Source: Escherichia coli (GTDB lineage Bacteria > Pseudomonadota > Gammaproteobacteria > Enterobacterales > Enterobacteriaceae). Taken from it: a DNA stretch of 64,000 nt. Within the stretch, counting starts at the first letter, position 1. Each line of letters starts with the position of its first letter. The stretch lies in the NCBI RefSeq assembly GCF_001677475.2, contig NZ_CP015229.1, one strand, 5' to 3'. Of the stretch, positions 1 to 64,000 are shown in pieces. Under the pieces are notes generated by a model. The model searched no databases, was not told where the DNA came from, and was given only the letters and a program-made list of their open reading frames with translations. The position numbers and the translations under genes are program-made.

Positions 1-910
1 GGGCGAAGTCGGCGCGAATATCGTGGCTACGCATTTTGTCTTCCAGGAAACGGGTTACCGCCAGCGATGCGCCGCCGGTGCCGGTTTGCATGGAGAAACC
101 TTCTTTGAAGTAGCCAGAGTTGACAATCACATCCGCAGCGCTACGGGCAATAAGCAGTTCGCGCGGGTTAGTGGTCATACGGGTTGCACCAGCGCCGATT
201 TTTGCAGCATCGCCAACGCGATCAACTTTGACGATCAGATCAACCTGATCTTGCTCAATGCTTGCCGGATTATGCGGATAAGGCAGCAGTTCTTCGGTAA
301 GCATCACAACCTGTTTTGCGTTGTCGGCATCAACCATTGCATAGCCGAGGGAGCCGCAGCAGGCTTTACCGGTGTAGCCGTTGGCATTACCGAATTCATC
401 ACAGGACGGGACGCCGAGGAAAGCCACGTCGATATTCAGTTCGCCGCTCTGTACCAGATGCACACGTCCGCCGTGAGAGTGGATTTGCACCGGTTCCGCC
501 AGCAGACCACGGGAGATCTCTTCCGCCAGTGGACCGCGCAGGCCGGAGGTATAAATGCGGGTGACCACACCCTGACGAATATGTTCTACCAGCGGTGCAT
601 GGCAGTCGCTCAAAGAGCTGGACGCCAGGGTCAGGTTTTTAAAGCCCATCTTCGCGATGACGTCCATCACCATATTGACGGTCAGGTCACCGCCACGGAA
701 AGCGTGGTGGAAGGAGACGGTCATGCCGTCCTTTAAACCAGAACGACGAATAGCGTCTTCCAGGTTGGCGCACAGTTTGCGATCGCGCGCTTTTTCAGCC
801 TGGTAGGTTTGCTTTGGCGAGTTCTGGAAAGCGGCAAGATCGCATTCAGCGCGACGATTCCAGGCCGCTACCCGTTCTTGTCGTTGAGATTGTTCAATTT
901 TCTGCGTCAT
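1..910 (-). CDS. citF: citrate lyase alpha subunit (citrate CoA-transferase), N-terminal part only; gene runs off the window start
   Basis: Reverse-complement of 908..910 is ATG and the translation reads MTQKIEQSQRQERVAAWNRRAECDLAAFQ..., matching remembered CitF; no stop before position 1. Sits directly downstream of citE. Confidence 0.85.
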   Translation of the reverse strand, partial: MTQKIEQSQRQERVAAWNRRAECDLAAFQNSPKQTYQAEKARDRKLCANLEDAIRRSGLKDGMTVSFHHAFRGGDLTVNMVMDVIAKMGFKNLTLASSSLSDCHAPLVEHIRQGVVTRIYTSGLRGPLAEEISRGLLAEPVQIHSHGGRVHLVQSGELNIDVAFLGVPSCDEFGNANGYTGKACCGSLGYAMVDADNAKQVVMLTEELLPYPHNPASIEQDQVDLIVKVDRVGDAAKIGAGATRMTTNPRELLIARSAADVIVNSGYFKEGFSMQTGTGGASLAVTRFLEDKMRSHDIRADFA

Positions 911-920
911 TTTGATTGCC

Positions 921-1829
921 TTATTCTTCGCGGATGCCGGAAAGTTCTGCGCGGGAGAGCACCAGACGGGCACGATCGATAACCGGACCGTCAACCATCT
1001 TGCCGTTCAGGGAAACCACACCGAGGCCTTCGCGAGCGGCGGCTTCAGCGGCTTCTACGACGCGGCGTGCGTGATCCACTTCTTTCTGGGTTGGTGCGTA
1101 GAGGTTGTGGAGCAGATCAATCTGACGCGGGTTGATCAGCGATTTGCCGTCAAAGCCCAGCTGTTTGATGTGGGCGGCTTCTTGCAGGAATCCGGCTTCG
1201 TTGTTGGCGTCGGAATAGACGGTATCGAACGCCTGGATACCGGCAGAGCGCGCGGCTTGCAAAATGGAGCAGCGAGCGAACAGCAGTTCCGTACCTTCCG
1301 GTGAGCGTTCAGTGCGCAGGTTACGCACGTAGTCTTCCGCGCCCAGCGCGATACCGATTAAACGTTCAGATGCGTGAGCGATTTCTACCGTGCGGGTAAT
1401 ACCCAGCGGAGATTCAATCGCCGCCAGCAGGCCGGTGCTGCCGGGTTCACGACCACAGGCTTTTTCGATACGCAGGATCTCTTTTTCGATATCCAGCACA
1501 TCCTGAGCGGTATCGGTTTTCGGCAGACGCACAACGTCCGCACCACCGCGAACGACGGCTTCCAGGTCGTTAACACCCCATTCGGAATCCAGCGCGTTTA
1601 CACGCACAATGGTTTCAATATCGCGATACAGCGGATGTTGCAGCGCGTGGTAAACCATGCGGCGGGCGGTGTCTTTTTCACGCAATGCTACGGAGTCTTC
1701 GAGGTCAAACATCAGGGCATCAGCCGGGTAGATGAAGGAGTTGCTGACCATCGCGGCATTGGCACCAGGCACAAACAACATGCTGCGGCGGGTGCGAGTT
1801 TTACGTTGTTGCAGCGAAGCGGAAATCAT
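921..1829 (-). CDS. citE: citrate lyase beta subunit (citryl-CoA lyase)
   Basis: ORF 921..1844 (-); product [27 protein letters not shown]... Start placed at the internal ATG to give 302 aa; 4-nt ATGA overlap with citD stop. Confidence 0.9.
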
Positions 1830-2122
1830 TGGCAATCCTCCCATGGCAGAGCCGGGATACCGCTGGCGCGTGCCAGCAGGGCTTCCAGTCGTGCACGTAA
1901 AATGCAGTCCAGTGCGCCTTTGTCATCGACATTCAGCTGTACGCCGCGCACGTTGTAGCGGGCGAGAACGTCCAGAATGGTGGTGCGAATGGCATCGCCA
2001 AACTGTTTCTCAACGCTGCTGTTGATTTGCAGGTCGATATCCTGCGTATCGAGTGGGGCGATGCGTATCATCACATCCCCAGACTCAAGGGTGCCTGCAA
2101 CGGCGGGCTGGTTTATTTTCAT
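1826..2122 (-). CDS. citD: citrate lyase acyl carrier protein (gamma subunit)
   Basis: 98-aa [27 protein letters not shown]..., between citC and citE. Confidence 0.9.
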
Positions 2123-2136
2123 TTTTCACCTGTTTC

Positions 2137-3195
2137 TCATGCGGGGGTCTTTTGACGAGCTGCCGCGTCCTGGCGGGAGTGCTCAAGCAGGTTCTGCAAA
2201 TAATGCAGCGTGACTGCAGGGACCAGCGGCGCGATAGCCGTGAGATCGTTTTTCGCCAGCAGTTGACGTACCCGGGAAGCGGATATCGGCATCTCCTGGT
2301 AACGCAGCCGCTCAATTTCAACCAGTTCGATGGGCGGTGCGGAGATAGTCGGCGTTTCCAGCCAGTAGCGCATATCCTGGTTGTACTGGGCGGTAACGCG
2401 ACAAAAGGGTTCAGTACCGACAAAGCGGTGAGTTACACCCAGCGCGGGAGCGAGGTACTGACGGAAAATCTTCAGATCAATTTCGGTGTAACAATGGTTA
2501 ATGACGCTCTGTTCTTTAATGAAGTAGCAAGGGAACGTGGCGCGGGAGATGATGTATTCGGAGCCGCGATGCACAGTCAGGCGTGGAATATCGGCGGTGC
2601 CTTTTAACACCAGATCCAGCCGGTCTTCATAGGGGAAGCGTGAAGAATCTTCTTTGACTAAAAACAGATGCAACCAGTCGCACTGTGCTGCAGCCTGTTG
2701 AATCAGATAACGGTGACCATTCGTAAAGGGATTGGCGTTCATCACAATGCAGCCAATCTTATTCCCTGGATGACGAAATTTTTTCAGCGATTCGGCATAG
2801 CGTTTCAGTCGCGTGGCGCTGTTTTCCATCAGCACCATCACGCCGGGTACACTAGTCAGCGTGGAAAAACCGCACTGGCGGAACAGCGCCTCGTATTCGG
2901 TTTTGGTATAAATAAATAGATGCGTGCTGTGCCGCTCATAGGCGAGGTTAATTAGCTCGGTGGCTAATGTCAGCGCCAGTCCTTCACCGCGAACGGATTC
3001 ACTGATAGCAACGCATTTAATAATATTTCCGGCAATTCCACCGCACGCGATAAGCTTTTCATCGCGGGTTACGGTAATAAATACTTCGACTGTGGTGTCA
3101 ACGCTCAAATCATTTTCATGCAGGAATTGGGCGATTTCCGCCATTTTTTTATTTTCTGAACGTTTTACACGGGTGAAAATATCATTGCCGAACAT
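2137..3195 (-). CDS. citC: [citrate (pro-3S)-lyase] ligase
   Basis: ORF 2137..3282 (-); start placed at internal ATG (3193..3195) giving 352 aa beginning MFGNDIFTRVKRSENKKMAEIAQF... Confidence 0.85.
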   Translation of the reverse strand: MFGNDIFTRVKRSENKKMAEIAQFLHENDLSVDTTVEVFITVTRDEKLIACGGIAGNIIKCVAISESVRGEGLALTLATELINLAYERHSTHLFIYTKTEYEALFRQCGFSTLTSVPGVMVLMENSATRLKRYAESLKKFRHPGNKIGCIVMNANPFTNGHRYLIQQAAAQCDWLHLFLVKEDSSRFPYEDRLDLVLKGTADIPRLTVHRGSEYIISRATFPCYFIKEQSVINHCYTEIDLKIFRQYLAPALGVTHRFVGTEPFCRVTAQYNQDMRYWLETPTISAPPIELVEIERLRYQEMPISASRVRQLLAKNDLTAIAPLVPAVTLHYLQNLLEHSRQDAAARQKTPA

Positions 3196-3574
3196 AATAA
3201 ATAGTATCCTGAAGGTGCATGTTGTTATCGATTTGCAACAAATGTTGTTCGATGTTGCAAACTGATAACCTTTTATTTTCACTTGGGAGAAAGGGGGGCG
3301 ATCGAGGTATATCTTTTTCTCCTTTCGCTATACATCCTAAGGAGTATTGCAGCGTGAAATTTTGATTTATTTCACATAGAGTTAGTGGTTTTTTATTTAT
3401 TTAATGGTTTTAAGTTTTTTAATTAATGTAATTACGAAATGACCCGCAGGTTTAAGTGATTTAATTGATTTAATGAATAAAATTTGCCACGATTATATTT
3501 AATATCTATGTATTTTGATTCAACATTTTAATTACATTCGTCAAAGAGGCTCGGGACAACCCGCAAGGAAAACA
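3196..3574. promoter_or_regulatory. divergent citC / dpiB control region, very AT-rich with tandem GATTTAAT motifs
   Basis: 379-bp non-coding spacer between divergently oriented citC and dpiB; AT-rich by eye, contains tgatttaattgatttaatgaat around 3456..3480. Confidence 0.4.
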
Positions 3575-5233
3575 ATGTTGCAGCTTAACGAGAATAAACA
3601 GTTTGCATTTTTCCAAAGACTGGCATTTCCGCTGCGTATCTTTTTGCTGATTCTGGTGTTCTCAATATTTGTCATTGCAGCCCTGGCGCAATATTTTACG
3701 GCCAGTTTTGAGGACTATTTAACGCTTCATGTACGCGACATGGCAATGAATCAGGCAAAAATTATTGCTTCTAATGACAGTATCATCAGCGCAGTGAAAA
3801 CGCGTGACTACAAGAGGCTGGCGACCATCGCTGACAAATTACAAAGAGATACTGATTTCGATTATGTGGTGATTGGCGATCGGCACTCGATTCGTCTTTA
3901 CCATCCTAATCCGGAGAAAATTGGTTATCCTATGCAGTTCACCAAACCGGGCGCGCTGGAGAAAGGGGAGAGCTACTTCATCACCGGGAAAGGGTCAATT
4001 GGCATGGCAATGCGTGCCAAAACGCCAATCTTTGATGACGATGGAAAAGTCATCGGCGTGGTGTCGATTGGCTACCTGGTGAGTAAAATCGATAGCTGGC
4101 GTGCTGAGTTTTTATTACCGATGGCAGGTGTGTTTGTCGTGCTGTTAGGGATTCTGATGTTGCTATCGTGGTTCCTGGCCGCGCATATCCGTCGGCAGAT
4201 GATGGGCATGGAGCCAAAGCAAATCGCACGCGTGGTCCGTCAGCAAGAGGCGCTGTTTAGTTCGGTTTATGAAGGGCTGATTGCGGTGGATCCGCACGGT
4301 TACATTACCGCCATCAATCGTAACGCAAGAAAGATGCTGGGGCTGAGTTCCCCTGGACGACAATGGTTGGGTAAACCCATTGCTGAAGTGGTCAGGCCTG
4401 CCGATTTCTTTACCGAACAGATTGATGAAAAACGTCAGGATGTGGTGGCTAACTTTAACGGCCTGAGCGTTATTGCCAATCGGGAAGCTATTCGTTCAGG
4501 TGATGATTTGCTGGGGGCCATTATCAGCTTTCGCAGTAAAGACGAAATTTCCACCCTCAATGCGCAACTGACGCAAATTAAACAATACGTCGAGAGCCTG
4601 CGCACATTGCGACACGAGCATCTCAATTGGATGTCGACGCTCAATGGTCTGTTGCAGATGAAAGAGTATGATCGCGTGCTGGCGATGGTGCAGGGGGAGT
4701 CTCAGGCCCAGCAACAGCTTATTGACAGCCTGCGCGAGGCGTTTGCCGATCGCCAGGTGGCGGGGCTGCTTTTTGGTAAAGTGCAGCGCGCCCGCGAACT
4801 GGGGCTAAAAATGATCATCGTCCCCGGCAGCCAGCTTTCGCAACTGCCGCCAGGACTGGATAGCACCGAGTTTGCCGCCATTGTTGGCAATTTACTTGAT
4901 AACGCCTTCGAAGCCAGCCTGCGTAGCGATGAAGGAAACAAGATCGTTGAATTATTCCTCAGCGATGAAGGCGATGATGTGGTGATTGAAGTCGCCGATC
5001 AGGGCTGCGGCGTTCCAGAGTCTCTACGAGACAAAATATTTGAGCAGGGTGTCAGTACGCGTGCTGACGAGCCCGGCGAACATGGCATTGGGTTGTACTT
5101 GATTGCCAGCTACGTAACGCGCTGCGGTGGTGTTATCACTCTCGAAGATAATGATCCCTGCGGTACCTTATTTTCAATCTATATTCCGAAAGTGAAACCT
5201 AATGACAGCTCCATTAACCCTATTGATCGTTGA
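3575..5233 (+). CDS. dpiB: sensor histidine kinase of the DpiBA (CitAB) two-component system
   Basis: ORF 3515..5233; start at ATG 3575 preceded by AAGGAA; 552 aa MLQLNENKQFAFFQRLAFPL... with two TM segments and an HATPase C-terminus. Confidence 0.9.
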   Translation: MLQLNENKQFAFFQRLAFPLRIFLLILVFSIFVIAALAQYFTASFEDYLTLHVRDMAMNQAKIIASNDSIISAVKTRDYKRLATIADKLQRDTDFDYVVIGDRHSIRLYHPNPEKIGYPMQFTKPGALEKGESYFITGKGSIGMAMRAKTPIFDDDGKVIGVVSIGYLVSKIDSWRAEFLLPMAGVFVVLLGILMLLSWFLAAHIRRQMMGMEPKQIARVVRQQEALFSSVYEGLIAVDPHGYITAINRNARKMLGLSSPGRQWLGKPIAEVVRPADFFTEQIDEKRQDVVANFNGLSVIANREAIRSGDDLLGAIISFRSKDEISTLNAQLTQIKQYVESLRTLRHEHLNWMSTLNGLLQMKEYDRVLAMVQGESQAQQQLIDSLREAFADRQVAGLLFGKVQRARELGLKMIIVPGSQLSQLPPGLDSTEFAAIVGNLLDNAFEASLRSDEGNKIVELFLSDEGDDVVIEVADQGCGVPESLRDKIFEQGVSTRADEPGEHGIGLYLIASYVTRCGGVITLEDNDPCGTLFSIYIPKVKPNDSSINPIDR

Positions 5234-5882
5234 GGACGAAACGCCGCTGGCAGAGATGCATGCGGAATATATTCGTCACATTCCCGGATTCAGTCAGATA
5301 TTACTGGCGGGAAACCTGGCGCAGGCCCGAATGATGATCGAGCGTTTTAAGCCGGGGCTAATCTTGCTCGATAACTATCTTCCTGACGGTAGAGGGATTA
5401 ATTTACTGCATGAACTGGTGCAGGCGCATTTTCCCGGCGACGTGGTGTTTACCACTGCAGCCAGCGATATGGAAACGGTGTCTGAAGCCGTACGTTGTGG
5501 TGTATTTGATTATCTCATTAAGCCCATTGCCTATGAGCGGCTGGGGCAAACGCTAACCCGTTTCCGCCAGCGTAAACATATGCTGGAAAGTATTGATAGC
5601 GCCAGCCAGAAGCAAATTGATGAGATGTTTAATGCCTATGCTCGCGGTGAACCTAAAGACGAACTGCCGACCGGCATTGACCCCTTGACGCTAAACGCGG
5701 TGCGAAAACTGTTTAAAGAGCCTGGTGTGCAACATACGGCAGAAACGGTGGCGCAGGCACTGACCATCAGCCGCACCACTGCCAGGCGTTATCTTGAATA
5801 TTGCGCCAGCCGCCATCTGATTATTGCTGAAATTGTTCACGGCAAAGTTGGCAGACCGCAACGCATATACCACAGTGGGTGA
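5202..5882 (+). CDS. dpiA: response regulator DpiA (CitB)
   Basis: 226-aa ORF MTAPLTLLIVEDETPLAEMHAEYI... with receiver-domain motifs; overlaps the dpiB 3' end by 32 nt. Confidence 0.9.
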   Translation: MTAPLTLLIVEDETPLAEMHAEYIRHIPGFSQILLAGNLAQARMMIERFKPGLILLDNYLPDGRGINLLHELVQAHFPGDVVFTTAASDMETVSEAVRCGVFDYLIKPIAYERLGQTLTRFRQRKHMLESIDSASQKQIDEMFNAYARGEPKDELPTGIDPLTLNAVRKLFKEPGVQHTAETVAQALTISRTTARRYLEYCASRHLIIAEIVHGKVGRPQRIYHSG

Positions 5883-5922
5883 CATGAAAAAGCCGGAGGA
5901 AACTTGCCTCCGGCATGACTAT

Positions 5923-7308
5923 TTACTTGCCTGTGACCACTGCTGCCGTTCCTGGCACCATCAGCTCTGTAGCAACGATAACAATCACTAGCCCAACAAG
6001 CACCGGCACCGAGGTGCGTTTTACGACTTCAAATGGTGAGATTTTCGCCATCCCGGCAACCGCAACGACTACGCCAGAAACGGGTGATAGGGTACGACCC
6101 AGGTTTGACGCCTGCAGCATCGGGATAGTCAAATACGCCGGGTTAATGCCGGAAGAGTGCGCCAGTTTCGGGATCATCTCAACAAACGCATAAAACGGCG
6201 CATTGCCTGAACCGGTCGTGACTGCCGCCAGCATTGTCAGAATCACCAATACCAGCATCAGGATGATACTCGCCGAACCAAACGAGGTAGCAATAGAAAT
6301 CAGACTTTGAATAAAGCCGATGGTGCTAAGCCCCTGAGCGAATACCCCAGCGGCAACCAGCAGCATCACCACGTTAGCAAACGCATCTGCCATCCCGCGA
6401 TAAGCCACTTCCAGACCAGAGAAAACTTTCTGGGTATTAAAGCTGCGGATGAACTCCAGAATGGAGGCAATCAGCATACAAATCACCAGAATAGTGATGA
6501 TGTGTAATTGCGGACCCCATTTGCCGTCAAAAATCAGTACACCGATGATAGGCGTGAACGGCAAAATGGCATAAAACGCAGGAGCAGTGGTGGTGATTTC
6601 ACTGACATCTAACATTTCATGAGAGATGTGCTCTTTTTTATCCAGATAACGTTGCCAGAAGAAGTGGGCGATCGCCATGCCGATAATTGCAGCAATTGAG
6701 ATAGGCAGCGTCGTTTTGAAGGCGAAGTCAATCAGCGACATTTCGGAAGCCTGCGCCGCCAGCACCACATCCCCTGAAGTCGGTGCGAGAATAATCGCCG
6801 CCGGGGAGGCACAAATGGCAGCTGCTGCGCCACGACTGATACCAACGTTTACCATCACCGGAAACAGGGTTGCCATCAGCAAAACACCCAGACCGGTCGC
6901 GGAAGAGACGGCCAGAGACATCAGACAGGCGACAAAATAGGCGGCAATCATCAGCAGGTAAGGGGAGTTAATATACTGCAATGGTTTTGACGCCAGCTTG
7001 ACCACCATATCATTCGCGCCGATATGGGTCATGTAAGCGGCAAAGCCACACAGCATCATAATCATCATGCCGAGGTCGCCGCCGCGGCTCATTAGCAATA
7101 TTTTAACGTATTCAACGATATCCGTGGCGCTGTAGCCTGTTGAAGCCTGGCTGGACGGTAACACTTTGTGCCCCATAATGGCACTGATAATCAGCAATAA
7201 CAGGCCACCGACAAATAACACGCCAGTGGCGGAATACCCTTTAATGATGTAGCGAGCTACACCCACAATAACCACAACCCCAATAAGGAGTTCAATGAAT
7301 GTCAGCAT
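5923..7308 (-). CDS. dcuC: anaerobic C4-dicarboxylate transporter
   Basis: 461-aa polytopic membrane ORF MLTFIELLIGVVVIVGVARYIIKG..., uninterrupted. Confidence 0.9.
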   Translation of the reverse strand: MLTFIELLIGVVVIVGVARYIIKGYSATGVLFVGGLLLLIISAIMGHKVLPSSQASTGYSATDIVEYVKILLMSRGGDLGMMIMMLCGFAAYMTHIGANDMVVKLASKPLQYINSPYLLMIAAYFVACLMSLAVSSATGLGVLLMATLFPVMVNVGISRGAAAAICASPAAIILAPTSGDVVLAAQASEMSLIDFAFKTTLPISIAAIIGMAIAHFFWQRYLDKKEHISHEMLDVSEITTTAPAFYAILPFTPIIGVLIFDGKWGPQLHIITILVICMLIASILEFIRSFNTQKVFSGLEVAYRGMADAFANVVMLLVAAGVFAQGLSTIGFIQSLISIATSFGSASIILMLVLVILTMLAAVTTGSGNAPFYAFVEMIPKLAHSSGINPAYLTIPMLQASNLGRTLSPVSGVVVAVAGMAKISPFEVVKRTSVPVLVGLVIVIVATELMVPGTAAVVTGK

Positions 7309-7896
7309 AATTTTTCCTGTCTCCAGGCCCCAAAGTAAATAATAAAAAATTCCTAAAACTTAAGGAAAAAATATGCCCAATAAATTGGCGATGAATGCTG
7401 ATTAAAATCAAGAAAAACTGCCATTAACACATTGAAGTTACTGTTTTTATACATAGATAACAAAACACATATTTAGCGGTTGGTAATTATCACATAATAA
7501 TGTGTGTAAATTGATGGCGGATTGATGCAAATTTGTTAATAGCAATGGTGTTAGCTGCGATTGCGTGCTCAAAAAATAATCTGTAATGAGCATGGGTTGA
7601 CGATATATAATATATTTTTCGTTAAGATTCTTTTTGTATGTTGTTAAAAAATAAAGTAATTTTATCCTGGTTGTATTTTGTTATCAGAACCGACTTGCTT
7701 TTTATTTAATGACTATTCCCATCACAGAAAACGAAGTATCATCTTAAATCGATGCGCGGAAATATTTAACTTGAACAAGCGGAAATAAATAGAGCAGCTA
7801 TTCAGATTATTCTTTATATTGGGGCTATTAAGGTTATGTTAATTGTAGCTTTGCTATGCTAGTAGTAGATTTTTGATAAATGTTTTATGGTCACAA

Positions 7897-8457
7897 ATGA
7901 ACGTGAGTAAGTATGTCGCTATCTTTTCCTTTGTTTTTATTCAGTTAATCAGCGTTGGTAAAGTTTTTGCTAACGCAGATGAGTGGATGACAACGTTTGG
8001 AGAAAATATTACACAAACCTGGCAACAGCCTGAACATTATGATTTATATATTCCTGCCATCACCTGGCATGCTCGTTTCGCTTACGACAAAGAAAAAACC
8101 GATCGCTATAACGAGCGACCGTGGGGTGGCGGTTTTGGTCAGTCGCGATGGGATGAAAAAGGAAACTGGCATGGCCTGTATGCCATGGCATTTAAGGACT
8201 CGTGGAACAAATGGGAACCGATTGCCGGATACGGATGGGAAAGTACCTGGCGACCGCTGGCGGATGAAAATTTTCATTTAGGACTGGGATTCACCGCTGG
8301 CGTAACGGCACGCGATAACTGGAATTACATCCCTCTCCCGGTTCTACTGCCATTGGCCTCTGTGGGTTATGGTCCAGTGACTTTTCAGATGACCTACATT
8401 CCGGGTACCTATAACAATGGCAATGTGTACTTTGCCTGGATGCGCTTTCAGTTTTGA
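7897..8457 (+). CDS. pagP: lipid A palmitoyltransferase PagP (CrcA)
   Basis: ORF 7873..8457; start placed at ATG 7897 giving 186 aa [25 protein letters not shown]... with signal peptide. Confidence 0.9.
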
Positions 8458-8631
8458 GACAAATGAAATTTTAGTAAACTCTTTAAAATCAATGGGTAAA
8501 ATAATTAACATCAAAAATAACGCGACTTTTATCACTTTTTAGTAAAGTTGCACTGGACAAAGCGTACCACAATTGGTGTACTGGTAACCGACACAGCATT
8601 TGTGTCTATTTTTCATGTAAAGGTAATTTTG

Positions 8632-8841
8632 ATGTCTAAGATTAAAGGTAACGTTAAGTGGTTTAATGAGTCCAAAGGATTCGGTTTCATTACTCCGGAA
8701 GACGGCAGCAAAGACGTGTTCGTACACTTCTCTGCAATCCAGACTAATGGTTTTAAAACTCTTGCTGAAGGTCAGCGCGTAGAGTTCGAAATCACTAACG
8801 GTGCCAAAGGCCCTTCTGCTGCAAACGTAATCGCTCTGTAA
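8632..8841 (+). CDS. cspE: cold-shock-domain protein CspE
   Basis: 69-aa ORF from ATG 8632: [33 protein letters not shown]... (RNP1/RNP2 motifs). Confidence 0.95.
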
Positions 8842-8860
8842 GATACGTCAGCAAGAATTC

Positions 8861-8890
8861 AAAACCCGCTTAATCAGCGGGTTTTTTTTG
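8861..8890. terminator. Rho-independent terminator between convergent cspE and crcB
   Basis: Hairpin cccgct/agcggg (8865..8881) followed by a T8 run; A-run on the other side. Confidence 0.7.
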
Positions 8891-8894
8891 GTCT

Positions 8895-9278
8895 TTAGTG
8901 TGCGGTTGAGGCTGAAAACAGCCAGAATGCCAGTGCGGTCATGGCAAAAGAGCCCAGAAGGTTGACGAAAACGTTCAGTAATGCCCAGCCAAAGCGACCC
9001 TCTTGTAACAAAAACACCACTTCTGCCGAAAATGTTGAGAAGGTTGTTAGACCGCCACAAAATCCGGTGGTGATTAATACTTTCCACACTGGATCAATGT
9101 TCGTCATCCTGCTGAACCAGGCGAATCCCATTCCTATGATGAATGCCCCAATCAGGTTTGCTGTCAGCGTCCCCAACGGAATCGCCTGATGCAGTGGGTT
9201 AAATCGCATACTTAACAGCCATCTCGCCACGCTTCCCGTACCACCGCCAATAAAAACTGCTAAAAGAAGTTGTAACAC
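8895..9278 (-). CDS. crcB: fluoride channel CrcB/FluC
   Basis: 127-aa membrane [26 protein letters not shown]... Confidence 0.9.
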
Positions 9279-9370
9279 TGCAAAATCCTGCTATTTGATT
9301 TGTATGAGTGATAAGTGTAACGCCGAATAATCGTCGTTGGCGAATTTTACGACTCTGACAGGAGGTGGCA

Positions 9371-10159
9371 ATGCTGGTTGCTGCAGGACAGTTTGCTGTT
9401 ACATCTGTGTGGGAAAAGAACGCTGAGATTTGTGCCTCGTTGATGGCGCAGGCGGTGGAAAACGACGTATCGCTGTTTGTCCTGCCGGAAGCATTGCTGG
9501 CGCGCGATGATCATGATGCAGATCTATCGGTTAAATCAGCACAGCTGCTGGAAGGCGAATTCCTCGGACGTTTACGGCGAGAAAGTAAACGTAACATGAT
9601 GACGACAATTCTGACGATTCATGTTCCTTCAACGCCGGGGCGCGCATGGAATATGCTGGTGGCACTTCAGGCAGGAAACATCGTCGCCCGTTATGCCAAA
9701 CTGCATCTCTATGATGCATTTGCCATTCAGGAATCACGTCATGTTGATGCTGGTAATGAAATAGCTCCGTTACTGGAGGTGGAAGGGATGAAGGTCGGTC
9801 TGATGACCTGTTATGACTTACGCTTTCCAGAGCTGGCGCTGGCACAGGCATTACAGGGAGCTGAAATCCTGGTAGTTCCTGCCGCCTGGGTTCGTGGGCC
9901 GCTCAAAGAGCATCACTGGTCAACGTTGCTTGCCGCTCGTGCGCTGGATACCACCTGTTATATGGTGGCGGCGGGGGAGTGCGGGAACAAAAATATCGGG
10001 CAAAGCCGAATTATAGATCCCTTTGGCGTCACGATTGCGGCAGCGTCAGAAATGCCTGCACTCATTATGGCGGAAGTGACGCCCGAACGTGTGCGTCAGG
10101 TGCGCGCGCAACTGCCCGTCTTAAACAACCGTCGCTTTGCGCCGCCGCAATTATTATGA
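9371..10159 (+). CDS. ybeM: carbon-nitrogen hydrolase (nitrilase superfamily) YbeM, intact
   Basis: ORF 9365..10159; ATG 9371 with AGGAGG 8 nt upstream; 262 aa; my recollection is that this gene is a pseudogene in K-12. Confidence 0.8.
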
Positions 10160-10287
10160 TGTTTTTTTACTCGGCGCTTGATTCACCTTGTTACAGATTG
10201 CTATTGTGTGCGCGCGTCGAATGACCGTTAATATTCTCTGGTTTTTAAGGCGCGTTCTGTTGCCGGTTATATGTCAAGAAGGTATCT

Positions 10288-10491
10288 ATGGGTGAGATTA
10301 GTATTACCAAACTGCTGGTAGTTGCGGCGCTGGTCGTTCTGCTGTTTGGGACTAAGAAGTTACGTACGCTGGGCGGAGACCTTGGAGCGGCCATTAAAGG
10401 GTTCAAGAAGGCGATGAATGATGACGATGCTGCGGCGAAAAAAGGCGCAGACGTTGATCTTCAGGCTGAAAAGCTCTCTCATAAAGAGTGA
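10288..10491 (+). CDS. tatE: twin-arginine translocase subunit TatE
   Basis: 67-aa [36 protein letters not shown]... Confidence 0.9.
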
Positions 10492-10531
10492 CGTGGCGAG
10501 CAGGACGCTCCCTCAATATCTTGTTCGATAC

Positions 10532-10564
10532 AAAAAAACCCGCTTCAAAAAGCGGGTTTTTTAT
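10532..10564. terminator. bidirectional Rho-independent terminator between tatE and lipA
   Basis: aaaaaaacccgcttcaaaaagcgggtttttt: perfect hairpin flanked by an A-run and a T-run. Confidence 0.75.
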
Positions 10565-10592
10565 CAGACAGATGTAAGTAATTATTACAGGA

Positions 10593-11558
10593 TTACTTAA
10601 CTTCCATCCCTTTCGCCTGCAAATCGGCGTGGTAAGACGAGCGGACAAACGGACCGCATGCAGCATGGGTAAAGCCCATCGCCAGCGCTTCGGCTTTCAT
10701 TTCGTCGAACTCATCCGGGCTAACGTAACGTTGAACCGGCAGGTGATGGCGGCTTGGCTGCAAATATTGCCCCAGCGTTAGCATCGTCACACCATGACGG
10801 CGCAGGTCGCGCATTACCTCAATAATTTCTTCATTGGTTTCACCCAGACCCACCATCAGACCAGACTTGGTCGGGATTTCCGGATGCGCTTCTTTAAAGC
10901 GTTCCAGCAGCTTCAGCGACCAGTTGTAATCTGCACCAGGCCGTACCTGACGGTAAATACGCGGTACGTTTTCCAGGTTATGGTTGAACACATCTGGTGG
11001 TGTGGCGGTCAGAATATCCAGAGCACGATCCATACGACCGCGGAAATCCGGCACCAGAGTTTCAATTTTGATTTGCGGGCTTTTTTCCCGAATGGCAGTA
11101 ATGCAATCCGCAAAGTGTTGGGCACCGCCATCGCGCAGGTCATCACGGTCAACGGAGGTGATAACCACATAACGCAGCGCCATATCGGCAATGGTCTGCG
11201 CCAGTTTCACTGGTTCATTGGCATCCGGAGCTACCGGGCGACCGTGGGCAACGTCACAGAACGGACAACGGCGGGTACAAATAGCGCCGAGGATCATAAA
11301 CGTTGCTGTGCCGTGGTTGAAGCATTCCGCCAGGTTAGGGCAGGAGGCTTCCTCGCAGACAGAATGCAGGCCATTTTTGCGCATTGCGGCTTTGATGCCC
11401 TGGATACGTGTAGAGTCCGCTGGAAGCTTGATTTTCATCCATTCCGGCTTGCGCAGCAGGGCTTCGCGCTCTGTTGCCACGTTTTTAACCGGGATAAGGG
11501 CCATCTTATCGGCATCGCGGTATTTAACACCGCGTTCCATCACAATGGGTTTACTCAT
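10593..11558 (-). CDS. lipA: lipoyl synthase
   Basis: 321-aa [28 protein letters not shown]... with radical-SAM CxxxCxxC. Confidence 0.95.
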
Positions 11559-11766
11559 AGCGTGCGTGTTCCAGTTGCGAATTACGAAGGAAAGCGTTTC
11601 AATTCAATAGATTGTTGTAATTATCAACTATTTTTGAATTAACGACTGGCAGTATATCATTGAAACGGACCTGAAAGCAGCCAAAGCGGTCGCGAAAATG
11701 TAAAATTGTTGTTGGATTGTGCCATTTTTTCGCTCTTCGCTGTGATCTGGCTGTAACAATACTTTT

Positions 11767-12720
11767 TCAAAATGCATTACGGATAACATCTATTACCCCG
11801 TGCAGGATGGGATCACGCAGGCTGAATTTGTTGTAGTGGATAGAGAAATCTATTTGCTCCTCATTTAAGGACGGAAAAGGCAGTTTTTCTAGCGGCCAAC
11901 AACGGCTAAACAGGTTATAAAAACGGCTGGGAATAATCGCTAACATGTCACTGTTGGCAACCAGTGCAGCGATTGTCAAAATGTTGTAGCTGGTGAAACT
12001 GATTTGCCGGTCCGGAAACATCTCTTGAACTCTCTGCCGCAGACCGCTGAAATTTTGCCCTTCCGGTAACAGGAGTATATGCGCAGCGTTGTCGATAGTC
12101 TCCCTGTCATCTTCTAAAGAGAGTAGTGGATTTCCCTCACGGCAAATTAACACCATATTGTCGGTGAACAGAACATGATGTTGCACCGTACGATTGGTGC
12201 AAAACATGTTATCGATGATGAGATCGGTTTGAAACTGACTGAGTTGGTTTTCCGCGTCGCTGATGGGCGGGTTGCGCAGTAAAAGCTGCGGATAGTGAGT
12301 TTTAATCGCCCGATAGATGACAGGAAGGACCAGGGCTCCGACCGAGGGGGTGGTCGCAATAGTTATCGTTCGTTGCTTATCATAGCTTCCTTCGATATCC
12401 AGCGCGCCAAGAATGGACTCAAGGCCCTGACTGATATACTCATGTAGATGCATCGCAAATGCGGTAGGAGTGACACCCTGGCCTTTGCGAATAAACAATG
12501 GGTCAGGGAATATAACGCGCAGTTTCTGAATAGACTGACTGATTGCCGAGGGTGTCAGATTAAGCACTTTCGCTGCATTAACGATCCCTTTATGTACATA
12601 TACAGCTTCAAAAATAGTCAGAAGGTTAAGATCAATATTTCGTAAGGTTGTAAATATTTGTGGTTTACCTTCTGACGACTTTCTGCTTAAACAGGTTTCA
12701 ATTTGATTATTACTATCCAC
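11767..12720 (-). CDS. ybeF: LysR-family transcriptional regulator YbeF
   Basis: 317-aa ORF with N-terminal HTH (LNLLTIFEAVYVHKGIVNAAKVLNLTPSAISQSIQKLR). Confidence 0.85.
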   Translation of the reverse strand: MDSNNQIETCLSRKSSEGKPQIFTTLRNIDLNLLTIFEAVYVHKGIVNAAKVLNLTPSAISQSIQKLRVIFPDPLFIRKGQGVTPTAFAMHLHEYISQGLESILGALDIEGSYDKQRTITIATTPSVGALVLPVIYRAIKTHYPQLLLRNPPISDAENQLSQFQTDLIIDNMFCTNRTVQHHVLFTDNMVLICREGNPLLSLEDDRETIDNAAHILLLPEGQNFSGLRQRVQEMFPDRQISFTSYNILTIAALVANSDMLAIIPSRFYNLFSRCWPLEKLPFPSLNEEQIDFSIHYNKFSLRDPILHGVIDVIRNAF

Positions 12721-12979
12721 GCACTTACTCCAATTTTATTCATGGAAAAATAATATTTAAAAAAATTACAATAATCTTATGTCTAATTGGAACGGAACGC
12801 TTTTGCTCACCATAATCAACTATTTCAATAAGTTAATCAATGGGGTGAGTTACGGAGCAAGGCGTAGCATCGCATTTCTGCAAGTGATAAAGAAAATATA
12901 CAAACGCGAAGGAGATGTAAAGCATTAGCGGGTATTATGAGTAATGACCCAGTGTAAATTGGGCCATTGAGGTATGCAA

Positions 12980-13621
12980 TTAAGCGGTAATATATTCGAA
13001 GTCAGGATTGTTTAGTAGCGCTAAAATATTTTCCAGTAAACGTGGTGCAATATTATTAGTCGTCGCTTCGGGTTTCCATTGTGATATTTTAGCCATTTCC
13101 ATTCCGGCATACCCACAAGGATTAATACGTAAAAATGGTGAAAGATCCATATTGACGTTTAATGCCAGACCGTGGAATGAACAACCGCGTCGAATACGTA
13201 AACCCAGTGAGCAAATTTTCTTTTCCCCGACATAGACACCAGGCGCGTCAGCCCGAGGATGCGCTTCTATACCCAGTTCAGCCAGGGTATTCACCACTGT
13301 TTGCTCAAGCAAGGTCACCAGTTCACGCACACCGAGTTTACGGCGTTTCAGGTTAAGCAACACATACATCACCTGTTGCCCCGGCCCGTGATAAGTCACC
13401 TGCCCACCGCGATCGCTCTGAATCACCGGAATATCACCCGGCATTAAAATGTGCTCCGCTTTTCCTGCCTGCCCTTGAGTGAATACCGGATAGTGCTCGA
13501 CCAGCCAGATTTCATCAAGGGTACTTTCATCGCGGGTATCGGTGAATTCATGCATAGCCTGGGAGATTGGCTCGTAAGGCTGAAGACCGAGCTGGCGGAC
13601 AAGAATTTTATCCTGATACAA
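12980..13621 (-). CDS. lipB: octanoyltransferase LipB; apparent TTG start
   Basis: 213-aa ORF (M)[22 protein letters not shown]...; the first codon, reverse-complement of 13619..13621, is TTG. Confidence 0.9.
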
Positions 13622-13721
13622 AACGGCATCTCCGTGGAGAATGAGTAAAAGTGGGGGAAAAGTATATCACAGCGAGGAGAGGGGAGTTACCCGACCAGGA
13701 GCCGGGTAACGGAGAAGCGAG

Positions 13722-13985
13722 TTACAGAACCATGCGGACAATATCGATTTTGCCCAGTTCTTCATACAGTGTTTCAACCTGCTCGATATGAGTCGCGTTG
13801 ATAGTGATAGATACCGAGTGGTAGTTGCCTTTGCTGCTTGGTTTTACCGTTGGGGTGTAGTCACCTGGCGCATGGCGCTGTACCACTTCAACCACCTGAT
13901 CAACCAGCTCAGGTAACGCCTGCCCCATAACTTTGTAAGTAAAAGGAGTAGGGAATTCAAGCAGTTCGTTAAGTTTGGTTTTCAT
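13722..13985 (-). CDS. ybeD: UPF0250 protein YbeD
   Basis: 87-aa [33 protein letters not shown]... Confidence 0.9.
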
Positions 13986-14094
13986 GTCAGCTCCGGCGTA
14001 ACGTAATTAAATAGCAACTCCCGCCAGAAGGCGGGAGTTTTTTACTGATGCTTAGTATATGGGGACGGAAATTACACTTTCAAGTGTTCAATTT

Positions 14095-15306
14095 TTAACC
14101 AAACCAGTGATGGAACATTAATTTAATGTAATCAATGATTTTGCCGAAGAAGTTACCTTCCGGGATTTCTTGCAACACAACCAGCGGGCGTTGCTCGATC
14201 GTTTTGCCATCAAGCTGGAAGTTGATAGTTCCGACGACCTGATTCTTTTGCAGCGGCGCATGCAATTCACTGCTGTTCAGCACATAGCTGGCTTTCAGAT
14301 CTTTCATGCGACCACGCGGAATGGTCAGGTACACGTCTTTATCAACCCCTAACGAAGCGCGATCAGAATCACCAAACCAAACCGGTTCAGAGGCGAACTC
14401 TTTACCTACTTTCAGTGGGTTAACGGTTTCGAAGAAACGGAAGCCCCAGGTCAGCAGTTTTTTACTTTCGGCTTCACGGCCTTTAAAAGTACGTCCGCCC
14501 ATCACCGCAGAGATCAAGCGCATCTGGCCTTCAGTCGCAGAAGCAACAAGGTTGTAACCTGCTTTGTCAGTGTGTCCGGTTTTGATGCCGTCGACATTCA
14601 GGCTGTTATCCCATAACAGACCGTTACGGTTCAGCTGGCGAATACCGTTAAACGTAAATTCTTTTTCTTTATAGATCGAGTATTCATTTGGTACGTCACG
14701 GATCAACGCCTGGCCGATCAGCGCCATATCGCGCGCGGAGCTGTACTGACCATCAGCATCCAGACCATGTACCGTCTGGAAGTGGGTATTTTTCAGGCCC
14801 AGGGCGTTAACGTAGCTGTTCATCAAGCCAACAAAAGCGTCCTGGCTACCAGCGGCAAAATCGGCCATGGCGACGCAAGCATCGTTACCCGATTGCAGGT
14901 TAATACCGCGGATCAGCTGAGAAACCGGAACCTGCATGCCCGGTTTGAGGAACATCAGCGAAGAACCTTTAAACACCGGGTTACCGGTGGCCCATGCGTC
15001 GTTGCCGATAGTGACTAAATCAGTTTCTTTAAATTTACCGGCTTTCATTGCCTGGCCGATAACGTAACTGGTCATCATTTTGGTCAGGCTGGCAGGATCG
15101 CGGCGGACATCTGCGTTCTGTTCGGCGAGCACTTTGCCGGAGTTATAGTCAATCAGGATGTAGGACTCCGCGTCGATCTGCGGTACACCCGGGATCATAG
15201 TTTTGATATTCAGGTCATCGGCATGTGCAGCAGAGATAAAGGCTGTGCAAAGAGCCGTGGTGAGCGCCAGGCGCTTCATGATACGAGCGGAAAAAATGGT
15301 ATTCAT
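14095..15306 (-). CDS. dacA: D-alanyl-D-alanine carboxypeptidase PBP5
   Basis: 403-aa ORF with signal peptide and SxxK motif ([14 protein letters not shown]). Confidence 0.95.
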
Positions 15307-15445
15307 GGTCTGAACTACGACATCCGTGATGGAATTAAAAAAAGTGCCCTACTATAGCAAATGCACTACCGGCAGGCATCTGACTTTCCGCGTGACTTTG
15401 TTAACGTCATTTACAGAAATTGACACATCAGATGCCTGCTTTACG

Positions 15446-16534
15446 CTACTGCGCGGTGGTAATAAATGACTGTAATTGGGCTTCGGTTTGCAAACGTTGC
15501 TGCAAGGTACTGGCTTCGGCTTTGCTGGCGAATGGGCCAAGCTGGATCCGCCAGACCGCGCCATTTTGAGTTACGCGACCGGGGACGCCGAACTTCTGTC
15601 CCAGTTGCTGTTGGTACTGTTGCGCACGCGCCTGATCGCTTACGGCCCCAACTTGCACCATAAAGTTGCCGCTGGCGCTTTGCGAGGCGGCTTGCGGTGT
15701 CACCATTGCAGGCGAGGTTGCAGGCGTTGTCGACGGAGCTGTAACAACGGGCTGTGGCGCAGGTGTTGGTTCGCTGCCTTCCAGAACACCAGGCGCTAAG
15801 GTCGTTGGTGCACCGAGGAAACCGCTGCTGGTTACCGGCGCGCCGGTCGGATCTTCGCTTTTTAGCGTCGAATTACTGACCGGAAGAATGTCACCCTGCG
15901 GGCCAGACACTGAACTTGTTCCCGCGCCACCGCTTAAATCGGGAGGTGCAGGCAGGGCATAAGTCTGTTTAGCAACTGTGGTACAGGCCATACCAGGACC
16001 AGAAAGCGAACCATCCTGGGCGACAATAATCGGATCGATACGAACTTTGGTGTTGTTTGACGTGTTAAGACGGTCAGCTGCCGCGCGAGAAAGCGAAATA
16101 ACGCGGTCGTTGCCGTAAGGACCGCGATCATTAATGCGCACCACGATCATTCGCCCGTTAGCCAGGTTAGTGATTCTGGCGTAGCTGGGGATCGGAAGCG
16201 TTGGATGGGCCGCCGTCAACTGTGTCGGATCGAATGCTTCGCCAGAGGCCGTCAGGTTACTGCCGGGTTCGGCATCATAGATTGCCGCCAGTCCCGCCAG
16301 GCTAAATCGAGACGGATCCTGTACGATTTTGTAGCTTTTACCGTCGCGCTGGTAATCCTGGTTTGCCGTCGCGTTCAGTGGTTCGAAACGCGGGTCCGCC
16401 CCGCTAATTTCAACTATGGGGCCGTTACATACCGCAGGCTGCGGTACACTTACCGTCTGTTGCTGACCATCATCGCTTGTACATGCCGCGAGCATTCCTG
16501 CCGCGATGCAGATCCCGAGCCACTGCTTACGCAT
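15446..16534 (-). CDS. rlpA: septal lytic transglycosylase / rare lipoprotein A
   Basis: 362-aa ORF MRKQWLGICIAAGMLAACTSDDGQQ... (lipobox), Pro/Thr/Ser-rich linker and C-terminal SPOR-like region. Confidence 0.9.
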   Translation of the reverse strand: MRKQWLGICIAAGMLAACTSDDGQQQTVSVPQPAVCNGPIVEISGADPRFEPLNATANQDYQRDGKSYKIVQDPSRFSLAGLAAIYDAEPGSNLTASGEAFDPTQLTAAHPTLPIPSYARITNLANGRMIVVRINDRGPYGNDRVISLSRAAADRLNTSNNTKVRIDPIIVAQDGSLSGPGMACTTVAKQTYALPAPPDLSGGAGTSSVSGPQGDILPVSNSTLKSEDPTGAPVTSSGFLGAPTTLAPGVLEGSEPTPAPQPVVTAPSTTPATSPAMVTPQAASQSASGNFMVQVGAVSDQARAQQYQQQLGQKFGVPGRVTQNGAVWRIQLGPFASKAEASTLQQRLQTEAQLQSFITTAQ

Positions 16535-16544
16535 TGCGCACCTC

Positions 16545-17657
16545 TTACACGCTTTTCGACAACATTTTCCTGTGGGTGTGGATTGACATTACAATCCCGA
16601 ACCCAGCCATCAGCACAATAAGCGCCGATCCTCCATAACTGACCAGTGGGAGCGGAACCCCTACAACCGGCAGAATACCGCTTACCATACCAATATTTAC
16701 GAAGACATAAACGAATAATATCAGCATTAAGCCGCCAGCCATGACGCGACCAAAGGTGGTTTGCGCTCTGGCGGCTATCCACAGCCCGCGCATGATCAGC
16801 AGAATGTAAAGAGCGAGCAGAATCAAAATGCCCACTAATCCCAGCTCTTCCGCCAGTACCGCGAAGATAAAGTCGGTATGGCGTTCGGGGAGAAATTCAA
16901 GCTGTGACTGAGTGCCATGCAGCCAGCCTTTGCCGCGTAATCCGCCGGAGCCAATAGCAATTTTAGACTGAATAATGTGATAGCCCGCGCCGAGTGGGTC
17001 TGATTCCGGGTCCAGGAGCATCATTACGCGCTGGCGCTGGTAATCATGCATCAGGAAGAACCACAGAATAGGAATGAACGCCGCCACCAGCACTACTGCG
17101 ACGCCAATCAGACGCCAGCTAAGGCCAGAGAGGAACAGTACAAACAGACCGGAAAGCGCAACGAGGATTGATGTCCCCAGGTCAGGCTGCGCAGCCACCA
17201 GCAGCGTGGGCATAAATATCAGCACCAGCGCGATGCCTGTGTTCTTCAACGACGGCGGGCAAACGTCGCGGTTGATAAAGCGCGCAACCATCAGTGGTAC
17301 GGCTATTTTGGCAATTTCCGACGGCTGAAAACGAACAATACCGAGGTCCAGCCAGCGTTGAGCGCCTTTAGAGATGGCACCGAAAGCATCTACCGCCACC
17401 AGCAAAATAATACAGATGATATAGAGATAGGGGGCCCAGCCTTCATAAACGCGTGGAGGAATTTGCGCCATCACCACCATGATGACCAGACCCATCGCGA
17501 TTTGGCCTATTTTACGCTCCATCATGCCAATATCCTGACCGCTGGCGCTCCAGATAACCAGGGCGCTGTAAACCAGCAATGCCAGTAAAATCAGCAGCAT
17601 TGTGGGATCGAGATGGACTTTATCCCAGAATGTTTTTTTATTCGGATTATCCGTCAT
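16545..17657 (-). CDS. mrdB: peptidoglycan glycosyltransferase RodA (SEDS family)
   Basis: 370-aa polytopic membrane [28 protein letters not shown]... Confidence 0.95.
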
Positions 17658-17659
17658 GA

Positions 17660-19561
17660 TTAATGGTCCTCCGCTGCGGCAACCGCTGGATTTTCCGCAG
17701 GCAGATCGGTGTTGTTATCACCCAGCATAATGTGGTCGAGGATCTGGCGCATCAGCGTACCAACCGCTGGACCCGCGCCACCGTTCTCCAGAATCATGGC
17801 GACAGCCACTTGCGGATTGTTGTATGGCGCAAAGGCAGTCATCAGTTTGTGGTCACGTAAACGCTCGGCAATTTTGTGCGCATTATAGGTTTCGTTCGCT
17901 TTCAGACCGAAGACCTGAGCTGTACCAGATTTCGCCGCAATTTTGTACGGTGCGCTGGCAAAGTATTTATGCGCCGTACCGTTAGGGCGGTTAGCAACAC
18001 CGTACATACCGTCTTTCGCCAGCTCCCAGTAACCGGAATGAATATCGCCGACGGGTGGTTCATGCGGTTGTACCCATGGCACCTGTTTGCCGTCTTCGGC
18101 GGTGCTCATCAGCAAATGCGGAACCTTCACGATACCGTCATTAATCAGGATCATCAGTGCCTTACTCATCTGGATTGGGGTCGCTGTCCAGTAACCCTGG
18201 CCGATACCAACCGGAATGGTGTCACCCTGATACCACGGTTTTTTAAAGCGTTTCTGTTTCCATTCGCGGGTAGGCATGTTGCCGGAACGTTCTTCCGCCA
18301 GGTCGATACCGGTATAATGACCATAACCGAATTTACCCATCCATTCGGAGAGGCGATCGATCCCCATATCGTAGGCCACCTGATAGAAGAAGGTATCCGC
18401 AGATTCTTCCAGCGATCTTGTGACATTCAGACGCCCGTGGCCCCATTTTTTCCAGTCACGATAACGTTTTTCCGAACCTGGCAGTTGCCACCAGCCTGGG
18501 TCAAACAGCGTCGTATTGCGCGTGATCACCCCGGCGCTTAATGCCGAAACCGCCACATAGGGTTTAACTGTAGACGCGGGAGGATAAACCCCCTGTGTGG
18601 CGCGGTTCACCAGCGGTGTATTCGGGTCGTTCAGCAAGGCGGAATAATCTTTGCTGGAGATACCGTCAACAAATAGGTTTGGGTCATAACTAGGCGTGGA
18701 AACCAGCGCCAGCACCCCACCTGTACGCGGATCGGTGACTACCACAGCTGCGCGGCTACCCGCCAGCAGCGTTTCAATATATTGCTGGAGTTTGAGATCC
18801 AGCGTCAGGTAAATATCGTGTCCGGCTTGCGGTGGCACTTCTTTTAACTGGCGGATAACACGCCCACGGTTGTTAACTTCAACCTCTTCATAACCAGTCT
18901 GACCGTGCAGCACGTCTTCATAGTAACGCTCAATGCCCAGCTTACCTATATCATGCGTTGCCGCATAGTTGGCCAGTTTGCCGTCATTATTCAGGCGTTC
19001 GACGTCTTTATCGTTGATTTTCGACACATAGCCGATGACGTGGGTCAACGCCGAACCGTAAGGATAGTAACGACGTTTATAGCCTTTAACTTCAACACCC
19101 GGAAAACGGTACTGATTGACGGCAAAGCGAGCTACTTGTACTTCGGTCAGGTTAGTTTTCACCGGAATGGAGGTGAAACGGTGTGAACGTGCGCGCTCTT
19201 TTCGGAATGCAGCAATATCGTCATCGGTCAGATCAACCACGCTGCGCAAAGCGTCCAGCGTTTGCTGCACGTTATCGACTTTCTCCGGCATCATCTCTAT
19301 CTGGTAGATAGTGCGGTTAAGTGCCAGAGGGATACCGTTACGGTCGTAGATAATGCCGCGGCTGGGCGCGATAGGCACCAGCTTAATGCGGTTTTCATTA
19401 GAGCGGGTCTGGTAATCGGTAAAGCGAACAATTTGCAGATTATACAGGTTGGCGATAAGCACGCCGGTCAGCAGCAAAATCCCCAAAAAGGCGACCAGCG
19501 CCCGGCGCACAAACAGCGCGGACTCTGCCGTATAGTCGCGAAAAGAGTTCTGTAGTTTCAT
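17660..19561 (-). CDS. mrdA: penicillin-binding protein 2 (elongasome transpeptidase)
   Basis: 633-aa [30 protein letters not shown]...; immediately upstream of mrdB. Confidence 0.95.
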
Positions 19562-19591
19562 CCGCTGCGTTTTCTACTCAAAGCTCCCTTA

Positions 19592-20059
19592 TCACTCACG
19601 GTGATAAGGATGGTTGGTGGTGATGCTCCACGCCCGGTACAGACTCTCTGCGACCAGCACGCGAACCAGCGGATGGGGGAGGGTAAGCGCCGACAGCGAC
19701 CAGCTCTGCTCTGCCGCCGCTTTACAGGCAGGCGACAACCCTTCAGGCCCGCCAATCAGTAGACTGACGTCGCGACCATCCAGCTTCCAGCGTTCCAGCT
19801 CAGCGGCTAACTGCGGCGTATCCCAGGGCTTGCCTGGAATATCGAGGGTGACAATGCGGTTTTTGCCTGCGGCCGCCAACATCTGCTCACCCTCTTTGTC
19901 GAGTATGCGCTTGATGTCCGCATTCTTGCCGCGTTTTCCGGCCGGAATTTCAATCAGCTCGAAGGGCATATCTTTCGGAAAACGACGCAGGTACTCGGTA
20001 AAACCGGTTTGTACCCAGTCCGGCATTTTCGTTCCCACGGCGACAAGTTGCAGCTTCAC
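19592..20059 (-). CDS. rlmH: 23S rRNA (pseudouridine1915-N3)-methyltransferase RlmH
   Basis: 155-aa [30 protein letters not shown]... Confidence 0.9.
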
Positions 20060-20062
20060 GCA

Positions 20063-20398
<336 letters not shown>

Positions 20399-20639
20399 TC
20401 AAATAGATAAAAATGGTCTGTCAGTATACCTGAACCAGAGGCGATTTCGGGACAATTGTCGCCGAATCGGCTTTCGAAAGTGGGCTATCATCCCACCCCG
20501 CGCCGCAGATTGCATCGCCATTTTTGTAAAACAATTTCTACAAAGTCGTGTCTGGCGAAAAAAGTCTGGCTGCGGAGAATATCAGCCTGCCCGGGGCTGT
20601 CAATGGTCGTTGCGGCTTACCCGTAAAAAAACAGAAAAG

Positions 20640-21251
20640 TCATGCATTCTCGACCCCGATGGCACGGCTATTGAGGACGCGTAGCGTCGCGAATTTTTGG
20701 TTGATATCAATGGCGCTCCAACACCCCTGGTCAACGCGAAAATGCCACATAGCTTCGGCAGGCATACCAATTAAACGGGCGATTAACAGACTCAGTACAC
20801 CCTGATGGCTGACGACTAAAATATTCTGATAGTGCTGAAATTCACTAAGCCTTGCGATAAACCGTTCCACTCGTTGTGAAAATGCCTGAAATCCTTCACC
20901 GTTCGTGGGGATAGCATGCTGCCAGTCATTGCACCACGCGCTATAGTTTTCGGCATCTTCTTGCATGAGGTCGCGATGATGTCGCATCTCCCAGTCGCCA
21001 AAAAACATTTCGTTGAGTTCAGGGATGATTTGCACGGGAAGCTGGCGATCACTGAGAACCAGTCGCGCGGTATGCTGTGCCCGTTCCAGTTCACTGCATA
21101 AAACCAGGTCAAAGGAAACATCATCTAGCAGCGTATGCAGATTTTGCGCTTGCTCAATACCGCGCGCGGTCAGGGGAGTGGGCGCATGACCGCTGTACAG
21201 ACCATCGACATTCGCTTGCGTTTCGCCATGACGAATTAACCACAGTCGCAT
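20640..21251 (-). CDS. cobC: adenosylcobalamin/alpha-ribazole phosphatase (histidine phosphatase family)
   Basis: ORF 20640..21254; start at second Met gives 203 aa MRLWLIRHGETQANVDGLYSGH... (RHG motif). Confidence 0.85.
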   Translation of the reverse strand: MRLWLIRHGETQANVDGLYSGHAPTPLTARGIEQAQNLHTLLDDVSFDLVLCSELERAQHTARLVLSDRQLPVQIIPELNEMFFGDWEMRHHRDLMQEDAENYSAWCNDWQHAIPTNGEGFQAFSQRVERFIARLSEFQHYQNILVVSHQGVLSLLIARLIGMPAEAMWHFRVDQGCWSAIDINQKFATLRVLNSRAIGVENA

Positions 21252-21274
21252 CATGCCCTCCGTAACGACAGGTA

Positions 21275-21916
21275 TCAGCGATACAAGCCTTGTTGGTTAA
21301 TGTAAGTCAGTACCGGTTCCGGCAATAAATCCTCACACGATTCACCGTTTTGCAAACGTTCGCGGATGATGGTCGCCGAGATGTTAAACCACGGCGTTTC
21401 AGCCAGATAAATTTTACCGGCAGGCTGAAGGTGAAGATCTTCCGGGTTATGTGTCAAATGATCTTCCAGCCATTGCTGGTATTGCGTTTGCGCCATTTCA
21501 AGTGGGTAACCTGGACGCCGACAGACGATCAAATGTGCATTGTCGAGTATCGTTTCGTATTCGTACCAGGTCGGAAAGGTCAGCAATGAATCCTGACCAA
21601 TAATAAACGCCAGCGGCACGTCCGGTCCTTGTTCCTGCCGCCACTCTTTCAGTGTTTGCGCAGTGTAAGAAGGGGCATTGCGCTTTAGCTCGCGTTCATC
21701 AAGAGTAAATAATGGCTTGTCGGCAATCGCCAGTTCAAGCATGTGTTTACGCTGCACGCTGTTCGCTTCCGGCTGGGGACGATGCGGAGGAACATTATTA
21801 GGAATTATTGTGACCCGCGTCAGACCAATCAAATTCGCCAGCGTTTCCACGGGTTTTAGATGACCATAGTGCACCGGATCAAAGGTGCCGCCAAACAGAG
21901 CCTGTAAAGATTTCAT
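21275..21916 (-). CDS. nadD: nicotinate-nucleotide adenylyltransferase
   Basis: 213-aa [27 protein letters not shown]... Confidence 0.95.
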
Positions 21917-21917
21917 A

Positions 21918-22949
21918 TCAACCGTCGATAAATACGTCCGCCAGGGGTTTATGGCACAACAGAAGAGATAACCCTTCCAGCTCTGCCCACACTGACTGAC
22001 CGTAATCTTGTTTGAGGGTGAGTTCCGTTCGTGTCAGGAGTTGCACGGCCTGACGTAACTGCGGCTGGCTTAAGCGATTTAACGCCTCGCCCATCATGCC
22101 CCGGCGGTTCTGCCATACCCGATGCTTATCAAACAACGCACGCAGTGGCGTATGGGCAGACTGGCGTTTCAGGTTAACCAGTAACAACAGTTCACGTTGT
22201 AATGTGCGCAACAAAATAACCGGCTCGCTGCCTTCCAGACGCAGTTGCTGAAGAATGTGCAATGCGCGCTTGCTTTTGCCCATCAACAAAGCATCGACCC
22301 AATGAAAAGGGGTGAAATGCGCGGCATCATTCACTGCCTGCTCAACGCGCGGTAATGTCAGTTTGCCGTCCGGCCAGAGAAGCGATAAACGCTCCAGCGC
22401 CTGTGCCAGCGCCAGCAGGTTACCTTCATAACAATAGCAGAGCATCTGATTTGCAGCGTCATCCAGTTCTAAGTTGAGCTGTTTTGCACGCGCAGCAACC
22501 CAGCGAGGAAGCTGAGCCTGCTCCGGTGTCTGACAGGTTACCTGCACGCTTCGATTAGCAAGAGCAGTAAACCAGGCAGCATTTTCCTGCGCTTTGCTTA
22601 ATTTATTGCCGCGCACGATCAGCAGCAAATCGTCATGCAGCAGTCCGGTCAGTGTCAGAAGTTGGTCATTGATCGCCGCATTTGGTCCGTTTTCTGGTAA
22701 CAGCAGCAATAGCGTTTGTCGACTGGCGAACAGGCTCATGGCCTGGCATAGCGAAAATATCGCATTCCAGTCGGTGTTGGGATCAATGGAAAAAGTGTGG
22801 TGTTCTGCAAATCCTTGTGCTGCAGCTACCTGACGAACAGCGTCCTGGCTTTCCTGCAACAACAGAGGATCGTTACCAAGCAAAAGATACGCCGCGCGCA
22901 GCCCTTCATTGAGCTGCGCGCGGAGTTGTTCCGGGTACAACCGAATCAT
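21918..22949 (-). CDS. holA: DNA polymerase III delta subunit
   Basis: 343-aa [36 protein letters not shown]...; start overlaps the lptE stop by 1 nt. Confidence 0.95.
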
Positions 22950-23527
22950 CAGTTACCCAGCGTAGTAGAGACGCGTGCAGGCGTTGCTGCAGTATCCGTT
23001 GTTTTCGACGTATCTTCGTCGGAACGGATATCCGCAGCGCGGATGCTTGGCAGCTTACGTATCAGCTGTTCGGCAGCACGGTCGTACATCTCTTGAATGA
23101 TCATGCTTTGCTCATTATCTTTCGCTAACGCCATTTGCGGGTTATCGAAGAACGAACGGAAGACTTTGGCGCTAATCGGGTAGATGTCACGGCCAGGGAT
23201 CAATACTGACGCGCTGACAGTCATCACCATTTGATATTCAGCGGTTTGACCATTACGGAAAACTGAAGCGGTATCCTGGGAGATTGATACAGCACCCAAA
23301 CGCAGGGATGGAACATCCTTACGCGTGGTTTCTTTATCAAGCAACTCAACACCGTTCAGACGCAACTGATTACGCACCGCACGGCTTAACGGCCCGTTCG
23401 GGTCGCCAGAGTCCAGGATCATGACCTTCATAGTGGAAGGAACCTGCGTGGTATCACGCAGATGCCAGCCACACCCGGCGGTGATTAACACCGCCAGAGA
23501 TAACAACAATGTTGCCAGATATCGCAC
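22949..23527 (-). CDS. lptE: LPS-assembly lipoprotein LptE
   Basis: 192-aa [31 protein letters not shown]... (lipobox ITAGC). Confidence 0.95.
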
Positions 23528-23541
23528 GCTTCCTCCCGCGC

Positions 23542-26124
23542 TTAGCCAACGACCAGATTGAGGAGTTTACCCGGTACGTAAATCACTTTACGCACGGTAA
23601 CGCCATCAAGATATTTTGCTACCAGATGTTCCTGGCCAGCACGTTCGCGAACCTGTTCTTCCGTTGCATCTACCGGAACGGTGATTTTGGCACGGACTTT
23701 ACCGTTAACCTGCACCACCACCAGCGTGGAATCTTCCACCATCGCTTTCTCGTCTGCAACCGGCCACGGCGCGTTGTCGATATCGCCTTCGCCTTTCAGT
23801 TCCTGCCACAGCGTGAAGCAGATGTGCGGCGTGAACGGGTTAAGCATACGAACAACGGCCAGCAGGGCTTCCTGCATCAGCGCGCGATCCTGCTCACCAT
23901 CGGTCGGTGCTTTTGCCAGTTTGTTCATCAGCTCCATAATCGCCGCAATTGCAGTGTTAAAGGTCTGACGACGACCGATATCATCGGTCACTTTAGCGAT
24001 AGTTTTATGAACATCACGACGCAGAGCTTTCTGATCTTCAGTCAGTGCGTCAACGTTCAGCGCCGCAACATCACCTTTCGCAGTGTGCTCGTAAACCAGT
24101 TTCCAGACACGTTTCAGGAAGCGGTTAGCCCCTTCAACGCCGGACTCCTGCCATTCGAGAGTCATATCCGCCGGAGAAGCGAACATCATAAACAGACGAA
24201 CGGTGTCCGCGCCGTAACGTTCAACCATCACCTGCGGGTCGATACCGTTGTTCTTCGACTTAGACATTTTGCTCATGCCGGTATACACCAGTTCATGGCC
24301 TGCCGCGTCTTTCGCTTTCACGATACGGCCTTTCTCGTCGCGCTCAACGATAGCATCAACCGGGGAAACCCAGTTACGTTCGCCGTTTTCGCCTACATAG
24401 TAGAAGGCATCTGCCAGCACCATCCCCTGACACAGCAGCTGTTTCGCTGGCTCGTCAGAGTTCACCATGCCTGCATCACGCATCAGTTTGTGGAAGAAGC
24501 GGAAGTAGAGCAGGTGCATGATGGCGTGTTCGATACCACCAATGTAGATATCCACTGGCAGCCAGTAGTTAGCTGCTTTGGAATCCAGCATACCCTCTTT
24601 GTACTCCGGGCAAGTGTAGCGCGCATAGTACCAGGAGGACTCCATAAAGGTGTCGAAAGTATCGGTTTCACGCAGTGCCGGCATACCATTAACGGTGGTT
24701 TTCGCCCACTCAGGATCTGCTTTGATCGGGCTGGTAATACCATCCATTACCACATCTTCCGGCAGGATCACCGGCAACTGGTCGTCCGGAGTAGGCATCA
24801 CAGTGCCGTCCTCCAGCGTCACCATCGGAATCGGTGCGCCCCAGTAACGCTGACGGGAAACACCCCAGTCGCGCAGGCGATAGTTTACTTTACGCTCGCC
24901 AACGCCCATTGCCGTCAATTTGTCGGCAATGGCGTTAAAGGCCGCTTCATGGTCAAGACCGTTGAACTCGCCAGAGTTGAACAGCACGCCTTTTTCAGTC
25001 AGGGCTTGCTGAGAAAGATCTGGCTCAGAGCCGTCAGCTGCCAGGATAACCGGTTTGATATTCAGGCCGTATTTAGAGGCAAACTCGTAGTCGCGCTGGT
25101 CGTGACCCGGAACCGCCATAACTGCGCCCGTGCCGTATTCCATCAATACGAAGTTTGCTGCCCAAACGGGAATTTCTTCGCCCGTTAATGGGTGAACCGC
25201 TTTAAAGCCAGTATCGACGCCTTTTTTCTCCATCGTCGCCATTTCAGCTTCGGCAACTTTGGTGTTACGGCATTCGTCAATAAAGGCCGCCAGTTCAGGA
25301 TTATTTTCCGCCGCTTTCTGCGCCAGCGGATGACCCGCAGCTACCGCCAGGTAGGTACAACCCATAAAGGTGTCCGGGCGGGTAGTGTAAACGGTCAGCG
25401 TGTTGTCATAGTCGTTAACGTTGAAGGTGATCTCCACGCCTTCGGAACGACCGATCCAGTTACGCTGCATGGTTTTAACGGTGTCTGGCCAGTGATCCAG
25501 TTTATCCAGATCGTTGAGCAGCTCGTCAGCGTAAGCGGTGATTTTGATAAACCACTGCGGGATCTCTTTACGCTCAACTTTGGTATCGCAGCGCCAGCAG
25601 CAGCCGTCGATAACTTGTTCGTTCGCCAGTACGGTCTGGTCGTTCGGGCACCAGTTGACCGCAGAAGTCTTCTTATATACCAGGCCTTTTTTATACAGCT
25701 CGGTGAAGAATTTCTGTTCCCAACGGTAGTATTCCGGCGTACAGGTTGCCAGCTCGCGGCTCCAGTCATAACCAAAGCCCAGCATTTTGAGCTGGTTTTT
25801 CATATACGCGATGTTGTCGTACGTCCACGGTGCCGGAGCGGTGTTGTTTTTCACCGCCGCGCCTTCCGCAGGCAGACCAAACGCGTCCCAGCCGATCGGC
25901 TGCAGAACGTTTTTGCCCAGCATGCGCTGGTAACGGGCGATCACGTCACCGATGGTGTAGTTACGTACGTGGCCCATGTGTAGTCGACCAGAAGGATAGG
26001 GAAGCATAGACAGGCAGTAATACTTCTCTTTGCTCTCGTCTTCGGTTACTTCAAATGTGCGCTTCTCATCCCAATGAAGCTGTACTTTGGATTCTATCTC
26101 TTCCGGGCGGTATTGCTCTTGCAT
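23542..26124 (-). CDS. leuS: leucine--tRNA ligase
   Basis: ORF 23542..26148; start at internal Met gives 860 aa [24 protein letters not shown]... with HMGH and KMSKS motifs. Confidence 0.95.
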
Positions 26125-26359
26125 GGCAGCCAGTGGTCCTGTTTTCATTACGGCTACAAAAGTAGCGTTAGAGGTGGTTTTTCAGATCCGCATAGCATAG
26201 CCCAAACGTCCGCGTCAAAACAGCCTTTCGCGCACTCGACGTTGAAATGATGCCCGGATTATTCATACATTAATTTACAGAGTTTGTGGGCGTATTAGCA
26301 AAGCAAGGAACAAAGAACGTCTATTATTATAGTCAGTTAACGACCCGGGAGATGAAACG

Positions 26360-26842
26360 ATGAACAAGGTTGCTCAATATTACCGTGAACTGGTCGCGTC
26401 ACTGAGCGAACGCCTGCGTAATGGCGAACGTGATATCGACGCACTGGTGGAACAGGCGCGCGAGCGCGTAATAAAAACAGGGGAGTTAACGCGAACCGAG
26501 GTCGATGAGCTGACGCGAGCTGTCAGACGTGACCTGGAAGAGTTCGCCATGAGCTATGAAGAGAGCCTGAAAGAAGAATCTGACAGCGTCTTTATGCGGG
26601 TGATTAAAGAAAGCTTATGGCAGGAGCTGGCAGACATCACCGATAAAACGCAGCTTGAATGGCGCGAAGTTTTCCAGGACCTCAATCATCACGGGGTTTA
26701 TCACAGCGGAGAAGTGGTAGGGCTGGGAAATCTGGTCTGCGAGAAATGTCACTTCCATCTCCCAATCTACACACCGGAAGTGCTGACGCTATGCCCGAAA
26801 TGTGGTCATGATCAGTTCCAGAGACGCCCGTTCGAGCCGTAA
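26360..26842 (+). CDS. ybeL: DUF1451 zinc-ribbon protein YbeL
   Basis: 160-aa ORF MNKVAQYYRELVASLSERLRNGERD...; C-terminal CEKC...CPKC pairs. Confidence 0.85.
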   Translation: MNKVAQYYRELVASLSERLRNGERDIDALVEQARERVIKTGELTRTEVDELTRAVRRDLEEFAMSYEESLKEESDSVFMRVIKESLWQELADITDKTQLEWREVFQDLNHHGVYHSGEVVGLGNLVCEKCHFHLPIYTPEVLTLCPKCGHDQFQRRPFEP

Positions 26843-26875
26843 TAGTCTGATTTCGCACAGCAATAAAGAGAATAT

Positions 26876-26908
26876 GGGCCGAATGAAATTCCCCGGCCCT
26901 TGTTTTTA
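26876..26908 (+). terminator. Rho-independent terminator after ybeL
   Basis: gggccgaatgaaattccccggccc hairpin followed by ttgttttta. Confidence 0.6.
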
Positions 26909-26911
26909 TCT

Positions 26912-27895
26912 CTACAGTAAATCTTCAATCTCACGAATTTCTTGACTGACATCTCTGGTTCCGGATGACTGAACTTTACGATACAGGTCGAGAGCCTGTC
27001 GGAGATCGACAGGTCTTCCTTCTCCGTAGTGATACATAATGGCCAGGTTATACCAGGCAGTGGCGTCATTGCATTCAGCGGCTTTCGTAAACCATTCAAA
27101 GGCGGCCTGATAATCTTTCTCAACGCCTTGTCCGTGTTTATACATATAACCGATGTTGACGTAAGCGCCGACGCTCCCCTGAGCGGCAGCCTTCAGATAC
27201 CAGTACATCGCTTGCTTATAGTCCTGGTCCACCCCTTCGCCAGCGTTATAATCCCATGCAATTTGAAACTGAGCATGCCGATTACCCTGCTGTGCGCTTT
27301 TCAAATACCAGAATGCGGCGAGTGTCTCGTTTTGAGCGACGCCTTTTCCGTCTTCATAAAGATCGGCCAGATTGTTTTGCGCGTCACTATGGCCTTGTAA
27401 TGCAGCTTGTTTGTACCAGAAAAATGCCAGCGTATAGTCTTGTGCGACTCCGTTGCCATTTCTGTACATCCACCCAAGATTATTTTGCGCATAAGACATT
27501 CCGCTCTCCGCGGCTATCTGATACCAGGCAACCGCTTCTTTATAGTTGGGGTCTTCTCCACGATCCAGTATCCAGCCAAGGGCGTTGGAAGCGAAAGTAT
27601 GGCCTTGTAGGGCAGCTTTTTTCAGCCAAAAGATGGCTTGCTCATTATCTTTATGACGGCTTTTATCCTCGGAGTATTTCCGCCCTAAGGAATATTGTGC
27701 TTCACAATGGCTTTGCTCAGCGGCCAGCTTCAGCCAGTAAAAGGCCTTTTCGTCGTCCGGAGAGTCAATTGCGCTATCGCGATTATAATAAAACCCAATA
27801 ATATATTGAGCCTCGCAATCGCCTTTTTCAGCACGTTCGATAATCTCATCTATTGATAAATTATCGCAGCAACTTGACGTAAAAATCATTATCAT
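26912..27895 (-). CDS. ybeQ: Sel1-repeat (TPR-like) protein YbeQ
   Basis: 327-aa ORF with repeated A-x-A-Q-x-x-L-G-x-x-Y-x-x-G-x-G-V units; paralogue of ybeT; start could be 6 nt further in. Confidence 0.85.
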   Translation of the reverse strand: MIMIFTSSCCDNLSIDEIIERAEKGDCEAQYIIGFYYNRDSAIDSPDDEKAFYWLKLAAEQSHCEAQYSLGRKYSEDKSRHKDNEQAIFWLKKAALQGHTFASNALGWILDRGEDPNYKEAVAWYQIAAESGMSYAQNNLGWMYRNGNGVAQDYTLAFFWYKQAALQGHSDAQNNLADLYEDGKGVAQNETLAAFWYLKSAQQGNRHAQFQIAWDYNAGEGVDQDYKQAMYWYLKAAAQGSVGAYVNIGYMYKHGQGVEKDYQAAFEWFTKAAECNDATAWYNLAIMYHYGEGRPVDLRQALDLYRKVQSSGTRDVSQEIREIEDLL

Positions 27896-28052
27896 TTCCT
27901 TATGGTTGTAGATAAAACATATTATATTTTTATGTGTTCCATTTTTGCGTAAACCTTATTTTATGCGTATTATGTTGCGTCAGAAAAGTATAAATAAATG
28001 AGCCTCGCAACGTGGTTAATATTCATTGAATGAATATTTAAGGATAAATTAT

Positions 28053-28759
28053 ATGGACATGGAGTCGCAAAAAATATTGTTTGCACTTTCCACTCCGATG
28101 GAAATACGCAATAAATGCTGTTTACCTTCGCATTCATCCCCCAAAATGTATTTAGGTACATGCTTTTTGACCTTTCTTCCTCATGGGGAATTGATGGCCG
28201 TGATGACCTGCTGCGCACAATTCACCGAATGATCGATAACGGTCATGCCGCGCGGTTGGCAGGGCTTTATCACCGCTGGTTTCGTTATTCTCCGTGTGAA
28301 TGGCGTGACTATCTTGCTGAACTAAATGAGCAAGGTCAGGCTTATGCGCAATTTGTCGCCAGCACCGCCGAATGCTGTGGCGAAGGGGGAATCAAAGCCT
28401 GGGATTATGTCCGGATGGGTTTTTTAAGCCGAATGGGCGTACTTAATAACTGGTTGAGCGAAGAAGAAAGTCTATGGATCCAGTCGCGCATTCATCTACG
28501 GGCGCTACGTTATTATAGTAACTGGCAGCAATACTTTGCCGGTTATACCTTTGGTCGGCAATATTGGCAGTCTCCCGAAGATGATAATCTTCAGTTATTA
28601 CGTGAATTCTTAGCGCGTAAAGAATACGACGATTCCGGCAATGATATGTTTTATCAATTATTTGCCAGTGATGATGCGTATTACCCTACCTTGTCCTGGC
28701 AACCATTGGCTTACTATTCTGCATGCCCGGAAACGCTTAAGGATATGAGCGACCTATGA
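28053..28759 (+). pseudogene. ybeR: DUF1266 protein YbeR, disrupted by a -1 frameshift in a T5 tract (28164..28168)
   Basis: Track ORFs 28026..28232 (frame 3) and 28115..28759 (frame 2) together align colinearly with intact paralogue YbeU; a T6 tract would restore one ~235-aa frame. Could be a sequencing error. Confidence 0.7.
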
Positions 28760-30183
28760 AAAATTGCTGGCAGATCCTCGATATATCTCAAACGACTGAC
28801 GTCGATATTATCCGCCGCGCTTATCTGGCGCTGTTACCGTCCTTTCATCCAGAAACCGATCCGCAGGGTTTTAAACAACTTCGTCAGGCGTATGAGGATG
28901 CGCTACGGATTGCGCAGTCGCCTGCTAAATCTGTTTGGCAACCAGAAGAATATGAGGTAGCAGAACATGAAATTCTGCTCGCCTTTCGCGCGTTACTTGC
29001 CTCTGATAGCGAACGTTTTCTGCCCTCCGCCTGGCAGCGATTCATTCAGCAATTAAATTATTGCTCGATGGAAGAGATTGATGAATTACGCTGGTCGCTG
29101 TGCACAATCGCCATGAACACTGCCCATTTATCCTTCGAGTGCGTGGTGTTATTAGCAGAAAGATTGCGGTGGTTGCAGGAGGAAAACGTCGGGGAAATAG
29201 ACGAAGAAGAACTGGAATCCTTTTTATATGCCATTGCGAAGGGGAATGTTTTTAACTTCCAGACCATTCTGCATCTGCACGTTGCCGTGCAAAATGACAC
29301 TATCGATTTTTACCAAATGTTCGCTCGGATTTGGTTATCGCATCCAGAATGGCTGACATTGTATTTAGCGCAACATCGCGCAGTGATTATCCCCGATGAT
29401 GCAAAACTGCACAGAAATTTACTCCGCTGGTATAGCGCAGGTCGCCTGGGAATCCCCGAACTCCTGGATTACGCCCGGTCGTGGCGGGAAGCTGAACCTG
29501 ATAATGAAGATGCGCGTTATTATGAATACGCACAACGCGTCTATTGTGGAGAAGGCGAAAGCTTGCTGGCAGAACTTTGTGACTACTGGCGCGAGTATCC
29601 CTCCACCCAGGCGGATGCTTTAATGTTGCAATGGTGCCGTCAGCATCGGGTCGATTATTACCCGTTAGTGGTGATGATGATTGAAGCTCGTGAACTGGTT
29701 AACGATCAGGGAAAACCGCTACTTTATATCCCCGGCGACAGCGCCCGTACGCGTTTTCATTTATACGAAATACTCAGCGATGAAAAACTCTCTGCTCTGG
29801 GGCGTTCACTGGTCGAGATGGTTTTGCACAAAGGACGTAAGCCGCGAATCTCACTCACGCGTGATACAGAACATCCCTTATGGCCATTATATTTAGTTGC
29901 TAAACAATTAGTTCAGGCCAGCCAACCGACAGAAGAATCATTAATGCCGATTGTGAGCCGCCTTGATGCAGAAGCTCGTTGTCCACTGGAAGCATTAATG
30001 ATTCGTCGATTATTAATTCAGGCGGCAAATTTTACCGAGAAGCAAACCGTCGAACCGGAGCCGCAACCGCAGCCAATGCCCGTTGACGATGGTGGGCCGG
30101 GCTGTCTGGGCGTCATCAAAATTATTTTCTACATTTTTATCTTTGCCGGTTTGATAGGGAAAATACTCCATCTGTTCGGGTGA
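28756..30183 (+). CDS. djlB: J-domain co-chaperone DjlB (YbeS) with C-terminal transmembrane anchor
   Basis: 475-aa ORF; N-terminal J-like domain with HPE in place of HPD (28846..28854); hydrophobic C-tail [20 protein letters not shown]; ATGA overlap with ybeR. Confidence 0.85.
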
Positions 30184-30192
30184 CAGTCGACG

Positions 30193-30747
30193 TTAATGTG
30201 CGGGAAGCCCGGCAAGTAATCTTTCCGCATTTTTGTAATGTTGTTTGGCGGCCAGTTTTAACCATTTTTGAGATTCATAATGGTTAACATTAATACCTGA
30301 GCCATTTCTGTAGATCAAACCCAAAGTATATTGAGCATGAGCATACCCTTGTTCAGCTGCTTCCTTATACCAGAGAATTGCTTTACGGGTATCGGGTTTG
30401 ACCCCCAGACCTTTGAGGTAGATCCACCCCAGTTTACTTTGCGCGCGTGGATTTTCCTGTTCCGCTGATTGCTCATACCAGTATCTCGCCTGTGTATAAT
30501 CCAGTGGTTTACCGTCGCTACCATGAAGATAAAATTCTCCAAGTCGATATTGCGACGTTGAGTGACCATGAATCGCGGAAAGCTCTGTGGCTGCCGTGGT
30601 GAATGGAAGACTGCCCGGTGAGCTTAAATAATCAAAGGCATAATTCGCCATGGCTTTATCACGCAACGTCGTTTTCTTGGGTTGGCTAATACAGGTTATT
30701 GCTGCAACTATAAATATTGCGAATATATACATTAATTTTTTATTCAT
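30193..30747 (-). CDS. ybeT: Sel1-repeat protein YbeT with N-terminal signal/anchor
   Basis: 184-aa [28 protein letters not shown]... followed by Sel1-like repeats. Confidence 0.85.
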
Positions 30748-30848
30748 GTGTGAATACTTCGATTTTCTTTTTATTTTGAAAGCGTCAAGTTTATACTCAT
30801 CAATAATAAAAAAGTAGTCAGTTAATGCACTTAAGGGATTATTAACAA

Positions 30849-31556
30849 ATGAACAAGGAAGAACAATATCTTCTTTTTGCGCTTTCTGCGCCCATGGAAA
30901 TACTTAATCAGGGTTGCAAACCCGCGCATGACTCGCCAAAAATGTATACCGGGATAAAAGAATTCGATCTCTCATCATCCTGGGGAATAAATAATCGTGA
31001 TGATTTAATTCACACTATTTATCAGATGACCGATGATGGTCATGCTAATGATTTAGCTGGCTTATATCTGACATGGCATCGCTCTTCCCCTGAAGAGTGG
31101 AAAGCATTAATTGCTGGCGGCTCGGAGAGAGGGTTGATTTATACCCAATTCGTTGCCCAAACCGCTATGTGTTGTGGGGAAGGGGGAATCAAAGCCTGGG
31201 ATTATGTGCGGATGGGTTTTTTATCACGGGTTGGTGTGCTCAACAAGTGGCTGACGGAAGACGAGAGTTTATGGCTGCAATCGCGCGTCTATATACGAGC
31301 ACACCATTACTATCACAGCTGGATGCACTATTTTTCCGCCTATTCGTTAGGGCGTCTCTACTGGCAATCTTCTCAGTGCGAAGACAACGCTTCGCTACGC
31401 GAGGCGCTAACCCTGTACAAATACGATAGCGCCGGGAGTCGGATGTTCGAAGAGCTGGCAGCGGGAAGCGATCGTTTCTATGCCACGCTTCCCTGGCAGC
31501 CATTAACTGTCCAGCCTGAATGCCCGGTAACGCTTAAGGATGTGAGCGGCCTATGA
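30849..31556 (+). CDS. ybeU: DUF1266 protein YbeU
   Basis: 235-aa [36 protein letters not shown]...; paralogue of ybeR. Confidence 0.85.
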
Positions 31557-33004
31557 AAACATGTTGGCAAATCCTCGAAATTGAAAGCACGACGCAAATA
31601 GACATTATCCGCCAGGCTTATCTTGCTCGCTTACCGTTGTGTCATCCCGAAACCGATCCGCAGGGGTTTAAAGCATTACGCCAGGCCTATGAAGAGGCGC
31701 TGCGACTGGCGGTAAATCCTGTCGAGGAAGCAGATAATGAAGAAAAAGATGCCACCGCTGAACATGAAATACTACGAGCATTCAGGACATTACTGGATTC
31801 AGAAAGTGATCGTTTTCAGCCCTCCGCCTGGCAGAAATTTATTCAGCAATTAAATACCTGGAACATGGAGGATGTCGATCAATTACGCTGGCCGCTGTGT
31901 GCAATCGCTATAGAAGCGCGATATCTTTCATTAAATTGTGCTTCTTTGCTGGCAGAGCGTTTGAACTGGCATTCGTTTAATGACAGCGAAGGAATGGATG
32001 AGGAAGAAAGGGAGGCTTTTCTTGAGGCCATTCAGGCTGGTGATTGTTTCGATTTCCTTAGCCTTCTGGAATATCCCGTCGCGTTGCAGAACCAGACTGT
32101 TGAGTATTACTTCGCGCTGGAACGCTGCTGCCGTTACCATCCCGACTATGTCACTGCGTTTATGGCAATGGAAGGTCCGTGGTTCATTCCTGATGATGTC
32201 AAGTTACATCGCAAACTGTTGCGCTGGTACAGCTCGGTGAAAACAGGTATGGCGGAACTCATTCCTGTTGCCCAACAGTGGCAAGCAGAAGAACCAGAAA
32301 GCGAAGATGCCCGTTATTACCAGTGTGCGCAACGGTTGTACTGTGGCGAGGGGGAAAGCCTGCTTGCCGATCTCTGCGCATACCGGGAGAGTTACCCATC
32401 TACACAAGCCGATAATTTGTTGTTGCAGTGGAGCAAGCGTCATTGCCCGGATTATTTCGCGCTGTTAGTGATGGTTATCGAAGCGCAGAGCATGGTTGAT
32501 GCGCAAGGTCAACCGTTGAAATATGTTCCTGGTGAGAGCGCCCGGACGCGGCTGTTATGGGCGGAAATTTTACATAGCGGAAAATTATCGCCGTTAGGTC
32601 AATCGTTTATTGAGTCGTTATTCTTCAAGCGCAAAGCATGGGCGTGGTGGAAATCGAGAGTCGGTAGCGAGACAGAACAAGATTCACCGTTACTGGATTT
32701 GTATCGGGTAGCGGAACAGGTTGTGCTGGAAGCGTTCCCGAAACAAGAGATGCTGGCCCGTCTTAATACAAGGCTGGAAGGTGGAGATGCTCATCCATTA
32801 GAGGCCATTATCACCCGGATGCTGTTGACGAAAGTGAAACTCGAGCCGGAGGATGAAGATGTCGATGAGACAACACCTGAAAACCACGAAGAAATAAATG
32901 ATGAGGATGAAAAACCACAGAGCATTACCAGCATTATCAAAATCAGCTTAACGGTGCTGGTGATAGGTTATGCTCTCGGAAAAATCGCGATGTTGTTTAG
33001 CTGA
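31553..33004 (+). CDS. djlC: J-domain co-chaperone DjlC (YbeV) with C-terminal transmembrane anchor
   Basis: 483-aa ORF paralogous to DjlB; HPE at 31643..31651; acidic region then hydrophobic tail [18 protein letters not shown]; ATGA overlap with ybeU. Confidence 0.85.
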
Positions 33005-33019
33005 GGAAGTGTTTTTTGC

Positions 33020-33043
33020 GCCGATGCCGGATGCAGCGTTTAT
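33020..33043. repeat. left half of a REP-like palindromic unit split by the IS insertion
   Basis: gccgatgccggatgcagcgtttat; its inverted partner gccgcatccggcagccg lies at 34480..34496 on the far side of the IS. Confidence 0.6.
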
Positions 33044-33566
33044 TGAACTGCACCCCAAATGTTGGACATAATCTGACATCTGAAGGTGCAGTTTATGAAA
33101 CATTCATTTGAAGTAAAACTTGCCGCTGTAAATCATTACCTGGCTGGTCATGCAGGCATCATTTCTACGGCAAAACTCTTTCAACTTTCTCACACCAGCC
33201 TCTCACACTGGATTAATCTTTTTCTTCTTCACGGTCCTCGGGCACTGGATTGCAGACACAAGCGTAGCTATTCTCCTGAAGATAAACTTTGCGTGGTTCT
33301 TTATGCTCTCGGGCATTCTGAGTCTCTACCCCGGGTAGCTGCCCGGTTTAACATTCCCAGCCACAACACGGTTAAAAACTGGATAAAAGGCTACCGCAAA
33401 TCTGGTAATGAGGCCTTTATCAGGCGCAGGAAGGAGAAAAGCATGACCCGTTCTGATGATACCCATGAAAACGAGGCAAACATGACGCCGGAAGAGATGA
33501 AGAATGAGCTGCGTTATCTTCGCGCAGAAAATGCATATCTGAAAGCCATGCAGGAGCATCTCCTGG

Positions 33567-34477
<911 letters not shown>

Positions 34478-34499
34478 ATGCCGCATCCGGCAGCCGTGT

Positions 34500-36170
34500 T
34501 TAAGGGATCTCAATAGCCAAATAATCGCTCGCCCGTCGCCGAACTTCATCGACGCGGGCCATATCGTTTGACTGCAACGCCGCATCAAAATCGGTGATCA
34601 CCCGGCCGATCTCTTCTCGCTCGTCACCCAGCGCCCGCGCCCACAACTCTTCCAGTTTTGCTTTAAAGGTACGGTTGATGAGCATATCGCGCGGATAAAT
34701 TTTCAATGCGGATAACCGCGTCCGACTCTCTTCAATCTGCTGTGCGCTCAATGTTACAGGACTGTGATTAATGACTCTGGACTTAACGCTGCCGTCTTCC
34801 AGAAGCACGTCAACTTCAAGCAACCCGTTGATATCATAACTAAAGCGAATATCAATCGACTGATAAGCCCCGGTTTTCTTCAACGGCACATCGAAGGATT
34901 CCACCAGAATGTTATTTTTAACTTTGTGGTTTTCTCCCTGATAGACGTTAACCGTAATTGAATCCTGTTCCGGGTGCATGGTCGAGTAAGTTTCTACACG
35001 CGACACCGGTACAGTGGTGTTTCGTTCAATAATCGGCGAGAAAATGCCGGAAACGCCCTGGCGGTTAACTTCAACACCCAACGAGTAAGGGCAAATATCA
35101 GTGAGGATCACCTCTTCAATATCTTCACTGCGTAAGCGGCAGGCGGCCTGGATTGCTGCGCCCAGCGCGACAATGGTGCTCGGGTCGTAACTTTGATATG
35201 GTAATTTGCCAAACAGACGTACGGCGATTCGCTGCACCAGCGGCATTTGTGATGCGCCGCCAACCAGCACCAGACTGTCGATTTGACTTGGCTTCAGACG
35301 TGCATCGCGCAACGCCTGTTCAATCGGTACTCGCAAGCGATTGAGCAGCGGCAACCACAAATCTTCCAGTTCGTTTTCGTAAAATTCGCACTTACGCGTT
35401 TCTTCCTGATACTGCCAGCTAATTTGCAGCGGTAATTGATTGCCGCATTTTGCCGCTTCCACGCTGGTGTACAGGGCTGCCAGCTCACTTTCGTTGAGCA
35501 TGTTTTTAGCCACTGCGGCGCGTTTTAAAACTTCATCCACCAGCATATGAGTAAAATCTTCGCCGCCAAGAAAGTTGTCGCCAGCGGAGGCGTGAACTTC
35601 AATCACCGGCGTGGCGTATTCGAGCACCGTGACGTCAAACGTGCCGCCACCGAGATCAAAAACCAGCGAGCGGGTATTTTGTTGCGTATGCAGGCCATAT
35701 GCCATCGCAGCTGCTGTGGGTTCATTAATTAAGCGTACCGCATTTAACCCGGCTAACTCCGCTGCTAAACGGGTATGCTTGCGTTGTTCATCGCTGAAAT
35801 AAGCCGGAACGGAGATCACCACATCTTTAATCGGACGTTGCAGAAATTCTTCGGCATCTTCTTTTAATGAGCGTAATACCAAAGAGGACAGTTCTGGCGC
35901 GTTAAATGTATCGCTGCCTAACCGCCAGTTGGTATTACTGCCCATTGCACGTTTAAATAACGCTGCCGTTTTATCCGGATGCGAAGTGCGCCGTGATACA
36001 GCCGGTTTTCCGACTAAAATATGATTATTTTCATCCATGCTAATTATGGATGGTGTTAAATATTCACCGAACTTATTTGGAATTAATTGCGCGGCACCGT
36101 CTTTCCAGACGGCAATTAAACTATTGGTAGTACCGAGATCGATACCAATGGCGAGTTCTGCATTATCCAT
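34500..36170 (-). CDS. hscC: specialised Hsp70-family chaperone HscC
   Basis: 556-aa ORF MDNAELAIGIDLGTTNSLIAVWKDG... with Hsp70 ATPase signatures (DLGGGTFD). Confidence 0.9.
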   Translation of the reverse strand: MDNAELAIGIDLGTTNSLIAVWKDGAAQLIPNKFGEYLTPSIISMDENNHILVGKPAVSRRTSHPDKTAALFKRAMGSNTNWRLGSDTFNAPELSSLVLRSLKEDAEEFLQRPIKDVVISVPAYFSDEQRKHTRLAAELAGLNAVRLINEPTAAAMAYGLHTQQNTRSLVFDLGGGTFDVTVLEYATPVIEVHASAGDNFLGGEDFTHMLVDEVLKRAAVAKNMLNESELAALYTSVEAAKCGNQLPLQISWQYQEETRKCEFYENELEDLWLPLLNRLRVPIEQALRDARLKPSQIDSLVLVGGASQMPLVQRIAVRLFGKLPYQSYDPSTIVALGAAIQAACRLRSEDIEEVILTDICPYSLGVEVNRQGVSGIFSPIIERNTTVPVSRVETYSTMHPEQDSITVNVYQGENHKVKNNILVESFDVPLKKTGAYQSIDIRFSYDINGLLEVDVLLEDGSVKSRVINHSPVTLSAQQIEESRTRLSALKIYPRDMLINRTFKAKLEELWARALGDEREEIGRVITDFDAALQSNDMARVDEVRRRASDYLAIEIP

Positions 36171-36253
36171 TGCATTTATATCTTGAAAGAAAAAGAGATA
36201 AACAGATTAAGACCACCCGGGTAACGCGTGGTGATCTTAATCAATGACGTGTG

Positions 36254-37189
36254 TTAAGCGTAAAATTTCAGACGATCAGCCAGTAAATCAACAAAGCCCT
36301 GACGATCAACATCGACCATTACAGTGGCATTCGGTTTATTGCCGGTCAGATAATAATAATCAACAACCGTCATACCCTGGGTATATTTCCCTTGTGTTTC
36401 CACGCCAACCCAGCGCTCAACAGTGGTAAACAACTCGGGTTTTAACAGCCAGGCGATGGTGCATGGGTCATGTAGCGGTGGGCCGACAAAGCCCCATTTT
36501 TCGTCTTTGTGATATTCGAGGAAGAAATCCAGCAGTTCGGCAACAATGGTTGAAACAGGGTTGCCAATGGCGCGGAAACGCTCGGTGTCCTCAACGTGAA
36601 TTTGTGCTTTGTGAGTAACATCCAGACCGGCCATCACCACCGGGATCCCTGACTGGAAGACAATTTCTGCCGCTTCCGGGTCAACGTAAATATTAAATTC
36701 AGCCGCAGGCGTCCAGTTACCAAGCCCCATTGCGCCGCCCATAATCACGATACGGGCAATTTTGCTATGCAGTTCCGGATGGCTATTGAGCAGCAAGGCA
36801 ACGTTAGTTTGCGGTCCGGTAGACACAATCGTGACAGGTTCCGCACTTTCACGTAGCGTTTTCGCCATCAGCTCCACCGCCGTACACTTTTGCGGTGCAA
36901 ACGTCGGTTCCGGTAATGCCGGGCCGTCGAGACCGCTTTCGCCGTGCACATTGTCCGCGATAATCAACTCACGCATTAACGGTTTTACTGCGCCGCCGGC
37001 TACCGGAATATCGGTGCGATTAAGCAATGTCAGCATACGCAGAACATTGCGTAAGGTTTTTTCTGGAGTCTGGTTTCCGGCGGAAGACGTAATTGCTTTG
37101 ACATCAAGCTCTGGTGAGGCGAGGGCGAGAACTATTGCGATAGCGTCATCATGACCTGGGTCGCAATCTAACAGAATTGGCAGTGCCAT
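36254..37189 (-). CDS. rihA: pyrimidine-specific ribonucleoside hydrolase RihA
   Basis: ORF 36254..37222; start at internal Met gives 311 aa [25 protein letters not shown]... (DxDxxxDD motif). Confidence 0.9.
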
Positions 37190-37306
37190 TGTTGCTCCTT
37201 GTTGTGTGCTTCTTTGCGACAAGGGTACCGCCAGGATGTAACAGATACGAGGAGCGAAACGATAAAGCGTGAGATGGCGCGCACTTGGGTATGCGCGCCA
37301 GAGTGA

Positions 37307-38032
37307 TTAATGCAGGATTTTCGCGAGGAAGTCTTTTGCGCGGTCCGATTTCGGATCATCGAAGAAAGCGTCTTTCGGCGAGTCTTCGACAATTTTACCC
37401 TCGTCCATAAAGATCACCCGATTCGCCACTTTACGGGCAAAGCCCATTTCGTGGGTCACCACCATCATGGTCATTCCTTCATTCGCCAGTTCGACCATTA
37501 CGTCCAGCACTTCGTTGATCATCTCCGGATCCAGCGCCGATGTCGGTTCGTCGAACAGCATCGCGATAGGATCCATGCACAATGCGCGAGCGATCGCCAC
37601 ACGCTGCTGCTGACCGCCGGAAAGCTGCGCCGGAAACTTATTGGCATGTGCGGAAAGCCCGACGCGCTCCAGCAATTTCAATGCTTTTTCACGAGCGGGT
37701 GCTTTATCGCGTTTAAGCACTTTCACCTGCGCCAGGGTCAGGTTTTCAATAATCGACAAATGGGGGAACAACTCGAAATGCTGGAACACCATTCCCACAC
37801 GGGAACGCAGCTTCGCCAGATCGGTTTTCTTATCGTTCACCACGATGCCATCGACGGTGATTTCACCTTGCTGCACCGGTTCGAGGCCGTTAACGGTTTT
37901 AATCAGCGTTGATTTACCGGAGCCAGATGGGCCGCAAACCACCACCACTTCGCCTTTTTTCACTTCCGTTGAGCAGTCGGTCAGCACCTGAAAGTGACCA
38001 TACCATTTTGAAACATTTTTCAGGGTAATCAT
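37307..38032 (-). CDS. gltL: glutamate/aspartate ABC transporter ATP-binding protein
   Basis: 241-aa ORF with Walker [10 protein letters not shown] and LSGGQQQR signature. Confidence 0.95.
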
Positions 38033-38706
38033 TATGCTGTCCTTCTTTTCAAGTAGCTGACCAACAACGACGCGCTAAGGCTAATAACGAAATAAACAAA
38101 TCCGGCAAACAGGATCATCTCAACCTGCGTACCATCACGCTCACCAATGGTTGAGGCGGTACGGAAGAAATCGGCCAGAGATAACACATACACCAGTGAG
38201 GTATCCTGAAACAGTACGATGCCCTGAGTGAGCAGCAGCGGCACCATCGCGCGGAACGCCTGCGGCAGAATAATCAGTTTCATCGACTGCCAGTGGGTCA
38301 TCCCCAACGCCAGCGCGGCGCTCGACTGACCACGAGAAATACTTTGAATACCGGCACGGATAATCTCTGAATAGTAGGCCGCTTCAAACATCGAAAACGC
38401 CACCATCGCCGAAATTAAACGGATATCATTTTTTGGTGATAATCCCAGCACGTTTTGCAGAAAACCCGGCACGATCAGGTAAAACCACAGCAAAACCATA
38501 ACTAAAGGAATCGAGCGGAATACGTTAACGTAGGCTTTGGCAAACCACGCTACGGGCGCAAAGCTGGACAAGCGCATCACCGCCAGCATGGTGCCCCACA
38601 AAATACCAATCACGACTGCCGTGACGGTGATTTTCAGGGTGATCACCAGCCCGTCGAGCAGATATGGCAGGGAAGGAACAATGGAACTCCAGTCAAACTC
38701 GTACAT
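38032..38706 (-). CDS. gltK: glutamate/aspartate ABC transporter permease
   Basis: 224-aa membrane ORF; 1-nt overlaps with gltL and gltJ. Confidence 0.9.
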
Positions 38707-39446
38707 TATTTGCCCCCCATGTTGCCGGGCAGGCGAACTTTACGTTCAACCAGCGTCATCACCAGCATGATAAAAGCGTTAATCAATACATACGCCAGCG
38801 TAATCGCGGTAAACGACTCCCAGGCGTGAGCCGAGTAGTCGAGCAATTTACCCGCCTGCGCTGCCATATCTACCAGACCGATGGTCGAGGCGATGGCGGA
38901 GTTTTTCACCAGGTTCATCATCTCTGAGGTCATCGGCGGGACGATAACGCGATAAGCATTAGGCAGCAGTACGTAGCGGTAAGCCTGCGGTAGCGTCAGA
39001 CCCATCGCCAGCGCGGCATTCTTCTGCCCACGCGGCAGCGACTGAATAGCGGCGCGTACCTGTTCGCAAACACGGGCGGCGGTAAACAGTCCAAGGCAGA
39101 GCATGGATGAAAGGAAAAACTGAATATTGGGATCCAGCTCGGCCTTAAACCACATGCCGATTTTCTCTGGCAGCAACTCCGGGATCACCAGATACCAGGT
39201 AAAGAATTGCACAATCAACGGCACGTTGCGGAACAGTTCGACATACAACGTACCCAGACCGGAGAGAAAACGGTTTGGAACGGTACGTAAAATGCCGAAA
39301 AATGAACCGACGAGGAAAGCGATAATCCAGGCGCAGATCGACAAAGCGATCGTCACCTGAAAACCACTCCAGATCCAACCAAGATAGGTGGTGTTGCCGA
39401 ACGGGGCTTGTTGTAAAAAAATACCCCAGTTCCAGTCTATAGACAT
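38706..39446 (-). CDS. gltJ: glutamate/aspartate ABC transporter permease
   Basis: 246-aa membrane [29 protein letters not shown]... Confidence 0.9.
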
Positions 39447-39457
39447 AAATCTACTCC

Positions 39458-39620
39458 AGAAAAAAGAGGGTAGCAGCGTTAACTGCTACCCTCGAAGATT
39501 GTTACCCAGCGTATTGCGGTTTTCAGGCCCGATGGGGAACGACCATCAGGCGTATAGTCTGTCCGTGCTACGTAACAATCGAGAGGGCTGGAATTTCCGC
39601 CCCTGGTTCTTGTAATTAGT
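39458..39620 (-). ncRNA. sroC: SroC-like sRNA in the gltI-gltJ spacer (GcvB sponge in E. coli)
   Basis: 169-bp spacer; minus-strand hairpin gagggtagcag/ctgctaccctc (39466..39493) followed by a U-run ending about 12 nt before the gltJ start; ends set from position in spacer and recalled ~163-nt length. Confidence 0.55.
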
Positions 39621-40524
39621 TCAGTGCCTTGTCATTCGGTTCTTTGAACAGAGCTTTCATTTCGTCTGACAGTTCGAAATTCATGTTCAGGTTTTTCGGC
39701 GGAATTGGATTTTTGAACCACTTATCAAACCATTTTTCCGCTTCGCCGGAGGTCTGCACCTGCGCGATGGTGTCATCCATCAGCTTTTTGAACTGCGGAT
39801 CATCTTTACGCAACATACAACCGTAGGCTTCCTGAGACTGCGGCTTGCCGACGATTTCCCAGTTGTCTGGTTTCTTCGCTTTCGCACGTTCACCGGCCAG
39901 CAGAGCGTCATCCATCATAAAGGCAACGGCACGACCGCTTTCCAGGGTGCGGAAAGAGTCACCGTGATCTTTGGCGCTGATGATGCGCATATTCATTTTT
40001 TGCTCTTCATTCAATTTGTTGAGCAAAACTTCAGAGGTAGTGCCGGAAGTGACGACTACGGCTTTGCCTTTCAGGTCGGCAAAATCTTTGATATCGCCGC
40101 CCTTTTTAGTCAGAAGGCGCGTACCGACCACGAAAATAGTGTCAGAGAAAGCCGCCTGTTTCTGGCGTTCGACGTTATTGGTGGTAGAACCACATTCAAA
40201 ATCGAAAGTGCCGTTTTGCAGCAGAGGAATACGGTTTTGTGAGGTGATCGGAATCAGTTTCACCTGCAAGTCCGGTTTGTTGAGTTTCTTTTTCACTGCT
40301 TCAACAATGGCGTTGGAGTAATCCTGCGAGTAACCCACCACTTTTTGCTGATTGTCGTAATAAGAGAAAGGTACTGAAGATTCACGGTGACCGACGACAA
40401 TCACACCGTTTTTGGCGATTTTGTCCAGCGTACTGCCCGCTGCCGGGGCGGCGTCATCTGCCTGTGCCAGTCCTGCGGAAAGCGCCAGGGCCAGGATTGC
40501 TGTGGCAGGTTTACGTAATTGCAT
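39616..40524 (-). CDS. gltI: glutamate/aspartate periplasmic binding protein
   Basis: ORF 39616..40599; start at ATG 40522..40524 with AAGGAG upstream gives 302 aa MQLRKPATAILALALSAGLAQADDAAP... Confidence 0.9.
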   Translation of the reverse strand: MQLRKPATAILALALSAGLAQADDAAPAAGSTLDKIAKNGVIVVGHRESSVPFSYYDNQQKVVGYSQDYSNAIVEAVKKKLNKPDLQVKLIPITSQNRIPLLQNGTFDFECGSTTNNVERQKQAAFSDTIFVVGTRLLTKKGGDIKDFADLKGKAVVVTSGTTSEVLLNKLNEEQKMNMRIISAKDHGDSFRTLESGRAVAFMMDDALLAGERAKAKKPDNWEIVGKPQSQEAYGCMLRKDDPQFKKLMDDTIAQVQTSGEAEKWFDKWFKNPIPPKNLNMNFELSDEMKALFKEPNDKALN

Positions 40525-40842
40525 ATCCAACTCCTTTATCTTCTGCGTTAAGAACGCATGGATACCTGTTGTGAGTGTTTGTGTTGTTATCATCTGCAAC
40601 TTTATTGTGCAGTGTTGTGCCTGTTAGGTAACATTTAGTTTGGCTAAATGTAAAGATATTGCTGTTTTATTGTTTGTTTTTGCGAGTTGCGCCGCACCAT
40701 TCCGAAGCAAAATTCTTAAAATGCACTCTTTTGGTGCTACCCGTGGATTGCTGTGGTGCAACCGGGTTGTACTGATGCTGGTTCACGCTTTGCCTTGTAT
40801 AACAAAGCAATAGATGTGCCAAAGTTGGATAGGGGAATTTTG

Positions 40843-40880
40843 TTATCCGGATAACGCACTGATGCCGCATCCGGTGAGCG
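40843..40880. repeat. REP-like palindromic element in the lnt-gltI spacer
   Basis: gttatccggataacgcactgatgccgcatccggtgagcg; GCCGGATGCGGCG-type palindrome. Confidence 0.5.
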
Positions 40881-40920
40881 TGCCGAAATACGGGATGTAT
40901 TCCGGCACGATAAGAAGGGA

Positions 40921-42459
40921 TTATTTACGTCGTTGACGCAGACTCATCAGCACAGCAGCAAAACCAAACAGCGCCGTAAGCACCCACAGCGGCCAGTTGC
41001 CGGTACGTGCGTACGGTGTGAGTCCGGTGGTCGGCGTCACGTTAGTGGTTAACACCTCGCGGGTGAACTGCGGGATCATCGCCTGAATCTCACCCTGCGG
41101 ACCAATCACCGCCGTAATGCCGTTGTTGGTGCTACGCAGCAGTGGGCGCGCCAGCTCCAGCGCACGCATTCGCGCCATCTGGAAGTGTTGCCATGGACCA
41201 ATAGATTTACCAAACCACGCATCGTTGGAGATAGTCAGCAGGTAGTCGGTATCCGGGCGGAAGTTATCACGCACTTGCTCGCCGAGAATGATCTCGTAGC
41301 AAATAGCCGCAGTAAGCTCAATACCGTTTACCGACAGCGGCGGCTGGATATATGGCCCACGGCTGAACGACGACATCGGTAGATCAAAGAACGGTGCTAA
41401 CGGACGCAGAATCGACTCCAGCGGGACAAACTCGCCAAACGGCACCAGATGGTTTTTGTTATAGCGATCGGCTGATTCGTAGCTGTACGGCGCACCTTTA
41501 CCCAGCGTGATGATGGTGTTGTAGGTATCGTAGCGGTTCTGCTTATTGAGACGTGCGTCAACAATCCCGGTTACCAGCGAGCTACCTTTATCGCGCAACT
41601 CACCGTCCAGTGCTTTGAGGAACGGTTGCTGATTAATTTCCAGATCGGTTATCGCCGACTCCGGCCAGATAATCAACGATGATTTGCCCATCAGCGGTGC
41701 CGTTGCGTTGTAGTAAATCTTCAGCGTATTAAGAAGCTGGTCTCCGTCCCATTTCAGTGATTGCGGAATATCGCCCTGAACCATCGAAACCTGAATGGTT
41801 TTCTCCGGTTGCGGGGTAAACCACTGGATGTAACGCAGCGGGAAGGGAAGGGCGAACAGCACGACGGCCACCACCATCGGACGCCAGTTGCGTTTGACCA
41901 ACGCCAGTGCCAGCAGGCCGCTAACCATCATTAGCAGGAAGTTAATGGCTTCCACGCCCATTATCGGTGCCAGCCCTTTTAACGGGCCATCAATCTGGCT
42001 ATAGCCGAACTGTAACCACGGGAAACCAGTCAGCACCCAACCGCGCAGAAACTCGGTCACTTGCCAGAGAGCAGGGGCGGCAATCGCCACGCGCAGCCAG
42101 GTGGTTTTCGGCCACAGACGCGACAGCACGCCAGCAAACAGTCCGGTATACAGCGACAAATACGCCGCCAGCAGCACCACCAGGAAGATGTTAACCGGGC
42201 CAGGCATTCCGCCAAAGGTCGCGATGCTGACATAGACCCAGTTAATACCGCTGCCAAAGAGGCCAAATCCCCAGCAAAAGCCAATAGCGGCAGACTGGAG
42301 TGGACGGCGGTTAAAGGTCAGCGCCTGAAGCCCCATCAGCGAAATAATCGCCGCAGGCCAGACGTCGTAAGGAGAGAAGGCCAGCGTTCCGCAGGCACCG
42401 AATAATAACGCCAGCAGCAGGCGAATGCGCTGGCGTTCAATTAATGAGGCAAAAGCCAT
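40921..42459 (-). CDS. lnt: apolipoprotein N-acyltransferase
   Basis: 512-aa [31 protein letters not shown]... with C-terminal CN-hydrolase domain. Confidence 0.95.
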
Positions 42460-42483
42460 GTAGTTATCTATCCAGTTTCGGTT

Positions 42484-43362
42484 TTATTCATCCAGCTTCG
42501 GCTGGGGTGAGTCATCCGGGATTTTGACATGAACCTGAATAATACGCCGACTGTCGGCCATCGCCACTTTGAACTGGTAACCGTCGATGTCGATGGTTTC
42601 GCCACGCGCCGGAAGATGCCCAAATGCCTGCATCACCAGACCACCGATAGTGTCAACCTCTTCATCGCTAAAGTGGGTGCCGAACGCTTCGTTGAAGTCT
42701 TCAATGGAAGCCAGTGCGCGCACGGTCCAGGTATGACGGCTCAGCTGACGGAAGTCGATATCATCTTCTTCGTCATACTCGTCTTCAATCTCACCAACAA
42801 TCAGTTCCAGGATGTCTTCAATGGTCACCAGACCGGAAACCCCACCGAATTCGTCAATGACGATCGCCATGTGGTAACGCTGAGAGCGAAACTCTTTCAG
42901 CATCCGGTCTACGCGCTTACTTTCAGGAACGACAACCGCCTGACGTAACACTTTGTCCATGCTGAAGGCTTCAGCATCGCTGCGCATAAACGGCAGCAAG
43001 TCTTTCGCCATCAGAATCCCTTCAATGTGATCTTTGTCTTCGCTAATCACCGGGAAACGTGAGTGGGCGGACTCGATGATGACATCAAGGCATTCGTCCA
43101 GCGTCTGGTTGCGTTTCAGGGTAATCATCTGGGAGCGGGGGATCATGATGTCGCGGACGCGTTGGTCTGCGATGTCCATCACCCCTTCGAGCATATCGCG
43201 CGTATCTTCGTCGATAAGGTCGTTCTGCCCGGAATCACGGATCAGCGCCAGCAGTTCGTCACGGTTTTTCGGTTCACCGTGGAAAAGTTGGCTGAGTAAC
43301 AGGGAGAAAAATCCCTTCTTGTTGCTTATCGTGTCACTACTGTGTGAATTGTCGTCGCTCAT
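42484..43362 (-). CDS. corC: CBS/CorC-domain metal-efflux accessory protein CorC (YbeX)
   Basis: 292-aa [37 protein letters not shown]... Confidence 0.9.
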
Positions 43363-43451
43363 GGCGTCGTATGGGTTCTCATGTTAGTTAATCAAAACGC
43401 CGTCGTTAATCACCAACGGCGGGGACATCTGCCAGTCAAATGCCTGGCAAA

Positions 43452-43919
43452 TTATTCTTTCTCGGCAATGTACGGATCCTCATAGCCCAGAGCAAGCATA
43501 ATCTCTGTTTCGAGGGCTTCCATTTCTTCTGCTTCGTCATCTTCGATGTGATCGTAACCTAACAAATGCAGACTGCCGTGCACCACCATATGCGCCCAGT
43601 GCGCCTCCAGTGGTTTGCCTTGCTCCTGTGCTTCCTTCTCAACCACCTGACGGCAGATAACCAGATCGCCCAGTAGCGACATTTCCATGCCAGGCGGTAC
43701 TTCAAACGGGAAGGAGAGCACGTTGGTCGGCTTATCCTTACCGCGATAGGTCAGATTCAGACTGTGGCTTTCGGCGGTATCGACCACGCGAATCGTCACT
43801 TCCGATTCTTCCTGAAACTGCGGGATCACCGCATTCAGCCATGTCTGAAACTGGCTCTCTTCCGGTAACCCGGAATTATCTTCACATGCCAGTTGTAAAT
43901 CGAGGATCACCTGACTCAT
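43452..43919 (-). CDS. ybeY: endoribonuclease YbeY (16S rRNA 3' maturation)
   Basis: 155-aa ORF with HxxxHxxGYDH metal-binding motif ([11 protein letters not shown]). Confidence 0.95.
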
Positions 43920-44995
43920 TTTTGTTCCTGTTCTTCGCGCTTGCGTTCTGCTGCCAGCGCCGCTTTACGTTTTTGTTCGGCTTCTTCCCAGGCTTCATAA
44001 GCGTTAACGATACGCGCCACCACCGGGTGACGAACCACGTCTTCGCTGTGGAAGAAGTTAAAGCTGATCTCTTCGACATCGGCCAGCACTTCGATGGCAT
44101 GACGCAAACCTGATTTAGTATTACGCGGCAGGTCGATCTGTGTGACGTCGCCGGTGATAACCGCTTTTGAGTTAAAACCGATACGGGTCAGGAACATCTT
44201 CATCTGTTCGATGGTAGTGTTCTGGCTCTCATCGAGAATGATAAATGCGTCGTTCAGCGTACGACCACGCATATAGGCCAGCGGTGCGACTTCAATAACG
44301 TTGCGCTCAATCAGTTTCTCAACTTTCTCAAAGCCCAGCATTTCAAACAGCGCGTCGTACAGCGGGCGCAAATACGGGTCTACTTTCTGGCTTAAATCGC
44401 CAGGCAGGAAGCCCAGTTTCTCACCGGCTTCTACCGCCGGACGAGTCAGCAGAATACGGCGAATTTCCTGACGCTCCAGGGCATCAACTGCCGCAGCCAC
44501 TGCCAGGTAGGTTTTACCCGTACCCGCCGGGCCAACGCCGAAGGTGATGTCATGGTCGAGAATATTGGCGATGTACTGCGCCTGGTTTGGCGTGCGCGGC
44601 TTGATTACGCCGCGTTTGGTTTTGATATTGACCGCTTTACCATACTCCGGCACGCTCTCCGCGCTTTGCTCCAGTACCCGCGCTTCTTTAATCGCAAGGT
44701 GGATCTGTTCCGGTTCGATATCCTGAATCTGACCGCGCATCGGGGCTGTATCGACATACAGGCTACGCAGAATGTCTGCCGCAGCGGTGACGCAAATCGG
44801 ACGGCCGGTCAGTTTAAAGTGGTTATCGCGGCGATTGATCTCGATGCCGAGACGGCGTTCGAGTTGTTTGATGTTGTCATCAAACGGGCCGCACAGGCTC
44901 AACAGACGCGCATTGTCTGCTGGCTCCAGGGTGATTTCGCGAGTGTCTATGTTCAAACCGTTCCTCTTATCTGTATGCCGCCGGAAGCTGAACAT
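43916..44995 (-). CDS. ybeZ: PhoH-like ATPase YbeZ
   Basis: 359-aa ORF with Walker A GPAGTGKT; 4-nt overlap with ybeY; a start 39 nt further in (giving a 346-aa product) is possible. Confidence 0.85.
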
Positions 44996-45108
44996 TCACC
45001 GGCCTATAAGGAAATTATTCACGCCACAGGAAAAAGGCGCAAGCATTGCGATAAAGATGGGGATAAAGAGAGAAAAAACAAGGCCCACCGGAACGGCGGG
45101 CCTGAGAA

Positions 45109-46533
45109 TTACGGCTGATAATAACCCACGCCAAGGTCGTTTTCTTTGCGGGTACGGGCAATGACTGATTCCGGTGTTTCTGCCACGCGCAGACCCATTT
45201 CATCTTCAGTTCGCACCACTTTACCGCGCAGAGAGTTCGGGTAGACGTCGGTAATTTCTACATCGACGAATTTACCGATCATATCCGGTGTGCCCTCGAA
45301 GTTGACCACGCGGTTATTTTCAGTGCGACCGGAAAGCTCCATGATGCTCTTACGCGATGTACCTTCTACCAGAATACGCTGGGTGGTGCCGAGCATCCGG
45401 CGGCTCCATGCCATCGCTTGCTGATTAATACGTTCTTGTAGAATATACAGACGCTGCTTCTTCTCTTCTTCCGGAACATCATCAACCATGTCGGCGGCTG
45501 GTGTACCCGGACGTGCAGAGAAGATAAAGCTGTAGCTCATGTCGAAATTGACGTCGGCAATCAGCTTCATCGTTTTCTCGAAGTCTTCGGTGGTTTCGCC
45601 AGGGAAGCCGACGATGAAGTCAGAACTGATCTGAATATCCGGACGCGCCGCACGCAGTTTACGGATGATCGCTTTGTACTCCAGCGCCGTGTGGGTACGC
45701 CCCATCAGGTTCAGAATGCGATCGGAACCGCTCTGTACCGGCAGGTGCAGGAAACTCACTAGCTCCGGCGTGTCGCGGTACACTTCGATGATATCGTCGG
45801 TGAATTCGATCGGATGGCTGGTGGTAAAGCGAATACGATCGATCCCGTCGATCGCAGCAACCAGACGCAGCAGATCGGCAAACGATCCGGTGGTGCCGTC
45901 GTAGTTTTCACCACGCCAGGCGTTCACGTTCTGACCGAGCAGGTTGACTTCACGCACGCCCTGAGCCGCAAGCTGGGCGATCTCAAACAGAATATCGTCG
46001 GACGGACGGCTTACCTCTTCACCACGGGTGTAAGGCACTACGCAGTAGGTGCAATATTTATTGCAGCCTTCCATGATGGAGACAAACGCGGTCGGCCCTT
46101 CGGCACGTGGTTCCGGCAGACGGTCAAACTTCTCGATTTCCGGGAAGCTGATATCTACAACCGGGCTGCGGTCGCCGCGCACGGAGTTGATCATCTCCGG
46201 CAGACGGTGCAGCGTTTGCGGCCCAAAAATAATATCGACATAGTGGGCGCGCTGGCGAATGTGCTCGCCTTCTTGCGATGCCACGCAGCCGCCGACGCCG
46301 ATAATCAGGTCTGGATTCTTCTCTTTTAACAGTTTCCAGCGACCCAACTGATGGAAGACTTTTTCCTGAGCCTTCTCGCGGATTGAGCAGGTGTTCAGCA
46401 GCAGCACATCCGCTTCTTCCGCCACGTCGGTCAGTTGATAGCCGTGGGTGGCATCCAGCAGATCGGCCATCTTCGATGAATCGTACTCGTTCATCTGACA
46501 GCCCCAGGTTTTAATATGGAGTTTTTTGGTCAT
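45109..46533 (-). CDS. miaB: tRNA-i6A37 methylthiotransferase
   Basis: 474-aa [29 protein letters not shown]... with radical-SAM CNKYCTYC. Confidence 0.95.
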
Positions 46534-46678
46534 CGACTTGCTCTTGCGAAATAGTAGCCAGGAATGCAGGGCGCATAGTGTAATGCTTTGCTGCCGTTGT
46601 GACCAGTATGAGCGTTATCAGCCCTTGGGGGTAAAAATCCTGTAAACTTAAAGCATATTGCTAACAGGATGATTGACC

Positions 46679-47854
46679 ATGACAAATCAACCAACGGAAA
46701 TTGCCATTGTCGGCGGAGGAATGGTCGGCGGCGCACTGGCGCTGGGACTGGCTCAGCACGGATTTTCGGTAATGGTTATCGAACATGCCCAACCTGCACC
46801 GTTTGTCGCTGACAGCCAGCCGGACGTGCGGATCTCGGCGATTAGTGCGGCTTCGGTATCATTGCTTAAAGGGTTAGGGGTCTGGGATGCAGTACAGGCT
46901 ATGCGTTGCCATCCTTACCGCAGACTGGAAACGTGGGAGTGGGAAACGGCGCATGTGGTGTTTGACGCCGCTGAACTTAAGCTACCGTTGCTTGGCTACA
47001 TGGTGGAAAACACTGTCCTGCAACAGGCGCTGTGGCAGGCGCTGGAAGCGCATCCGAAAGTAACGTTACGTGTGCCAGGCTCGCTGATTGCGCTGCATCG
47101 CCATAATGATCTTCAGGAGCTGGAACTGAAGGGCGGTGAAACGATCCGCGCGAAGCTGGTGATTGGTGCCGACGGCGCAAATTCGCAGGTGCGGCAGATG
47201 GCGGGAATTGGCGTTCATGCCTGGCAGTATGCACAGTCGTGTATGTTGATTAGCGTACAGTGTGAGAACGATCCCGGCGACAGCACCTGGCAGCAATTTA
47301 CCCCGGATGGACCTCGTGCGTTTCTGCCGTTGTTTGATAACTGGGCATCGCTGGTGTGGTATGACTCTCCGGCACGCATTCGCCAGTTGCAGAATATGAA
47401 TATGGCGCAGTTACAGGCGGAAATCGCGAAGCATTTCCCGTCGCGTCTGGGTTACGTGACGCCACTCGCCGCGGGGGCGTTTCCGCTGACGCGCCGCCAT
47501 GCGTTGCAGTATGTGCAACCGGGGCTTGCGCTGGTGGGCGATGCGGCGCACACCATTCATCCGCTGGCGGGGCAGGGGGTGAATCTTGGTTATCGTGATG
47601 TCGATGCCCTGATTGACGTTCTGGTCAACGCTCGCAGCTATGGCGAAGCGTGGGCCAGTTATCCGATCCTCAAGCGTTACCAGATGCGGCGCATGGCGGA
47701 TAACTTCATTATGCAGAGCGGTATGGATCTGTTTTATGCCGGATTCAGCAATAATCTGCCGCCGCTGCGTTTTGTGCGTAATCTTGGTTTGATGGCGGCG
47801 GAGCGTGCTGGCGTGTTGAAACGTCAGGCACTGAAATATGCGTTAGGGTTGTAG
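46679..47854 (+). CDS. ubiF: 2-octaprenyl-3-methyl-6-methoxy-1,4-benzoquinol hydroxylase
   Basis: ORF 46673..47854; 391 aa from MTNQPTEIAIVGGGMVGGALALGL (FAD-binding GxGxxG). Confidence 0.9.
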   Translation: MTNQPTEIAIVGGGMVGGALALGLAQHGFSVMVIEHAQPAPFVADSQPDVRISAISAASVSLLKGLGVWDAVQAMRCHPYRRLETWEWETAHVVFDAAELKLPLLGYMVENTVLQQALWQALEAHPKVTLRVPGSLIALHRHNDLQELELKGGETIRAKLVIGADGANSQVRQMAGIGVHAWQYAQSCMLISVQCENDPGDSTWQQFTPDGPRAFLPLFDNWASLVWYDSPARIRQLQNMNMAQLQAEIAKHFPSRLGYVTPLAAGAFPLTRRHALQYVQPGLALVGDAAHTIHPLAGQGVNLGYRDVDALIDVLVNARSYGEAWASYPILKRYQMRRMADNFIMQSGMDLFYAGFSNNLPPLRFVRNLGLMAAERAGVLKRQALKYALGL

Positions 47855-47869
47855 CCTTACAACATTGCC

Positions 47870-47935
47870 GGATACATGCCAACCGTAGGTCGGATAAGAC
47901 GCGTCAGCGTCGCATCCGACTTTGAAGGATAAGAC
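47870..47935. repeat. REP/BIME-type palindromic repeats downstream of ubiF
   Basis: gtaggtcggataagacgcgtcagcgtcgcatccgac and related units. Confidence 0.55.
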
Positions 47936-47969
47936 GTGTCAACATCGCATTCGACATTGAATATACGCA

Positions 47970-47999
47970 GAAAAGCAAAAAGCTCGCCGAAGCGAGCTT
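47970..47999 (-). terminator. Rho-independent terminator of the tRNA operon
   Basis: Hairpin agctcgccgaagcgagct with a minus-strand U-run (plus-strand aaaagcaaaaa). Confidence 0.7.
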
Positions 48000-48007
48000 T
48001 TTTAATG

Positions 48008-48082
48008 TGGCTGGGGTACGAGGATTCGAACCTCGGAATGCCGGAATCAGAATCCGGTGCCTTACCGCTTGGCGATACCCCA
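48008..48082 (-). tRNA. glnX: tRNA-Gln (anticodon CUG)
   Basis: 75-nt minus-strand sequence UGGGGUAUCGCCAAGCGGUAAGGCACCGGAUUCUGAUUCCGG...CCA; anticodon loop UUCUGAU. Confidence 0.9.
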
Positions 48083-48119
48083 ACTGGGTGCACTTACGAT
48101 GTAAGCGTCTTGAATAAAT

Positions 48120-48194
48120 TGGCTGGGGTACGAGGATTCGAACCTCGGAATGCCGGAATCAGAATCCGGTGCCTTACCGCTTGGCGATACCCCA
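48120..48194 (-). tRNA. glnV: tRNA-Gln (anticodon CUG), tandem copy
   Basis: Identical 75-nt sequence to 48008..48082. Confidence 0.9.
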
Positions 48195-48242
48195 ACAAAT
48201 TGGTTTGTGAATTTGCCGAACTTATTCGACACATTCAGAATT

Positions 48243-48319
48243 TGGTGGCTACGACGGGATTCGAACCTGTGACCCCATCATTATGAGTGATGTGCTCTAA
48301 CCAACTGAGCTACGTAGCC
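48243..48319 (-). tRNA. metU: elongator tRNA-Met (anticodon CAU)
   Basis: 77 nt GGCUACGUAGCUCAGUUGGUUAGAGCACAUCACUCAUAAUGAUGGGGUCACAGGUUCGAAUCCCGUCGUAGCCACCA. Confidence 0.9.
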
Positions 48320-48334
48320 AGATTGTTTCTTCGA

Positions 48335-48409
48335 TGGCTGGGGTACCTGGATTCGAACCAGGGAATGCCGGTATCAAAAACCGGTGCCTTACCGCTTGGC
48401 GATACCCCA
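48335..48409 (-). tRNA. glnW: tRNA-Gln (anticodon UUG)
   Basis: 75 nt; anticodon loop UUUUGAU. Confidence 0.9.
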
Positions 48410-48443
48410 ATAACCGGGCGGTGAACCGCTTACTCGAAGAAGA

Positions 48444-48518
48444 TGGCTGGGGTACCTGGATTCGAACCAGGGAATGCCGGTATCAAAAACCGGTGCCTTA
48501 CCGCTTGGCGATACCCCA
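48444..48518 (-). tRNA. glnU: tRNA-Gln (anticodon UUG), tandem copy
   Basis: Identical 75-nt sequence to 48335..48409. Confidence 0.9.
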
Positions 48519-48541
48519 TCCGTACAACGCTTTCTGGTGAA

Positions 48542-48626
48542 TGGTGCGGGAGGCGAGACTTGAACTCGCACACCTTGCGGCGCCAGAACCTAAATCTGGT
48601 GCGTCTACCAATTTCGCCACTCCCGC
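48542..48626 (-). tRNA. leuW: tRNA-Leu (anticodon UAG)
   Basis: 85 nt GCGGGAGUGGCGAAAUUGGUAGACGCACCAGAUUUAGGUUCUGG... with long variable arm. Confidence 0.9.
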
Positions 48627-48634
48627 AAAAAAGA

Positions 48635-48711
48635 TGGTGGCTACGACGGGATTCGAACCTGTGACCCCATCATTATGAGTGATGTGCTCTAACCAACTGA
48701 GCTACGTAGCC
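48635..48711 (-). tRNA. metT: elongator tRNA-Met (anticodon CAU), second copy
   Basis: Identical 77-nt sequence to 48243..48319. Confidence 0.9.
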
Positions 48712-48743
48712 ATCTTTTTTTCGCGATACCTTATCGGCGTTGC

Positions 48744-48800
48744 GGGGCGCATTATGCGTATAGAGCCTTGCAGCGTCAACCTCTTTTTCAAGGAAAATTG
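48744..48800 (-). promoter_or_regulatory. candidate sigma70 stable-RNA promoter of the tRNA operon
   Basis: Minus strand: -35 TTGACG (complement of 48774..48779), 17-bp spacer, -10 CATAAT (complement of 48751..48756), GC-rich discriminator GCGCCCCGC, AT-rich upstream stretch. Confidence 0.55.
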
Positions 48801-49049
48801 CTCGAAAGTGACTGTTTGGTTAGGTTGCGAACAGCGTGGCGCTATATTCGTCAATTATTGTTTACTTTGTGTTTTTTCCCCACCCTACAGCCATTCTTTT
48901 GTCATACAGGATGAAATTCGGAATTCAACAATAGTGGTGGGAAATTAATCTATGAAGTACTGGCCTACAGTGATGAATTGTCAAACAGTGATGTGGCAAA
49001 CCCTGAACATTTCCTTACTGCATATCAGAATCAACAAGCAGCTCAATAA

Positions 49050-49078
49050 CTAAAACAGCCCCGGATTTCTCCGGGGCA
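49050..49078 (-). terminator. Rho-independent terminator after asnB
   Basis: Hairpin gccccgga/tccggggc (49058..49077) followed on the minus strand by UGUUUUA. Confidence 0.65.
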
Positions 49079-49090
49079 GTACCGCATTTC

Positions 49091-50755
49091 TTACTTATAC
49101 GCCGACTGGTGAACACCAACCGCACGACCAGACGGATCGTCCATTTTCTTGAACGCTTCATCCCACTCAATCGCTTTAGCGGAAGAACACGCGACGGAAG
49201 GACCGCCCGGTACGCACTCTGCGGCGCTCGGAAGCGGGAACAGTTCTTCAAAGATCTCCCGGTACAGATACGCTTCTTTGGACGTCGGCGTGTTGTACGG
49301 GAAGCGGAAGCGGGCAGTTTCCAGCTGTTGATCAGAAACCTGCTGCGCCGCCACTTCTTTCAGGGTATCGATCCAACTGTAACCGACGCCATCGGAGAAC
49401 TGCTCTTTCTGCCGCCAGGCCACGCTTGCAGGCAGATACGCTTCAAAACATTCACGCAGGATGTGTTTTTCCATTTTGCCGTTACCGCACATTTTATCCT
49501 GTGGGTTAATGCGCATCGCCACATCAAGGAATTTTTTGTCGAGGAACGGAACGCGTGCTTCCACGCCCCAGGCTGACATCGCTTTGTTGGCACGCGCGCA
49601 GTCATACATATGCAGGGCCAGCAGTTTACGCACCGTCTCTTCATGCAGTTCTTTGGCATTCGGTGCTTTGTGGAAGTAAAGATAACCGCCAAACACTTCA
49701 TCAGAACCTTCACCGGACAGCACCATTTTAATGCCCATCGCTTTGATCTTACGCGACATTAAATACATCGGTGTTGAAGCGCGAATAGTGGTCACATCAT
49801 AGGTTTCGATGTGGTAAATCACGTCGCGGATGGCGTCCAGACCTTCCTGTACAGTGAAGTGAATTTCATGATGCACAGTGCCCAGATGGTTTGCCACTTC
49901 CTGGGCTGCCTTCAGATCCGGTGAACCCGGCAGACCTACAGCAAAGGAGTGCAGCTGCGGCCACCAGGCTTCAGAGCGTTCCTGATCTTCCACGCGACGG
50001 GCGGCGTATTTCTTGGTGATAGCGGAAATGATTGAGGAATCCAGGCCACCAGATAGCAGCACACCGTAAGGCACATCAGACATCAGATGGCTTTTAACGG
50101 AATCTTCCAGTGCCTGACGCAGCTCGTTTTTGTCGGTCACGTTATCTTTCACTGCATCGTAGTCGAACCAGTCGCGGTGATAATAAGAACGGATTTCGCC
50201 GTCCTGACTCCACAAATAGCTCCCCGCCGGGAACTCTTTAATCGTGCGGCATACCGGCACCAGGGCTTTCATTTCTGAGGCCACATACAGCTGACCATGT
50301 TCGTCATAGCCCATATACAGTGGGATGATCCCCAGATGGTCGCGACCAATCAGATACGCATCTTTTTCGCTGTCGTACAGGGCAAAAGCGAACATGCCCT
50401 GCAAATCGTCCAGAAATTCCGGCCCTTTTTCCTGATACAGCGCGAGGATCACTTCACAGTCAGACCCGGTCTGGAACTGGTAACGATCGCCATATTCAGC
50501 GCGCAATGCCTGGTGGTTGTAGATTTCACCGTTTACTGCCAGCACGTGGGTTTTTTGTTGGTTGTAGAGAGGTTGCGCCCCCGCGTTAACGTCAACAATG
50601 GACAGACGTTCGTGGGCGAGAATGGCGTTATCGCTGGCATAAATACCGGACCAGTCCGGGCCACGATGACGCATCAGGCGTGACAGCTCGAGTGCTTTCT
50701 TGCGCAGCTCAACTGCGTCTGTTTTGATATCGAATACGCCAAAAATTGAACACAT
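49091..50755 (-). CDS. asnB: asparagine synthetase B (glutamine-hydrolysing)
   Basis: ORF 49091..50836; start at internal Met gives 554 aa MCSIFGVFDIKTDAVELRKKALE... (N-terminal Cys nucleophile, SGGLDSS). Confidence 0.95.
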   Translation of the reverse strand: MCSIFGVFDIKTDAVELRKKALELSRLMRHRGPDWSGIYASDNAILAHERLSIVDVNAGAQPLYNQQKTHVLAVNGEIYNHQALRAEYGDRYQFQTGSDCEVILALYQEKGPEFLDDLQGMFAFALYDSEKDAYLIGRDHLGIIPLYMGYDEHGQLYVASEMKALVPVCRTIKEFPAGSYLWSQDGEIRSYYHRDWFDYDAVKDNVTDKNELRQALEDSVKSHLMSDVPYGVLLSGGLDSSIISAITKKYAARRVEDQERSEAWWPQLHSFAVGLPGSPDLKAAQEVANHLGTVHHEIHFTVQEGLDAIRDVIYHIETYDVTTIRASTPMYLMSRKIKAMGIKMVLSGEGSDEVFGGYLYFHKAPNAKELHEETVRKLLALHMYDCARANKAMSAWGVEARVPFLDKKFLDVAMRINPQDKMCGNGKMEKHILRECFEAYLPASVAWRQKEQFSDGVGYSWIDTLKEVAAQQVSDQQLETARFRFPYNTPTSKEAYLYREIFEELFPLPSAAECVPGGPSVACSSAKAIEWDEAFKKMDDPSGRAVGVHQSAYK

Positions 50756-51011
50756 AACCTTCTCCGTTAACCTGGTATTTGTTGCTTGTTGTGTTTGCTT
50801 GTTTAAAAAAATGCCGCAAAGCAGCACTGTGCGCAAGCGATTTGGCAGGGGGTAAATAAAAAACGTAATGGTGATTGCTGATTAATGAAAAAGGGTAGGG
50901 TGTGGAGGTGTATTTATTGATGAATCGATAATTTTTGGCGGGTTTTATTGAATGGGTGAATTTTAATGATGGGTAAAAATAAGAAACCACGCCCTGAGGC
51001 GTGGTTGCTAT

Positions 51012-51764
51012 TCAGATAACGTCGATTTCAGCGACTGACGGGTAAATCCAGCTTGGGCGGAACGGCATACTGTCGATATCGTCAAGCGACGAAACACCAG
51101 AGAGCACAAGAATCGTCTCCAGACCGGCCTGGAAGCCCGCCAGAATATCGGTACGCAAGTTATCGCCGACAATCACCGTTTCTTCCGAATGCGCCTGCAT
51201 TTTGTTTAATGCCGCGCGGATGATCCACGGACTCGGCTTTCCAACATAGAACGGTTTGCGCCCGGAGATTTTCTCGATCCCTGCACACAACGCGCCACAG
51301 GCGGGATAAAAACCGCGCCCGTGGGTGTCCGGGTTGGTGGCGATAAAGCGTGCACCGTTAGCGACGAAATAGGCTGCTTTATGCATCATGTCCCAGTTGT
51401 AGGAACGCGTTTCGCCAACAATCACAAAATCAGGGTTCACATCGGTAATAGTGAAACCGGCTTTGTACAGTTCATGAATCAGTGCGCCTTCGCCCACCAC
51501 ATACGCTTTCTTGCCTTCCTGGCGACGCAGGAAATCGGCGGTCGCCATCGCGGAGGTATAAAACACGCTATCCGGTACATCGACACCAGCAGTGGCAAAG
51601 CGGTTCGCCAGATCTTGCCCGGTCTGCGAAGGATAGTTGGTCAGCAACACCAGCGGCAGGCCTTTATCCATAATCCCGTGCAAAAATTCCGCTGCACCCG
51701 GTACGGCGACGTTATCGTGCATCAGCACGCCGTCGATATCGCAAATTACATTTTTAATGGTCAT
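51012..51764 (-). CDS. umpH: UMP phosphatase (HAD family) NagD/UmpH
   Basis: 250-aa ORF MTIKNVICDIDGVLMHDNVAVPGAAEF... (DxDG HAD motif). Confidence 0.95.
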   Translation of the reverse strand: MTIKNVICDIDGVLMHDNVAVPGAAEFLHGIMDKGLPLVLLTNYPSQTGQDLANRFATAGVDVPDSVFYTSAMATADFLRRQEGKKAYVVGEGALIHELYKAGFTITDVNPDFVIVGETRSYNWDMMHKAAYFVANGARFIATNPDTHGRGFYPACGALCAGIEKISGRKPFYVGKPSPWIIRAALNKMQAHSEETVIVGDNLRTDILAGFQAGLETILVLSGVSSLDDIDSMPFRPSWIYPSVAEIDVI

Positions 51765-51811
51765 GGACTACCCAGAATATTGACAACAATAAGCGCCACT
51801 ATAAAAGCATA

Positions 51812-53032
51812 TCAATTTTCCAGCAAATGCTGGAGCAAAATACCGTTGAGCATGGCGCGTTTTACCAGCGCAAAAGCGCCGATTGCCGAGCGGTGATCCA
51901 ACTCAGAACGTACCACCGGTAGATTAGTACGAAACGCCTTCAGCGCCTGGGTATTAATGCAGCTTTCAATAGCAGGGAGCAGCACTTTATCGGCTTCGGT
52001 GATTTCTCCAGCAATAACAATTTTTTGCGGATTAAATAAGTTGATAGCAATGGCGATGGTTTTACCCAGATGACGACCGACATATTCAATCACTTCCGAG
52101 GCCAGGCTATCGCCTTTGTTCGCGGCTTTGCAGATAGTTTTGATGGTGCAGTCGTCCAGTGGCACACGGCTCTGGTAGCCCTGCTTTAATAAATTCAACA
52201 CCCGTTGTTCAATGGCAGCGTTGGCAGCGATAGTTTCCAGGCAGCCGAAGTTGCCACAGTGGCAGCGTTCTCCCAGCGGTTCAACCTGAATATGACCAAT
52301 TTCACCGACGTTGCCGTTGCGGCCGATAAAAATGCGCCCGTTAGAGATGATTCCAGCCCCCGTTCCGCGATGCACGCGCACCAGAATGGAGTCTTCGCAA
52401 TCCTGACTTGCACCGAAGTAGTGCTCTGCCAGCGCCAGACTGCGGATATCGTGGCCGACAAAACAGGTCACTTTAAAACGCTCTTCCAATGCTTCTACCA
52501 GCCCCCAGTTTTCTACCTGAATATGCGGCATGTAATGAATTTTGCCGCTGTCCGGGTCAACAAGTCCTGGCAGGATCACGGAAATGGCGATCAGCTCGCG
52601 CAGCTTGCGCTGGTAGCTATCAATAAACTGAGCAATGGCGTTAAGCAGGGCATGTTCCAGCGTCTGCTGGGTACGTTCCGGCAGCGGGTAATGTTCTTCT
52701 GCCAGCACTTTGCTACTGAGATCAAACAAGGTGATGGTGGCGTCGTGACGACCAAGCCGTACGCCGATTGCGTGGAAATTGCGGGTTTCGGTGACGATGG
52801 AGATAGCGCGGCGGCCCCCGGTGGAGGCCTGCTGATCAACTTCTTTGATCAGCCCGCGTTCGATAAGCTGACGCGTAATTTTGGTTACGCTGGCGGGGGC
52901 AAGCTGACTTTGCTCGGCAATCTGAATCCGCGAGATTGGCCCATACTGGTCAATCAGGCGATAAACCGCCGCGCTGTTAAGCTGTTTTACGAGATCAACA
53001 TTACCTATCTGAGCTTGTCCGCCTGGTGTCAT
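51812..53032 (-). CDS. nagC: N-acetylglucosamine repressor NagC (ROK family)
   Basis: 406-aa ORF with N-terminal HTH and ROK Cys/His cluster (CHCGNFGCLE). Confidence 0.95.
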   Translation of the reverse strand: MTPGGQAQIGNVDLVKQLNSAAVYRLIDQYGPISRIQIAEQSQLAPASVTKITRQLIERGLIKEVDQQASTGGRRAISIVTETRNFHAIGVRLGRHDATITLFDLSSKVLAEEHYPLPERTQQTLEHALLNAIAQFIDSYQRKLRELIAISVILPGLVDPDSGKIHYMPHIQVENWGLVEALEERFKVTCFVGHDIRSLALAEHYFGASQDCEDSILVRVHRGTGAGIISNGRIFIGRNGNVGEIGHIQVEPLGERCHCGNFGCLETIAANAAIEQRVLNLLKQGYQSRVPLDDCTIKTICKAANKGDSLASEVIEYVGRHLGKTIAIAINLFNPQKIVIAGEITEADKVLLPAIESCINTQALKAFRTNLPVVRSELDHRSAIGAFALVKRAMLNGILLQHLLEN

Positions 53033-53040
53033 ACTTTCTC

Positions 53041-55049
<2,009 letters not shown>

Positions 55050-55381
55050 TATTCACCTCAATAAGTAAAATGTAAGCCGTTGGCGGATTAGGCATCTTTA
55101 AGCGTAACCTAGATTTGCGCAGACAGGCGTCAATCCGACCTGATTTTTTGAATGATAAAATAAGTTTTCTGGTTTAGCCAGTAAAAGGGAGTGATGATAA
55201 CGATATTTGGTGACAAAACTCACAAAAGACACGCGTTTAATTTGCGATACGAATTAAATTTTCACACACTCTGTAGCAGATGATCTAACAATCTGATTAC
55301 AGAACATCGGCAGTACAATTTGCAGCAAAATAAAAATACGGCTTTAAACGAGCCAAATAGGGTTCTCGTAGGGGGAATAAG
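55050..55381. promoter_or_regulatory. divergent nagB / nagE promoter region (NagC and CRP control in E. coli)
   Basis: 332-bp AT-rich spacer between divergent nagB and nagE; individual operator sites not resolved here. Confidence 0.5.
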
Positions 55382-57328
55382 ATGAATATTTTAGGTTTTT
55401 TCCAGCGACTCGGTAGGGCGTTACAGCTCCCTATCGCGGTGCTGCCGGTGGCGGCGCTGTTGCTGCGATTCGGTCAGCCAGATTTACTTAACGTTGCGTT
55501 TATTGCCCAGGCGGGCGGTGCGATTTTTGATAACCTCGCATTAATCTTCGCCATCGGTGTGGCATCCAGCTGGTCGAAAGACAGCGCAGGTGCGGCGGCG
55601 CTGGCGGGTGCGGTAGGTTACTTTGTGTTAACCAAAGCGATGGTGACCATCAACCCAGAAATTAACATGGGTGTACTGGCGGGTATCATTACCGGTCTGG
55701 TTGGTGGCGCAGCTTATAACCGTTGGTCCGATATTAAACTGCCGGACTTCCTGAGTTTCTTCGGCGGCAAACGCTTTGTGCCGATTGCCACCGGCTTCTT
55801 CTGCCTGGTGCTGGCGGCCATTTTTGGTTACGTCTGGCCGCCGGTACAGCACGCTATCCATGCAGGCGGCGAGTGGATCGTTTCTGCGGGCGCGCTGGGT
55901 TCCGGTATCTTTGGTTTCATCAACCGTCTGCTTATCCCAACCGGTCTGCATCAGGTACTGAACACCATCGCCTGGTTCCAGATTGGTGAATTCACCAACG
56001 CGGCGGGTACGGTTTTCCACGGTGACATCAACCGCTTCTATGCCGGTGACGGCACCGCGGGGATGTTCATGTCCGGCTTCTTCCCGATCATGATGTTCGG
56101 TCTGCCGGGTGCGGCGCTGGCGATGTACTTTGCAGCACCGAAAGAGCGTCGTCCGATGGTTGGCGGTATGCTGCTTTCTGTTGCTGTTACTGCGTTCCTG
56201 ACCGGTGTGACTGAGCCGCTGGAATTCCTGTTCATGTTCCTTGCGCCGCTGCTGTACCTCCTGCACGCACTGCTGACCGGTATCAGCCTGTTTGTGGCAA
56301 CGCTGCTGGGTATCCACGCGGGCTTCTCCTTCTCTGCGGGGGCTATCGACTACGCGTTGATGTATAACCTGCCGGCCGCCAGCCAGAACGTCTGGATGCT
56401 GCTGGTGATGGGGGTTGTCTTCTTCGCTATCTACTTCGTGGTGTTCAGTTTGGTTATCCGCATGTTCAACCTGAAAACGCCGGGTCGTGAAGATAAAGAA
56501 GACGAGATCGTTACTGAAGAGGCTAACAGCAATACTGAAGAAGGTCTCAATCAACTGGCAACCAACTATATTGCTGCGGTTGGCGGTACTGACAACCTGA
56601 AAGCAATTGACGCCTGTATTACTCGTCTGCGCCTGACCGTGGTTGACTCGGCTCGCGTCAACGATGCGATGTGTAAACGGCTGGGTGCTTCTGGGGTAGT
56701 GAAACTGAACAAACAGACTATTCAGGTGATTGTTGGCGCGAAAGCGGAATCCATTGGCGATGCAATGAAGAAAGTTGTTGCCCGTGGTCCGGTAGCCGCT
56801 GCGTCAGCTGAAACTGCGCCTGCAACTGCCGCGCCTGTAGCAAAACCGCAGGCTGTACCAAACGCGGTGTCTATCGCGGAGCTGGTATCGCCGATTACCG
56901 GTGATGTTGTGGCACTGGATCAGGTTCCTGACGAAGCATTCGCCAGCAAAGCGGTGGGTGACGGTGTGGCGGTGAAACCGACAGATAAAATCGTCGTATC
57001 ACCAGCCGCAGGGACAATCGTGAAAATCTTCAATACCAACCACGCGTTCTGCCTGGAAACCGAAAAAGGCGCGGAGATCGTCGTCCATATGGGTATCGAC
57101 ACCGTAGCGCTGGAAGGTAAAGGCTTTAAACGTCTGGTGGAAGAGGGCGCGCAAGTAAGCGCAGGGCAACCGATTCTGGAAATGGATCTGGATTATCTGA
57201 ACGAAAACGCCCGCTCGATGATTAGCCCGGTGGTTTGCAGCAATATCGACGATTTCAGCGGCTTGATCATTAAAGCTCAGGGCCATGTCGTGGCGGGTCA
57301 AACGCCGCTGTATGAAATCAAAAAGTAA
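55382..57328 (+). CDS. nagE: PTS N-acetylglucosamine-specific EIICBA component
   Basis: 648-aa ORF MNILGFFQRLGRALQLPIAVLPVAALLLRFG...; EIIB Cys (ITRLRL) and C-terminal EIIA domain. Confidence 0.95.
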   Translation: MNILGFFQRLGRALQLPIAVLPVAALLLRFGQPDLLNVAFIAQAGGAIFDNLALIFAIGVASSWSKDSAGAAALAGAVGYFVLTKAMVTINPEINMGVLAGIITGLVGGAAYNRWSDIKLPDFLSFFGGKRFVPIATGFFCLVLAAIFGYVWPPVQHAIHAGGEWIVSAGALGSGIFGFINRLLIPTGLHQVLNTIAWFQIGEFTNAAGTVFHGDINRFYAGDGTAGMFMSGFFPIMMFGLPGAALAMYFAAPKERRPMVGGMLLSVAVTAFLTGVTEPLEFLFMFLAPLLYLLHALLTGISLFVATLLGIHAGFSFSAGAIDYALMYNLPAASQNVWMLLVMGVVFFAIYFVVFSLVIRMFNLKTPGREDKEDEIVTEEANSNTEEGLNQLATNYIAAVGGTDNLKAIDACITRLRLTVVDSARVNDAMCKRLGASGVVKLNKQTIQVIVGAKAESIGDAMKKVVARGPVAAASAETAPATAAPVAKPQAVPNAVSIAELVSPITGDVVALDQVPDEAFASKAVGDGVAVKPTDKIVVSPAAGTIVKIFNTNHAFCLETEKGAEIVVHMGIDTVALEGKGFKRLVEEGAQVSAGQPILEMDLDYLNENARSMISPVVCSNIDDFSGLIIKAQGHVVAGQTPLYEIKK

Positions 57329-57375
57329 TCTGCTTTATGCCTGATGCGACGCTTGAGCGTCGCATCCAACAATGA

Positions 57376-57411
57376 CAAGCGGTGGAGATCTTCTCTGCCG
57401 CTTTTTTTTTC
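57376..57411 (+). terminator. Rho-independent terminator after nagE
   Basis: GC hairpin followed by T9 (gccgcttttttttt); a REP-like palindrome gcctgatgcgacgcttgagcgtcgcatc lies just upstream. Confidence 0.65.
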
Positions 57412-57530
57412 ATCAATCATCCCCATAATCTCAGTGAGATTTTCGATTTTCACTAACTAACAGTTGTCAGCCTGTCCCGCTTATAAGATCATACGCCGTT
57501 ATACGTTGTTTACGCTTTGAGGAATCCACG

Positions 57531-59195
57531 ATGAGTGAGGCAGAAGCCCGCCCGACTAACTTTATTCGTCAGATCATCGATGAAGATCTGGCCAGTGGTA
57601 AGCACACCACAGTACACACCCGTTTCCCGCCGGAGCCGAATGGCTATCTGCATATTGGCCATGCGAAATCTATCTGCCTGAACTTCGGGATCGCCCAGGA
57701 CTATAAAGGCCAGTGCAACCTGCGTTTCGACGACACTAACCCGGTAAAAGAAGATATCGAGTATGTTGAGTCGATCAAAAACGACGTTGAGTGGTTAGGT
57801 TTTCACTGGTCTGGTAACGTCCGTTACTCCTCCGATTATTTTGATCAGCTCCACGCCTATGCGATCGAACTGATCAATAAAGGCCTGGCGTACGTTGATG
57901 AACTGACACCGGAACAGATCCGCGAATACCGCGGCACCCTGACGCAGCCGGGTAAAAACAGCCCGTACCGCGACCGCAGCGTTGAAGAGAACCTGGCGCT
58001 GTTCGAAAAAATGCGTACCGGTGGTTTTGAAGAAGGTAAAGCCTGCCTGCGTGCGAAAATCGACATGGCGTCGCCATTTATCGTAATGCGCGATCCGGTG
58101 CTGTACCGCATTAAATTTGCTGAACACCACCAGACTGGCAACAAGTGGTGCATCTACCCGATGTACGACTTCACCCATTGCATCAGCGATGCGCTGGAAG
58201 GTATTACGCACTCTCTGTGTACGCTTGAGTTCCAGGACAACCGTCGCCTGTACGATTGGGTGCTGGACAACATCACCATTCCTGTTCACCCGCGCCAGTA
58301 CGAATTCTCGCGCCTGAATCTGGAATACACTGTGATGTCCAAGCGTAAGCTGAACCTGCTGGTGACCGACAAGCACGTTGAAGGCTGGGATGACCCGCGT
58401 ATGCCGACCATTTCCGGTCTGCGTCGTCGTGGTTACACTGCGGCTTCTATTCGTGAGTTCTGCAAACGCATCGGCGTGACCAAGCAGGACAACACCATTG
58501 AAATGGCGTCGCTGGAATCCTGCATCCGTGAAGATCTCAACGAAAACGCCCCGCGCGCAATGGCGGTTATCGATCCGGTGAAACTGGTTATCGAAAACTA
58601 TCAGGGCGAAGGCGAAATGGTCACCATGCCGAACCATCCGAACAAACCGGAAATGGGGAGCCGTCAGGTGCCGTTTAGCGGTGAGATTTGGATCGATCGC
58701 GCCGATTTCCGCGAAGAAGCTAACAAGCAGTACAAACGTCTGGTGCTGGGTAAAGAAGTGCGTCTGCGTAATGCTTACGTCATTAAGGCTGAACGCGTGG
58801 AGAAAGATGCCGAAGGCAATATCACCACCATCTTCTGTACTTATGACGCCGACACCTTAAGCAAAGATCCGGCAGATGGTCGTAAAGTGAAAGGCGTTAT
58901 TCACTGGGTGAGCGCGGCACATGCGCTGCCGGTTGAAATCCGTTTGTATGATCGTCTGTTCAGCGTGCCTAACCCAGGTGCTGCGGATGATTTCCTGTCG
59001 GTGATTAACCCGGAATCGCTGGTGATCAAACAGGGCTTTGCTGAACCGTCGCTGAAAGATGCGGTTGCGGGTAAAGCATTCCAGTTTGAGCGTGAAGGTT
59101 ACTTCTGCCTCGACAGCCGCCATTCCACTGCCGAAAAACCGGTATTTAACCGCACCGTTGGGCTGCGTGATACCTGGGCGAAAGTAGGCGAGTAA
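57531..59195 (+). CDS. glnS: glutamine--tRNA ligase
   Basis: 554-aa [50 protein letters not shown]... (HIGH and VMSKR motifs). Confidence 0.95.
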
Positions 59196-59261
59196 TTTTA
59201 AGTTCTACCAGGCCGGGTGAGGCGTTTACGCCGCATCCGGCATGAAACATGCAAACAATCC

Positions 59262-59290
59262 AAAACGCCGCGCTCTGCGGCGTTTTTTTC
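59262..59290 (+). terminator. Rho-independent terminator after glnS
   Basis: aacgccgcgctctgcggcgttttttt; preceded by a REP-like unit ggcgtttacgccgcatccggca. Confidence 0.7.
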
Positions 59291-59643
59291 TGCTTTTCTT
59301 CGCGAATTAATTCCGCTTCGCAATTTATCCATAAAACAAATTTAAAATCACAAGCCATAATTAAATAAAATGTAACCGCTTTCATCTTGCTGGAATTTCA
59401 CGCTTTTATTCTTCTGCAAGCCTTTCAACTGCAAACTTAAGCCTTGTAACAAAAATCATCAAAATATGTGCGGTTGCTCATGTTCTTACATTCTGGTTAC
59501 AGAAAGAGATTGATAATTCGCGTCGCGAAAAATAGTCTGTTCCTGTAGTCAGCGAGACTTTTCTCAACGCTACTTTTTTAATTTTTATTTTTTTCGCTGT
59601 TCACCTTTGGTGCAGCAATTTATACGTCAAAGAGGATTAACCC

Positions 59644-61050
59644 ATGCGTACGTTTAGTGGCAAACGTAGTACGCTGGCGCTGGCTATCGCCGGTGTTACA
59701 GCAATGTCGGGCTTTATGGCAATGCCGGAGGCTCGCGCCGAAGGATTCATCGACGATTCAACCTTAACCGGCGGTATCTATTACTGGCAGCGTGAACGCG
59801 ACCGTAAAGATGTTACCGACGGCGACAAATACAAAACCAACCTTTCTCACTCCACCTGGAACGCCAACCTCGATTTTCAGTCTGGTTATGCTGCTGATAT
59901 GTTCGGCCTTGATATTGCTGCGTTTACGGCGATTGAAATGGCGGAAAACGGTGACAGCTCTCACCCGAACGAAATCGCGTTTTCAAAAAGCAATAAAGCC
60001 TATGACGAAGACTGGTCCGGCGACAAAAGCGGTATAAGCCTGTATAAAGCAGCGGCCAAATTTAAATACGGTCCGGTGTGGGCGAGGGCAGGTTACATTC
60101 AGCCAACTGGTCAGACGCTGTTAGCGCCGCACTGGAGCTTCATGCCGGGTACTTATCAGGGGGCGGAAGCCGGGGCGAATTTTGATTACGGCGATGCTGG
60201 TGCGTTGAGTTTCTCCTACATGTGGACCAACGAATACAAAGCACCGTGGCATCTGGAAATGGATGAGTTTTATCAGAACGATAAAACCACCAAAGTTGAT
60301 TATCTGCACTCCCTTGGGGCGAAATACGACTTCAAAAATAACTTCGTACTGGAAGCGGCATTTGGTCAGGCGGAAGGGTATATCGATCAATATTTTGCCA
60401 AAGCCAGCTACAAATTTGATATCGCCGGTAGCCCGTTAACCACCAGCTACCAGTTCTATGGTACGCGCGATAAAGTTGACGATCGCAGCGTCAACGATCT
60501 TTATGACGGCACCGCCTGGCTGCAAGCGTTGACCTTTGGTTACCGGGCGGCTGACGTAGTGGATTTGCGCCTCGAAGGCACCTGGGTTAAGGCTGACGGT
60601 CAGCAGGGATACTTCCTGCAACGTATGACTCCAACCTACGCTTCCTCGAACGGTCGCCTGGATATCTGGTGGGATAACCGTTCCGACTTCAACGCTAACG
60701 GCGAAAAAGCGGTCTTCTTCGGTGCGATGTATGACCTGAAAAACTGGAATCTTCCAGGCTTCGCCATCGGCGCTTCCTACGTTTACGCATGGGATGCTAA
60801 ACCTGCGACCTGGCAGAGCAATCCGGATGCGTACTACGACAAAAACCGGACTATTGAAGAGTCTGCCTACAGCCTGGATGCGGTGTACACCATTCAGGAC
60901 GGTCGCGCCAAAGGCACGATGTTCAAACTGCACTTCACCGAATACGACAACCACTCCGACATCCCAAGCTGGGGCGGTGGTTACGGCAACATCTTCCAGG
61001 ATGAGCGTGACGTGAAATTTATGGTAATCGCACCATTCACCATCTTCTGA
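59644..61050 (+). CDS. chiP: chitoporin ChiP (YbfM), outer-membrane porin
   Basis: 468-aa ORF with signal peptide [32 protein letters not shown] and C-terminal aromatic residue (F). Confidence 0.9.
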
Positions 61051-61099
61051 TGCCCGACGCGGCAGGTTTTGTGCCTGCCGCACGTTTGAGGAATTTGCT

Positions 61100-61426
61100 A
61101 TGAAAAAACTGATTCTCATCGCCATAATGGCATCGGGGCTGGTAGCTTGTGCGCAATCAACCGCGCCACAGGAAGACAGTCGTCTGAAAGAGGCATACAG
61201 CGCCTGTATCAACACCGCACAAGGTTCGCCAGAAAAAATTGAAGCCTGCCAGAGCGTGTTAAACGTGCTGAAGAAAGAGAAACAACATCAGCAGTTTGCC
61301 GACCAGGAAAGTGTCCGCGTACTGGATTATCAGCAGTGTCTGCGCGCAACGCAAACCGGAAATGATCAGGCGGTGAAAGCCGATTGTGATAAGGTCTGGC
61401 AGGAAATTCGCAGTAATAACAAATAA
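61100..61426 (+). CDS. chiQ: lipoprotein ChiQ (YbfN)
   Basis: 108-aa ORF MKKLILIAIMASGLVACAQST... (lipobox LVAC). Confidence 0.85.
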   Translation: MKKLILIAIMASGLVACAQSTAPQEDSRLKEAYSACINTAQGSPEKIEACQSVLNVLKKEKQHQQFADQESVRVLDYQQCLRATQTGNDQAVKADCDKVWQEIRSNNK

Positions 61427-61465
61427 GTGAGAGCTGTAACTCTCGCTTTTCTTATTTCCCTTATA

Positions 61466-61496
61466 TAAAAAAGCCAACCCGCAGGTTGGCTTTTCT
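61466..61496. terminator. bidirectional Rho-independent terminator between chiQ and fur
   Basis: aaaaaagccaacccgcaggttggctttt: perfect hairpin flanked by A- and T-runs. Confidence 0.75.
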
Positions 61497-61509
61497 CGTT
61501 CAGGCTGGC

Positions 61510-61956
61510 TTATTTGCCTTCGTGCGCGTGCTCATCTTCGCGGCAATCGCCTTCGGCACAGTGACCGTAAAGATAGAGACTGTGGTTAGTCAGGCGAATG
61601 CCATGTTTTGCGGCAATTTCACGCTGACGCGCTTCGATGGAATCATCACTAAATTCGATTACCTTGCCGCAGTCGAGGCAGATCAGGTGATCGTGGTGAT
61701 GTTGCTGTGTCAGTTCAAATACGGATTTACCGCCTTCAAAATTGTGGCGGGTGACGATACCAGCGTCGTCAAACTGGTTCAGTACGCGATATACCGTAGC
61801 CAGACCAATTTCTTCACCCATATCGATCAGACGTTTGTATAAATCTTCCGCACTGACGTGATGGTTGTCCGGCTCCTGAAGAACTTCCAGGATTTTCAAG
61901 CGAGGAAGCGTTACTTTCAGGCCAGCTTTCTTTAGGGCGGTATTGTTATCAGTCAT
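61510..61956 (-). CDS. fur: ferric uptake regulator
   Basis: 148-aa ORF MTDNNTALKKAGLKVTLPRLKILEVLQEPDNHHVSAEDLYKRL... Confidence 0.95.
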   Translation of the reverse strand: MTDNNTALKKAGLKVTLPRLKILEVLQEPDNHHVSAEDLYKRLIDMGEEIGLATVYRVLNQFDDAGIVTRHNFEGGKSVFELTQQHHHDHLICLDCGKVIEFSDDSIEARQREIAAKHGIRLTNHSLYLYGHCAEGDCREDEHAHEGK

Positions 61957-62035
61957 GCGGAATCTGTCCTGTTACTAAGCGGTTCACTTCATTAGAAGAA
62001 GTGACAGAATTTGCTCTTGAGATAATGCGTATCAT
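61949..62035 (-). CDS. uof: uof, 28-codon upstream ORF translationally coupled to fur
   Basis: MIRIISRANSVTSSNEVNRLVTGQIPHD; its stop (61949..61951) overlaps the fur start region (ATGACTGA). Confidence 0.65.
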   Translation of the reverse strand: MIRIISRANSVTSSNEVNRLVTGQIPHD

Positions 62036-62038
62036 TAT
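62018..62038. promoter_or_regulatory. Fur-box-like palindrome in the fur/uof leader
   Basis: gagataatgcgtatcattata resembles the GATAATGATAATCATTATC consensus; it overlaps the uof start codon. Confidence 0.5.
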
Positions 62039-62244
62039 AGAATTGCCACGCCTAAATGAAAACCACAAGTCCCTGGCAAATATTGTTAATAAAAACGTGG
62101 CACAGCTTACATTTACAACGGCAAGGCCACTTGAACACCGGGACATTGTACAGGTACAACAGCAAAAGTTACAAATTTGTAGCAATTATTTTGATTGGCA
62201 TTATCTATTAATACGGCGTAGACATGAGTCTACGCCGCATCACA

Positions 62245-62775
62245 TCAGGCATTGAGAATTTCGTCGAGATGCAGCTCTTCAGAAATTTGTTTAACCCATT
62301 TTTCTACACGTTCAGCGGTCAGTTCCGGCTGACGATCTTCGTCGATAGCCAGACCGACAAAGTGGTCATCATCAGCCAGACCTTTTGACGCTTCGAAGTG
62401 GTAGCCCGCGGTTGGCCAGTGACCAACGATGGTTGCACCGCGCGGTTCAATGATGTCGCGGATGGTGCCCAATGCATCGCAGAAGTATTCTGCGTAATCT
62501 TCCTGGTCGCCACAACCAAACAGCGCAACCAGTTTGCCATTGAAATCAATCTCTTCGAGAGTCGGGAAGAAGTCATCCCAGTCACACTGCGCTTCGCCGT
62601 AATACCAGGTTGGGATGCCCAGCAGCAGAATGTCATATGCTTCCAGATCTTCTTTGCTGCTTTTTGCAATGTCATGGACATCGGCAACGTCTTTACCAAG
62701 CTGTTTTTGAATCATTTTTGCGATATTTTCGGTATTACCGGTGTCGCTGCCGAAAAAGATGCCAGTGATAGCCAT
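62245..62775 (-). CDS. fldA: flavodoxin 1
   Basis: ORF 62245..62892; start at internal Met gives 176 aa [27 protein letters not shown]... (FMN-binding T/SxTGxT). Confidence 0.95.
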
Positions 62776-62914
62776 GAGTGAAATAACCTCTTGAAACTTA
62801 TTGAAATGGGGGTGGAAAATTGCCCACGGATAAAGGCAATCATAGCAGAACAGGCAGTCTTGCGGAATCAGCAAACGAGCAGGACTGCACACTGTGCTAC
62901 ATGAAAGTGGAAAT

Positions 62915-63208
62915 TTAAACGATGCCCTGACTACGCAGCGCCGCCAGTTGCTGCATTAACATCTCTTCGATCAGTTCGCTACGGCTCATATTGCGCGATT
63001 CCGCCAGCTCGTTCAGCGCCTCGACAGCTTCCGCGTTCAGCTTCAGTTCGACACGCTTAAGGCCACGTACTTTGTCGCGTTTTAGCTGGTTGCGTTTATT
63101 AATACGCAGCTGTTCATCGCGCGAAAGCGGATTAGTTTTCGGTCGTCCCGGTCGACGCTCGTGCGCGAACAGATCTAATGTCGTACGGTCCGTTTGTTCT
63201 TTGGCCAT
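62915..63208 (-). CDS. ybfE: small DNA-damage-associated protein YbfE
   Basis: ORF 62915..63277; start at internal Met gives 97 aa [33 protein letters not shown]... Confidence 0.8.
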
Positions 63209-63347
63209 GATCTTGGTGACTTCGGGGGAAACAATCAGCCAGGCCTCTGCCCGGATGGATAGCGCGCCATAATACATCAGCGCGATGAGTCACGCCAACG
63301 CCCACGCGCGGAAAGCGACGCGGACGCTGGGTTTTTAATCAGTTGCG

Positions 63348-64000
63348 TTAATCATTGAGATAGCGACGGATAGCGCGTAATACCGCATCCGGTTTTTCAG
63401 CATGGACCCAGTGACCCGCGCCTGCAATCACATGCGCCCGTGCCTGTGGAAATTGTGCCAGTAAATCATCACGGTACTGCTCGCTAACATACGGAGAATT
63501 GCCGCCAGGGATAAACAGGGCAGGGTGATCCCATGCCGGGATTTTCTCCCAACCCACAATATGCGGATACTGATCCCACAATACCGGCACGTTAAAGCGC
63601 CACTCCCCGTCAACAAAAGATTTCAACAGAAACTGAATCACCCCTTCTTCATTAAGATGCTGGCGCATTATTGCTGCTGCTTGCTGGCGAGTTTGTGCGT
63701 CCGATTCACTGACCGCGTTGATGGCCGCAAAAATCTCATCATGACGGCGTACGTGATAGTCGACCGGTGCGATATCGATCGCTACCAGCTTATCGATGCG
63801 ATCGGGGGCCAGTGCAGTAAGAGCCATTACCGCTTTACCGCCCATGGAGTGACCGATAAATGTTGCTTTGTCGATCTGCTGTGCATCCAGGGTATCAACA
63901 AGATCCTGCGCCATCGCCGGGTAATTCATTACCGGATCTCTCGGTGAAAGACCGTGGTTACGCATATCAACCTGGATGATATTGTGATCGTTTACCAAAT
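63348..64000 (-). CDS. ybfF: alpha/beta-hydrolase esterase YbfF, C-terminal part; N-terminus beyond window end
   Basis: Minus-strand frame open to the window edge; contains GHSMGG nucleophile elbow; C-terminus ...RAIRRYLND. Confidence 0.85.
   Translation of the reverse strand, partial: LVNDHNIIQVDMRNHGLSPRDPVMNYPAMAQDLVDTLDAQQIDKATFIGHSMGGKAVMALTALAPDRIDKLVAIDIAPVDYHVRRHDEIFAAINAVSESDAQTRQQAAAIMRQHLNEEGVIQFLLKSFVDGEWRFNVPVLWDQYPHIVGWEKIPAWDHPALFIPGGNSPYVSEQYRDDLLAQFPQARAHVIAGAGHWVHAEKPDAVLRAIRRYLND

Follow-up and report, generated by a model that had tools for sequence, protein, structure and literature searches.

A repeat-based candidate DpiA (CitB) operator in the divergent citC–dpiB control region of Escherichia coli

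Introduction

Between the citrate-lyase operon of Escherichia coli and the genes of its two-component regulator lies a spacer that an earlier note had described as extremely A+T-rich and as carrying tandem TTAAT/GATTTAAT repeats, read there as plausible operator half-sites or nucleoid-protein binding regions. Which protein, if any, do these repeats serve? The window analyzed here, a 64-kb stretch of DNA, is E. coli chromosome, and comparison with related loci indicates, with a probability of about 80%, that the repeats are part of the DpiA (CitB) operator in a bidirectional citCDEFXGT–dpiBA control region (Table 1).

Results

Limits and conservation of the intergenic region

The flanking genes named earlier, citC and dpiB, were borne out by RefSeq annotation and NCBIfam equivalog models; CitC matches TIGR00124 with E=9e-179 and DpiA matches NF007467 with E=2e-156, the latter protein also containing a receiver domain and the Pfam domain PF20714 (“DpiA-like helix-turn-helix”). 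The locus is matched in 5419 of 5426 complete E. coli genomes, with annotated citC and dpiB, and K-12 is 98% identical to the window over 3100–3700. The left boundary had been set at 3283 from the longest citC ORF, which begins with a GTG at 3282 and encodes 381 amino acids. RefSeq, by annotation of identical or near-identical records, places citC at 2137..3195 (352 amino acids, ATG at 3195), the NCBIfam citrate-lyase-ligase model begins at residue 7 of the 352-residue protein, and of 64 distinct orthologous sequences, 45 carry an in-frame stop no more than 30 codons upstream of the ATG. Since citC starts at this ATG, the boundary at 3283 is wrong and the true spacer measures 379 bp. The divergent layout, with an A+T-rich spacer of 324–556 bp, is kept in 65 species-level genomes, and these 65 spacers (64 distinct sequences) formed the comparative set.

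Table 1. Features of the citC–dpiB region, in window coordinates.
Feature	Position	Strand	Basis
citC, [citrate (pro-3S)-lyase] ligase; first gene of citCDEFXGT	2137..3195	-	RefSeq, NCBIfam TIGR00124
citC–dpiB divergent intergenic control region, 379 bp	3196..3574		Annotation, comparison
Inverted repeat GTTATCGATTTGCAACA / TGTTGCAAACTGATAAC in predicted citC leader	3224..3269	-	17 nt, 88% complementary
Conserved block TGATAACcTTTTaTTTTCA	3263..3281		Columns without variation in alignment A1; 65-sequence identity deciles of 8
Stem GGAGAAA/TTTCTCC with large loop, a few bases after predicted citC start	3286..3322	-	Complementary arms; modest Z-scores
Predicted citC transcription start, about ±2 bp	3327..3327	-	Inferred
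NarL/NarP 7-2-7-like site TACATCC-TA-AGGAGTA over predicted citC -10	3331..3346		Conservation, position, database
Predicted citC -10 hexamer TAGGAT (-12..-7)	3334..3339	-	Fixed distance from CRP/FNR-type site
Hybrid CRP/FNR-family site TTTGA-TTTATT-TCACA centred at 3368.5, one half CRP-type and the other FNR-type	3361..3376		Consensus, conservation
M0, partial extra module (TGGTTTTTTATTTATTTAA)	3386..3404	+	Matrix score 11.3 bits
M1, TGGTTTTAAGTTTTTTAATTAATGTAAT, proposed DpiA~P operator	3405..3432	+	Consensus, matrix, conservation
M2, CAGGTTTAAGTGATTTAATTGATTTAAT, second proposed DpiA~P operator	3447..3474	+	Recurrence at +42, matrix, conservation
Three 9-bp units (TTTAAGTGA TTTAATTGA TTTAATGAA); number varies among E. 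coli strains	3451..3477	+	Tandem Repeats Finder
Conserved block AAATTTGCCACGAT (consensus AATCTGTAACGATC), -33..-20 of dpiB start	3480..3493		Alignment conservation
dpiBA promoter: -10 TAATAT (3500-3505), database transcription start about 3513	3500..3513	+	Reg-Seq table
Conserved block AACA-N6-TTACA, +9..+25 of dpiB transcript	3521..3537		AACA and TTACA invariant in A1
Predicted ChiX (RybC/SroB) sRNA pairing site in dpiB 5' UTR (CGTCAAAGAGG)	3538..3549	+	Predicted duplex
dpiB (citA), citrate sensor kinase	3575..5233	+	RefSeq; NCBIfam NF011627 equivalog, 1227 bits
dpiA (citB), response regulator with HTH_64 DNA-binding domain; proposed reader of M1 and M2	5202..5882	+	NCBIfam NF007467

A phased 9-bp repeat array in the most A+T-rich DNA of the window

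The extreme base composition was confirmed: GC content is 31.5% over 3283–3574 and 23.8% in the core (3340–3545), against 50.4% for the whole window, and the lowest-GC 200-bp windows of the entire 64 kb all fall in the citC–dpiB spacer. It is in this most A+T-rich part that TGATTTAAT occurs twice in tandem (3457–3474). The repeat quoted in the earlier note is likewise real, the string tgatttaattgatttaatgaat being present at 3457–3478, and Tandem Repeats Finder reported the tandem at 3451–3474 with a period of 9, 2.7 copies and the consensus TTTAATTGA. By itself the exact two-copy tandem barely exceeds chance; a period-9 self-match run of 9 was reached by 0.3–0.8% of dinucleotide shuffles, and an equally long run at any period from 5 to 15 by 6–10%. 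The wider phased array of TTTAA far exceeds chance. Eight copies of TTTAA lie on the + strand of the spacer and none on the - strand, two triplets show exact 9-bp spacing (3400/3409/3418 and 3451/3460/3469), and such an arrangement was reproduced by none of 5000 shuffles. A 51-bp repeat register was rejected as a by-product of the 9-bp sub-period, the best cross-species register being 42 bp.

Two 28-bp modules conserved at a fixed spacing

From the 65-spacer comparison a 28-bp module consensus was obtained, TGGTTTTWAkTTkTTTAATTrATkTAAT, which is A+T-rich, is made of 9-bp TTTAA(T/G)nnn units, and is found twice in the spacer in direct-repeat orientation, 42 bp or four helical turns apart. The first occurrence, M1, has no mismatches to the consensus and a matrix score of 35.5 bits, and no match other than that of M1 was found in the 64 kb at up to 3 mismatches. 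Its centre lies at -91.5 from the predicted citC start and at -94.5 from the dpiB start, and its core TAATGGTTTTWA is present at up to 1 mismatch in 64 of the 65 spacers, with identity deciles of 9. M2 (26.7 bits) includes the TGATTTAAT tandem as its 3' two-thirds, which is the invariant part, and TTAATTGATTTAA within it is invariant in alignment A1; M2 is centred about -52.5 from the dpiB start and spans about -66 to -39. The 28-mer repeats at exactly +42 bp, with 64–81% identity, in five clades (Escherichia, Citrobacter/Salmonella, the Buttiauxella group, Edwardsiella and Providencia), and M1 is present with no M2 at +42 in Yersinia, Pragia and Leminorella. The partial module M0 is weak in E. 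coli, and Citrobacter and Salmonella loci score 16–29.7 bits at the matching -18 bp position.

Phylogenetic footprinting of the spacer, advised in the earlier note, showed little or no change in the repeat motif between Escherichia and Buttiauxella, beside adjacent bases that vary; the refuting case named in that note, repeats neither conserved nor matched to a regulator, was not borne out. The conserved blocks of the spacer alignments fall on M1, M2 and the CRP/FNR-type site, amid variable flanking bases. The consensus and a weight matrix built from the modules matched the window at module sites only. Over approximately 580 kb of related loci, every match of at least 14 bits lies upstream of a dpiB homologue and on the strand of that gene, and such upstream matches also occur in Yersinia, Pragia, Leminorella, Paludibacterium and Orbaceae, none of which contributed to the matrix. 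A scan for regulator motifs, also advised, gave a divided outcome, as this matrix follows dpiBA and consensus scans for NarL, CRP, FNR, IHF, ArcA, Fis and DnaA returned counts indistinguishable from chance in 64 kb, the CRP, FNR, NarL and ArcA matches being individually no better than chance. Assignments of CRP, FNR, NarL and ArcA type are made from conservation and position only.

DpiA as the probable reader of the modules

The modules lie in an A+T-rich target between citC and CitA/CitB-type genes and are conserved together with the regulator, as expected of a DpiA operator, and EcoCyc places DpiA sites in the citC–dpiB spacer (EcoCyc/RegulonDB, curated from Yamamoto et al. 2008/2009). Published functional evidence comes from Citrobacter rodentium: a PcitC reporter functions in E. 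coli without C. rodentium dpiAB, and a truncation of “DpiA operator sites,” labelled by alignment to the EcoCyc E. coli sites, abolishes citrate induction (n=3). GFP expression induced by citrate/anaerobiosis is driven by the 365 bp preceding the GTG codon. The truncation primer maps to window 3361–3388, and what it removes is the homologue of ~3389 to the dpiB end, a segment extending beyond M1 and M2. The conserved motif, its repetition at +42 bp, the co-occurrence with dpiBA in held-out lineages and this truncation together support the operator proposed earlier. The term half-sites in that proposal is less apt, since the repeats are 9-bp direct repeats within a longer module and not palindromic halves.

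The citC side

Against the CRP consensus TGTGA-N6-TCACA the site at 3361–3376 scores 9/10 (four 1-mismatch matches in the window, 1.9 expected), and against the FNR consensus TTGAT-N4-ATCAA it scores 8/10 (TTGAT-TTAT-TTCAC; 46 2-mismatch matches in the window, 35 expected). Every one of the 65 spacers contains TTGA-N5-TTCA, and in 64 its distance to the M1 core is exactly 40 bp; distant genera retain the TCACA-side half and show TTGA or TTGAC in the other half. With GTGA on one half and TCAA on the other, the protein that would use this hybrid site appears ambiguous between CRP and FNR; databases give both as citC regulators, and list citCDEFXG as regulated by ArcA, CRP, DpiA, FNR and NarL. 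A TAnnAT hexamer stands at a fixed distance from the site in 54 of 64 distinct spacers (in Providencia it is TAATAT, shifted by one base). The citC start is predicted at 3327 because this position lies 7 bp past the hexamer, at a distance of 41.5 bp from the middle of the CRP/FNR-type site, and relative to this predicted start the layout is that of a class II promoter, with the activator site centred at -41.5 and the -10 at -12 to -7. The putative NarL/NarP site consists of one perfect heptamer (TACTCCT, - strand) and a second with two mismatches to TACYYMT. Matches of such quality are common by chance in the window, and the block ATCnTAAGGAGTATT is invariant in A1 across genera; the assignment is suggested by conservation and placement, together with a database entry naming NarL as a citC regulator. 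A sigma70/terminator scan of the spacer found no promoter-like match, as expected of activator-dependent promoters.

In the predicted citC leader, the inverted repeat folds as a hairpin in E. coli (leader z=-3.0), and RNAalifold on 19 sequences gave no consensus structure across genera; per-sequence folds had modest z-scores, equal on both strands. At the position of the stem closest to the predicted start, other complementary arms occur in Salmonella (GTCAGAG/CTCTGAC) and Citrobacter amalonaticus (TCCGGGGAAAA/TTTTCCCCGGA). The stem closest to the predicted start may belong to either strand, and has been published as the predicted terminator of a claimed + strand gene, nog1 (PMC4683798). An Rfam scan returned only a sub-threshold eukaryotic scaRNA match (17.6 bits, gathering score 65).

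The dpiB side

The Reg-Seq supplementary table gives the dpiBA transcription start as 652172 (forward), and its 160-bp construct corresponds to window 3398–3557; the last 45 nt of the construct were taken as +1 to +45, a hand mapping good to a few bp. The sRNA ChiX was located in K-12 by Rfam RF00368. Its seed is predicted to form a 12-bp duplex with the dpiB 5' UTR at -19.2 kcal/mol, in the top 0.2% of 2556 windows; this seed-only prediction was informative, whereas prediction with full-length ChiX was not. Regulation of dpiBA by RybC is published (Mandin & Gottesman 2009).

Strain variation in the operator

The number of TTTAATTGA units varies among natural E. coli, with two in strain 2-331, three in most strains, and four in O145 RM9872 and L26. 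These head-to-tail units of differing count constitute a variable-number tandem repeat, and this 2/3/4-unit variation is the sole fresh observation of the present work. The 85-bp repeat stretch is nonetheless kept at no less than 95% identity in 5370 of 5426 E. coli genomes. K-12 carries G>A at 3407, within the otherwise invariant TGG of M1.

Discussion

Competing explanations

One unlikely alternative assigns M2, with its tandem, mainly to the paralogue DcuR in a DcuSR-to-citAB cascade, leaving only M1 to DpiA. Among paralogues, DcuR is nearest to DpiA (second-best NCBIfam match, E=2e-39), and M2 sits at an activator distance from the dpiB start. A DcuR site reportedly precedes citAB, and DcuR~P is said to bind the citAB promoter region; on this account M2 could be common to, or used by, DcuR. 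However, M1 and M2 share the same motif, as their identity at +42 bp shows, so one protein probably reads both, and the motif follows dpiBA homologues into distant lineages. Moreover, searches with the module matrix (at least 4 bits), the consensus and the conserved blocks found nothing in the DcuR-controlled regions upstream of K-12 dcuB-dcuR and frdA. The same searches lend no support to M1/M2 as a general CitB-family motif common to DcuR targets.

It is improbable that the repeats are generic A+T-rich DNA that recruits H-NS, IHF or Fis, or confers curvature, without a dedicated regulator. Such a role would fit the lowest-GC stretch of the window, an RpoS-holoenzyme SELEX peak given for the citC/dpiB spacer, and three IHF-like one-mismatch matches in the spacer, but none of these matches falls on M1 or M2. 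Invariant, base-specific runs stand beside freely varying bases, the 40- and 42-bp intervals are free of indels in several families, TTTAA is confined to one strand, and the period is 9 bp rather than the ~10.5-bp phasing required for intrinsic curvature. The nucleoid-protein half of the earlier suggestion is thus not supported as an account of the repeats, with an additional nucleoid layer possible.

Very improbable is a region controlled chiefly by ArcA, in which strings of the TTAATTAA type are ArcA~P boxes. ArcA direct repeats have an 11-bp period, which differs from the 9-bp period of M1 and M2, and the conserved core TGGTTTTWA has no ArcA counterpart. In favour of ArcA, TTTTAATTAA at 3417–3426 is one mismatch from the 10-bp ArcA box, and databases give ArcA as a citC regulator; matches of such quality are, however, frequent. 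The conserved block at 3521–3537 reads TGTAA-N6-TGTTG on the - strand (3521–3536), two mismatches from TGTTA-N6-TGTTA and similar to ArcA direct repeats. ArcA may use this block, a tentative assignment.

That the tandem arose recently by slippage, or is low-complexity sequence repeated by chance, and serves no function is hardly credible and is already contradicted by the conservation data: two-copy tandems arise at some period in 6–10% of shuffles and unit number differs among strains, but the three-unit arrangement and TTAATTGATTTAA are conserved across genera, the 85-bp stretch is kept in nearly all E. coli genomes, and shuffling never yielded the phased array.

A model for DpiA action

Under the preferred assignment to DpiA, citrate and anaerobiosis would lead DpiB to phosphorylate DpiA, and DpiA~P would occupy both M1 and M2 from the same face of the helix. 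Toward dpiBA, M2, centred near -52 and abutting the -35 region, could mediate positive autoregulation. Toward citC, M1 is rigidly placed 40 bp from the CRP/FNR-type site, itself at -41.5 of a promoter with a TAnnAT -10, and this class II geometry suggests that DpiA~P would serve as upstream co-activator of a CRP- and/or FNR-dependent promoter. The NarL-type 7-2-7 site over the predicted citC -10 may account for nitrate repression. Weighing against the DpiA assignment are the lack of an M2 at +42 in Yersinia, Pragia and Leminorella, the K-12 change in the TGG of M1, and the size of the C. rodentium truncation, which takes in more than the two modules.

A further proposal, speculative and in our estimate unlikely, is that a slippage-prone 9-bp array in the DpiA operator, beside the dpiB -35, might generate copy variants that shift promoter geometry by 9 bp per step, heritably tuning dpiBA autoregulation, citrate-lyase expression and, via DpiA, beta-lactam-triggered SOS; more broadly, 9-bp-phased TTTAAT in 28-bp modules 42 bp apart would be an as yet undescribed recognition code of HTH_64 (DpiA-like) response regulators.

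Relation to known systems

The element is real and already documented: the repeats very probably represent the DpiA/CitB operator known from this previously described control region. Significance beyond annotation is accordingly small, regulation of citC–dpiBA by DpiA/CitB, CRP, FNR, NarL, ArcA and ChiX being on record. What is added is a comparative map at base resolution (a pair of 28-bp modules with a 42-bp offset, a 40-bp class II link and a likely citC start), which could steer mutagenesis or citrate-biosensor design on the citC–dpiBA promoter. Descriptions of the 28-bp module, its recurrence at 42 bp, the 9-bp sub-periodicity and the fixed 40-bp CRP/FNR link were not found in the accessible texts, and a full-text literature search with the operator strings returned unrelated papers only.

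The closest known system is the set of K-12 DpiA (CitB) sites in EcoCyc/RegulonDB, which shares locus, flanking genes and regulator, with 98% identical sequence and no substantive difference; the likeness to M1 and M2 is drawn at the level of the locus. Those EcoCyc sites guided the operator deletion made by others, which maps to the M0–M2 side of the spacer. In Klebsiella pneumoniae, the CitB targets between citC and citS are likewise A+T-rich, are bound by an orthologous-type regulator and lie in a divergent region with citC (Meyer, Dimroth & Bott 1997), and CRP sites are present there too (Meyer et al. 2001). The Klebsiella arrangement differs in that citS-oadGAB-citAB faces citC, with the sensor genes at the operon end, and the likeness is one of regulator type, base composition and setting. 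The DcuR operator at dcuB/frdA belongs to the same CitB regulator family, with a related DNA-binding domain, but matrix and consensus searches returned no counterpart of the module upstream of K-12 dcuB-dcuR and frdA. The citC promoter resembles class II CRP- or FNR-dependent promoters with an upstream co-activator in having a 16-bp CRP/FNR-family site centred 41.5 bp from the predicted start, a conserved -10 without a recognisable -35, and a second, proposed activator site at a fixed helical distance upstream; it differs in the hybrid make-up of its CRP/FNR-type site.

Locus and spacer boundaries

The interval 3100–3700 is matched by 5419 of 5426 complete E. coli genomes, with 100% identity to strain CFSAN018748, and the genes annotated beneath the match are citC, the first gene of the citrate-lyase operon, and dpiB, encoding the citrate sensor kinase; about 46 E. 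coli records span <80% of the interval. CitC, DpiB, and the response regulator DpiA each gave an equivalog-level match in NCBIfam, and DpiA carries the Pfam "DpiA-like helix-turn-helix" domain. The left spacer boundary in the earlier note, 3283, is a longest-ORF artifact (GTG at 3282), and the GTG extension is not conserved as coding sequence. An in-frame stop lies at most 30 codons upstream of the citC ATG in 45 of 64 distinct orthologous sequences, and the citrate-lyase-ligase family model starts at residue 7 of the short (352-aa) CitC, both favoring the short protein and therefore a 379-bp spacer. The 101-aa GTG ORF antisense to the citC 5′ end corresponds to the published EHEC overlapping gene nog1 (PMC4683798), described on the basis of the long citC annotation (GTG, 381-aa); with the citC ATG at 3195, nog1 is only partly embedded in citC, its final 70 nt lying in the spacer.

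Features of the citC–dpiB spacer and its flanks (window coordinates)
Feature	Position	Remarks
citC	2137–3195	minus strand; RefSeq, 352 aa, ATG start
nog1 ORF	2960–3265	plus strand
Spacer	3196–3574	379 bp
Inverted repeat GTTATCGATTTGCAACA/TGTTGCAAACTGATAAC and adjoining block	3224–3281	predicted citC leader
TGATAACcTTTTaTTTTCA	3263–3281	conserved block
Stem with large A-rich loop	3286–3322	
citC start	3327	predicted
NarL/NarP-like site	3331–3346	over predicted −10
ACATCcTAAGGAGTATT	3332–3348	conserved block
citC −10 hexamer TAGGAT	3339–3334	minus strand; predicted
CRP/FNR-type site, TTTGATTTATTTCACA	3361–3376	conserved block
Around TTTAATGGTTTTAAGTTTTTTAATTA	3399–3426	conserved block
M1	3405–3432	28-bp module
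M2	3447–3474	28-bp module; 3′ part is the noted tandem, TGATTTAAT twice
TTAATTGATTTAA	3451–3474	conserved block; invariant among 16 sequences
AAATTTGCCACGAT	3480–3493	conserved block
dpiB −10, TAATAT	about 3500–3505	predicted
dpiB transcription start	~3513	predicted
AACA-N6-TTACA	3521–3537	conserved block; +9 to +25 of dpiB transcript; invariant across genera
ChiX seed complement CGTCAAAGAGG	3538–3549	12 nt, perfect; dpiB 5′ UTR
dpiB	from 3575	RefSeq

A repeated 28-bp module

The repeat string first quoted was located at 3457–3478, TRF returned a period-9 array at 3451–3474, and the reported AT-richness holds, the core 3340–3545 having 23.8% GC versus 50.4% for the window and containing the 200-bp stretches of lowest GC in all 64 kb. 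The two-copy tandem alone is weak, as 6–10% of dinucleotide shuffles match its length at some period of 5–15. TTTAA occurs eight times on the plus strand and never on the minus strand, forming two triplets with exact 9-bp spacing (3400/3409/3418 and 3451/3460/3469), a phased array seen in none of 5000 shuffles.

Scanning species-representative genomes for DpiB yielded 80 loci, in 65 of which citC and dpiB are divergent neighbors separated by an AT-rich spacer of 324 to 556 bp (Escherichia, Citrobacter, Salmonella, Buttiauxella, Atlantibacter, Pluralibacter, Edwardsiella, Yersinia, Providencia, Moellerella, Leminorella, and Pragia). Alignments of 16 of these sequences and of all 65 both displayed sharp conserved blocks alternating with variable sequence. 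The noted motif ranks among the best-conserved strings of the spacer; the lack of conservation that the earlier note named as its refutation was not observed. For the block separating M2 from the dpiB −10, AAATTTGCCACGAT here and AATCTGTAACGATC in other genera, no regulator was matched.

Spacers were anchored on the core TAATGGTTTTWA, present in 64 of 65 with at most one mismatch. A second copy of the 28-mer, which begins at TGG, stands at exactly +42 bp with 64 to 81% identity in five clades and is missing in Yersinia and Pragia/Leminorella; the consensus is TGGTTTTWAkTTkTTTAATTrATkTAAT, and the two copies are designated M1 and M2. A 51-bp register from the repeat search proved to be the 42-bp register displaced by one 9-bp unit. 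The consensus has no other match in the 64-kb window at up to three mismatches. M1 and M2 sequences from 37 spacers were combined into a weight matrix, which scored the copies here at 35.5 bits (M1) and 26.7 bits (M2), the sole further match in the window being M0, a weak overlapping partial copy at 3386. Across ~580 kb of related loci, all matches of at least 14 bits lie upstream of a dpiB homolog and on its strand, a pattern also valid in lineages outside the matrix (Yersinia, Pragia, Leminorella) and at loci whose dpiB homolog has no neighboring citC (Paludibacterium, Frischella, Gilliamella). The motif thus accompanies the two-component genes, as expected of an autoregulatory operator. Upstream of distant DpiB homologs (~40% identity; a Paludibacterium MAG and Orbaceae) the module reads GyGGTTTTTATGnTnTTAAT, at ~2740–2840 in compared locus L062 and ~2700–2800 in L069, L071, and L074, with citC at a distance of >2 kb; the Orbaceae module is preceded, ~10 bp upstream, by a TGTGA-N6-TCA site, an arrangement other than that found here.

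Predicted promoter geometry on the citC side

The CRP/FNR-family site matches TGTGA-N6-TCACA at 9 of 10 positions and TTGAT-N4-ATCAA at 8 of 10. Across genera one half is GTGA-like and the other TCAA-like, so sequence does not tell which protein binds. In 64 of 65 spacers this site and the M1 core are 40 bp apart, despite variable intervening bases. If the site is centered at −41.5, citC would start at 3327 and the −12 to −7 hexamer would be TAGGAT; a TAnnAT hexamer occupies the corresponding position in 54 of 64 distinct spacers. The predicted layout matches class II promoters that depend on CRP or FNR. The invariant block TACATCC-TA-AGGAGTA over the predicted −10 resembles a 7-2-7 site for NarL/NarP, one heptamer being perfect. 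Counts of CRP, FNR, and NarL consensus matches were not significant in the 64-kb window; these assignments rest on conservation, position, and RegulonDB/EcoCyc-derived statements, which name ArcA, CRP, DpiA, FNR, and NarL as regulators of citCDEFXG, the same list that the earlier note proposed to check.

Within the predicted citC leader, the inverted repeat adjoins an invariant GATAAC-TTTT-TTTTCA; the hairpin is stable in E. coli, its structure is not conserved, and ATGTTG is present three times. A few bases past the predicted start, the stem with the A-rich loop persists in Escherichia, Salmonella, and several Citrobacter through differing complementary arms, with modest statistics that do not settle the strand.

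The dpiB side

The araB leader is 27 nt, in line with reading the final 45 nt of a Reg-Seq construct as +1 to +45. In the Reg-Seq supplementary table the araAB entry stops 18 nt into araB, and dpiBA is given a start at 652172 with a 160-bp construct corresponding to 3398–3557, which under the +45 reading places the dpiB start near 3513. Relative to that position M2 spans approximately −66 to −39 and the noted tandem −56 to −39, adjoining the −35 region, while the M1 center falls at about −94 (−91.5 from the predicted citC start). Reversed, the AACA-N6-TTACA block reads TGTAA-N6-TGTTG, an ArcA-direct-repeat-like sequence with two mismatches. Pairing with the ChiX (RybC) sRNA seed is predicted at −19.2 kcal/mol, a value ranking within the best 0.2% of windows, and the site agrees with the reported regulation of dpiBA by RybC/ChiX. 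This site is kept in part of Escherichia only, being changed in Escherichia sp. MOD1, E. whittamii, and E. albertii and absent from Citrobacter and Salmonella in the 16-sequence alignment.

Variation within E. coli

The segment 3396–3480 is carried at ≥95% identity by 5370 of 5426 genomes, 635 being identical. Copy number of the 9-bp unit TTTAATTGA (3451–3477) varies: most strains have three (near-perfect in EC974), strain 2-331 exactly one fewer, and O145 RM9872 and the chicken isolate L26 four. The four-unit BLAST signature (104-bp span in two pieces) appeared in nine of the ten best-scoring matches, and ~18 of roughly 5370 genomes differ from the three-unit form. K-12 MG1655 and 2-331 carry G>A at 3407, within the TGG core of M1, a position conserved in nearly all 65 spacers. 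In the BL21(DE3) assembly NZ_CP081489.1 (~2945–3001; window ~3499) the spacer is interrupted between M2 and the dpiB −10, and dpiB is fused to a truncated tuf fragment with secE-nusG-rplKAJ, reflecting either a rearrangement or an assembly artifact.

Interpretation and comparison with known systems

M1 and M2, the noted motif included, most likely serve as the operator for DpiA~P in a bidirectional control region (probability about 0.8). M2 would mediate positive autoregulation of dpiBA. On the citC side, M1, perhaps together with M2, would act from a fixed position on the helix as a co-activator site for a class II promoter of the CRP/FNR type. The chief competing reading has M2 shared with, or used by, DcuR; Scheu et al. 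in 2012 reportedly placed a DcuR site in front of citAB. No copy of the module motif occurs upstream of dcuB or frdA, which counts against a common DcuR/DpiA motif but not against cross-binding. Little supports generic nucleoid-protein binding at the repeats, ArcA boxes, or a slippage product lacking function. The accessible literature yielded no description of the module organization, of the 42-bp and 40-bp spacing constraints, or of the predicted citC start; these refine the picture and leave it unchanged, unit-number variation among E. coli strains being the sole mildly fresh point.

In a biosensor study from 2025, built on the cloned dpiAB-PcitC region of C. rodentium, the PcitC reporter is citrate-responsive anaerobically, inhibited by nitrate, and functional in E. 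coli even without its own dpiAB. A truncated version lacking the segment labeled "DpiA operator sites" lost its citrate response. The truncation primer maps to the homolog of 3361–3388, so the inactive construct retains the −10 and both the NarL-like and CRP/FNR-type sites but drops M0, M1, M2, and all beyond. In EHEC, 365 bp upstream of the GTG codon gave an approximately two-fold GFP signal induced by citrate/anaerobiosis. SELEX and footprint studies of E. coli CitB (DpiA) are cited in other papers. The repeat element is real and functional-looking, and belongs to an already known, documented operator region of a documented system. In K. pneumoniae, A+T-rich targets bound by CitB lie in the control region of citC/citS, according to the title of Meyer, Dimroth & Bott 1997, and CRP sites have been reported from the same region.

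Follow-up and report, generated by a model that had tools for sequence, protein, structure and literature searches.

Why should the gene for a response regulator begin 32 nucleotides inside the gene for the sensor kinase that precedes it? The question is raised by the junction of dpiB (citA) and dpiA (citB), which lie on the plus strand of a 64,000-nucleotide stretch of Escherichia coli DNA (the window). A sequence-only reading of this DNA had called the overlap unusually long and had taken it to imply tight coupling of kinase and regulator synthesis, or alternatively a dpiA start set at the wrong codon. Here we argue for a simpler answer, which we hold to be likely as one joint reading: the overlap is genuine, correctly annotated and evolutionarily old, and its length came about passively.

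The coordinates and gene identities in that reading hold: the dpiA ATG lies at 5202 and the dpiB TGA at 5231-5233, and both proteins match their NCBIfam equivalogs. The kinase gene occupies 3575-5233 (552 codons plus stop). Its product scores 1226.9 bits against NF011627 (curated cut-off 656), with profile positions 1-552 aligned to residues 21-572 of the open reading frame, so the true start is the ATG at 3575; it carries the Pfam domains sCache_3_2, PAS, SPOB_a and HATPase_c, and the K-12 annotation places dpiB at the equivalent coordinates of the locus. The regulator gene occupies 5202-5882 (226 codons plus stop), and its product scores 518.2 bits against NF007467 (curated cut-off 264), matching the profile from 1 to 226 with its own residues 1-226, with an N-terminal Response_reg receiver at residues 8-117 and a C-terminal HTH_64 domain at 162-226 in Pfam. 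The two genes share positions 5202-5233 out of frame, the dpiB codons beginning one base ahead of the dpiA codons, so that the same 32 nucleotides encode dpiA codons 1-11 and the dpiB sequence Asn-Asp-Ser-Ser-Ile-Asn-Pro-Ile-Asp-Arg-stop. Beyond dpiA, a GC-rich hairpin followed by a T-run on the minus strand (5892-5914) resembles, as a pattern match only, a terminator between the convergent dpiA and dcuC. A search of the window against Rfam matched sroC, a cspE leader and tRNAs, and returned no RNA family at the junction.

The overlap itself is already on record and is not new. It is identical in the RefSeq annotations of TUM1886, BL21-RIPL and K-12 MG1655, the junction DNA is found in 5416 of 5426 complete E. 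coli genomes, and a spacing of -32 for dpiB/dpiA is given in a published table. A paper on S. Pullorum CitA/CitB is silent on the overlap, and in a preprint on profiling of stalled initiation complexes dpiA appears only within a reference.

Could the overlap be an artifact of annotation, with the real dpiA start lying downstream and the overlap shorter or absent? Long overlaps do at times result from faulty annotation (Palleja et al. 2008, as cited in PMC3887535), and the dpiA frame does contain a TTG at 5223 and an ATG at 5256. Starts farther upstream are blocked by an in-frame TGA at 5193-5195, 9 nt before the annotated ATG (5202-5204), which is the first start codon past that stop; between the TGA and the receiver core the only start codons in the frame are this ATG and the TTG at 5223-5225 (codon 8). 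We reject the TTG, which is CTG, TTA or CTA in 13 of 31 unique sequences and would in any case leave an 11-nt overlap. We likewise reject the ATG at 5256 (codon 19), the next Met, which lies past the beta-1 strand and the Glu11/Asp12 acidic pair. Alignments of solved homologues start at DpiA residue 5-6, covering the N-terminus, and the receiver match in Pfam starts at residue 8, so the dpiB stop falls within the beta-1 strand. Because that stop sits in codons 10-11, within the first strand of the receiver, any start that removed the overlap would lose this strand and the acidic pair and would destroy a working regulator. The orthologues were to be searched for a downstream Met that abolishes the overlap, and the result is negative: the ATG keeps its position, and is the first start past the in-frame stop, in 32 of 32 Enterobacteriaceae loci, from Escherichia, Citrobacter, Salmonella, Intestinirhabdus, Buttiauxella and an Enterobacter sp. 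The equivalog profile spans the whole protein, no downstream start is conserved, and codons 2-9 vary at third positions as a coding sequence in the dpiA frame does, not as non-coding DNA. The comparison with relatives thus indicates that the start annotation is correct, bounded by a stop 9 nt upstream and by the beta-1 strand six codons downstream. A mis-set start, the second suggestion of the earlier reading, is refuted by these observations, and we regard it as extremely improbable.

That the overlap is unusually long was rightly noticed. The other seven same-strand overlaps of coding sequences within 50 kb of K-12 around the locus measure 1 or 4 nt; in prokaryotes generally, lengths of 4 nt and 1 nt account for about 45% and about 15% of overlaps (PMC3887535), and lengths below 30 bp for more than 80% (PMC12548453). 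For gene pairs of the CitA/CitB type the median spacing is -3.4 nt, with quartiles of -7.4 and -0.4 (n=423; PMC10666635 Table S4). Given the relation between the two frames, the length of 32 nt is no more than what is expected by chance. Reading across dpiA in the dpiB frame meets a stop at 23 of 227 codons, from which we calculate a chance of about 0.35 that ten consecutive codons are free of stops. Between 5198 and 5231 the dpiB frame contains no stop, because codons 2-10 of E. coli DpiA include none that begin with AA, AG or GA, and the first available stop is the TGA at 5231-5233. Residues 2-10 of DpiA (T-A/E-P-L-T-L-L-I-V) permit no stop in the kinase frame in E. coli until Val10 (GTT) meets Glu11 (GAG), and the kinase therefore ends in an unconserved tail of 11 residues. 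Overlaps of this phase are expected to be long even where selection plays no part (PMC3887535), and we infer that the length here follows passively from the frame relation, no shorter overlap being available, and is not a device for tight coupling.

The kinase tail itself behaves as such an extension should. The conserved end of the ATPase domain (...IPKVK) is followed by PNDSSINPIDR (5198-5230), and the Pfam HATPase_c match stops 13 residues short of the C-terminus. Across the 38 loci with an intact 3' end of the kinase gene, the tails beyond IPKVK vary in sequence and are anywhere between 1 and 12 residues long. The 32-nt overlap is found in 28 of these 38 loci, although the 41 loci sampled are kin to one another and such counts overstate the number of independent events. 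It is steady in Escherichia, Citrobacter, one of two sampled Salmonella subspecies, Intestinirhabdus and Buttiauxella, a stability that could reflect selection for the arrangement itself and not only for the stop. Other relatives have overlaps of 4, 8, 14 or 16 nt, or a gap of 1 nt. Three independent +1 frame switches have produced overlaps of 4, 4 and 16 nt. The hexamer TAATGA at 5200-5205 places TAA and TGA in the third frame, where a kinase frame shifted by +1 would stop and yield the common ATGA overlap of 4 nt; in S. enterica arizonae and the Enterobacter sp., a single extra A upstream makes the kinase end at exactly this ATGA. A tblastn search of plasmids with DpiA was uninformative for the junction, since every hit was either a near-identical copy from E. 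coli or a relative with less than 40% identity.

Within the overlap, selection can be traced to one frame. Mean entropy over dpiA codons 2-10 is 0.41, 0.15 and 0.76 at positions 1, 2 and 3, so variation peaks at dpiA third positions, which are dpiB first positions; this shows DpiA, and not the kinase tail, to be the target of selection. The exception is the kinase stop, whose TGA is built from the last base of the dpiA codon Val10 (GTT) and the first two bases of Glu11 (GAG). Val10 is GTT in 31 of 32 unique dpiA sequences, the sole GTA belonging to a locus whose kinase already ends at ATGA, and its third-position entropy of 0.20 is the lowest among 31 invariant fourfold-degenerate codons (median 1.58). 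The T of Val10 is thus under purifying selection; were it lost, the kinase would continue for another 38 codons and end at the TAA at 5348-5350. Wherever codon 3 is GAA in this small set of related loci, ACT is absent as the codon for Thr2.

The region just upstream of the dpiA start holds the longest near-invariant run in the 1443 + 693 aligned coding nucleotides: the 11-mer CCGAAAGTGAA at 5186-5196, 5 nt upstream of the ATG (the runner-up is 5 nt). The alignment covers 37 loci from Escherichia to Providencia, and the Pro, Lys and Val codons in the 11-mer have the most conserved synonymous sites among the last 250 kinase codons. We offer the 11-mer as a small new observation with a candidate function, as a putative determinant of dpiA translation initiation. 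Its GUGA could pair with UCAC of the 16S rRNA, at a computed -3.9 kcal/mol. Conventional signals at the start are slight. The duplex of the dpiA leader with the anti-Shine-Dalgarno sequence reaches only -1.8 kcal/mol, rank 43 of 45 neighbouring genes (-3.9 with another anti-Shine-Dalgarno length), and dcuR reaches -11.3. The A-rich start region (-20 to +15) costs 6.2 kcal/mol to open, the second lowest value among the 45 genes, and over the dpiA start no significant RNA structure was detected (fold of 5142-5262, z = -0.49).

Do these features make the overlap a tight coupling device? Under such an arrangement, ribosomes that end dpiB at 5231-5233 would back up 29 nt and re-initiate at the ATG at 5202, and DpiA would be made essentially only alongside DpiB, in fixed proportion. 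Near-zero Shine-Dalgarno pairing is what one would expect of a start fed by delivered ribosomes, the arrangement is conserved with its stop position under selection, the invariant 11-mer beside the ATG could retain a ribosome after termination, and scanning back has a precedent at -38 nt in the coat-lysis junction of phage fr (PMC12548453). Against this, coupling in reporter experiments reaches its highest efficiency between -4 and +3 nt and drops faster with added overlap than with added spacing (PMC12548453), and in E. coli reporters re-initiation declines steeply as the distance grows (PMC10666635). The spacing of -32 lies outside the range of about -8 to +6 nt between stop and start that serves termination-reinitiation, and the usual spacing in the CitA/CitB family of gene pairs is about -4. 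Relatives dispense with the 32 nt for the other spacings listed above, and the open start region leaves de novo initiation unblocked, with no stable structure hiding the start as coupling by RNA unfolding would demand. The published optimum, the absence of an inhibitory structure over the start and the variable overlaps in relatives thus take away the support for the earlier claim that a long overlap implies tight coupling, and we judge such a device, like the view of fixed proportions that goes with it, to be unlikely. Some coupling between dpiB and dpiA is possible. Ribosomes probably reach dpiA in two ways. Some would load on the open region, independently of a Shine-Dalgarno sequence, and some would re-initiate after terminating dpiB 29 nt downstream and moving back, which would make the coupling loose and not tight. 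The missing Shine-Dalgarno sequence also fits a gene that relies on ribosomes from upstream. A mini-ORF of 14 codons that shares the dpiA frame (ATG at 5151 to TGA ending at 5195) was considered as an upstream coupling ORF and was rejected, its ATG not being conserved in Citrobacter.

A more elaborate possibility, which we consider a long shot, is a module devoted to re-initiation, made up of the 11-mer, the absent Shine-Dalgarno sequence and the selected dpiB stop 29 nt downstream. Here the 11-mer would serve as an unconventional tether, through pairing of its GUGA with 16S UCAC, for instance, catching ribosomes that terminate dpiB, and the captured ribosomes would be sent back to the dpiA ATG, fixing the ratio of regulator to kinase. 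In Citrobacter and Salmonella a run of eight A residues lies next to the 11-mer, where slippage could toggle the kinase between the 32-nt stop and the 4-nt stop. If true, the module would be a bacterial counterpart of the termination-upstream ribosome-binding site of caliciviruses.

It is also conceivable that dpiA has its own transcript, starting within the 3' end of dpiB and independent of dpiB translation, in which case the overlap would be irrelevant to expression. A TATATT hexamer at 5179-5184 lies directly upstream of the 11-mer, and a gene without a Shine-Dalgarno sequence is compatible with a very short leader. A consensus scan of the plus strand from 4900 to 6000, however, found no sigma-70-like -35/-10 pair, and the hexamer is not kept in Citrobacter, which has TATTTC. 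This explanation is therefore, in our estimation, very unlikely.

Taking the overlap as a real one of passive length, a suspicious-looking overlap in a well-studied two-component operon proves sound, and the annotated start of DpiA can be trusted. The dpiBA junction becomes a worked example of how long overlaps arise, in which the N-terminal residues of the downstream protein forbid an earlier stop in the other frame, and in which selection on a synonymous site, Val10 GTT, exposes the second reading frame. Should dpiA, with no Shine-Dalgarno sequence, owe its translation to the 11-mer, this would be one more small case in the study of how bacterial ribosomes choose starts and re-initiate without such pairing, and would bear on how the ratios of kinase to regulator are set.

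Several known systems help to place this junction. One is dcuS-dcuR, the E. coli paralogue in the CitA/DcuS family, which has identical domain architectures and the same order of kinase then regulator on one strand, the regulator starting within the 3' end of the kinase gene. There the two genes overlap by an ATGA of 4 nt and the regulator has a strong GGAGAGG Shine-Dalgarno sequence, whereas dpiBA has the other frame relation, 32 nt of overlap and almost no such pairing. Pairs joined by ATGA or TGATG through termination-reinitiation (PMC6728339, PMC10666635) resemble dpiBA in being co-directional genes of one functional unit with overlapping frames, but they are defined by spacings of -4 or -1 nt and are efficient at about -8 to +6 nt; PMC10666635 Table S2 lists dpiBA as not forming a stable complex. 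The coat-lysis junctions of phages fr (-38 nt) and MS2 (-50 nt) share with dpiBA a downstream start that lies tens of nucleotides before the upstream stop, and the back-movement of ribosomes from a stop is physically plausible at such distances (PMC12548453). In the phages, however, coupling has been shown by experiment, while for dpiBA it is a possibility, and in MS2 an RNA structure hides the lysis start, whereas the dpiA start region is open. A further comparison is with the 'phase 1' unidirectional overlaps that arise by extension of the 3' end of the upstream gene (PMC3887535): their length is 2 modulo 3, nearly all are long because short ones require an ATT start (PMC3887535), and, like dpiBA, they carry an unconserved filler tail and end at the first stop that the codons of the downstream protein allow. 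Unlike phase 1 overlaps in general, dpiBA has its stop anchored in two invariant residues of the receiver domain (Val-Glu), with the synonymous T under measurable selection, and the overlap is therefore unusually stable over time.

The citrate-sensing sensor histidine kinase gene dpiB (citA; 3575-5233, +) and the response-regulator gene dpiA (citB; 5202-5882, +) meet at the junction ...CCG AAA GTG AAA CCT A ATG ACA GCT CCA TTA ACC CTA TTG ATC GTT GAG GAC..., where the dpiA ATG occupies 5202-5204 and the TGA of the kinase frame occupies 5231-5233. Since the ORF table ends the kinase at 5233 and places a 226-codon ORF at 5202-5882, the genes overlap at exactly 5202-5233, with dpiA codons beginning one base after dpiB codons. 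The 32-nt overlap reported by the sequence-only reading is thereby confirmed by the sequence and the ORF table, and also by RefSeq annotation, where it appears identically in TUM1886, BL21-RIPL and K-12 MG1655 (in the last, dpiB 652235-653893 and dpiA 653862-654542). The kinase matches the NCBIfam DpiB equivalog with 1227 bits, and because profile positions 1-552 align with ORF residues 21-572, the real dpiB start is ATG 3575; DpiA scores 518 bits over 1-226 of 226 profile positions, and both proteins carry the expected Pfam domains. Both the genes and their layout are those of the standard dpiBA (citAB) operon as annotated, and its junction DNA is found in 5416 of 5426 complete E. coli genomes. 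In BL21-RIPL (locus L002, NZ_CP083273.1), positions 1-700 hold secE and a partial hypothetical gene 5′ of dpiB, where citC would be expected, suggesting either that the region is rearranged or that the assembly was joined there.

The window comes from a strain other than K-12, with about 97.6% identity to it overall, although 5078-5314 match K-12 exactly. Relative to K-12 it carries a 1.4-kb insertion between djlC and hscC (33042-34476), whose two ORFs are of the kind found in IS3-family elements, an HTH-like orfA (33086-33616, 176 aa) and a transposase-like orfB (33868-34443, 191 aa), and it is missing the IS5D between gltI and lnt (junction near 40624-40628). Antisense inside citC (2137-3282, -) lies a 101-codon ORF that starts with GTG (2960-3265, +) and matches the description of nog1, a published overlapping gene that is likewise antisense within citC, with 101 aa and a GTG start (PMC4683798). 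Rfam matches above the gathering score are a cspA-type thermoregulator leader at cspE (8531-8889, +), the sRNA sroC (39458-39620, -) and seven clustered tRNA genes (48011-48711, -); no Rfam family matches at the dpiB/dpiA junction.

The overlap was also called unusually long, and it does exceed the norm. Within a 50-kb stretch of K-12 surrounding the pair, the seven other same-strand CDS overlaps measure 1 or 4 nt, lengths that make up about 15% and 45% of prokaryotic co-directional overlaps, respectively (PMC3887535), and over 80% of overlapping pairs have fewer than 30 bp in common (PMC12548453). For pairs of a CitA-type kinase and a CitB-type regulator in 1,695 species, spacing has a median of -3.4 nt (quartiles -7.4 and -0.4, n = 423), and the same study tabulates the E. 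coli dpiB-dpiA spacing as -32 (PMC10666635), so the overlap is uncommon yet already on record. Its length of 2 modulo 3 places it in a frame class where ordinary start codons cannot produce a short overlap, and almost every overlap of this class is therefore long (PMC3887535). Stops in the dpiB frame over dpiA make up 23 of 227 codons; ten stop-free codons in a row, with a probability of about 0.35 by our arithmetic, are accordingly unsurprising.

The alternative offered earlier, that the dpiA start is mis-set, is refuted by the upstream stop, the conserved ATG, domain integrity and the coding signature. A TGA in the dpiA frame at 5193-5195 means that no start is possible upstream of 5196. In a scan of related loci with one genome per species, which returned 41 loci, the ATG is unmoved in 32/32 loci from Escherichia, Citrobacter, Salmonella, Intestinirhabdus, Buttiauxella and one Enterobacter sp., and in these loci no other start codon intervenes between it and the in-frame stop; in Providencia and Moellerella an ATG lies one codon further downstream, measured against the conserved core. 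The sole other start candidate, TTG 5223, is CTG, TTA or CTA in 13 of 31 unique sequences and would still leave an 11-nt overlap. A start beyond 5233 would remove strand beta-1 and the Glu11/Asp12 acidic pair, the next Met being codon 19. In receiver domains this acidic pair binds the Mg2+ required for phosphorylation. The Pfam receiver match starts at residue 8, alignments with solved homologues such as 5lwk start at residue 5-6, and the dpiB stop falls within codons Val10-Glu11. Across relatives, dpiA codons 2-10 have mean entropies of 0.41, 0.15 and 0.76 bits at positions 1, 2 and 3, and this mostly third-position variation is a dpiA-frame coding signature, the opposite of what the dpiB frame would be expected to give.

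With the dpiA start fixed, the kinase ends at the first stop that its frame meets. Such a stop arises only where a T closes one dpiA codon and AA, AG or GA opens the next; residues 2-10 of E. coli DpiA (T A P L T L L I V) permit none, and the earliest possible is at Val10-Glu11, only with Val as GTT. Val10 is GTT in 31 of 32 unique sequences, and among 31 invariant fourfold-degenerate codons no third position varies less than this one (entropy 0.20 against a median of 1.58); the lone GTA is in an Enterobacter sp. locus where the kinase already stops at ATGA. Without the TGA, E. coli DpiB would extend 38 codons to a TAA at 5348-5350; this run-on and the Val10 conservation indicate that the dpiB stop is real and selected. 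The DpiB tail that it closes, judged from the aligned loci, is not selected: after the conserved ...IPKVK, it reads PNDSSINPIDR, KNNDGTINAIDR, KSNDATYYDSDC, IIYGSSSNDSDC, KKQ, KEQ, IQND, I, KDLWQNH or IPNDKD. One extra base in the A-rich stretch 5′ of the ATG, at the dpiB end, puts the kinase in the third frame in S. enterica arizonae (L017, 2985-3004) and, at the same place, in Enterobacter sp. BIGb0383 (L043) and a Buttiauxella MAG (L038), which shortens the overlap to 4 nt in the first two and 16 nt in the third; the overlap is 8 nt in Providencia and 14 nt in Moellerella, and one P. rettgeri strain has a 1-nt gap. At the dpiB end, Citrobacter and Salmonella carry an A8 run (GTG AAA AAA AAC), like the slippery heptamer A_AAA_AAC, which E. 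coli is without. Broken dpiB and/or dpiA frames, either pseudogenes or assembly errors, occur at loci L027, L033, L036 and L042 (strains C. koseri NCTC10786, C. amalonaticus AUH_CA_2023_1, P. alcalifaciens BIGb0506 and P. stuartii NCTC11800).

That so long an overlap implies tight coupling of kinase and regulator synthesis is unsupported, for reporter literature, an open start region and overlap lengths that vary among relatives weigh against it. According to a recent review, coupling peaks at -4 to +3 nt, and more overlap reduces it more than more spacing does; back-scanning across -38 nt has been shown in phage fr (both PMC12548453), and E. coli reporters lose 80-100% of re-initiation at +38 nt (PMC10666635). 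The fold of 5142-5262 has z = -0.49, leaving nothing to unfold around the dpiA start, and opening -20 to +15 costs 6.2 kcal/mol against a median of 10.2, with only one of the 45 neighbouring genes needing less. Shine-Dalgarno pairing is -1.8 kcal/mol with a 9-nt anti-Shine-Dalgarno sequence (rank 43 of 45 genes) and -3.9 kcal/mol with a 13-nt one, solely from GUGA:UCAC. Such near-absent pairing would be compatible with a start that receives its ribosomes from upstream, and likewise with ribosomes loading independently of a Shine-Dalgarno sequence where the RNA is open and A-rich; a consensus scan of the + strand over 4900-6000 found no promoter-like site for dpiA. We estimate that any coupling is loose, partial at most. 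A 14-codon mini-ORF in the dpiA frame (5151-5195, +), running from ATG 5151 to the TGA at 5193-5195 and ending 6 nt 5′ of the dpiA ATG, was rejected as a coupling uORF: its ATG, derived from kinase Asn-Asp codons, is absent in many Citrobacter loci, so the mini-ORF is probably fortuitous.

The dpiB 3′ end also holds an invariant 11-mer, CCGAAAGTGAA (5186-5196, +), present once in the window and covering the dpiB codons Pro-Lys-Val-Lys. It is nucleotide-identical in all 41 loci from Escherichia to Providencia, except for one CCA in Moellerella, and among the 1443 + 693 aligned coding nt of 37 loci no other near-invariant run is as long (the next is 5 nt); the alignment was anchored on it, yet no locus is without it. 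Over the last 250 kinase codons no synonymous sites are better conserved than its three, it includes the dpiA-frame TGA and the GUGA that could pair with UCAC, and its end lies 5 nt from the dpiA ATG in Escherichia and 8 nt elsewhere. We infer that it is probably a cis-acting determinant of dpiA translation.

Among known systems, the paralogous dcuS-dcuR pair overlaps by 4 nt, against 32 nt in dpiBA, and its dcuR Shine-Dalgarno duplex has an energy of -11.3 kcal/mol, against almost none for dpiA. The defining spacing of termination-reinitiation pairs is not that of dpiBA, and unfolding-type coupling requires an RNA structure that dpiBA is without. The overlap instead matches a known class, in which the upstream gene is extended at its 3′ end to the first permitted stop.

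Follow-up and report, generated by a model that had tools for sequence, protein, structure and literature searches.

The window, a stretch of 64,000 nucleotides of Escherichia coli DNA, carries dcuC (5923–7308, minus strand) and pagP (7897–8457, plus strand) in divergent orientation, separated by a spacer of 588 bp (7309–7896). Because the two genes diverge, both promoters lie within this spacer. Its GC content is 0.301 (30%), compared to 0.504 for the whole window. A preliminary description of the sequence had singled out the spacer as unusually long and AT-rich and as lacking any open reading frame (ORF) of 60 amino acids or more, and each of these claims is borne out: in the stretch of K-12 MG1655 that matches the window, none of the other intergenic regions of 40 bp or more (41 in all; median 139 bp) is as long as the spacer, and the largest ORF within the spacer spans 48 amino acids. 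The length is thus unusual for its neighbourhood. The K-12 counterpart is identical in length (588 bp, 655,969–656,556) and contains no annotated feature in RefSeq; over 4.8 kb, the window and K-12 MG1655 are 97.7% identical.

To follow the spacer across enterobacteria, loci anchored on PagP were collected from 80 other species, together with the window and two E. coli loci, and the 50 loci with dcuC adjacent and a measurable spacer form the denominator of the motif counts reported here. Spacer length is lineage-specific: 558–588 bp in Escherichia, 411–465 bp in most Citrobacter, 403 bp in Salmonella arizonae, ~437 bp in Enterobacter and Lelliottia, and 281–294 bp in Klebsiella pneumoniae, K. 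spallanzanii and most Raoultella. A few Enterobacter and Kosakonia loci have spacers of 700–1024 bp. By eye, some of the longer Kosakonia and Enterobacter spacers hold ORFs that resemble remnants of RND transporters. A conserved block in the middle of the spacer is separated from pagP by 373 bp in E. coli and by 229–240 bp in Citrobacter and Enterobacter, indicating that the extra sequence specific to Escherichia, ~140 bp, lies within the pagP-upstream half.

The dcuC side of the spacer carries a predicted FNR box, CTGATTAAAATCAA, at 7398–7411, which agrees with the consensus at nine of ten positions (one mismatch). The pattern TTGAT-N4-ATCAA occurs in 45 of the 50 enterobacterial loci (2.7 expected from shuffled sequences), almost always at a distance of 88–100 nt to the dcuC ATG, and forms invariant columns in our cross-genus alignment (A1). 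The FNR-box scan proposed in the preliminary description returned this conserved nine-of-ten site. On the minus strand, a predicted −10 hexamer, CATATT (7370–7375; CACATT in other genera), has its first base at a distance of 29.5 bp to the FNR-box centre, as in class II promoters; a conserved ATGTGCC/ATATGCC block in the alignment is this hexamer, CA(C/T)ATT, read on the dcuC strand. Promoter geometry would place the dcuC start site at ~7363, giving a predicted 5′ untranslated region (UTR) of ~55 nt (7309–7363, minus strand) that includes a Shine-Dalgarno sequence, AGGAAA, as the reverse complement of 7313–7318. For dcuC, Myers et al. reported an FNR ChIP peak at 655,298 and classed the gene as directly activated by FNR, with the entry annotated as ‘TSS not in peak region’. 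The ~100 bp beside dcuC would act as a class II FNR-activated promoter, composed of the box at 7398–7411, the CATATT hexamer and a start near 7363. We take the peak coordinate to be in U00096.2 numbering, and a presumed offset of 778 bp between U00096.2 and U00096.3 then puts the peak at about position 7416 of the window, roughly 11 bp off the centre of the FNR box. A strong Cappable-seq start site immediately upstream of ahpC is in keeping with this offset.

Further from dcuC, three direct repeats with an 11-bp spacing (ATTGATG, ATTGATG and TTTGTTA) were identified at 7510–7541 from sequence and alignment. At their end lies a conserved core, TGATGCAAATTTGTTAA (7523–7539), with the pattern TGATGC-N5-TGTTAA, which was found in 30 of the 50 loci (1.6 expected). 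The distance of this middle block to the dcuC ATG is fixed at ~206–226 nt in most of the 30 loci, its distance to pagP ranges from 229 to 692 nt, and the spacing to dcuC is kept even where 250–450 bp are inserted toward pagP. This combination of a fixed distance to dcuC and a variable distance to pagP argues that the block belongs to dcuC control. Its form, an 11-bp direct repeat, suggests an OmpR-family regulator, and 7523–7539 is probably a candidate binding site for such a factor acting on dcuC. Park et al. reported an ArcA weight-matrix site, without a ChIP peak, in the dcuC/crcA spacer, which makes ArcA the natural and leading candidate, possibly the factor itself. In the arrangement we propose, a direct-repeat block near −165 would travel with dcuC and would probably be bound by a response regulator, with ArcA favoured. 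The dcuC-linked block has not obviously been described before, and represents a modest addition.

On the pagP side, the segment 7746–7802 is nearly invariant within E. coli, contains GCGGAAATA twice, and is unalignable in Citrobacter, Salmonella, Enterobacter and Klebsiella. It is followed on the plus strand by four half-sites phased at 11 bp (AGATTA, TATATT, TATTAA and TGTTAA; 7803–7842) and by the predicted pagP −10 hexamer, TATGCT (7855–7860), which aligns with TATTAT of the S. arizonae locus. TATTAT is the hexamer given for the S1-mapped pagP promoter of S. Typhimurium (Zwir et al. 2012, PMC3335776), and in Salmonella a footprinted PhoP box ends 23 nt upstream of the −10 hexamer, with a second box 126 nt upstream (PMC3335776). 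By homology with Salmonella, pagP transcription would start at ~7867, with a predicted 5′ UTR of ~30 nt (7867–7896, plus strand).

The half-site TATTAA (7826–7831) corresponds by homology to the second half of the PhoP box footprinted in Salmonella and is located 23 nt upstream of TATGCT, and a PhoP-box-like sequence, TATTAAGGTTATGTTAA (7826–7842), ends 12 nt before this hexamer; the spacing at pagP thus agrees with that of PhoP boxes placed 12 or 21–23 nt upstream of −10. The pattern (T/C)GTTAAG-N5-ATTnA is present in 49 of the 50 loci (9.3 expected), mostly ~68–70 nt upstream of the pagP ATG, and a TTCnGATT block lies upstream of the PhoP-like box, ~93 nt from the ATG, in Escherichia, Citrobacter and Salmonella. 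A scan for PhoP boxes, also proposed at the outset, gave a divided answer: the best matches to the direct repeat (T/G)GTTTA-N5-(T/G)GTTTA (7811–7827 and 7826–7842) carry three mismatches each and are of a quality common by chance, whereas their position is the one conserved in 49 of 50 loci. A literature search with the PhoP-box region as a literal sequence returned no match. By homology, PhoP binding at these half-sites is plausible, and the ~95 bp beside pagP would form a PhoP-type promoter with TGTTAA-like half-sites at 7803–7842, the TATGCT hexamer and a start near 7867.

Several published regulatory inputs converge on pagP. An hns mutation raises expression of a pagP-lacZ fusion 18-fold; the induction of pagP in biofilm requires SlyA, and SlyA-like sites have been noted in the promoter region; RcsB and GadE are further inputs, and RcsB, like SlyA, counteracts repression. 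In genomic SELEX (gSELEX) with the sigma-70 RNA polymerase holoenzyme, the spacer is an in vitro binding site that carries an HNS flag in the table, and promoters guessed by the authors fall in the centre of the spacer (e.g., TTAAGA-17-TAAAAA). RpoN and NtrC gSELEX peaks have also been reported in the spacer. As a possible sigma-54 promoter at these peaks, TGGCGGATTGATGCA was considered by eye and rejected, as its GG-to-GC spacing is wrong.

These reports support the earlier suggestion that the spacer contains an H-NS-silenced region, through the 18-fold derepression and the HNS flag, and the composition is that expected of such a region (GC 0.30 vs. 0.50 for the window; 0.28–0.33 with 8–9 A/T tracts in a 187-bp core described below). 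Within the spacer, the H-NS motif TCGATATATT, allowing up to two mismatches, is no more frequent than expected by chance, and the SlyA consensus, allowing up to three, has no match. The evidence for H-NS at pagP is genetic, together with the gSELEX flag, and does not locate binding to the core. In one Cappable-seq data set, no plus-strand start site was recorded between 653,077 and 656,393 (U00096.2), a range that includes the pagP promoter; this silence fits silencing under the growth condition of that study. We propose that the middle ~260 bp (7542–7802), which are very AT-rich and largely Escherichia-specific, may serve as an H-NS binding and silencing platform that holds pagP off and also quiets cryptic RNA-polymerase-binding sequences until SlyA, RcsB or PhoP counteract it. 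The suggestion of multiple operators likewise stands: the multi-genome alignment contains conserved blocks beyond the two core promoters (the TGATGC-N5-TGTTAA and TTCnGATT blocks), whose absence had been named as the outcome that would count against it.

The spacer had also been proposed to hide a small RNA (sRNA) or a small ORF. Support for an RNA gene comes from Shigella flexneri 2a 301, in which Ssr31, an sRNA of ~295 nt, was predicted on the pagP strand of the pagP/dcuC spacer from a promoter-plus-terminator pair and scored ‘Yes’ by RT-PCR, with no Northern blot or 5′ RACE reported (Wang et al. 2016, PMC4782007). If the centre of our spacer encoded the same unannotated sRNA directed toward pagP, the in vitro binding of the holoenzyme could be explained by the guessed TTAAGA-17-TAAAAA promoter, which lies within the core, and the invariance of TTGACG (7597–7602) inside otherwise variable sequence would also be in keeping. 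RT-PCR, however, cannot tell an Ssr31 sRNA from read-through or from an upstream pagP leader, and the features of an RNA gene that we searched for are missing. An Rfam search of 6800–9000 at a permissive threshold gave no credible match in the spacer (none below E = 2.5), its sole real match being the cspA-type 5′ UTR of cspE; both strands of the spacer are free of terminator-like sites; folding revealed no marked structure, the z-scores lying between −2.2 and +2.3; and a promoter scan returned one site, fewer than the 4.1 expected from shuffled sequences. Comparison with the Cappable-seq map, as had been recommended, adds no plus-strand start in the spacer, and RefSeq K-12 annotates nothing there. 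Moreover, the candidate RNA body would coincide with the least conserved part of the spacer, which differs by 10–18% between E. coli lineages and is unalignable outside Escherichia. With Ssr31 as the one result arguing for it, we regard an sRNA in the spacer centre as quite improbable.

A small protein gene is more improbable still, to the point of being largely refuted. The spacer does hold several ORFs of 10–48 codons, and one of them, a ten-codon ORF encoding MPNKLAMNAD (7373–7405, plus strand), follows a strong Shine-Dalgarno sequence. An inverted repeat (I5) was noted at this ORF. The two ends of the ORF consist of the −10 hexamer and the FNR box, and the residues between them are unconserved, for which reasons we judge it a likely by-product of the dcuC promoter. 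It shares with a 33-amino-acid ORF on the minus strand (7353–7454) a conservation limited to the overlap with the FNR box and the −10 hexamer. Among ATG-initiated ORFs of the hypervariable core, none stays open throughout the 11 E. coli alleles compared, and none is shared with E. whittamii or Escherichia sp. E1V33; the K-12 RefSeq record annotates nothing in the spacer. A decayed gene was also considered and set aside: by eye, no likeness to the RND-like ORFs of Kosakonia and Enterobacter is visible in the short ORFs that the E. coli spacer holds.

The spacer differs from that of K-12 by 44 substitutions and no indels (92.5% identity, vs. ~98% in the flanking genes), and the differences cluster in its middle. 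Among the 11 E. coli alleles, diversity peaks at 7573–7771 and reaches 0.166 per site, a value inflated by the choice of alleles for being different. The most variable segment is a core of 187 bp (7559–7745), whose mean pairwise divergence is 0.124, compared to 0.056 at 366 four-fold degenerate sites of dcuC, pagP and cspE (ratio 2.2) and to 0.025 and 0.021 in the spacer to its left and right. Of its 188 alignment columns, 61 are variable and 14 carry three or more bases. Length (186–187 bp), GC content (28–33%) and the number of A/T tracts (8–9) hardly change across all 11 alleles, and invariant islands persist, such as GGTTGACGAT and GACTATTCCCATC.

Core sequences fall into discrete haplotypes 10–18% apart, and across 5,376 complete genomes the identity to each haplotype is bimodal. 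The K-12 type is matched at ≥95% identity by 3,277 genomes, at 90–95% by 88 and at 80–90% by 2,011. The ST131, O157 and PS10-3 types are matched at ≥95% by 1,029, 455 and 44 genomes, respectively, and the core type of the window has six matches listed at 95.0% and none higher (the band count gives one). The K-12, ST131 and O157 types thus account for 61%, 19% and 8.5% of genomes. Between K-12 and O157, 34 of the 187 core positions differ, compared to 4 of the 1386 positions of dcuC and 2 of the 561 of pagP, a mosaic which indicates that the core has a history separate from that of its flanks.

An invertible element was considered for this region. A 14-nt inverted repeat (7456–7469/7672–7685) brackets ~200 bp, and its pairing is broken in 88-3493 and ST131; in the BLAST tables shown, matches to the spacer are colinear, those split by an insertion sequence excepted, with none in inverted orientation, and the candidate was rejected. 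Relative to K-12, the repeat carries one apparent compensatory change.

We infer that the role of the core is architectural. If a silencing platform needs AT-richness and length rather than an exact sequence, the core would be free to diverge, and it would now persist as discrete haplotypes whose exchange or retention does not depend on the genes to either side. A divergence twice that of four-fold sites exceeds simple relaxed constraint for AT-rich DNA, and this excess implies that selection, a local mutation effect or a recombination effect may also act.

On a more adventurous reading, the 187-bp core is a recombining regulatory cassette under diversifying or balancing selection, in which old haplotypes, selectively kept or exchanged by short-tract recombination, tune the H-NS silencing of pagP and set the strength of its silencing and induction. 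Lipid A palmitoylation would then differ by lineage, and so would the inflammatory signal and the resistance to host peptides that depend on it. Such a cassette would account for a core divergence 2.2 times that of four-fold sites, for the 14 multi-allelic sites in 188 columns, for the bimodal K-12 counts (3,277, 88 and 2,011 of 5,376 genomes), for the 34 core differences between K-12 and O157 beside near-identical flanks, and for the preservation of length and composition; PagP, furthermore, acts at the host interface. However, the haplotype frequencies could follow phylogroups, as expected from descent with faster drift, the 11 alleles were chosen to be different, so that their diversity is inflated, and other 187-bp segments of the 64 kb, coding ones, are as diverged from K-12 as the core is (82.4% identity in lptE and 83.4% at 35371–35557). 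What separates the two readings is whether there is selection on pagP control, or weak constraint combined with recombination edges at a poorly homologous patch. We consider a selected cassette unlikely, both in its claim on silencing strength and in its consequence for lipid A, which is equally doubtful. In a weaker variant, the cassette would hold a cryptic promoter or transcript (Ssr31), silenced by H-NS, as a further input to pagP control.

Taken together, the anatomy and conservation pattern observed in this analysis lead us to read the spacer, with a probability of roughly 75%, as a control region shared by two divergent and separately regulated genes, with no additional gene inside it. 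Of the earlier interpretation, the multiple operators and the H-NS silencing are upheld, and the small ORF and the sRNA are not. The readings that are upheld agree with largely published evidence and are nothing categorically new: the spacer is already known and ordinary, its variable core is mildly interesting, and the haplotype structure of that core is a modest addition. The result is of use in three respects. First, it is a clean negative, as a long AT-rich gap in which a gene might seem to hide turns out to be a promoter region that is already known and has multiple inputs. Second, it provides a compact map of constraint, in which the FNR promoter, the dcuC-linked block and the phased PhoP/ArcA-like array are fixed and the core is free to vary. 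Third, the variable core could serve as a convenient natural experiment on how much sequence an H-NS platform needs, and would bear on whether promoter-region haplotypes alter the expression of an outer-membrane enzyme relevant to infection.

Each part of the region can be set beside a known system. The dcuC promoter resembles class II FNR-activated promoters, in which the FNR site is centred at −41.5, in its nine-of-ten box, its 29.5-bp spacing and its cross-genus conservation, as well as in the published FNR ChIP peak and the FNR-dependent expression of dcuC; unlike those members of the class that have a mapped start, its −41.5 position is derived from the hexamer spacing. The pagP promoter resembles that of Salmonella enterica (‘architecture IV’, PMC3335776), with which it shares a homologous −10 hexamer (TATGCT vs. 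TATTAT), the 11-bp phasing, the divergent dcuC and a conserved GTTAAG/ATTAAG half-site 23 nt upstream of −10. It differs in that the E. coli version of the homologous box has a degenerate first half (TATATT) and in that the best candidate box is shifted, to 7826–7842 (12 nt from −10) or 7811–7827; the S. arizonae spacer, moreover, is 185 bp shorter than that of E. coli. Ssr31 of S. flexneri shares the spacer and the strand of pagP, but we found no RNA-gene signature in the spacer of the window, and Ssr31 itself is a prediction accompanied by RT-PCR.

The presumed silencing of pagP is similar to the H-NS silencing and SlyA/PhoP counter-silencing of Salmonella pagC and ugtL and of the E. coli K5 capsule genes and hlyE, with which it has in common AT-rich upstream DNA, strong derepression in hns mutants, a requirement for SlyA and an input from PhoP. 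In contrast to the pagC/ugtL-type systems, pagP is an ancestral core gene located between core genes, not part of a horizontally acquired island. Finally, its pattern places the core among the divergent or ‘switched’ intergenic segments, a class already described with Piggy (Thorpe et al. 2018, PMC5890482). Like those regions, it combines the same flanking genes with discrete, divergent internal variants that do not track the similarity of the flanks; unlike them (PMC5890482), the divergence is confined to a 187-bp core that remains alignable at 82–90% and constant in length.

Searches of Rfam around the 588-bp dcuC-pagP spacer (7309-7896) found a single credible RNA-family match, the cspE 5′ UTR and gene (8531-8889, plus strand), which scores 123 bits against the cspA thermoregulator family (RF01766; gathering score 78). 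A strong Cappable-seq signal, with a score of 431, lies on the plus strand at position 656,590 of the older K-12 genome version (U00096.2), corresponding to approximately 8707 in the window. Given the 778-bp offset between genome versions, which we take to place this position inside cspE, the start site falls ~75 nt within the cspE coding sequence. Weak start sites are also recorded upstream of cspE, at 656,393 and 656,438 (U00096.2).

At the dcuC promoter, a 14-nt inverted repeat with 93% complementarity (7305-7318 / 7363-7376) mirrors the ribosome-binding site of dcuC and thereby gives rise to an AAGGA-N6-ATG arrangement on the plus strand. The ten-codon ORF that follows (7373-7405, plus strand) ends within the FNR box, and we set it aside as a gene, judging it to be a by-product of promoter conservation.

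Divergence from K-12 is also concentrated elsewhere in the 64 kb. When segments of 187 bp, the length of the hypervariable core of the spacer, were compared with K-12, 23181-23367 in lptE (82.4% identity) and 35371-35557 (83.4%) were the most diverged outside that core. The whole of lptE is only 90.2% identical to its K-12 counterpart and holA 95.5%, compared to ~98% for their neighbouring genes, and this stretch of lptE, an LPS-assembly gene, could have been imported or could be evolving fast. Between Escherichia species, pagP is evolving at a much higher rate than the neighbouring dcuC: against E. whittamii or Escherichia sp. E1V33, the PagP protein of the window reaches only 86-88% identity, compared with 97-98% for DcuC.

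The window and K-12 differ further in their insertions. A 1.4-kb insertion relative to K-12 occupies the djlC-hscC interval (~33042-34476) and contains two overlapping ORFs of 176 and 191 aa, whose appearance on visual inspection is that of a two-ORF transposase of the IS3 family. The IS5D copy located between gltI and lnt in K-12 is missing from the window. Insertion sequences also break the dcuC-pagP spacer itself in some strains: in E. coli O18ac:H14 873.10 (locus 2157-4376) it is split by IS3-family and IS1 elements, and in strain X14-3, a BLAST match, it is interrupted by IS1. Large insertions between the dcuC and pagP promoters are tolerated by the spacer. In Kosakonia oryziphila and Enterobacter cloacae the spacer is enlarged to about 900-1024 bp and contains ORFs of 61-129 aa. 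Inspected by eye, these look similar to the membrane segments of efflux pumps of the RND / CusA type, and they are possibly the remains of genes in the dcuC-pagP interval.

Follow-up and report, generated by a model that had tools for sequence, protein, structure and literature searches.

The ybeM locus and its product

The sequence analysed here, referred to as the window, is a stretch of 64,000 nucleotides of Escherichia coli DNA in which ybeM is surrounded by cspE, crcB, tatE and lipA in the K-12 gene order. An open frame extends on the plus strand from 9365 to 10159 and comprises, from the ATG at 9371, 262 codons followed by a TGA. In random sequence, a stop-free run of this length would be expected by chance at a rate of (61/64)^262, about 3e-6. 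The elements of the locus are the following:

8895..9278, minus strand: crcB (fluoride channel), divergent upstream neighbour, intact, 98.7% identical to MG1655 crcB
9360..9365, plus strand: Shine-Dalgarno sequence AGGAGG, with a 5-nt spacer to the ATG, read directly from the sequence
9371..10159, plus strand: ybeM coding sequence, deaminated glutathione amidase, Nit1-type CN hydrolase (open reading frame, Pfam, NCBIfam, NCBI protein ANO87814.1)
10288..10491, plus strand: tatE, downstream neighbour, 100% identical to MG1655 tatE

The first-pass annotation of this DNA had described ybeM as an uninterrupted gene of 262 codons with a good ribosome binding site, and both statements hold: the AGGAGG lies 5 nt before the start codon, and the 789 nt of the window gene equal the length of the RefSeq coding sequence that UTI89 and ST2747 have at this locus (deaminated glutathione amidase by PGAP). 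The crcB-ybeM-tatE synteny is identical in the window, MG1655, UTI89 and ST2747. The exact 262-aa protein is already present in NCBI (ANO87814.1 and others, as "deaminated glutathione amidase [Escherichia coli]") where it belongs to a cluster of 3,131 sequences at 90% identity, and it also occurs in independent assemblies, with 47 blocks of the collection listed and 24 carrying contigs read. An exact 60-mer from the window ybeM had no match among the GTDB r220 species representatives.

At the level of expression signals, a simple scan found no convincing sigma-70 promoter upstream of ybeM (two sites where 2.0 were expected, and neither in the orientation of the gene), and the promoter and terminator scan for ybeM gave nothing above the shuffled expectation. 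In the Rfam search of the window the only match was a cspA-type element at cspE. This cspA thermoregulator (RF01766; 123 bits, gathering score 78) occupies 8531-8889 on the plus strand, covering the cspE leader and coding sequence, and a hairpin resembling an intrinsic terminator follows at 8861-8885. In the lineage of the window, ybeM is presumably expressed in vivo.

Assignment of ybeM to the CN hydrolases, also proposed in that first pass, is confirmed by profile scores. Residues 3-245 of YbeM cover positions 2-255 of the 256 in the Pfam CN_hydrolase profile PF00795 (E=3.3e-41, 141.8 bits against a gathering score of 23.2), which places the protein in the superfamily. Within it, the NCBIfam model for deaminated glutathione amidase (NF033621, EC 3.5.1.128) is matched over 2-260 of 260 with 449.7 bits, above its cutoff of 355. 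With NF007757, the model for YafV-type or Nit2 omega-amidases, YbeM scored 61.4 bits (cutoff 249) and with the nitrilase model 60 bits (cutoff 500), so that it qualifies for neither; scores for aliphatic amidase, Lnt, NAD synthase and all other NCBIfam CN-hydrolase models were likewise far below their cutoffs. Among solved structures, the top relatives are C. elegans NitFhit (1EMS; 104.5 bits, 6e-29) and yeast NIT2 (4H5U; 98.4 bits, 4.5e-27), which we take to represent the Nit1 branch, followed at lower scores by mouse Nit2 (2W1V; 80.2 bits, 1.6e-21) and yeast Nit3 (1F89; 75.0 bits), which we take to represent the Nit2/omega-amidase branch. By bit score, YbeM is nearer to the Nit1-branch structures than to the Nit2/omega-amidase ones.

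The E-K-C catalytic triad, which had been singled out earlier for verification on the translation, is present and aligns with that of 1EMS and 4H5U:

9488..9490, plus strand: GAA, Glu40, catalytic glutamate; its LPE motif aligns to LPE of 1EMS and 4H5U
9698..9700, plus strand: AAA, Lys110, catalytic lysine; YAKLHLYD aligns to YNKLHLFD (1EMS) and YQKLHLFD (4H5U)
9809..9811, plus strand: TGT, Cys147, catalytic nucleophile; TCYDLRFPE aligns to ICYDVRFPE (1EMS)

Cys147 moreover aligns with the residue at which PDB entry 4HGD departs from 4H5U (C to S). The members of the eukaryotic Nit1 family (mammalian Nit1, yeast NIT2/YJL126W and C. elegans NitFhit) resemble YbeM in the CN-hydrolase domain, the triad and the assigned reaction, although the similarity in sequence is only moderate when the alignments are judged by eye. 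Unlike them, YbeM carries neither a Fhit fusion nor a targeting sequence, and it lacks an insertion of the yeast protein, located between alignment residues 209 and 207, where the match splits. E. coli YafV, of the Nit2-type omega-amidases, has the superfamily in common with YbeM and a different locus. Within the species, the counterparts in UTI89 (WP_001298343.1) and ST2747 (WP_001305561.1) differ from the window YbeM by three and two residues, respectively, and equal it in locus, 262-aa length and triad; private to the window protein are two conservative substitutions, A29V and L169V.

Literature matching the gene name as a whole word contained no enzymology of ybeM; E. coli YbeM itself was reportedly assayed on deaminated glutathione by Peracchi et al. 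in 2017. YbeM is a cytoplasmic Nit1-type carbon-nitrogen hydrolase that, by homology, would convert deaminated glutathione, N-(4-oxoglutaryl)-Cys-Gly, into 2-oxoglutarate and Cys-Gly; this substrate is a by-product formed when transaminases act on glutathione. In such a reaction the thiol of Cys147 would act as the nucleophile and Glu40 as the general base, Lys110 would stabilise the intermediate, and the outcome would be the repair or salvage of a metabolite. Both the substrate and the repair role are suggested by the family annotation and by the work on Nit1, an enzyme that hydrolyses deaminated glutathione arising from transaminase side reactions and so permits the recovery of 2-oxoglutarate, cysteine and glycine (PMC7041631).

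The K-12 frameshift and its distribution

The statement, in the first-pass annotation, that ybeM is a pseudogene in K-12 proved right. MG1655 ybeM (b4581; 658,031-658,818) is annotated as a pseudogene of 788 nt in NC_000913.3, and the lesion comes down to one missing nucleotide:

9570, plus strand: G absent from K-12 MG1655 ybeM, second base of codon Arg67 (CGT), at column 231 of the pairwise alignment

The deletion allele of the K-12 type has lost this single base pair in codon 67 (GGACGTTTA to GGACTTTA), and the window, which retains the G at 9570, does not carry it. Besides the missing G, the window and MG1655 genes are separated by 12 substitutions across the coding sequence (98.4% nucleotide identity). 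In MG1655 the frame halts after 75 residues (the ORFs there measure 77 and 187 aa), and the separate ORF of 187 aa covers the remainder, so that the N-terminal product retains Glu40 and loses Lys110 and Cys147. When the G is restored in silico, the K-12 gene encodes a protein with five residues different from that of the window; three non-synonymous changes (V33A, V37A and H124R) are private to K-12 with respect to the window, UTI89 and ST2747. The 1-bp deletion in codon 67, in K-12 as in a wider natural clade, truncates the enzyme ahead of two of its three catalytic residues.

The frequency of both alleles was determined among complete RefSeq E. coli genomes, 5,424 of 5,426 of which contain ybeM. 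The K-12 deletion allele, identified by an exact 80-mer centred on the deletion, is present in 859 of the 5,424 (~16%), and the intact allele, identified by the exact window 81-mer with the G, in 3,533. Besides the K-12 derivatives MG1655, C600, DH5alpha and J53, the carriers of the deletion include isolates of human (stool), chicken, dog and bovine mastitis origin. Among them is strain 300709 (human stool, Mozambique), which over 3 kb at this locus has 99.94% identity to MG1655 and whose gene is marked "frameshifted" by PGAP. In a wider clade the frameshift thus occurs as a natural allele; it is neither a laboratory lesion nor one limited to K-12. Intact ybeM is the majority state and presumably the ancestral one; because it is the majority state, its presence is by itself weak evidence of lineage, excluding K-12 and telling little else.

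In pairwise comparisons, dN/dS lies at 0.05-0.08 when only the three intact alleles are compared and at 0.11-0.23 whenever K-12 is included, all values being based on small counts. The former range indicates purifying selection, and the two together fit with constraint on the intact alleles and relaxation in the K-12 pseudogene.

Divergence from K-12 and lineage of the window

A comparison with MG1655 and other E. coli genomes, which the first pass had proposed, puts the origin of the window outside K-12, as was claimed there. The window is colinear with MG1655 648,662-712,687 in five BLAST blocks of 96.8-98.5% identity, and the overall identity is 97.55%, corresponding to 1,531 differences over 62,534 aligned bases (median of 2.0% per 500 bp). 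A complete match to MG1655, which would have spoken for K-12, is therefore not what was obtained. Of the 56 K-12 protein-coding genes wholly inside the window, 55 are intact and the only disrupted one is ybeR. Three further sites bear on the comparison:

28053..28759, plus strand: ybeR, frameshifted by the loss of 1 bp in a T run (T6 to T5, 28164-28168) (alignment to MG1655 ybeR)
33044..34475, plus strand: IS1397 (IS3 family), 1,432 bp, between djlC and hscC (gap in colinearity with MG1655; annotated hits)
40624..40628, no strand: empty site where MG1655 has IS5D (687,851-689,045) (junction of BLAST blocks and MG1655 annotation)

The absence of the K-12 IS5D copy, located between gltI and lnt, sets the window apart from K-12 genomes, and IS1397 adds to this. 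Taken together, the evidence for a non-K-12 origin is overwhelming; it derives mainly from the divergence and the IS content, and ybeM is its weakest element. The K-12 deletion is missing from the window because this DNA stems from a different lineage, diverged by ~2.45% from MG1655 over 62.5 kb. An IS element and the ybeR frameshift had also been put forward as pointers to a different lineage, and this is correct only for the former, since IS1397 is absent from the site in MG1655 and the ybeR lesion is a strain-level feature.

Matches to the insert at 33044-34475 annotate it as "IS3-like element IS1397 family transposase". The element interrupts the loop of a REP palindrome, which in K-12 reads GCCGGATGCAGCG-TTTA-CGCCGCATCCGGC, with duplication of TTA(T); IS1397 reportedly prefers this kind of target. 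Compared with the GF131 copy, orfB of the window copy is truncated by a CAG to TAG change at about 33847, so that this copy of the element is probably inactive. The insertion is lineage-wide, because all three sister assemblies support the identical site: GCA_019141245.1 and SRR11608754 run into IS1397, and GCA_043014985.2 stops exactly at the insertion point. GF131 itself was rejected as a close relative since, despite the common IS1397 site, it is 97.7% identical over 28 kb; the coincidence is probably due to the REP-loop target preference or to local exchange. Regarding ybeR, two assemblies 99.96-99.97% identical to the window have T6 and an intact gene of 235 aa, hence the frameshift is not a lineage marker, and the T5 run reflects either a mutation that arose very recently or possibly an error in the homopolymer.

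Some differences in gene content were also observed across the window. The window, MG1655 and GF131 all contain the block ybeQ-ybeR-djlB-ybeT-ybeU-djlC-hscC (26912-36170), which UTI89 and ST2747 lack, rihA coming directly after ybeL in both. In the gltI-lnt spacer (40525-40920), the window and ST2747 have no insert, MG1655 has IS5D, and UTI89 and GF131 have a 1.9-kb gene for a rhomboid-family protease.

The position of this lineage within the species was examined against the 5,426 complete RefSeq E. coli genomes, in which the best identities were 98.1% (1-25000), 98.2% (36000-60000) and 98.3% (40000-64000); sampled genomes including O157:H7, B2 strains and K-12 ranged from 97.2% to 98.2%. Over the citE-leuS core, the window is 97.78% identical to MG1655, 97.47% to UTI89 and 98.26% to ST2747. 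Calibrated on the 98.15% that separates MG1655 from UTI89 over the same core, these identities place the window inside E. coli on a branch of approximately phylogroup-level length. The lineage is a real one that has been sequenced more than once, in draft assemblies of SRA and PulseNet style: the Logan assembly of SRR15047267 is 99.99% identical to the window over 20,159 bp, GCA_043014985.2 matches it at 100% over 10,287 bp, the T5 run of ybeR included, and GCA_019141245.1 and SRR11608754 are the two T6 assemblies mentioned above. A Shigella origin, considered in view of the IS element and of the want of E. coli matches above 98.3%, was discarded on the grounds that ybeR is the only gene disrupted out of 56, that a single IS is found in 64 kb and that the NCBI proteins are labelled E. 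coli.

A tract of ~2.7 kb at ~22,250-25,000, which takes in the 3' end of holA, the whole of lptE (22949-23527, minus strand) and the 3' half of leuS, departs from this general pattern. Here the window differs by ~3-15% per 250 bp from MG1655, UTI89 and ST2747, whereas these three differ mutually by 0.4-4%. None of the lptE genes in 5,424 complete E. coli genomes exceeds 93.5% identity to that of the window. K-12, UTI89 and ST2747 encode one identical LptE protein, from which the window allele deviates at about a dozen positions including a one-residue deletion; in global alignments with K-12 LptE it has 180 identical residues compared with 184-185 for E. albertii alleles, that is, the window LptE is further from the K-12 protein than that of E. 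albertii. The exact LptE protein of the window is present in NCBI as ANO87830.1. A search with a degenerate 16-residue LptE peptide among the GTDB species representatives had Escherichia sp. E1V33 as its sole match. This organism, 91.5% identical overall and ~8% different in the lptE core, was rejected as source of the window and as donor of the tract.

The simplest reading of these sequence comparisons is that the holA-lptE-leuS tract would have been imported by recombination from a divergent, unsampled Escherichia. The broader proposal of a lineage without a close relative among complete RefSeq genomes that carries an essential-gene tract imported from such a source is offered tentatively, at somewhat below even odds. 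Elsewhere, several pieces of 500 bp or so lie 5-8% off MG1655 (1001-1500, 7501-8000, 35001-35500, 37501-38000, 47001-48000 and 52001-52500, among others), and such pieces may be additional recombination tracts. Genes located in these more diverged pieces include ubiF (94.6% identical), gltL (95.2%) and hscC (95.9%).

Readings of the intact ybeM

Positions 9371-10159 very probably represent the intact, ancestral-type allele of the core gene ybeM, encoding a Nit1-type amidase, in an E. coli lineage other than K-12. A different view of the enzyme is that it is an intact CN hydrolase acting on another substrate, be it 2-oxoglutaramate, as in Nit2-like omega-amidases, or a small amide, in which case the present name would be a product of annotation transfer. 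The function of YbeM does come from profile annotation only, and the Nit1 and Nit2 branches are related, to the point that YbeM also matches mouse Nit2 at 1.6e-21. Nevertheless, Nit1-type structures score above Nit2-type ones, the 61 bits to NF007757 stand far under the 249 of its cutoff, and E. coli already possesses a cited 2-oxoglutaramate amidase in YafV (PMC8711792), which makes this change of substrate unlikely. Slightly less credit still is given to the idea that the intact gene is effectively silent or dispensable and heading for loss as in the K-12 clade, its integrity being without functional meaning. This would agree with the 859 of 5,424 complete genomes that tolerate the frameshift, with the lack of a clear promoter in the scan, with the absence of an overt phenotype upon Nit1 loss in mice, yeast and Arabidopsis (PMC7041631), and with the very weak, FliA-independent expression of a ybeM translational fusion in Salmonella (bioRxiv 10.1101/2020.09.09.289983). 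However, ongoing constraint is suggested by the lower dN/dS of the intact alleles compared with the K-12 pseudogene, the gene is kept in all but two of 5,426 genomes, and in the uropathogenic strain CFT073 it is transcribed and responds to NO and NsrR, given the NsrR ChIP-seq peak in the crcB/ybeM region and the 0.30-fold expression with NO in a triple mutant (PMC5320621).

That the source might be K-12 or a derivative, with the intact ybeM explained by reversion or by an assembly artefact, has in its favour the gene order colinear with MG1655 and retains practically no probability. It is already refuted by the 1,531 differences over 62.5 kb, and the missing IS5D, the presence of IS1397 and the recurrence of the same ybeM in independent assemblies of the lineage also go against it.

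For an ordinary, already known core gene that is intact here as it usually is, the consequences of the ancestral-type reading are mostly practical. K-12 coordinates and annotations should not be transferred blindly to this DNA, where ybeM is a real gene, ybeR is broken and the IS content is different. A common assumption also needs correction, as the ybeM frameshift is a natural allele in hundreds of isolates and an intact gene is the norm. Knowledge of the enzyme family is changed neither by the intact gene nor by the distribution of the frameshift, and the practical value is small; still, the ~16% of genomes with the frameshift constitute ready natural knockouts in which to ask if the repair of deaminated glutathione matters in bacteria.

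An additional observation concerns the interior of the gene. Out-of-frame fragments of UTI89 ybeM cause filamentation when over-expressed, and one of them, of 29 bp, encodes MFLQRRGAH (PMC6206680). The corresponding ORF is also found in the window, out of frame inside ybeM at 9621..9764 on the plus strand, where it comprises 47 codons and starts with the same MFLQRRGAH.

Follow-up and report, generated by a model that had tools for sequence, protein, structure and literature searches.

In Escherichia coli K-12, the lipB start codon was reportedly established as a TTG by Jordan and Cronan in 2003. The commonly annotated ATG is said to have given a non-functional protein in that work and the upstream TTG an active LipB, and transfer of octanoyl groups from octanoyl-ACP to lipoyl domains was reportedly described for the K-12 enzyme. 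The K-12 gene (b0630, UniProt P60720) is the same gene as the one considered here, which lies in a 64,000-nt stretch of E. coli contig NZ_CP015229.1 that was analysed as a whole (the window). The neighbours are the same (tatE-lipA-ybeF-lipB-ybeD-dacA), and K-12 LipB is identical to that of the window in its N-terminus (MYQDKILVR), its TTG start and its length (213 aa). The two differ in sequence only at the strain level, and the nearest complete genomes show 99.5% identity across 851 nt.

Parallels extend to other genes and species. In the lipBA operon of Shewanella oneidensis, lipB likewise starts at TTG, 20 nt downstream of a mapped transcription start, and ybeD lies upstream of lipB and is not co-transcribed with it (PMC4398509). 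In Shewanella, lipB and lipA share a transcript and are regulated by CRP, whereas in E. coli ybeF separates lipB from lipA and a predicted CRP site of ybeD does not bind CRP. The validated E. coli TTG starts of rpsT and cdsA resemble that of lipB in that UUG is read as Met, initiation is Shine-Dalgarno-dependent and the start is detected by N-terminomics; the cdsA start, too, had earlier been placed at an internal Met, although both genes are functionally unrelated to lipB. Like lipB, infC (with an AUU start) has a sub-optimal start codon that is conserved across species, but infC is subject to a demonstrated IF3 feedback loop and AUU is much weaker than UUG.

The lipB coding sequence of the window is encoded on the minus strand at positions 12980..13621 (213 codons plus TAA) and is assigned, from the open reading frame list, the sequence and RefSeq, to an octanoyl-ACP:protein N-octanoyltransferase. 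The coding strand opens TTG TAT CAG GAT AAA ATT, translated as M-Y-Q-D-K-I, and the TTG itself is at 13619..13621 (‘caa’ on the plus strand). An in-frame TGA lies 16 codons 5' of the TTG, and from that stop up to codon 23 the TTG is the only canonical start codon (ATG, GTG or TTG) in frame. The initial annotation, which did not state the strand, held that the 213-codon frame opens with TTG and that no in-frame ATG yields a full-length product. Both statements are borne out by the sequence, the second because the first in-frame ATG is codon 23 (13553..13555), from which only 191 aa would be made. It also proposed comparison with curated start sites, and RefSeq/PGAP (E. coli 042) annotates the identical 642-nt CDS, started at the TTG, as lipB. 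As TTG initiates ~3% of E. coli genes, this start is uncommon, not anomalous.

The annotated neighbours within the window are tatE, lipA, ybeF, lipB, ybeD, dacA and rlpA. According to the open reading frame list and RefSeq, the upstream neighbour of lipB is ybeD (DUF493, 13722..13985), and ybeF, a LysR-family regulator (11767..12720), lies between lipB and the lipoyl synthase gene lipA, which has an ATG start (10593..11558); all three are on the minus strand.

Residues K135 and C169 are present in the predicted LipB protein and invariant in 39 orthologues; following established LipB biochemistry, we take these to be the catalytic lysine and the catalytic cysteine that is the site of the acyl-thioester, respectively. 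LipB matches the NCBIfam model NF010922 over residues 2-211 (368.2 bits, cut-off 235), TIGR00214 (279.4 bits, cut-off 83.55) and Pfam PF21948 (115.5, cut-off 27). By these matches it is a member of the lipoyl(octanoyl) transferase family, with its activity assigned by homology. The older TIGR00214 lipB model begins at E. coli residue 26 (coding region 12983-13621 of the window, where residues 1-25 precede the model), and this looks like a legacy of an era in which the internal ATG was annotated as the start; the newer NF010922 model has the wider coverage given above.

An ATG at codon 23 as the true start, giving a functional LipB of 191 aa as in older database annotation, has three points in its favour: ATG is the commonest start codon, this one is invariant (81 of 81 loci in the comparison described below, as a protein residue), and the TIGR00214 model begins close by, at the residue already noted. 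The N-terminal region argues against such a start. In an AlphaFold model of LipB (39 orthologues, mean pLDDT 86.9), residues 6-14 form a strand and residues 16-29 a helix inside the fold, placing Met23 in mid-helix. Initiation at codon 23 would thus delete strand beta-1 and half of helix alpha-1. The solved LipB structures 2qht (Thermus, E = 3e-28) and 1w66 (M. tuberculosis, E = 1e-27) both align from residue 6. Within the segment that would be lost, residues 6-22, R9 is invariant in the 39 orthologues and conservation is 90% or higher at L11, G12, P15, Y16 and A22, and truncation to Met23 lowers the NF010922 score by 28 bits, from 368 to 340.

Direct evidence comes from published N-terminomics (TRAINSPOTTER, PMC13245402), the kind of check that had been suggested for this start. 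Row 127 of Table S1 lists lipB (b0630) with the annotated TTG start and the N-terminal peptide MYQDKILVR; this is the single N-terminus given for lipB, with none reported upstream (PMC13245402). The TTG is also backed there by Ribo-RET, retapamulin ribosome profiling in BL21, and lipB is one of only 10 TTG starts detected (PMC13245402). The finding that, according to the initial annotation, would overturn it, namely a shortened but functional LipB made from an ATG further downstream, is excluded by the combination of homology, structure, N-terminomics and the older literature, the last as reported for the K-12 gene. These four independent lines agree on the TTG as the true start, and the codon-23 start, to which we give essentially no credence, is already refuted. 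Both the start site and the requirement for the first 22 residues of LipB stand as demonstrated, and we found no evidence against the TTG start site. The lipB start is therefore correct, already known, experimentally validated and in that sense ordinary. Its value for annotation is as a textbook case of how choosing the first ATG yields a truncated, inactive protein.

How widely is the TTG kept? Of 5426 complete E. coli genomes, 5424 contain a match to an 851-nt query around the lipB start, at 95-99.5% identity, and 5194 of these share the same 49 nt from the Shine-Dalgarno sequence through codon 8; one variant that was inspected retains the TTG. For a broader comparison, lipB start regions were aligned across 80 species-level genomes, the majority from Enterobacterales and some from Vibrionaceae and Alteromonadaceae. 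Of the 81 loci, 70 have TTG and five have GTG at the codon position of the E. coli start. Departures include two Photobacterium loci in which the TTG is shifted by one codon, one Pantoea locus with an ATG one codon upstream of the aligned start, and Alteromonas, where there is apparently a GTG start further upstream. TTG is the start codon in 46 of the 49 Enterobacteriaceae/Erwiniaceae loci, in which the major allele at fourfold-degenerate sites has a median frequency of 0.50 and a maximum of 0.90. Synonymous sites near the start are saturated, and the codons for Leu11, for example, are spread over CTT (25), CTC (22), CTG (13), TTA (8) and CTA (5). The 81 sequences are phylogenetically related, so that species counts are not independent and overstate the number of independent events. 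Judged from these alignments of related loci, the lipB TTG is conserved far beyond the neutral expectation.

The bases just ahead of the TTG are also conserved. A Shine-Dalgarno core, GGAG, lies 8 nt 5' of the TTG (13630..13633, minus strand), and its positions, -12 to -9, read G in 41, G in 46, A in 39 and G in 38 of the 49 Enterobacteriaceae/Erwiniaceae loci. The GTT that adjoins the start codon (GTTTTG; 13622..13624, minus strand) is as conserved as the TTG, with G, T and T at positions -3 to -1 in 45, 46 and 47 of the same 49 loci.

Beyond these two families, 19 loci carry an in-frame ATG 3-4 codons 5' of the aligned TTG, as in ATG ACT CTT TTG. The genera represented are Pectobacterium, Dickeya, Brenneria, Serratia, Yersinia, Hafnia, Edwardsiella, Budvicia, Photorhabdus and Xenorhabdus (L033, L036-L039, L042, L047, L050, L053-L055, L059, L060, L063, L067, L070, L074, L080 and L081), and the ATG falls at ~2490-2505 in each locus, which corresponds to 13622-13633 of the window. 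The TTG is invariant (19/19), whereas the residues that separate it from the ATG are free to vary; at other leucine columns of the same species TTG is seen in 2/16, 5/10 and 5/19 cases. This pattern suggests that the TTG may still function as a start in these loci. The Enterobacteriaceae counterpart reads GGAG ATG CC- GTT TTG, where the ATG, apparently homologous, is shifted out of frame by one base. In the Dickeya loci (L039 and L042), ~6-17 inserted codons just after the aligned TTG separate the TTG region from the conserved IVRQ strand.

That out-of-register ATG is at 13627..13629 on the minus strand in the window and opens a 61-codon reading frame (13444..13629) in the open reading frame list. 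Initiation upstream of the TTG, either at this ATG, with its upstream or overlapping frame, or at a near-cognate in-frame ATT seven codons upstream, would be in keeping with an ATG placed 8 nt from the TTG and with the in-frame ATG of related families at the homologous place. We nevertheless consider it highly improbable. The ATG is out of frame and abuts the GGAG with zero spacing, it reads ACG in another E. coli strain, E. albertii and others, and the N-terminomics gives no protein beginning there. Because the codon is ACG in relatives, the 61-codon frame is judged non-functional, and it was rejected as a functional uORF on both its spacing and its lack of conservation. The leader further lacks the features of a structured control element: a regulatory RNA was considered and rejected, as the lipB leader returns no Rfam match at E <= 1 and its fold is no better than that of shuffled sequences (z = -0.10). 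A chance Trp-leader match from the Rfam search is located outside the lipB leader.

With translation from the TTG established, transcription of lipB may also be addressed from the ybeD-lipB spacer. An extended -10 element, TGATATACT, lies at 13661..13669 on the minus strand and ends 39 nt 5' of the TTG; it is promoter-like and a putative lipB promoter. Of the 81 loci, 66 have a TATA[AC]T hexamer, which mostly ends 29-42 nt 5' of the start and is preceded by TGn in 37. A sigma-70 consensus scan did not report the TGATATACT -10 element, because it has no good -35 hexamer. Conservation of a consensus match in this spacer suggests that lipB may have its own promoter. Just past ybeD there is a hairpin, GTTACCCGG...TCGGGTAAC, at 13686..13710 on the minus strand. 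The start-region alignment shows the hairpin to be conserved across genera, with apparent paired changes in some (e.g. GTTGCCCGG/CCGGGCAAC). It was not called as a terminator, and since it follows the ybeD stop without a T-run, it is not a canonical one.

One locus of the comparison set, from Citrobacter sp. Cu233 (L007), differs upstream of lipB: at ~2341-2480 the sequence 5' of the lipB Shine-Dalgarno is unrelated to the usual ybeD-lipB spacer and is without the ybeD 3' end, the hairpin and the -10 element. A rearrangement or insertion upstream of the Shine-Dalgarno is suggested from the alignment.

From these elements we propose the following account. The transcript would begin with a probably short leader (~30 nt), made from the putative extended -10 promoter at TGATATACT in the ybeD-lipB spacer. 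With the GGAG core 8 nt upstream, the TTG is read as Met by the initiator tRNA to give the 213-residue octanoyltransferase, and the ATG at codon 23 is an ordinary, invariant internal methionine. Selection may keep the start weak, holding LipB synthesis several-fold below the level expected from an ATG. We consider this account as a whole very probable; within it the TTG start at 13621-13619 is shown, and the position of the promoter and the tuning by a weak start are proposals.

Does the weak start limit LipB? The initial annotation had suggested that it may, relative to LipA, and absolute proteomics agrees with the direction: mass fractions are ~2.9e-4 for LipA and ~4.7e-5 for LipB (Mori 2021, Dataset EV9), from which LipB is ~6-fold lower by mass and ~4-fold lower in moles. 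The abundance difference thus stands, but its cause does not follow from it, because the promoters and ribosome-binding sites of lipB and lipA differ and the ratio is not assignable to the start codon. In favour of such a limit, UUG initiates in reporters at ~10-100% of AUG; against it, the lipA ATG has only a weak Shine-Dalgarno proxy (PMC13245402, Table S1, where the LipA N-terminal peptide is SKPIVMER). A LipB level limited by the TTG relative to LipA is plausible. Start-codon swap data for lipB were not found in the literature searched on its TTG/UUG start.

The TTG could also be the true start without any tuning role: a historical accident, tolerated since little LipB is needed, with promoter strength and mRNA stability as the main determinants of the protein level. 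Several facts fit. LipB is about as abundant as LplA in the absolute proteomics, ybeF divides lipA and lipB into separate units, and a reasonable Shine-Dalgarno (GGAG at 8 nt) could offset the codon, as has been reported for other sub-optimal starts. We find this rather unlikely, however, given the pattern of conservation. The first position of the start codon is T in 46 of the 49 Enterobacteriaceae/Erwiniaceae loci, against a major allele of ~50% at neutral sites; a single T-to-A change would make an ATG, yet ATG is found in only one lineage (L056, shifted one codon); and the TTG persists in all 19 loci that have an ATG in frame 3-4 codons ahead of it. Because selection across the genome as a rule favours AUG and stronger initiation, a conserved TTG at lipB is unusual. 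Some other constraint could account for the conservation; the adjacent GTT is equally conserved.

Returning to the tuning of LipB by its start codon, we tentatively propose that the TTG is kept by selection across Enterobacterales and neighbouring orders as a weak, possibly IF3-sensitive start that caps LipB against a drain on octanoyl-ACP, with the upstream ATGs as decoy or minor starts; we regard this as possible, with real doubt. Were it so, the cap would prevent loss of octanoyl-ACP from fatty-acid synthesis. The comparative addition made here is a modest one, conservation of the TTG, the Shine-Dalgarno and the -10 element across 80 species, and this conservation suggests selection for low LipB dosage.

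Other observations concern the surrounding sequence. ybeF (11767-12720, minus strand) is annotated at a length that matches a GTG start. Matches at the Rfam gathering level elsewhere in the window comprise a cspA-type thermoregulator leader (8531-8889, plus strand), the sRNA sroC (39458-39620, minus strand) and a cluster of seven tRNAs (48011-48711, minus strand), and these are ordinary for this region of E. coli.

Follow-up and report, generated by a model that had tools for sequence, protein, structure and literature searches.

The macromolecular synthesis operon rpsU-dnaG-rpoD of Escherichia coli reportedly places an abundant translation gene first and a scarce, poorly translated replication protein behind an internal partial terminator, with promoters inside the replication gene driving the distal gene and with unrelated functional classes being co-transcribed; the leuS-lptE-holA-nadD locus described here resembles it in each of these respects. 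The two differ in that the terminator of rpsU-dnaG-rpoD lies in an intergenic spacer, whereas here the hairpin is formed by holA codons 9–20, right after a stop/start overlap, and in that the present locus has no known regulatory inputs. The overlapping junctions trpE-trpD and trpB-trpA are said to be translationally coupled, and they share with our locus the stop/start overlap and little or no downstream Shine-Dalgarno (SD) sequence; by analogy, the lptE/holA and holA/nadD junctions likely behave as the trp pairs do, with downstream output tied to upstream translation, although the trp pairs are subunits produced in equal amounts, whereas LptE and HolA are functionally unrelated proteins made at 6.4 to 1. 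The rplL-rpoB attenuator is an intra-operon attenuating terminator that sets differential expression. The hairpin within holA (hairpin 2 below) resembles this attenuator, as well as the ORF-internal 3′ ends of Adams et al. 2021, in its GC-rich stem, U-containing tail, partial read-through, and lower distal expression; unlike the rplL-rpoB attenuator, it lies within coding sequence, where the encoded protein and the RNA fold each limit what can change, and has a weak U-tract.

The nearest described system is the leuS-lptE-holA-nadD-cobC unit of E. coli K-12, with which the window (the whole 64-kb stretch of E. coli DNA that was analysed) shares orthologues, order, strand, and junction spacing; RegulonDB and EcoCyc hold it as a simple operon entry without subdivision, whereas long-read and Term-seq data from K-12 subdivide it. 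The RegulonDB operon b0642-b0641-b0640-b0639-b0638 is one unit as cited in Yan et al. 2018, in agreement with a sequence-only reading of the window, in which leuS, lptE, holA, and nadD are strung together on one strand. The locus, with or without cobC, is thus a known, already catalogued Escherichia operon, and the gene-packing observation by itself matters little, as it restates that operon with typical spacing. Hairpin 2 is in turn a catalogued, uncharacterised internal terminator-like element in a known operon, and its coincidence with a tabulated 3′ end and with strong synonymous-site selection is of modest value. The reading that we favor, and consider probable, is that of a known operon in which two kinds of junction and a transcript-ending hairpin in holA give stepwise outputs. 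The SD contrast combined with hairpin 2 would explain how one promoter yields thousands of LeuS and only tens of the delta subunit, and the locus offers a clean test case for terminators within essential-gene coding sequence.

Genes of the Locus

The following genes of the window were examined, all of which pass their NCBIfam equivalog cut-offs:

23542–26124, minus strand: leuS (leucine--tRNA ligase), 860 aa; TIGR00396, 1317.8 bits
22949–23527, minus strand: lptE (LPS assembly lipoprotein), GTG start, 192 aa; NF008062, 312.7 bits
21918–22949, minus strand: holA; TIGR01128, 233.1 bits
21275–21916, minus strand: nadD (nicotinate-nucleotide adenylyltransferase), 213 aa; NF000839, 354.1 bits
20640–21254, minus strand: cobC (alpha-ribazole phosphatase), final gene of the RegulonDB operon; NF011580, 393.7 bits

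The family matches and the strand reading bear out the gene identities and the shared minus strand that had been proposed from the sequence. For leuS, the K-12-equivalent ATG at 26124 was taken as the start, the mechanical ORF reaching an in-frame ATG at 26148. Of 5426 complete E. coli genomes, 5424 carry the locus; the DNA of the window is here ~96% identical to that of K-12, and its lptE allele encodes a 192-aa protein 93% identical to the K-12 allele.

Junction Geometry and Its Conservation

The junctions were read straight off the minus strand and then compared with the ORF list:

23528–23541, minus strand: leuS-lptE spacer gcgcGGGAGGaagc, 14 nt, SD core GGAGG at 23536–23532
22947–22951, minus strand: TGATG, overlap of the lptE stop and the holA start, one shared base (22949)
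21914–21920, minus strand: TGAtATG, holA stop, one base, and nadD start, by direct reading of the strand

The leuS gene ends with TAA at 23544–23542, followed by the spacer gcgcGGGAGGaagc at 23541–23528 and the lptE GTG at 23527; the lptE TGA (22951–22949) and the holA ATG (22949–22947) have base 22949 in common (cTGATGa), and the holA TGA (21920–21918) is separated by a single t (21917) from the nadD ATG at 21916. The spacings reported earlier (14 nt, a 1-nt TGATG overlap, and 1 nt) are all correct on both the strand reading and the ORF list, and the E. coli K-12 RefSeq annotation has the same geometry. A further junction, absent from that earlier list, runs from the nadD TGA over 20–23 nt containing GGAGGG to the cobC ATG.

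Comparison with 80 Enterobacteriaceae species shows that this geometry did not arise by chance in one genome: leuS and lptE are 14 nt apart in 79 of 79 loci, the spacer motif (A/G)GGAGGAA occurs in 79 of 79 species, and the lptE GTG start is kept in every species compared; the lptE/holA overlap measures 1 nt in 73 loci and 4 nt in 8, and holA and nadD are separated by 1 nt in 71 loci and overlap by 8 nt in 11. Tight junctions of this sort are ordinary for bacterial operons: among the same-strand neighbor pairs in the surrounding 50 kb of the K-12 annotation, 16 of 36 have a gap of ≤14 nt and 9 of 36 a gap of ≤1 nt. This commonness is one argument for regarding the spacing as a neutral outcome of genome compaction, with every gene initiating independently, and another is provided by reduced-genome (endosymbiont) relatives, which retain the genes with the lptE-holA gap opened to 32–120 nt (distant taxa being sampled through 50%-cluster representatives). 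We nevertheless regard neutral compaction as an unlikely explanation, given that 80 of 80 species keep this geometry or an equivalent one amid freely varying synonymous sites nearby, that holA and nadD lack an SD altogether, and that a hairpin encloses the holA start; with the SD missing at holA and nadD and with that hairpin in place, independent initiation would therefore be poor.

Initiation Signals and Probable Translational Coupling

The lptE SD, GGAGG, forms a duplex of −10.3 kcal/mol with the 3′ end of 16S rRNA and is invariant across species, and that of cobC reaches −10.0 kcal/mol; no SD pairing was found at holA (−3.7 kcal/mol) or nadD (−2.8 kcal/mol), the background median being −2.6. 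Genes can be closely spaced without being coupled, and SD strength separates the lptE junction from those of holA and nadD. Because an invariant, strong SD serves lptE itself, the 14-nt gap behind leuS does not imply coupling, and because holA and nadD are without one, only lptE/holA and holA/nadD look like re-initiation coupling. Judged by these signals, lptE can initiate independently, and holA and nadD probably cannot. The chain of tight coupling that had been drawn through all four genes is accordingly retained as likely for its two downstream links and given up for leuS/lptE.

The features expected of a coupled pair are distributed in the same manner. The stop overlaps or closely adjoins the start at lptE/holA and holA/nadD, the 14 nt of leuS/lptE being looser, and the downstream SD is missing or the start masked for holA and nadD, not for lptE. 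A shared transcript is documented by SMRT-Cappable-seq in K-12, in which leuS-lptE and leuS-lptE-holA transcripts occur; co-transcription of holA with nadD rests on the RegulonDB operon entry, as no SMRT read class listed spans both. A full-text literature search turned up nothing of relevance to operon organisation or translational coupling in this gene set.

A hairpin lies over the lptE stop and the holA start:

22931–22960, minus strand: hairpin 1, −14.8 kcal/mol, z = −3.2

Its 5′ arm is made of the final lptE codons and its 3′ arm of holA +6..+19, with UGAUG placed in the top of the stem and the loop, and it also appears in the fold of a 141-nt stretch. Across the 80 species, the pairing holds in 77.8% of cells, covariation is seen at three pairs, and G-U and compensatory changes maintain the outer pairs; nothing comparable folds locally at the holA/nadD junction (z = −0.6). 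The stop/start contact, the missing SD, and hairpin 1 are consistent with re-initiation coupling at lptE/holA and holA/nadD.

Evenness of output along the four genes can be judged from ribosome-profiling synthesis rates, which are 2074 for LeuS, 522 for LptE, 82 for HolA, 100 for NadD, and 24 for CobC (values of Li et al. 2014 as tabulated in Dataset EV6 of Mori et al. 2021). Synthesis falls 4-fold from LeuS to LptE and a further 6.4-fold from LptE to HolA, or 25-fold from LeuS to HolA, and these steps speak against even coupling along the chain.

Hairpin 2 within holA

The second structured element lies entirely within the beginning of holA:

22889–22926, minus strand: hairpin 2, a 13-bp core plus two outer pairs, flagged as terminator-like in a consensus scan
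22879–22891, minus strand: tail of hairpin 2, CGUAUCUUUUGCU, in which 22886/22885 correspond by homology to the K-12 RNA 3′ end/transcription termination site (TTS) 671542/671541

The core, CCGCGCGCAGCUC-AAUGAA-GGGCUGCGCGCGG, spans window positions 22923–22892 (holA +27..+58, codons 9–20), and 11 of the 13 bp of its stem are GC pairs (−30.7 kcal/mol, z = −5.15), which is the stable GC-rich stem-loop expected of an intrinsic terminator. The tail is a weak, non-canonical U-tract: U accounts for 4 of the first 8 nt of CGUAUCUUUUGC, and a U4 run begins 7 nt past the stem, a tail that the consensus scan accepted; in most other species 3–4 U fall within the first 8 nt. For comparison, intrinsic terminators are expected to have ~7–9 nt of U-rich sequence immediately behind the stem.

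Hairpin 2 is kept in 80 of 80 Enterobacteriaceae species, at −24.5 to −31.3 kcal/mol, with pairing in 97.5% of cells and compensatory changes at three pairs; most one-sided changes that keep a pair do so as G-U on the sense strand, and changes in the two arms are correlated, whereas those in the loop are unconstrained. Synonymous entropy in holA codons 7–21 is 0.30 versus a gene mean of 1.28, a value as low being reached in 0 of 100,000 permutations, and the GGG and CUC codons of the stem, which are non-preferred in E. coli, are nearly fixed across species. This pattern points to strong purifying selection on hairpin 2 at synonymous sites throughout the 80 species.

Several other origins of the element were considered and rejected. 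General codon bias is at odds with the high codon entropy of holA elsewhere; a known RNA family finds no counterpart among the Rfam 15 covariance models, which gave no match in 21800–23700 at the gathering threshold and none at E ≤ 1; and a dispersed repeat or repeated extragenic palindrome is incompatible with a single copy in the 64-kb window at 3 mismatches, situated within coding sequence. Beyond the Enterobacteriaceae set, no hairpin was seen at this place in AT-rich endosymbiont relatives, and, given these reduced genomes, neither the tight lptE-holA junction nor the hairpin is obligatory. Arsenophonus, whose HolA is 60% identical, has a hairpin of different sequence at the homologous place, followed by U5; it is no better than shuffles (z = −1.14) and was not counted as independent support.

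Transcript Ends and Starts in K-12

All transcript data considered here come from K-12, and we infer that the strain of the window, of the ~96%-identical lineage, behaves in the same way. In Term-seq, ~42,600 reads mark a 3′ end at 671542(−), which lies 63 nt into holA and has a Rho score of 1.35 (not significant), and an intrinsic terminator score of 4.10, which is only just past the threshold of 3.0 (Adams et al. 2021). SMRT-Cappable-seq places a TTS at 671541 for transcripts from transcription start site (TSS) 674845, with leuS and lptE fully covered; 147 reads stop there, 179 stop ≤50 bp downstream, and 26 pass, a read-through fraction that may be underestimated for long cDNAs (Yan et al. 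2018). TTS 671541 is absent from those M9 reverse-strand sites of Yan et al. 2018 that were examined, and both studies give the 3′ end in their supplementary tables only, with neither text discussing it. Transferred to the structure described above, the mapped ends lie 63–64 nt into holA and 6–7 nt past the stem of hairpin 2, and the published K-12 data thus supply a 3′ end just past a stem together with Rho independence, as expected of an intrinsic terminator.

Transcript starts were placed in the window by the same comparison:

26187 and 26264, minus strand: leuS promoter TSS equivalents (K-12 674845 and 674922, respectively; Yan et al. 2018)
24313, minus strand: equivalent, mapped by homology, of TSS 672972 within leuS, at which lptE transcripts start (Yan et al. 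2018)
22246, minus strand: equivalent, mapped by homology, of TSS 670902 within holA, ~330 nt upstream of nadD

Yan et al. 2018 report 672972 and 670902 as internal TSSs, alongside read-through leuS-lptE-holA variants, and upstream of 24313 the window sequence reads TTGAGC-16-TATCGT. A consensus promoter scan returned 6 sites versus 6.2 expected from shuffles and missed the published internal TSSs. The sequence-only reading had itself named mapped internal terminators or promoters as evidence that would tell against it, and K-12 has both, namely the 3′ end/TTS at 671541/671542 and the TSSs 672972 and 670902.

These data bear most directly on the simple view of one polycistronic four-gene mRNA, along which ribosomes pass from gene to gene with co-ordinated output. 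Its merits are the contiguous, conserved junctions, the single operon in RegulonDB, and the near equality of HolA (82) and NadD (100), yet it is already contradicted by a TTS 63–64 nt into holA and by the internal TSSs, and it accommodates neither the 25-fold difference in output from LeuS to HolA nor the strong SD that lptE has of its own, so that we give it little credence.

A more serious competitor, though in our judgment still rather less likely than not to be the explanation, holds that hairpin 2 blocks 3′-to-5′ exonucleases or marks the end of a decay intermediate, stabilizing the leuS-lptE message and maybe throttling HolA translation; the 3′ end could then be a processing product, left where hairpin 2 stops an exonuclease that trims the message. 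The position of the end, just 6–7 nt past the stem and ahead of the U run, suits such a view, as do the 179 SMRT reads ending scattered over ≤50 bp downstream and the weak U-tract of most species. DirectRNA-seq coverage in 800-nt windows around the 3′ end is also nearly equal on either side (152 upstream, 135 downstream; Adams et al. 2021), so that the drop in steady-state RNA may be small, and Adams et al. ascribe most 3′ ends that are neither Rho-dependent nor intrinsic to processing. Set against this, the intrinsic score of 4.1 exceeds the threshold set by the authors, termination at the site does not depend on Rho, and 147 SMRT reads whose capped, primary 5′ ends derive from the leuS TSS stop at a single position. 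A 3′ end lying 6–7 nt past a strong GC stem is, moreover, within the range of intrinsic termination. On balance, we infer that the 671541/671542 end arises from termination and not from trimming.

It may also be asked whether the 13-bp inverted repeat functions at the DNA level, as the site of a dimeric protein, possibly in connection with the GATC nearby and with the Dam-dependent heterogeneity of holA reported in Salmonella. The repeat is a near-perfect palindrome matching both strands, a GATC is present at holA +79..+82 in 59 of 80 species, a Salmonella study reports a hemimethylated GATC and bistable expression of holA that Dam represses, and a Citrobacter G-to-A change at column 48 mispairs on the sense RNA and would pair on the antisense; no position in the window could be matched to the Salmonella report. 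Sense-strand RNA 3′ ends, however, map exactly behind hairpin 2, most one-sided changes keep pairing as G-U on the sense RNA only, the loop is free to vary while the arms co-vary, and no binding protein is known, all of which makes a DNA site very improbable.

Proposed Basis of the Stepwise Outputs

In the reading that we favor, a known operon with two kinds of junction and a transcript-ending hairpin, the strong SD and GTG start allow lptE its own initiation, help from ribosomes leaving leuS being optional. A ribosome terminating on lptE would re-initiate at holA, and likewise from holA to nadD; hairpin 1 around UGAUG would necessarily be melted by the ribosome completing lptE, and holA initiation would therefore depend on lptE translation. 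The 13-bp GC hairpin encoded by holA codons 9–20, followed by CGUAUCUUUU, would act as a transcript-level valve, at which most K-12 transcripts arriving from the leuS promoter end 6–7 nt past the stem; for lptE, hairpin 2 would thus serve as a 3′-UTR terminator that happens to fall within the next gene. Poor re-initiation together with this 3′-end-forming hairpin would produce the descent from LeuS (2074) over LptE (522) to HolA (82), with NadD at 100 and CobC at 24.

A bolder extension, which we regard as improbable, is that holA codons 1–21 constitute a conserved, translation-sensitive attenuator of leuS-lptE transcripts, with hairpin 2 ending transcripts unless a re-initiating ribosome trails RNA polymerase closely and prevents folding. 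Were this true, the rate at which the clamp-loader delta subunit and NadD are made would read out ribosome-polymerase coupling, i.e., translation capacity, linking replication and NAD supply to the condition of the translation machinery.

Returning to the favored reading of two junction kinds and a transcript-ending hairpin, holA, nadD, and cobC would be made from the read-through fraction, with nadD being expressed also from the promoter within holA. The operon variants described from TSS 670902 are nadD and nadD-cobC-rsfS-rlmH (Yan et al. 2018), and nadD-only transcripts from this internal start, which count against the proposal, would need uncoupled translation even though nadD is without an SD. 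The −10 element at this TSS reads CATATT in K-12 and CACATT in the window.

Gene Organization and Junction Conservation

The genes considered here lie on the minus strand of the window; the products of all of them pass NCBIfam equivalog cut-offs, and rsfS, rlmH, mrdA, and mrdB are next beyond cobC after a 259-nt gap.

23542-26124, minus strand: leuS
22949-23527, minus strand: lptE (GTG start)
21918-22949, minus strand: holA
21275-21916, minus strand: nadD
20640-21254, minus strand: cobC

In the sequence as read directly, 14 nt (gcgcGGGAGGaagc) lie between the TAA of leuS and the GTG of lptE, the TGA of lptE and the ATG of holA have one base in common (cTGATGa), and one base separates the TGA of holA from the ATG of nadD; the 14-nt, 1-nt-overlap, and 1-nt spacings of the sequence-only reading are thus each confirmed, and the K-12 RefSeq annotation has identical geometry. 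When the junctions were recomputed at loci from 80 Enterobacteriaceae species (HolA identity 82-98%), the leuS-lptE spacing was 14 nt in 79 of 79 loci, every one with (A/G)GGAGGAA and a GTG start, while the lptE/holA overlap was 1 nt in 73 loci and 4 nt in 8, and holA and nadD were separated by 1 nt (71 loci) or overlapped by 8 nt (11 loci). The tight geometry is therefore maintained among these species. Unlike these first three junctions, the last one is evolutionarily labile, since the nadD-cobC spacer, 20-23 nt in the window (21255-21274), varies across species and, in many genera, is interrupted by an insertion of ~1.13-1.17 kb, as was the case for 37 of the 56 loci in which cobC was found (loci L005-L081; seen in the Citrobacter loci inspected). 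Such tight spacing is nevertheless ordinary: in the 50 kb that surround the locus in the K-12 annotation, the gap is at most 1 nt in 9 of 36 same-strand neighbor pairs and at most 14 nt in 16 of 36, and gltJKL alone has two successive 1-nt overlaps.

Of 5426 complete E. coli genomes, 5424 contain a match to the 5.6-kb stretch 20600-26200; identity lies between 95.8% and 96.7% in all of them. LeuS, HolA, NadD, and CobC are 99-100% identical to the K-12 proteins; LptE is 93% identical and has 192 rather than 193 aa, its closest counterpart among three Escherichia loci compared being that of Escherichia sp. E1V33 (L004; 96%). On the basis of the LptE divergence and the ceiling on DNA identity, a divergent Escherichia lineage seems to be the source of the window.

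Two Types of Junction and Graded Protein Output

Shine-Dalgarno (SD) strength was estimated as the energy of the duplex that the 16S rRNA 3' end forms with the 20 nt preceding each start, with 20-mers of this locus as background (median -2.6 kcal/mol). The values are -10.3 kcal/mol for lptE (invariant over 80 species) and -10.0 for cobC, versus -3.7 for holA and -2.8 for nadD; therefore, lptE and cobC have their own strong SD within 14-23-nt spacers, whereas holA and nadD, both of which adjoin the upstream stop codon, have none. These sequence features fit re-initiation coupling at lptE/holA and holA/nadD together with independent initiation at lptE, so that the proposal of coupling through all four genes may hold at the two SD-less junctions but is not supported at lptE. 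A first hairpin (22960-22931, minus strand; -14.8 kcal/mol; z = -3.2; as stable a fold in 2 of 200 shuffles) pairs the final lptE codons with holA +6 to +19 and presents UGAUG at its top; G-U and compensatory changes preserve its outer pairs across species, and its two innermost pairs are not conserved. Folding of the holA/nadD junction gave no structure (z = -0.6).

Protein output in K-12 (MOPS glucose) was obtained from the ribosome-profiling synthesis rates of Li et al. 2014, taken from Dataset EV6 of Mori et al. 2021 (molecular weight x copy number) and divided by molecular weight. The resulting rates of 2074 for LeuS, 522 for LptE, 82 for HolA, 100 for NadD, and 24 for CobC correspond to a 4-fold and then a 6.4-fold fall, a 1.2-fold rise, and a 4.2-fold fall. 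The similar output of HolA and NadD is consistent with coupling at their 1-nt junction, and the large fall from lptE to holA fits inefficient re-initiation, transcript-level loss at a second hairpin, or both.

A Conserved Hairpin at a Mapped 3' End within holA

This second hairpin, found by a terminator scan, has a 13-bp stem with 11 GC pairs (22923-22892, minus strand; holA +27 to +58, codons 9-20), directly followed by CGUAUCUUUUGCUU, and folds at -30.7 kcal/mol (z = -5.15). It is located 26 nt beyond the lptE stop, a distance that, from ribosome footprints, lies out of reach of a ribosome halted there. The inverted repeat is single-copy in the 64-kb window, and a search of Rfam down to E <= 1 gave no match to it. 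The hairpin is present in 80 of 80 species (-24.5 to -31.3 kcal/mol), with loop and flanking synonymous sites varying freely, and the alignment of these species has standard pairs in 97.5% of helix cells. Three pairs show compensatory double changes (CG to GC, CG to UA, and GC to AU), one-sided pair-keeping changes are mostly G-U on the sense strand, and an internal A-C mismatch occurs in one clade, Citrobacter. Codons 7-21 form the lowest stretch of synonymous entropy in holA (0.30 vs a gene mean of 1.28), and none of 100,000 permutations gave a window as low. Within the stem, GGG (Gly16) and CUC (Leu9, Leu13), which are non-preferred E. coli codons, are nearly fixed. Together, the comparative data provide evidence for selection on this hairpin in the family Enterobacteriaceae. 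Codon bias was rejected as the cause of the low entropy, as holA codons elsewhere vary widely and the near-fixed stem codons are non-preferred ones.

The published K-12 transcript maps place the following positions in the window by homology:

22886/22885, minus strand: equivalent of the K-12 3' end
24313, minus strand: equivalent of the TSS inside leuS
22246, minus strand: equivalent of the TSS inside holA
26187/26264, minus strand: equivalents of the leuS promoter TSSs

The 3' end lies 6-7 nt past the hairpin stem, ahead of a U4 run. Term-seq places it at 671542(-), classed as internal to holA and 63 nt from the start codon, with ~42,600 reads (LB, OD 0.4); a further entry in the same table gives 29,860 (Adams et al. 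2021, PMC7815308, Supplementary files 1 and 3). The text of that paper does not discuss the site. In long-read data, transcripts that start at TSS 674845 (930 reads) and fully cover b0642|b0641 have a "novelTTS" at 671541: 147 reads end there, 179 in the 50 bp beyond, and 26 read through (Yan et al. 2018, PMC6131387, Supplementary Data 1). The position is absent from the M9 listing of reverse-strand TTSs examined from that study. Against the RegulonDB operon b0642-b0638, the operon-variant table of Yan et al. contains a leuS-lptE unit and a read-through leuS-lptE-holA unit, an lptE unit from TSS 672972 inside leuS, and a nadD unit and a nadD-cobC-rsfS-rlmH unit from TSS 670902 inside holA.

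A known operon with graded expression is, in our judgment, the likely reading and the best supported. The leuS promoter would yield a leuS-lptE message, the hairpin within holA would form its 3' end, and scarce delta, NadD, and CobC would arise from read-through, SD-less re-initiation, and an internal promoter. The simple four-gene coupling chain of the sequence-only reading is very improbable, as an internal 3' end and internal TSSs are mapped in K-12, and internal terminators or promoters are what it had itself named as evidence to the contrary. The chief doubt concerns the origin of the 3' end: intrinsic termination, or exonuclease trimming and stalling at the hairpin. Trimming, which we consider unlikely, would agree with the weakness of the U-tract, where nearly all species have 3-4 U among the first 8 nt, the near-equal DirectRNA-seq coverage (152 upstream, 135 downstream; PMC7815308), and the scatter of ends downstream, but termination is favored by the intrinsic terminator score of 4.10 (>=3.0 predicts intrinsic termination), Rho independence (nonsignificant Rho score of 1.35; PMC7815308), and the accumulation of long reads from primary transcripts at a single position. 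That the graded operon also has a translation-sensitive attenuator embedded in holA is improbable. The operon is already catalogued, its 3' end is in two public tables, and nothing at the locus falls outside known kinds; the present analysis adds a division of the junctions into two types and evidence of family-wide selection on the hairpin.

Distant Relatives and Known Analogues

Eight contexts of more distant HolA relatives (36-60% identical) were read, seven of which have the order leuS, small ORF, holA, the small ORF matching the LptE family in six (one weakly) and no Pfam family in one; on the eighth, a short contig, the gene upstream could not be assigned. Arsenophonus keeps tight junctions (4-nt and 17-nt overlaps); a hairpin of different sequence at the equivalent place there folds no better than shuffles (z = -1.14). 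In the reduced-genome lineages (Candidatus Profftia, Sodalis sp. CWE, and the small-genome or AT-rich L087, L090, and L091), lptE-holA gaps are 32-120 nt and the holA hairpin was not found.

The closest analogue is the rpsU-dnaG-rpoD operon, in which an abundant translation gene is combined with an internal terminator, a replication protein that is scarce and poorly translated, and internal promoters that serve the distal gene. In their stop/start overlaps, the junctions of this locus are similar to trpE-trpD and trpB-trpA, although, unlike in the trp pairs, outputs are unequal here.

Additional Observations

A GATC at 22868-22871 (minus strand; holA +79 to +82), ~20 nt past the holA hairpin, is present in 59 of 80 species. 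A Salmonella study (PMC7708049) counts holA among the loci with a hemimethylated GATC and Dam-repressed ON/OFF expression; no correspondence between its site and the GATC at 22868-22871 was established. The lowest synonymous variation in all four genes is at leuS codons 1-12 (26089-26124, minus strand; 9-codon entropy 0.05-0.06 vs a leuS mean of 0.84 in 74 Enterobacteriaceae species), which points to constraint on a 5' element that would be a translation-initiation structure or a regulatory site. A second unusually low stretch (0.21-0.36), at leuS codons ~532-548 (~24481-24531, minus strand), lies apart from the equivalent of the internal TSS (24313). Eight codons 5' of the annotated leuS start, an in-frame ATG (26146-26148, minus strand), where K-12 has TTG, makes the mechanical ORF 868 rather than 860 aa. 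At the convergent ends of ybeL/ybeQ, a GC hairpin (26876-26899, both strands), terminator-like in score on the minus strand, is probably the ybeL terminator and possibly bidirectional; plus-strand 3' ends are mapped at its K-12 equivalent (675562, 675677; Adams et al. 2021, PMC7815308). Elsewhere in the window, Rfam gathering-threshold matches comprise the sroC sRNA (39458-39620, minus strand), a cspA-type thermoregulator 5' UTR (8531-8889, plus strand) preceding the gene that the K-12 annotation calls cspE, and seven clustered tRNA genes (48011-48711, minus strand).
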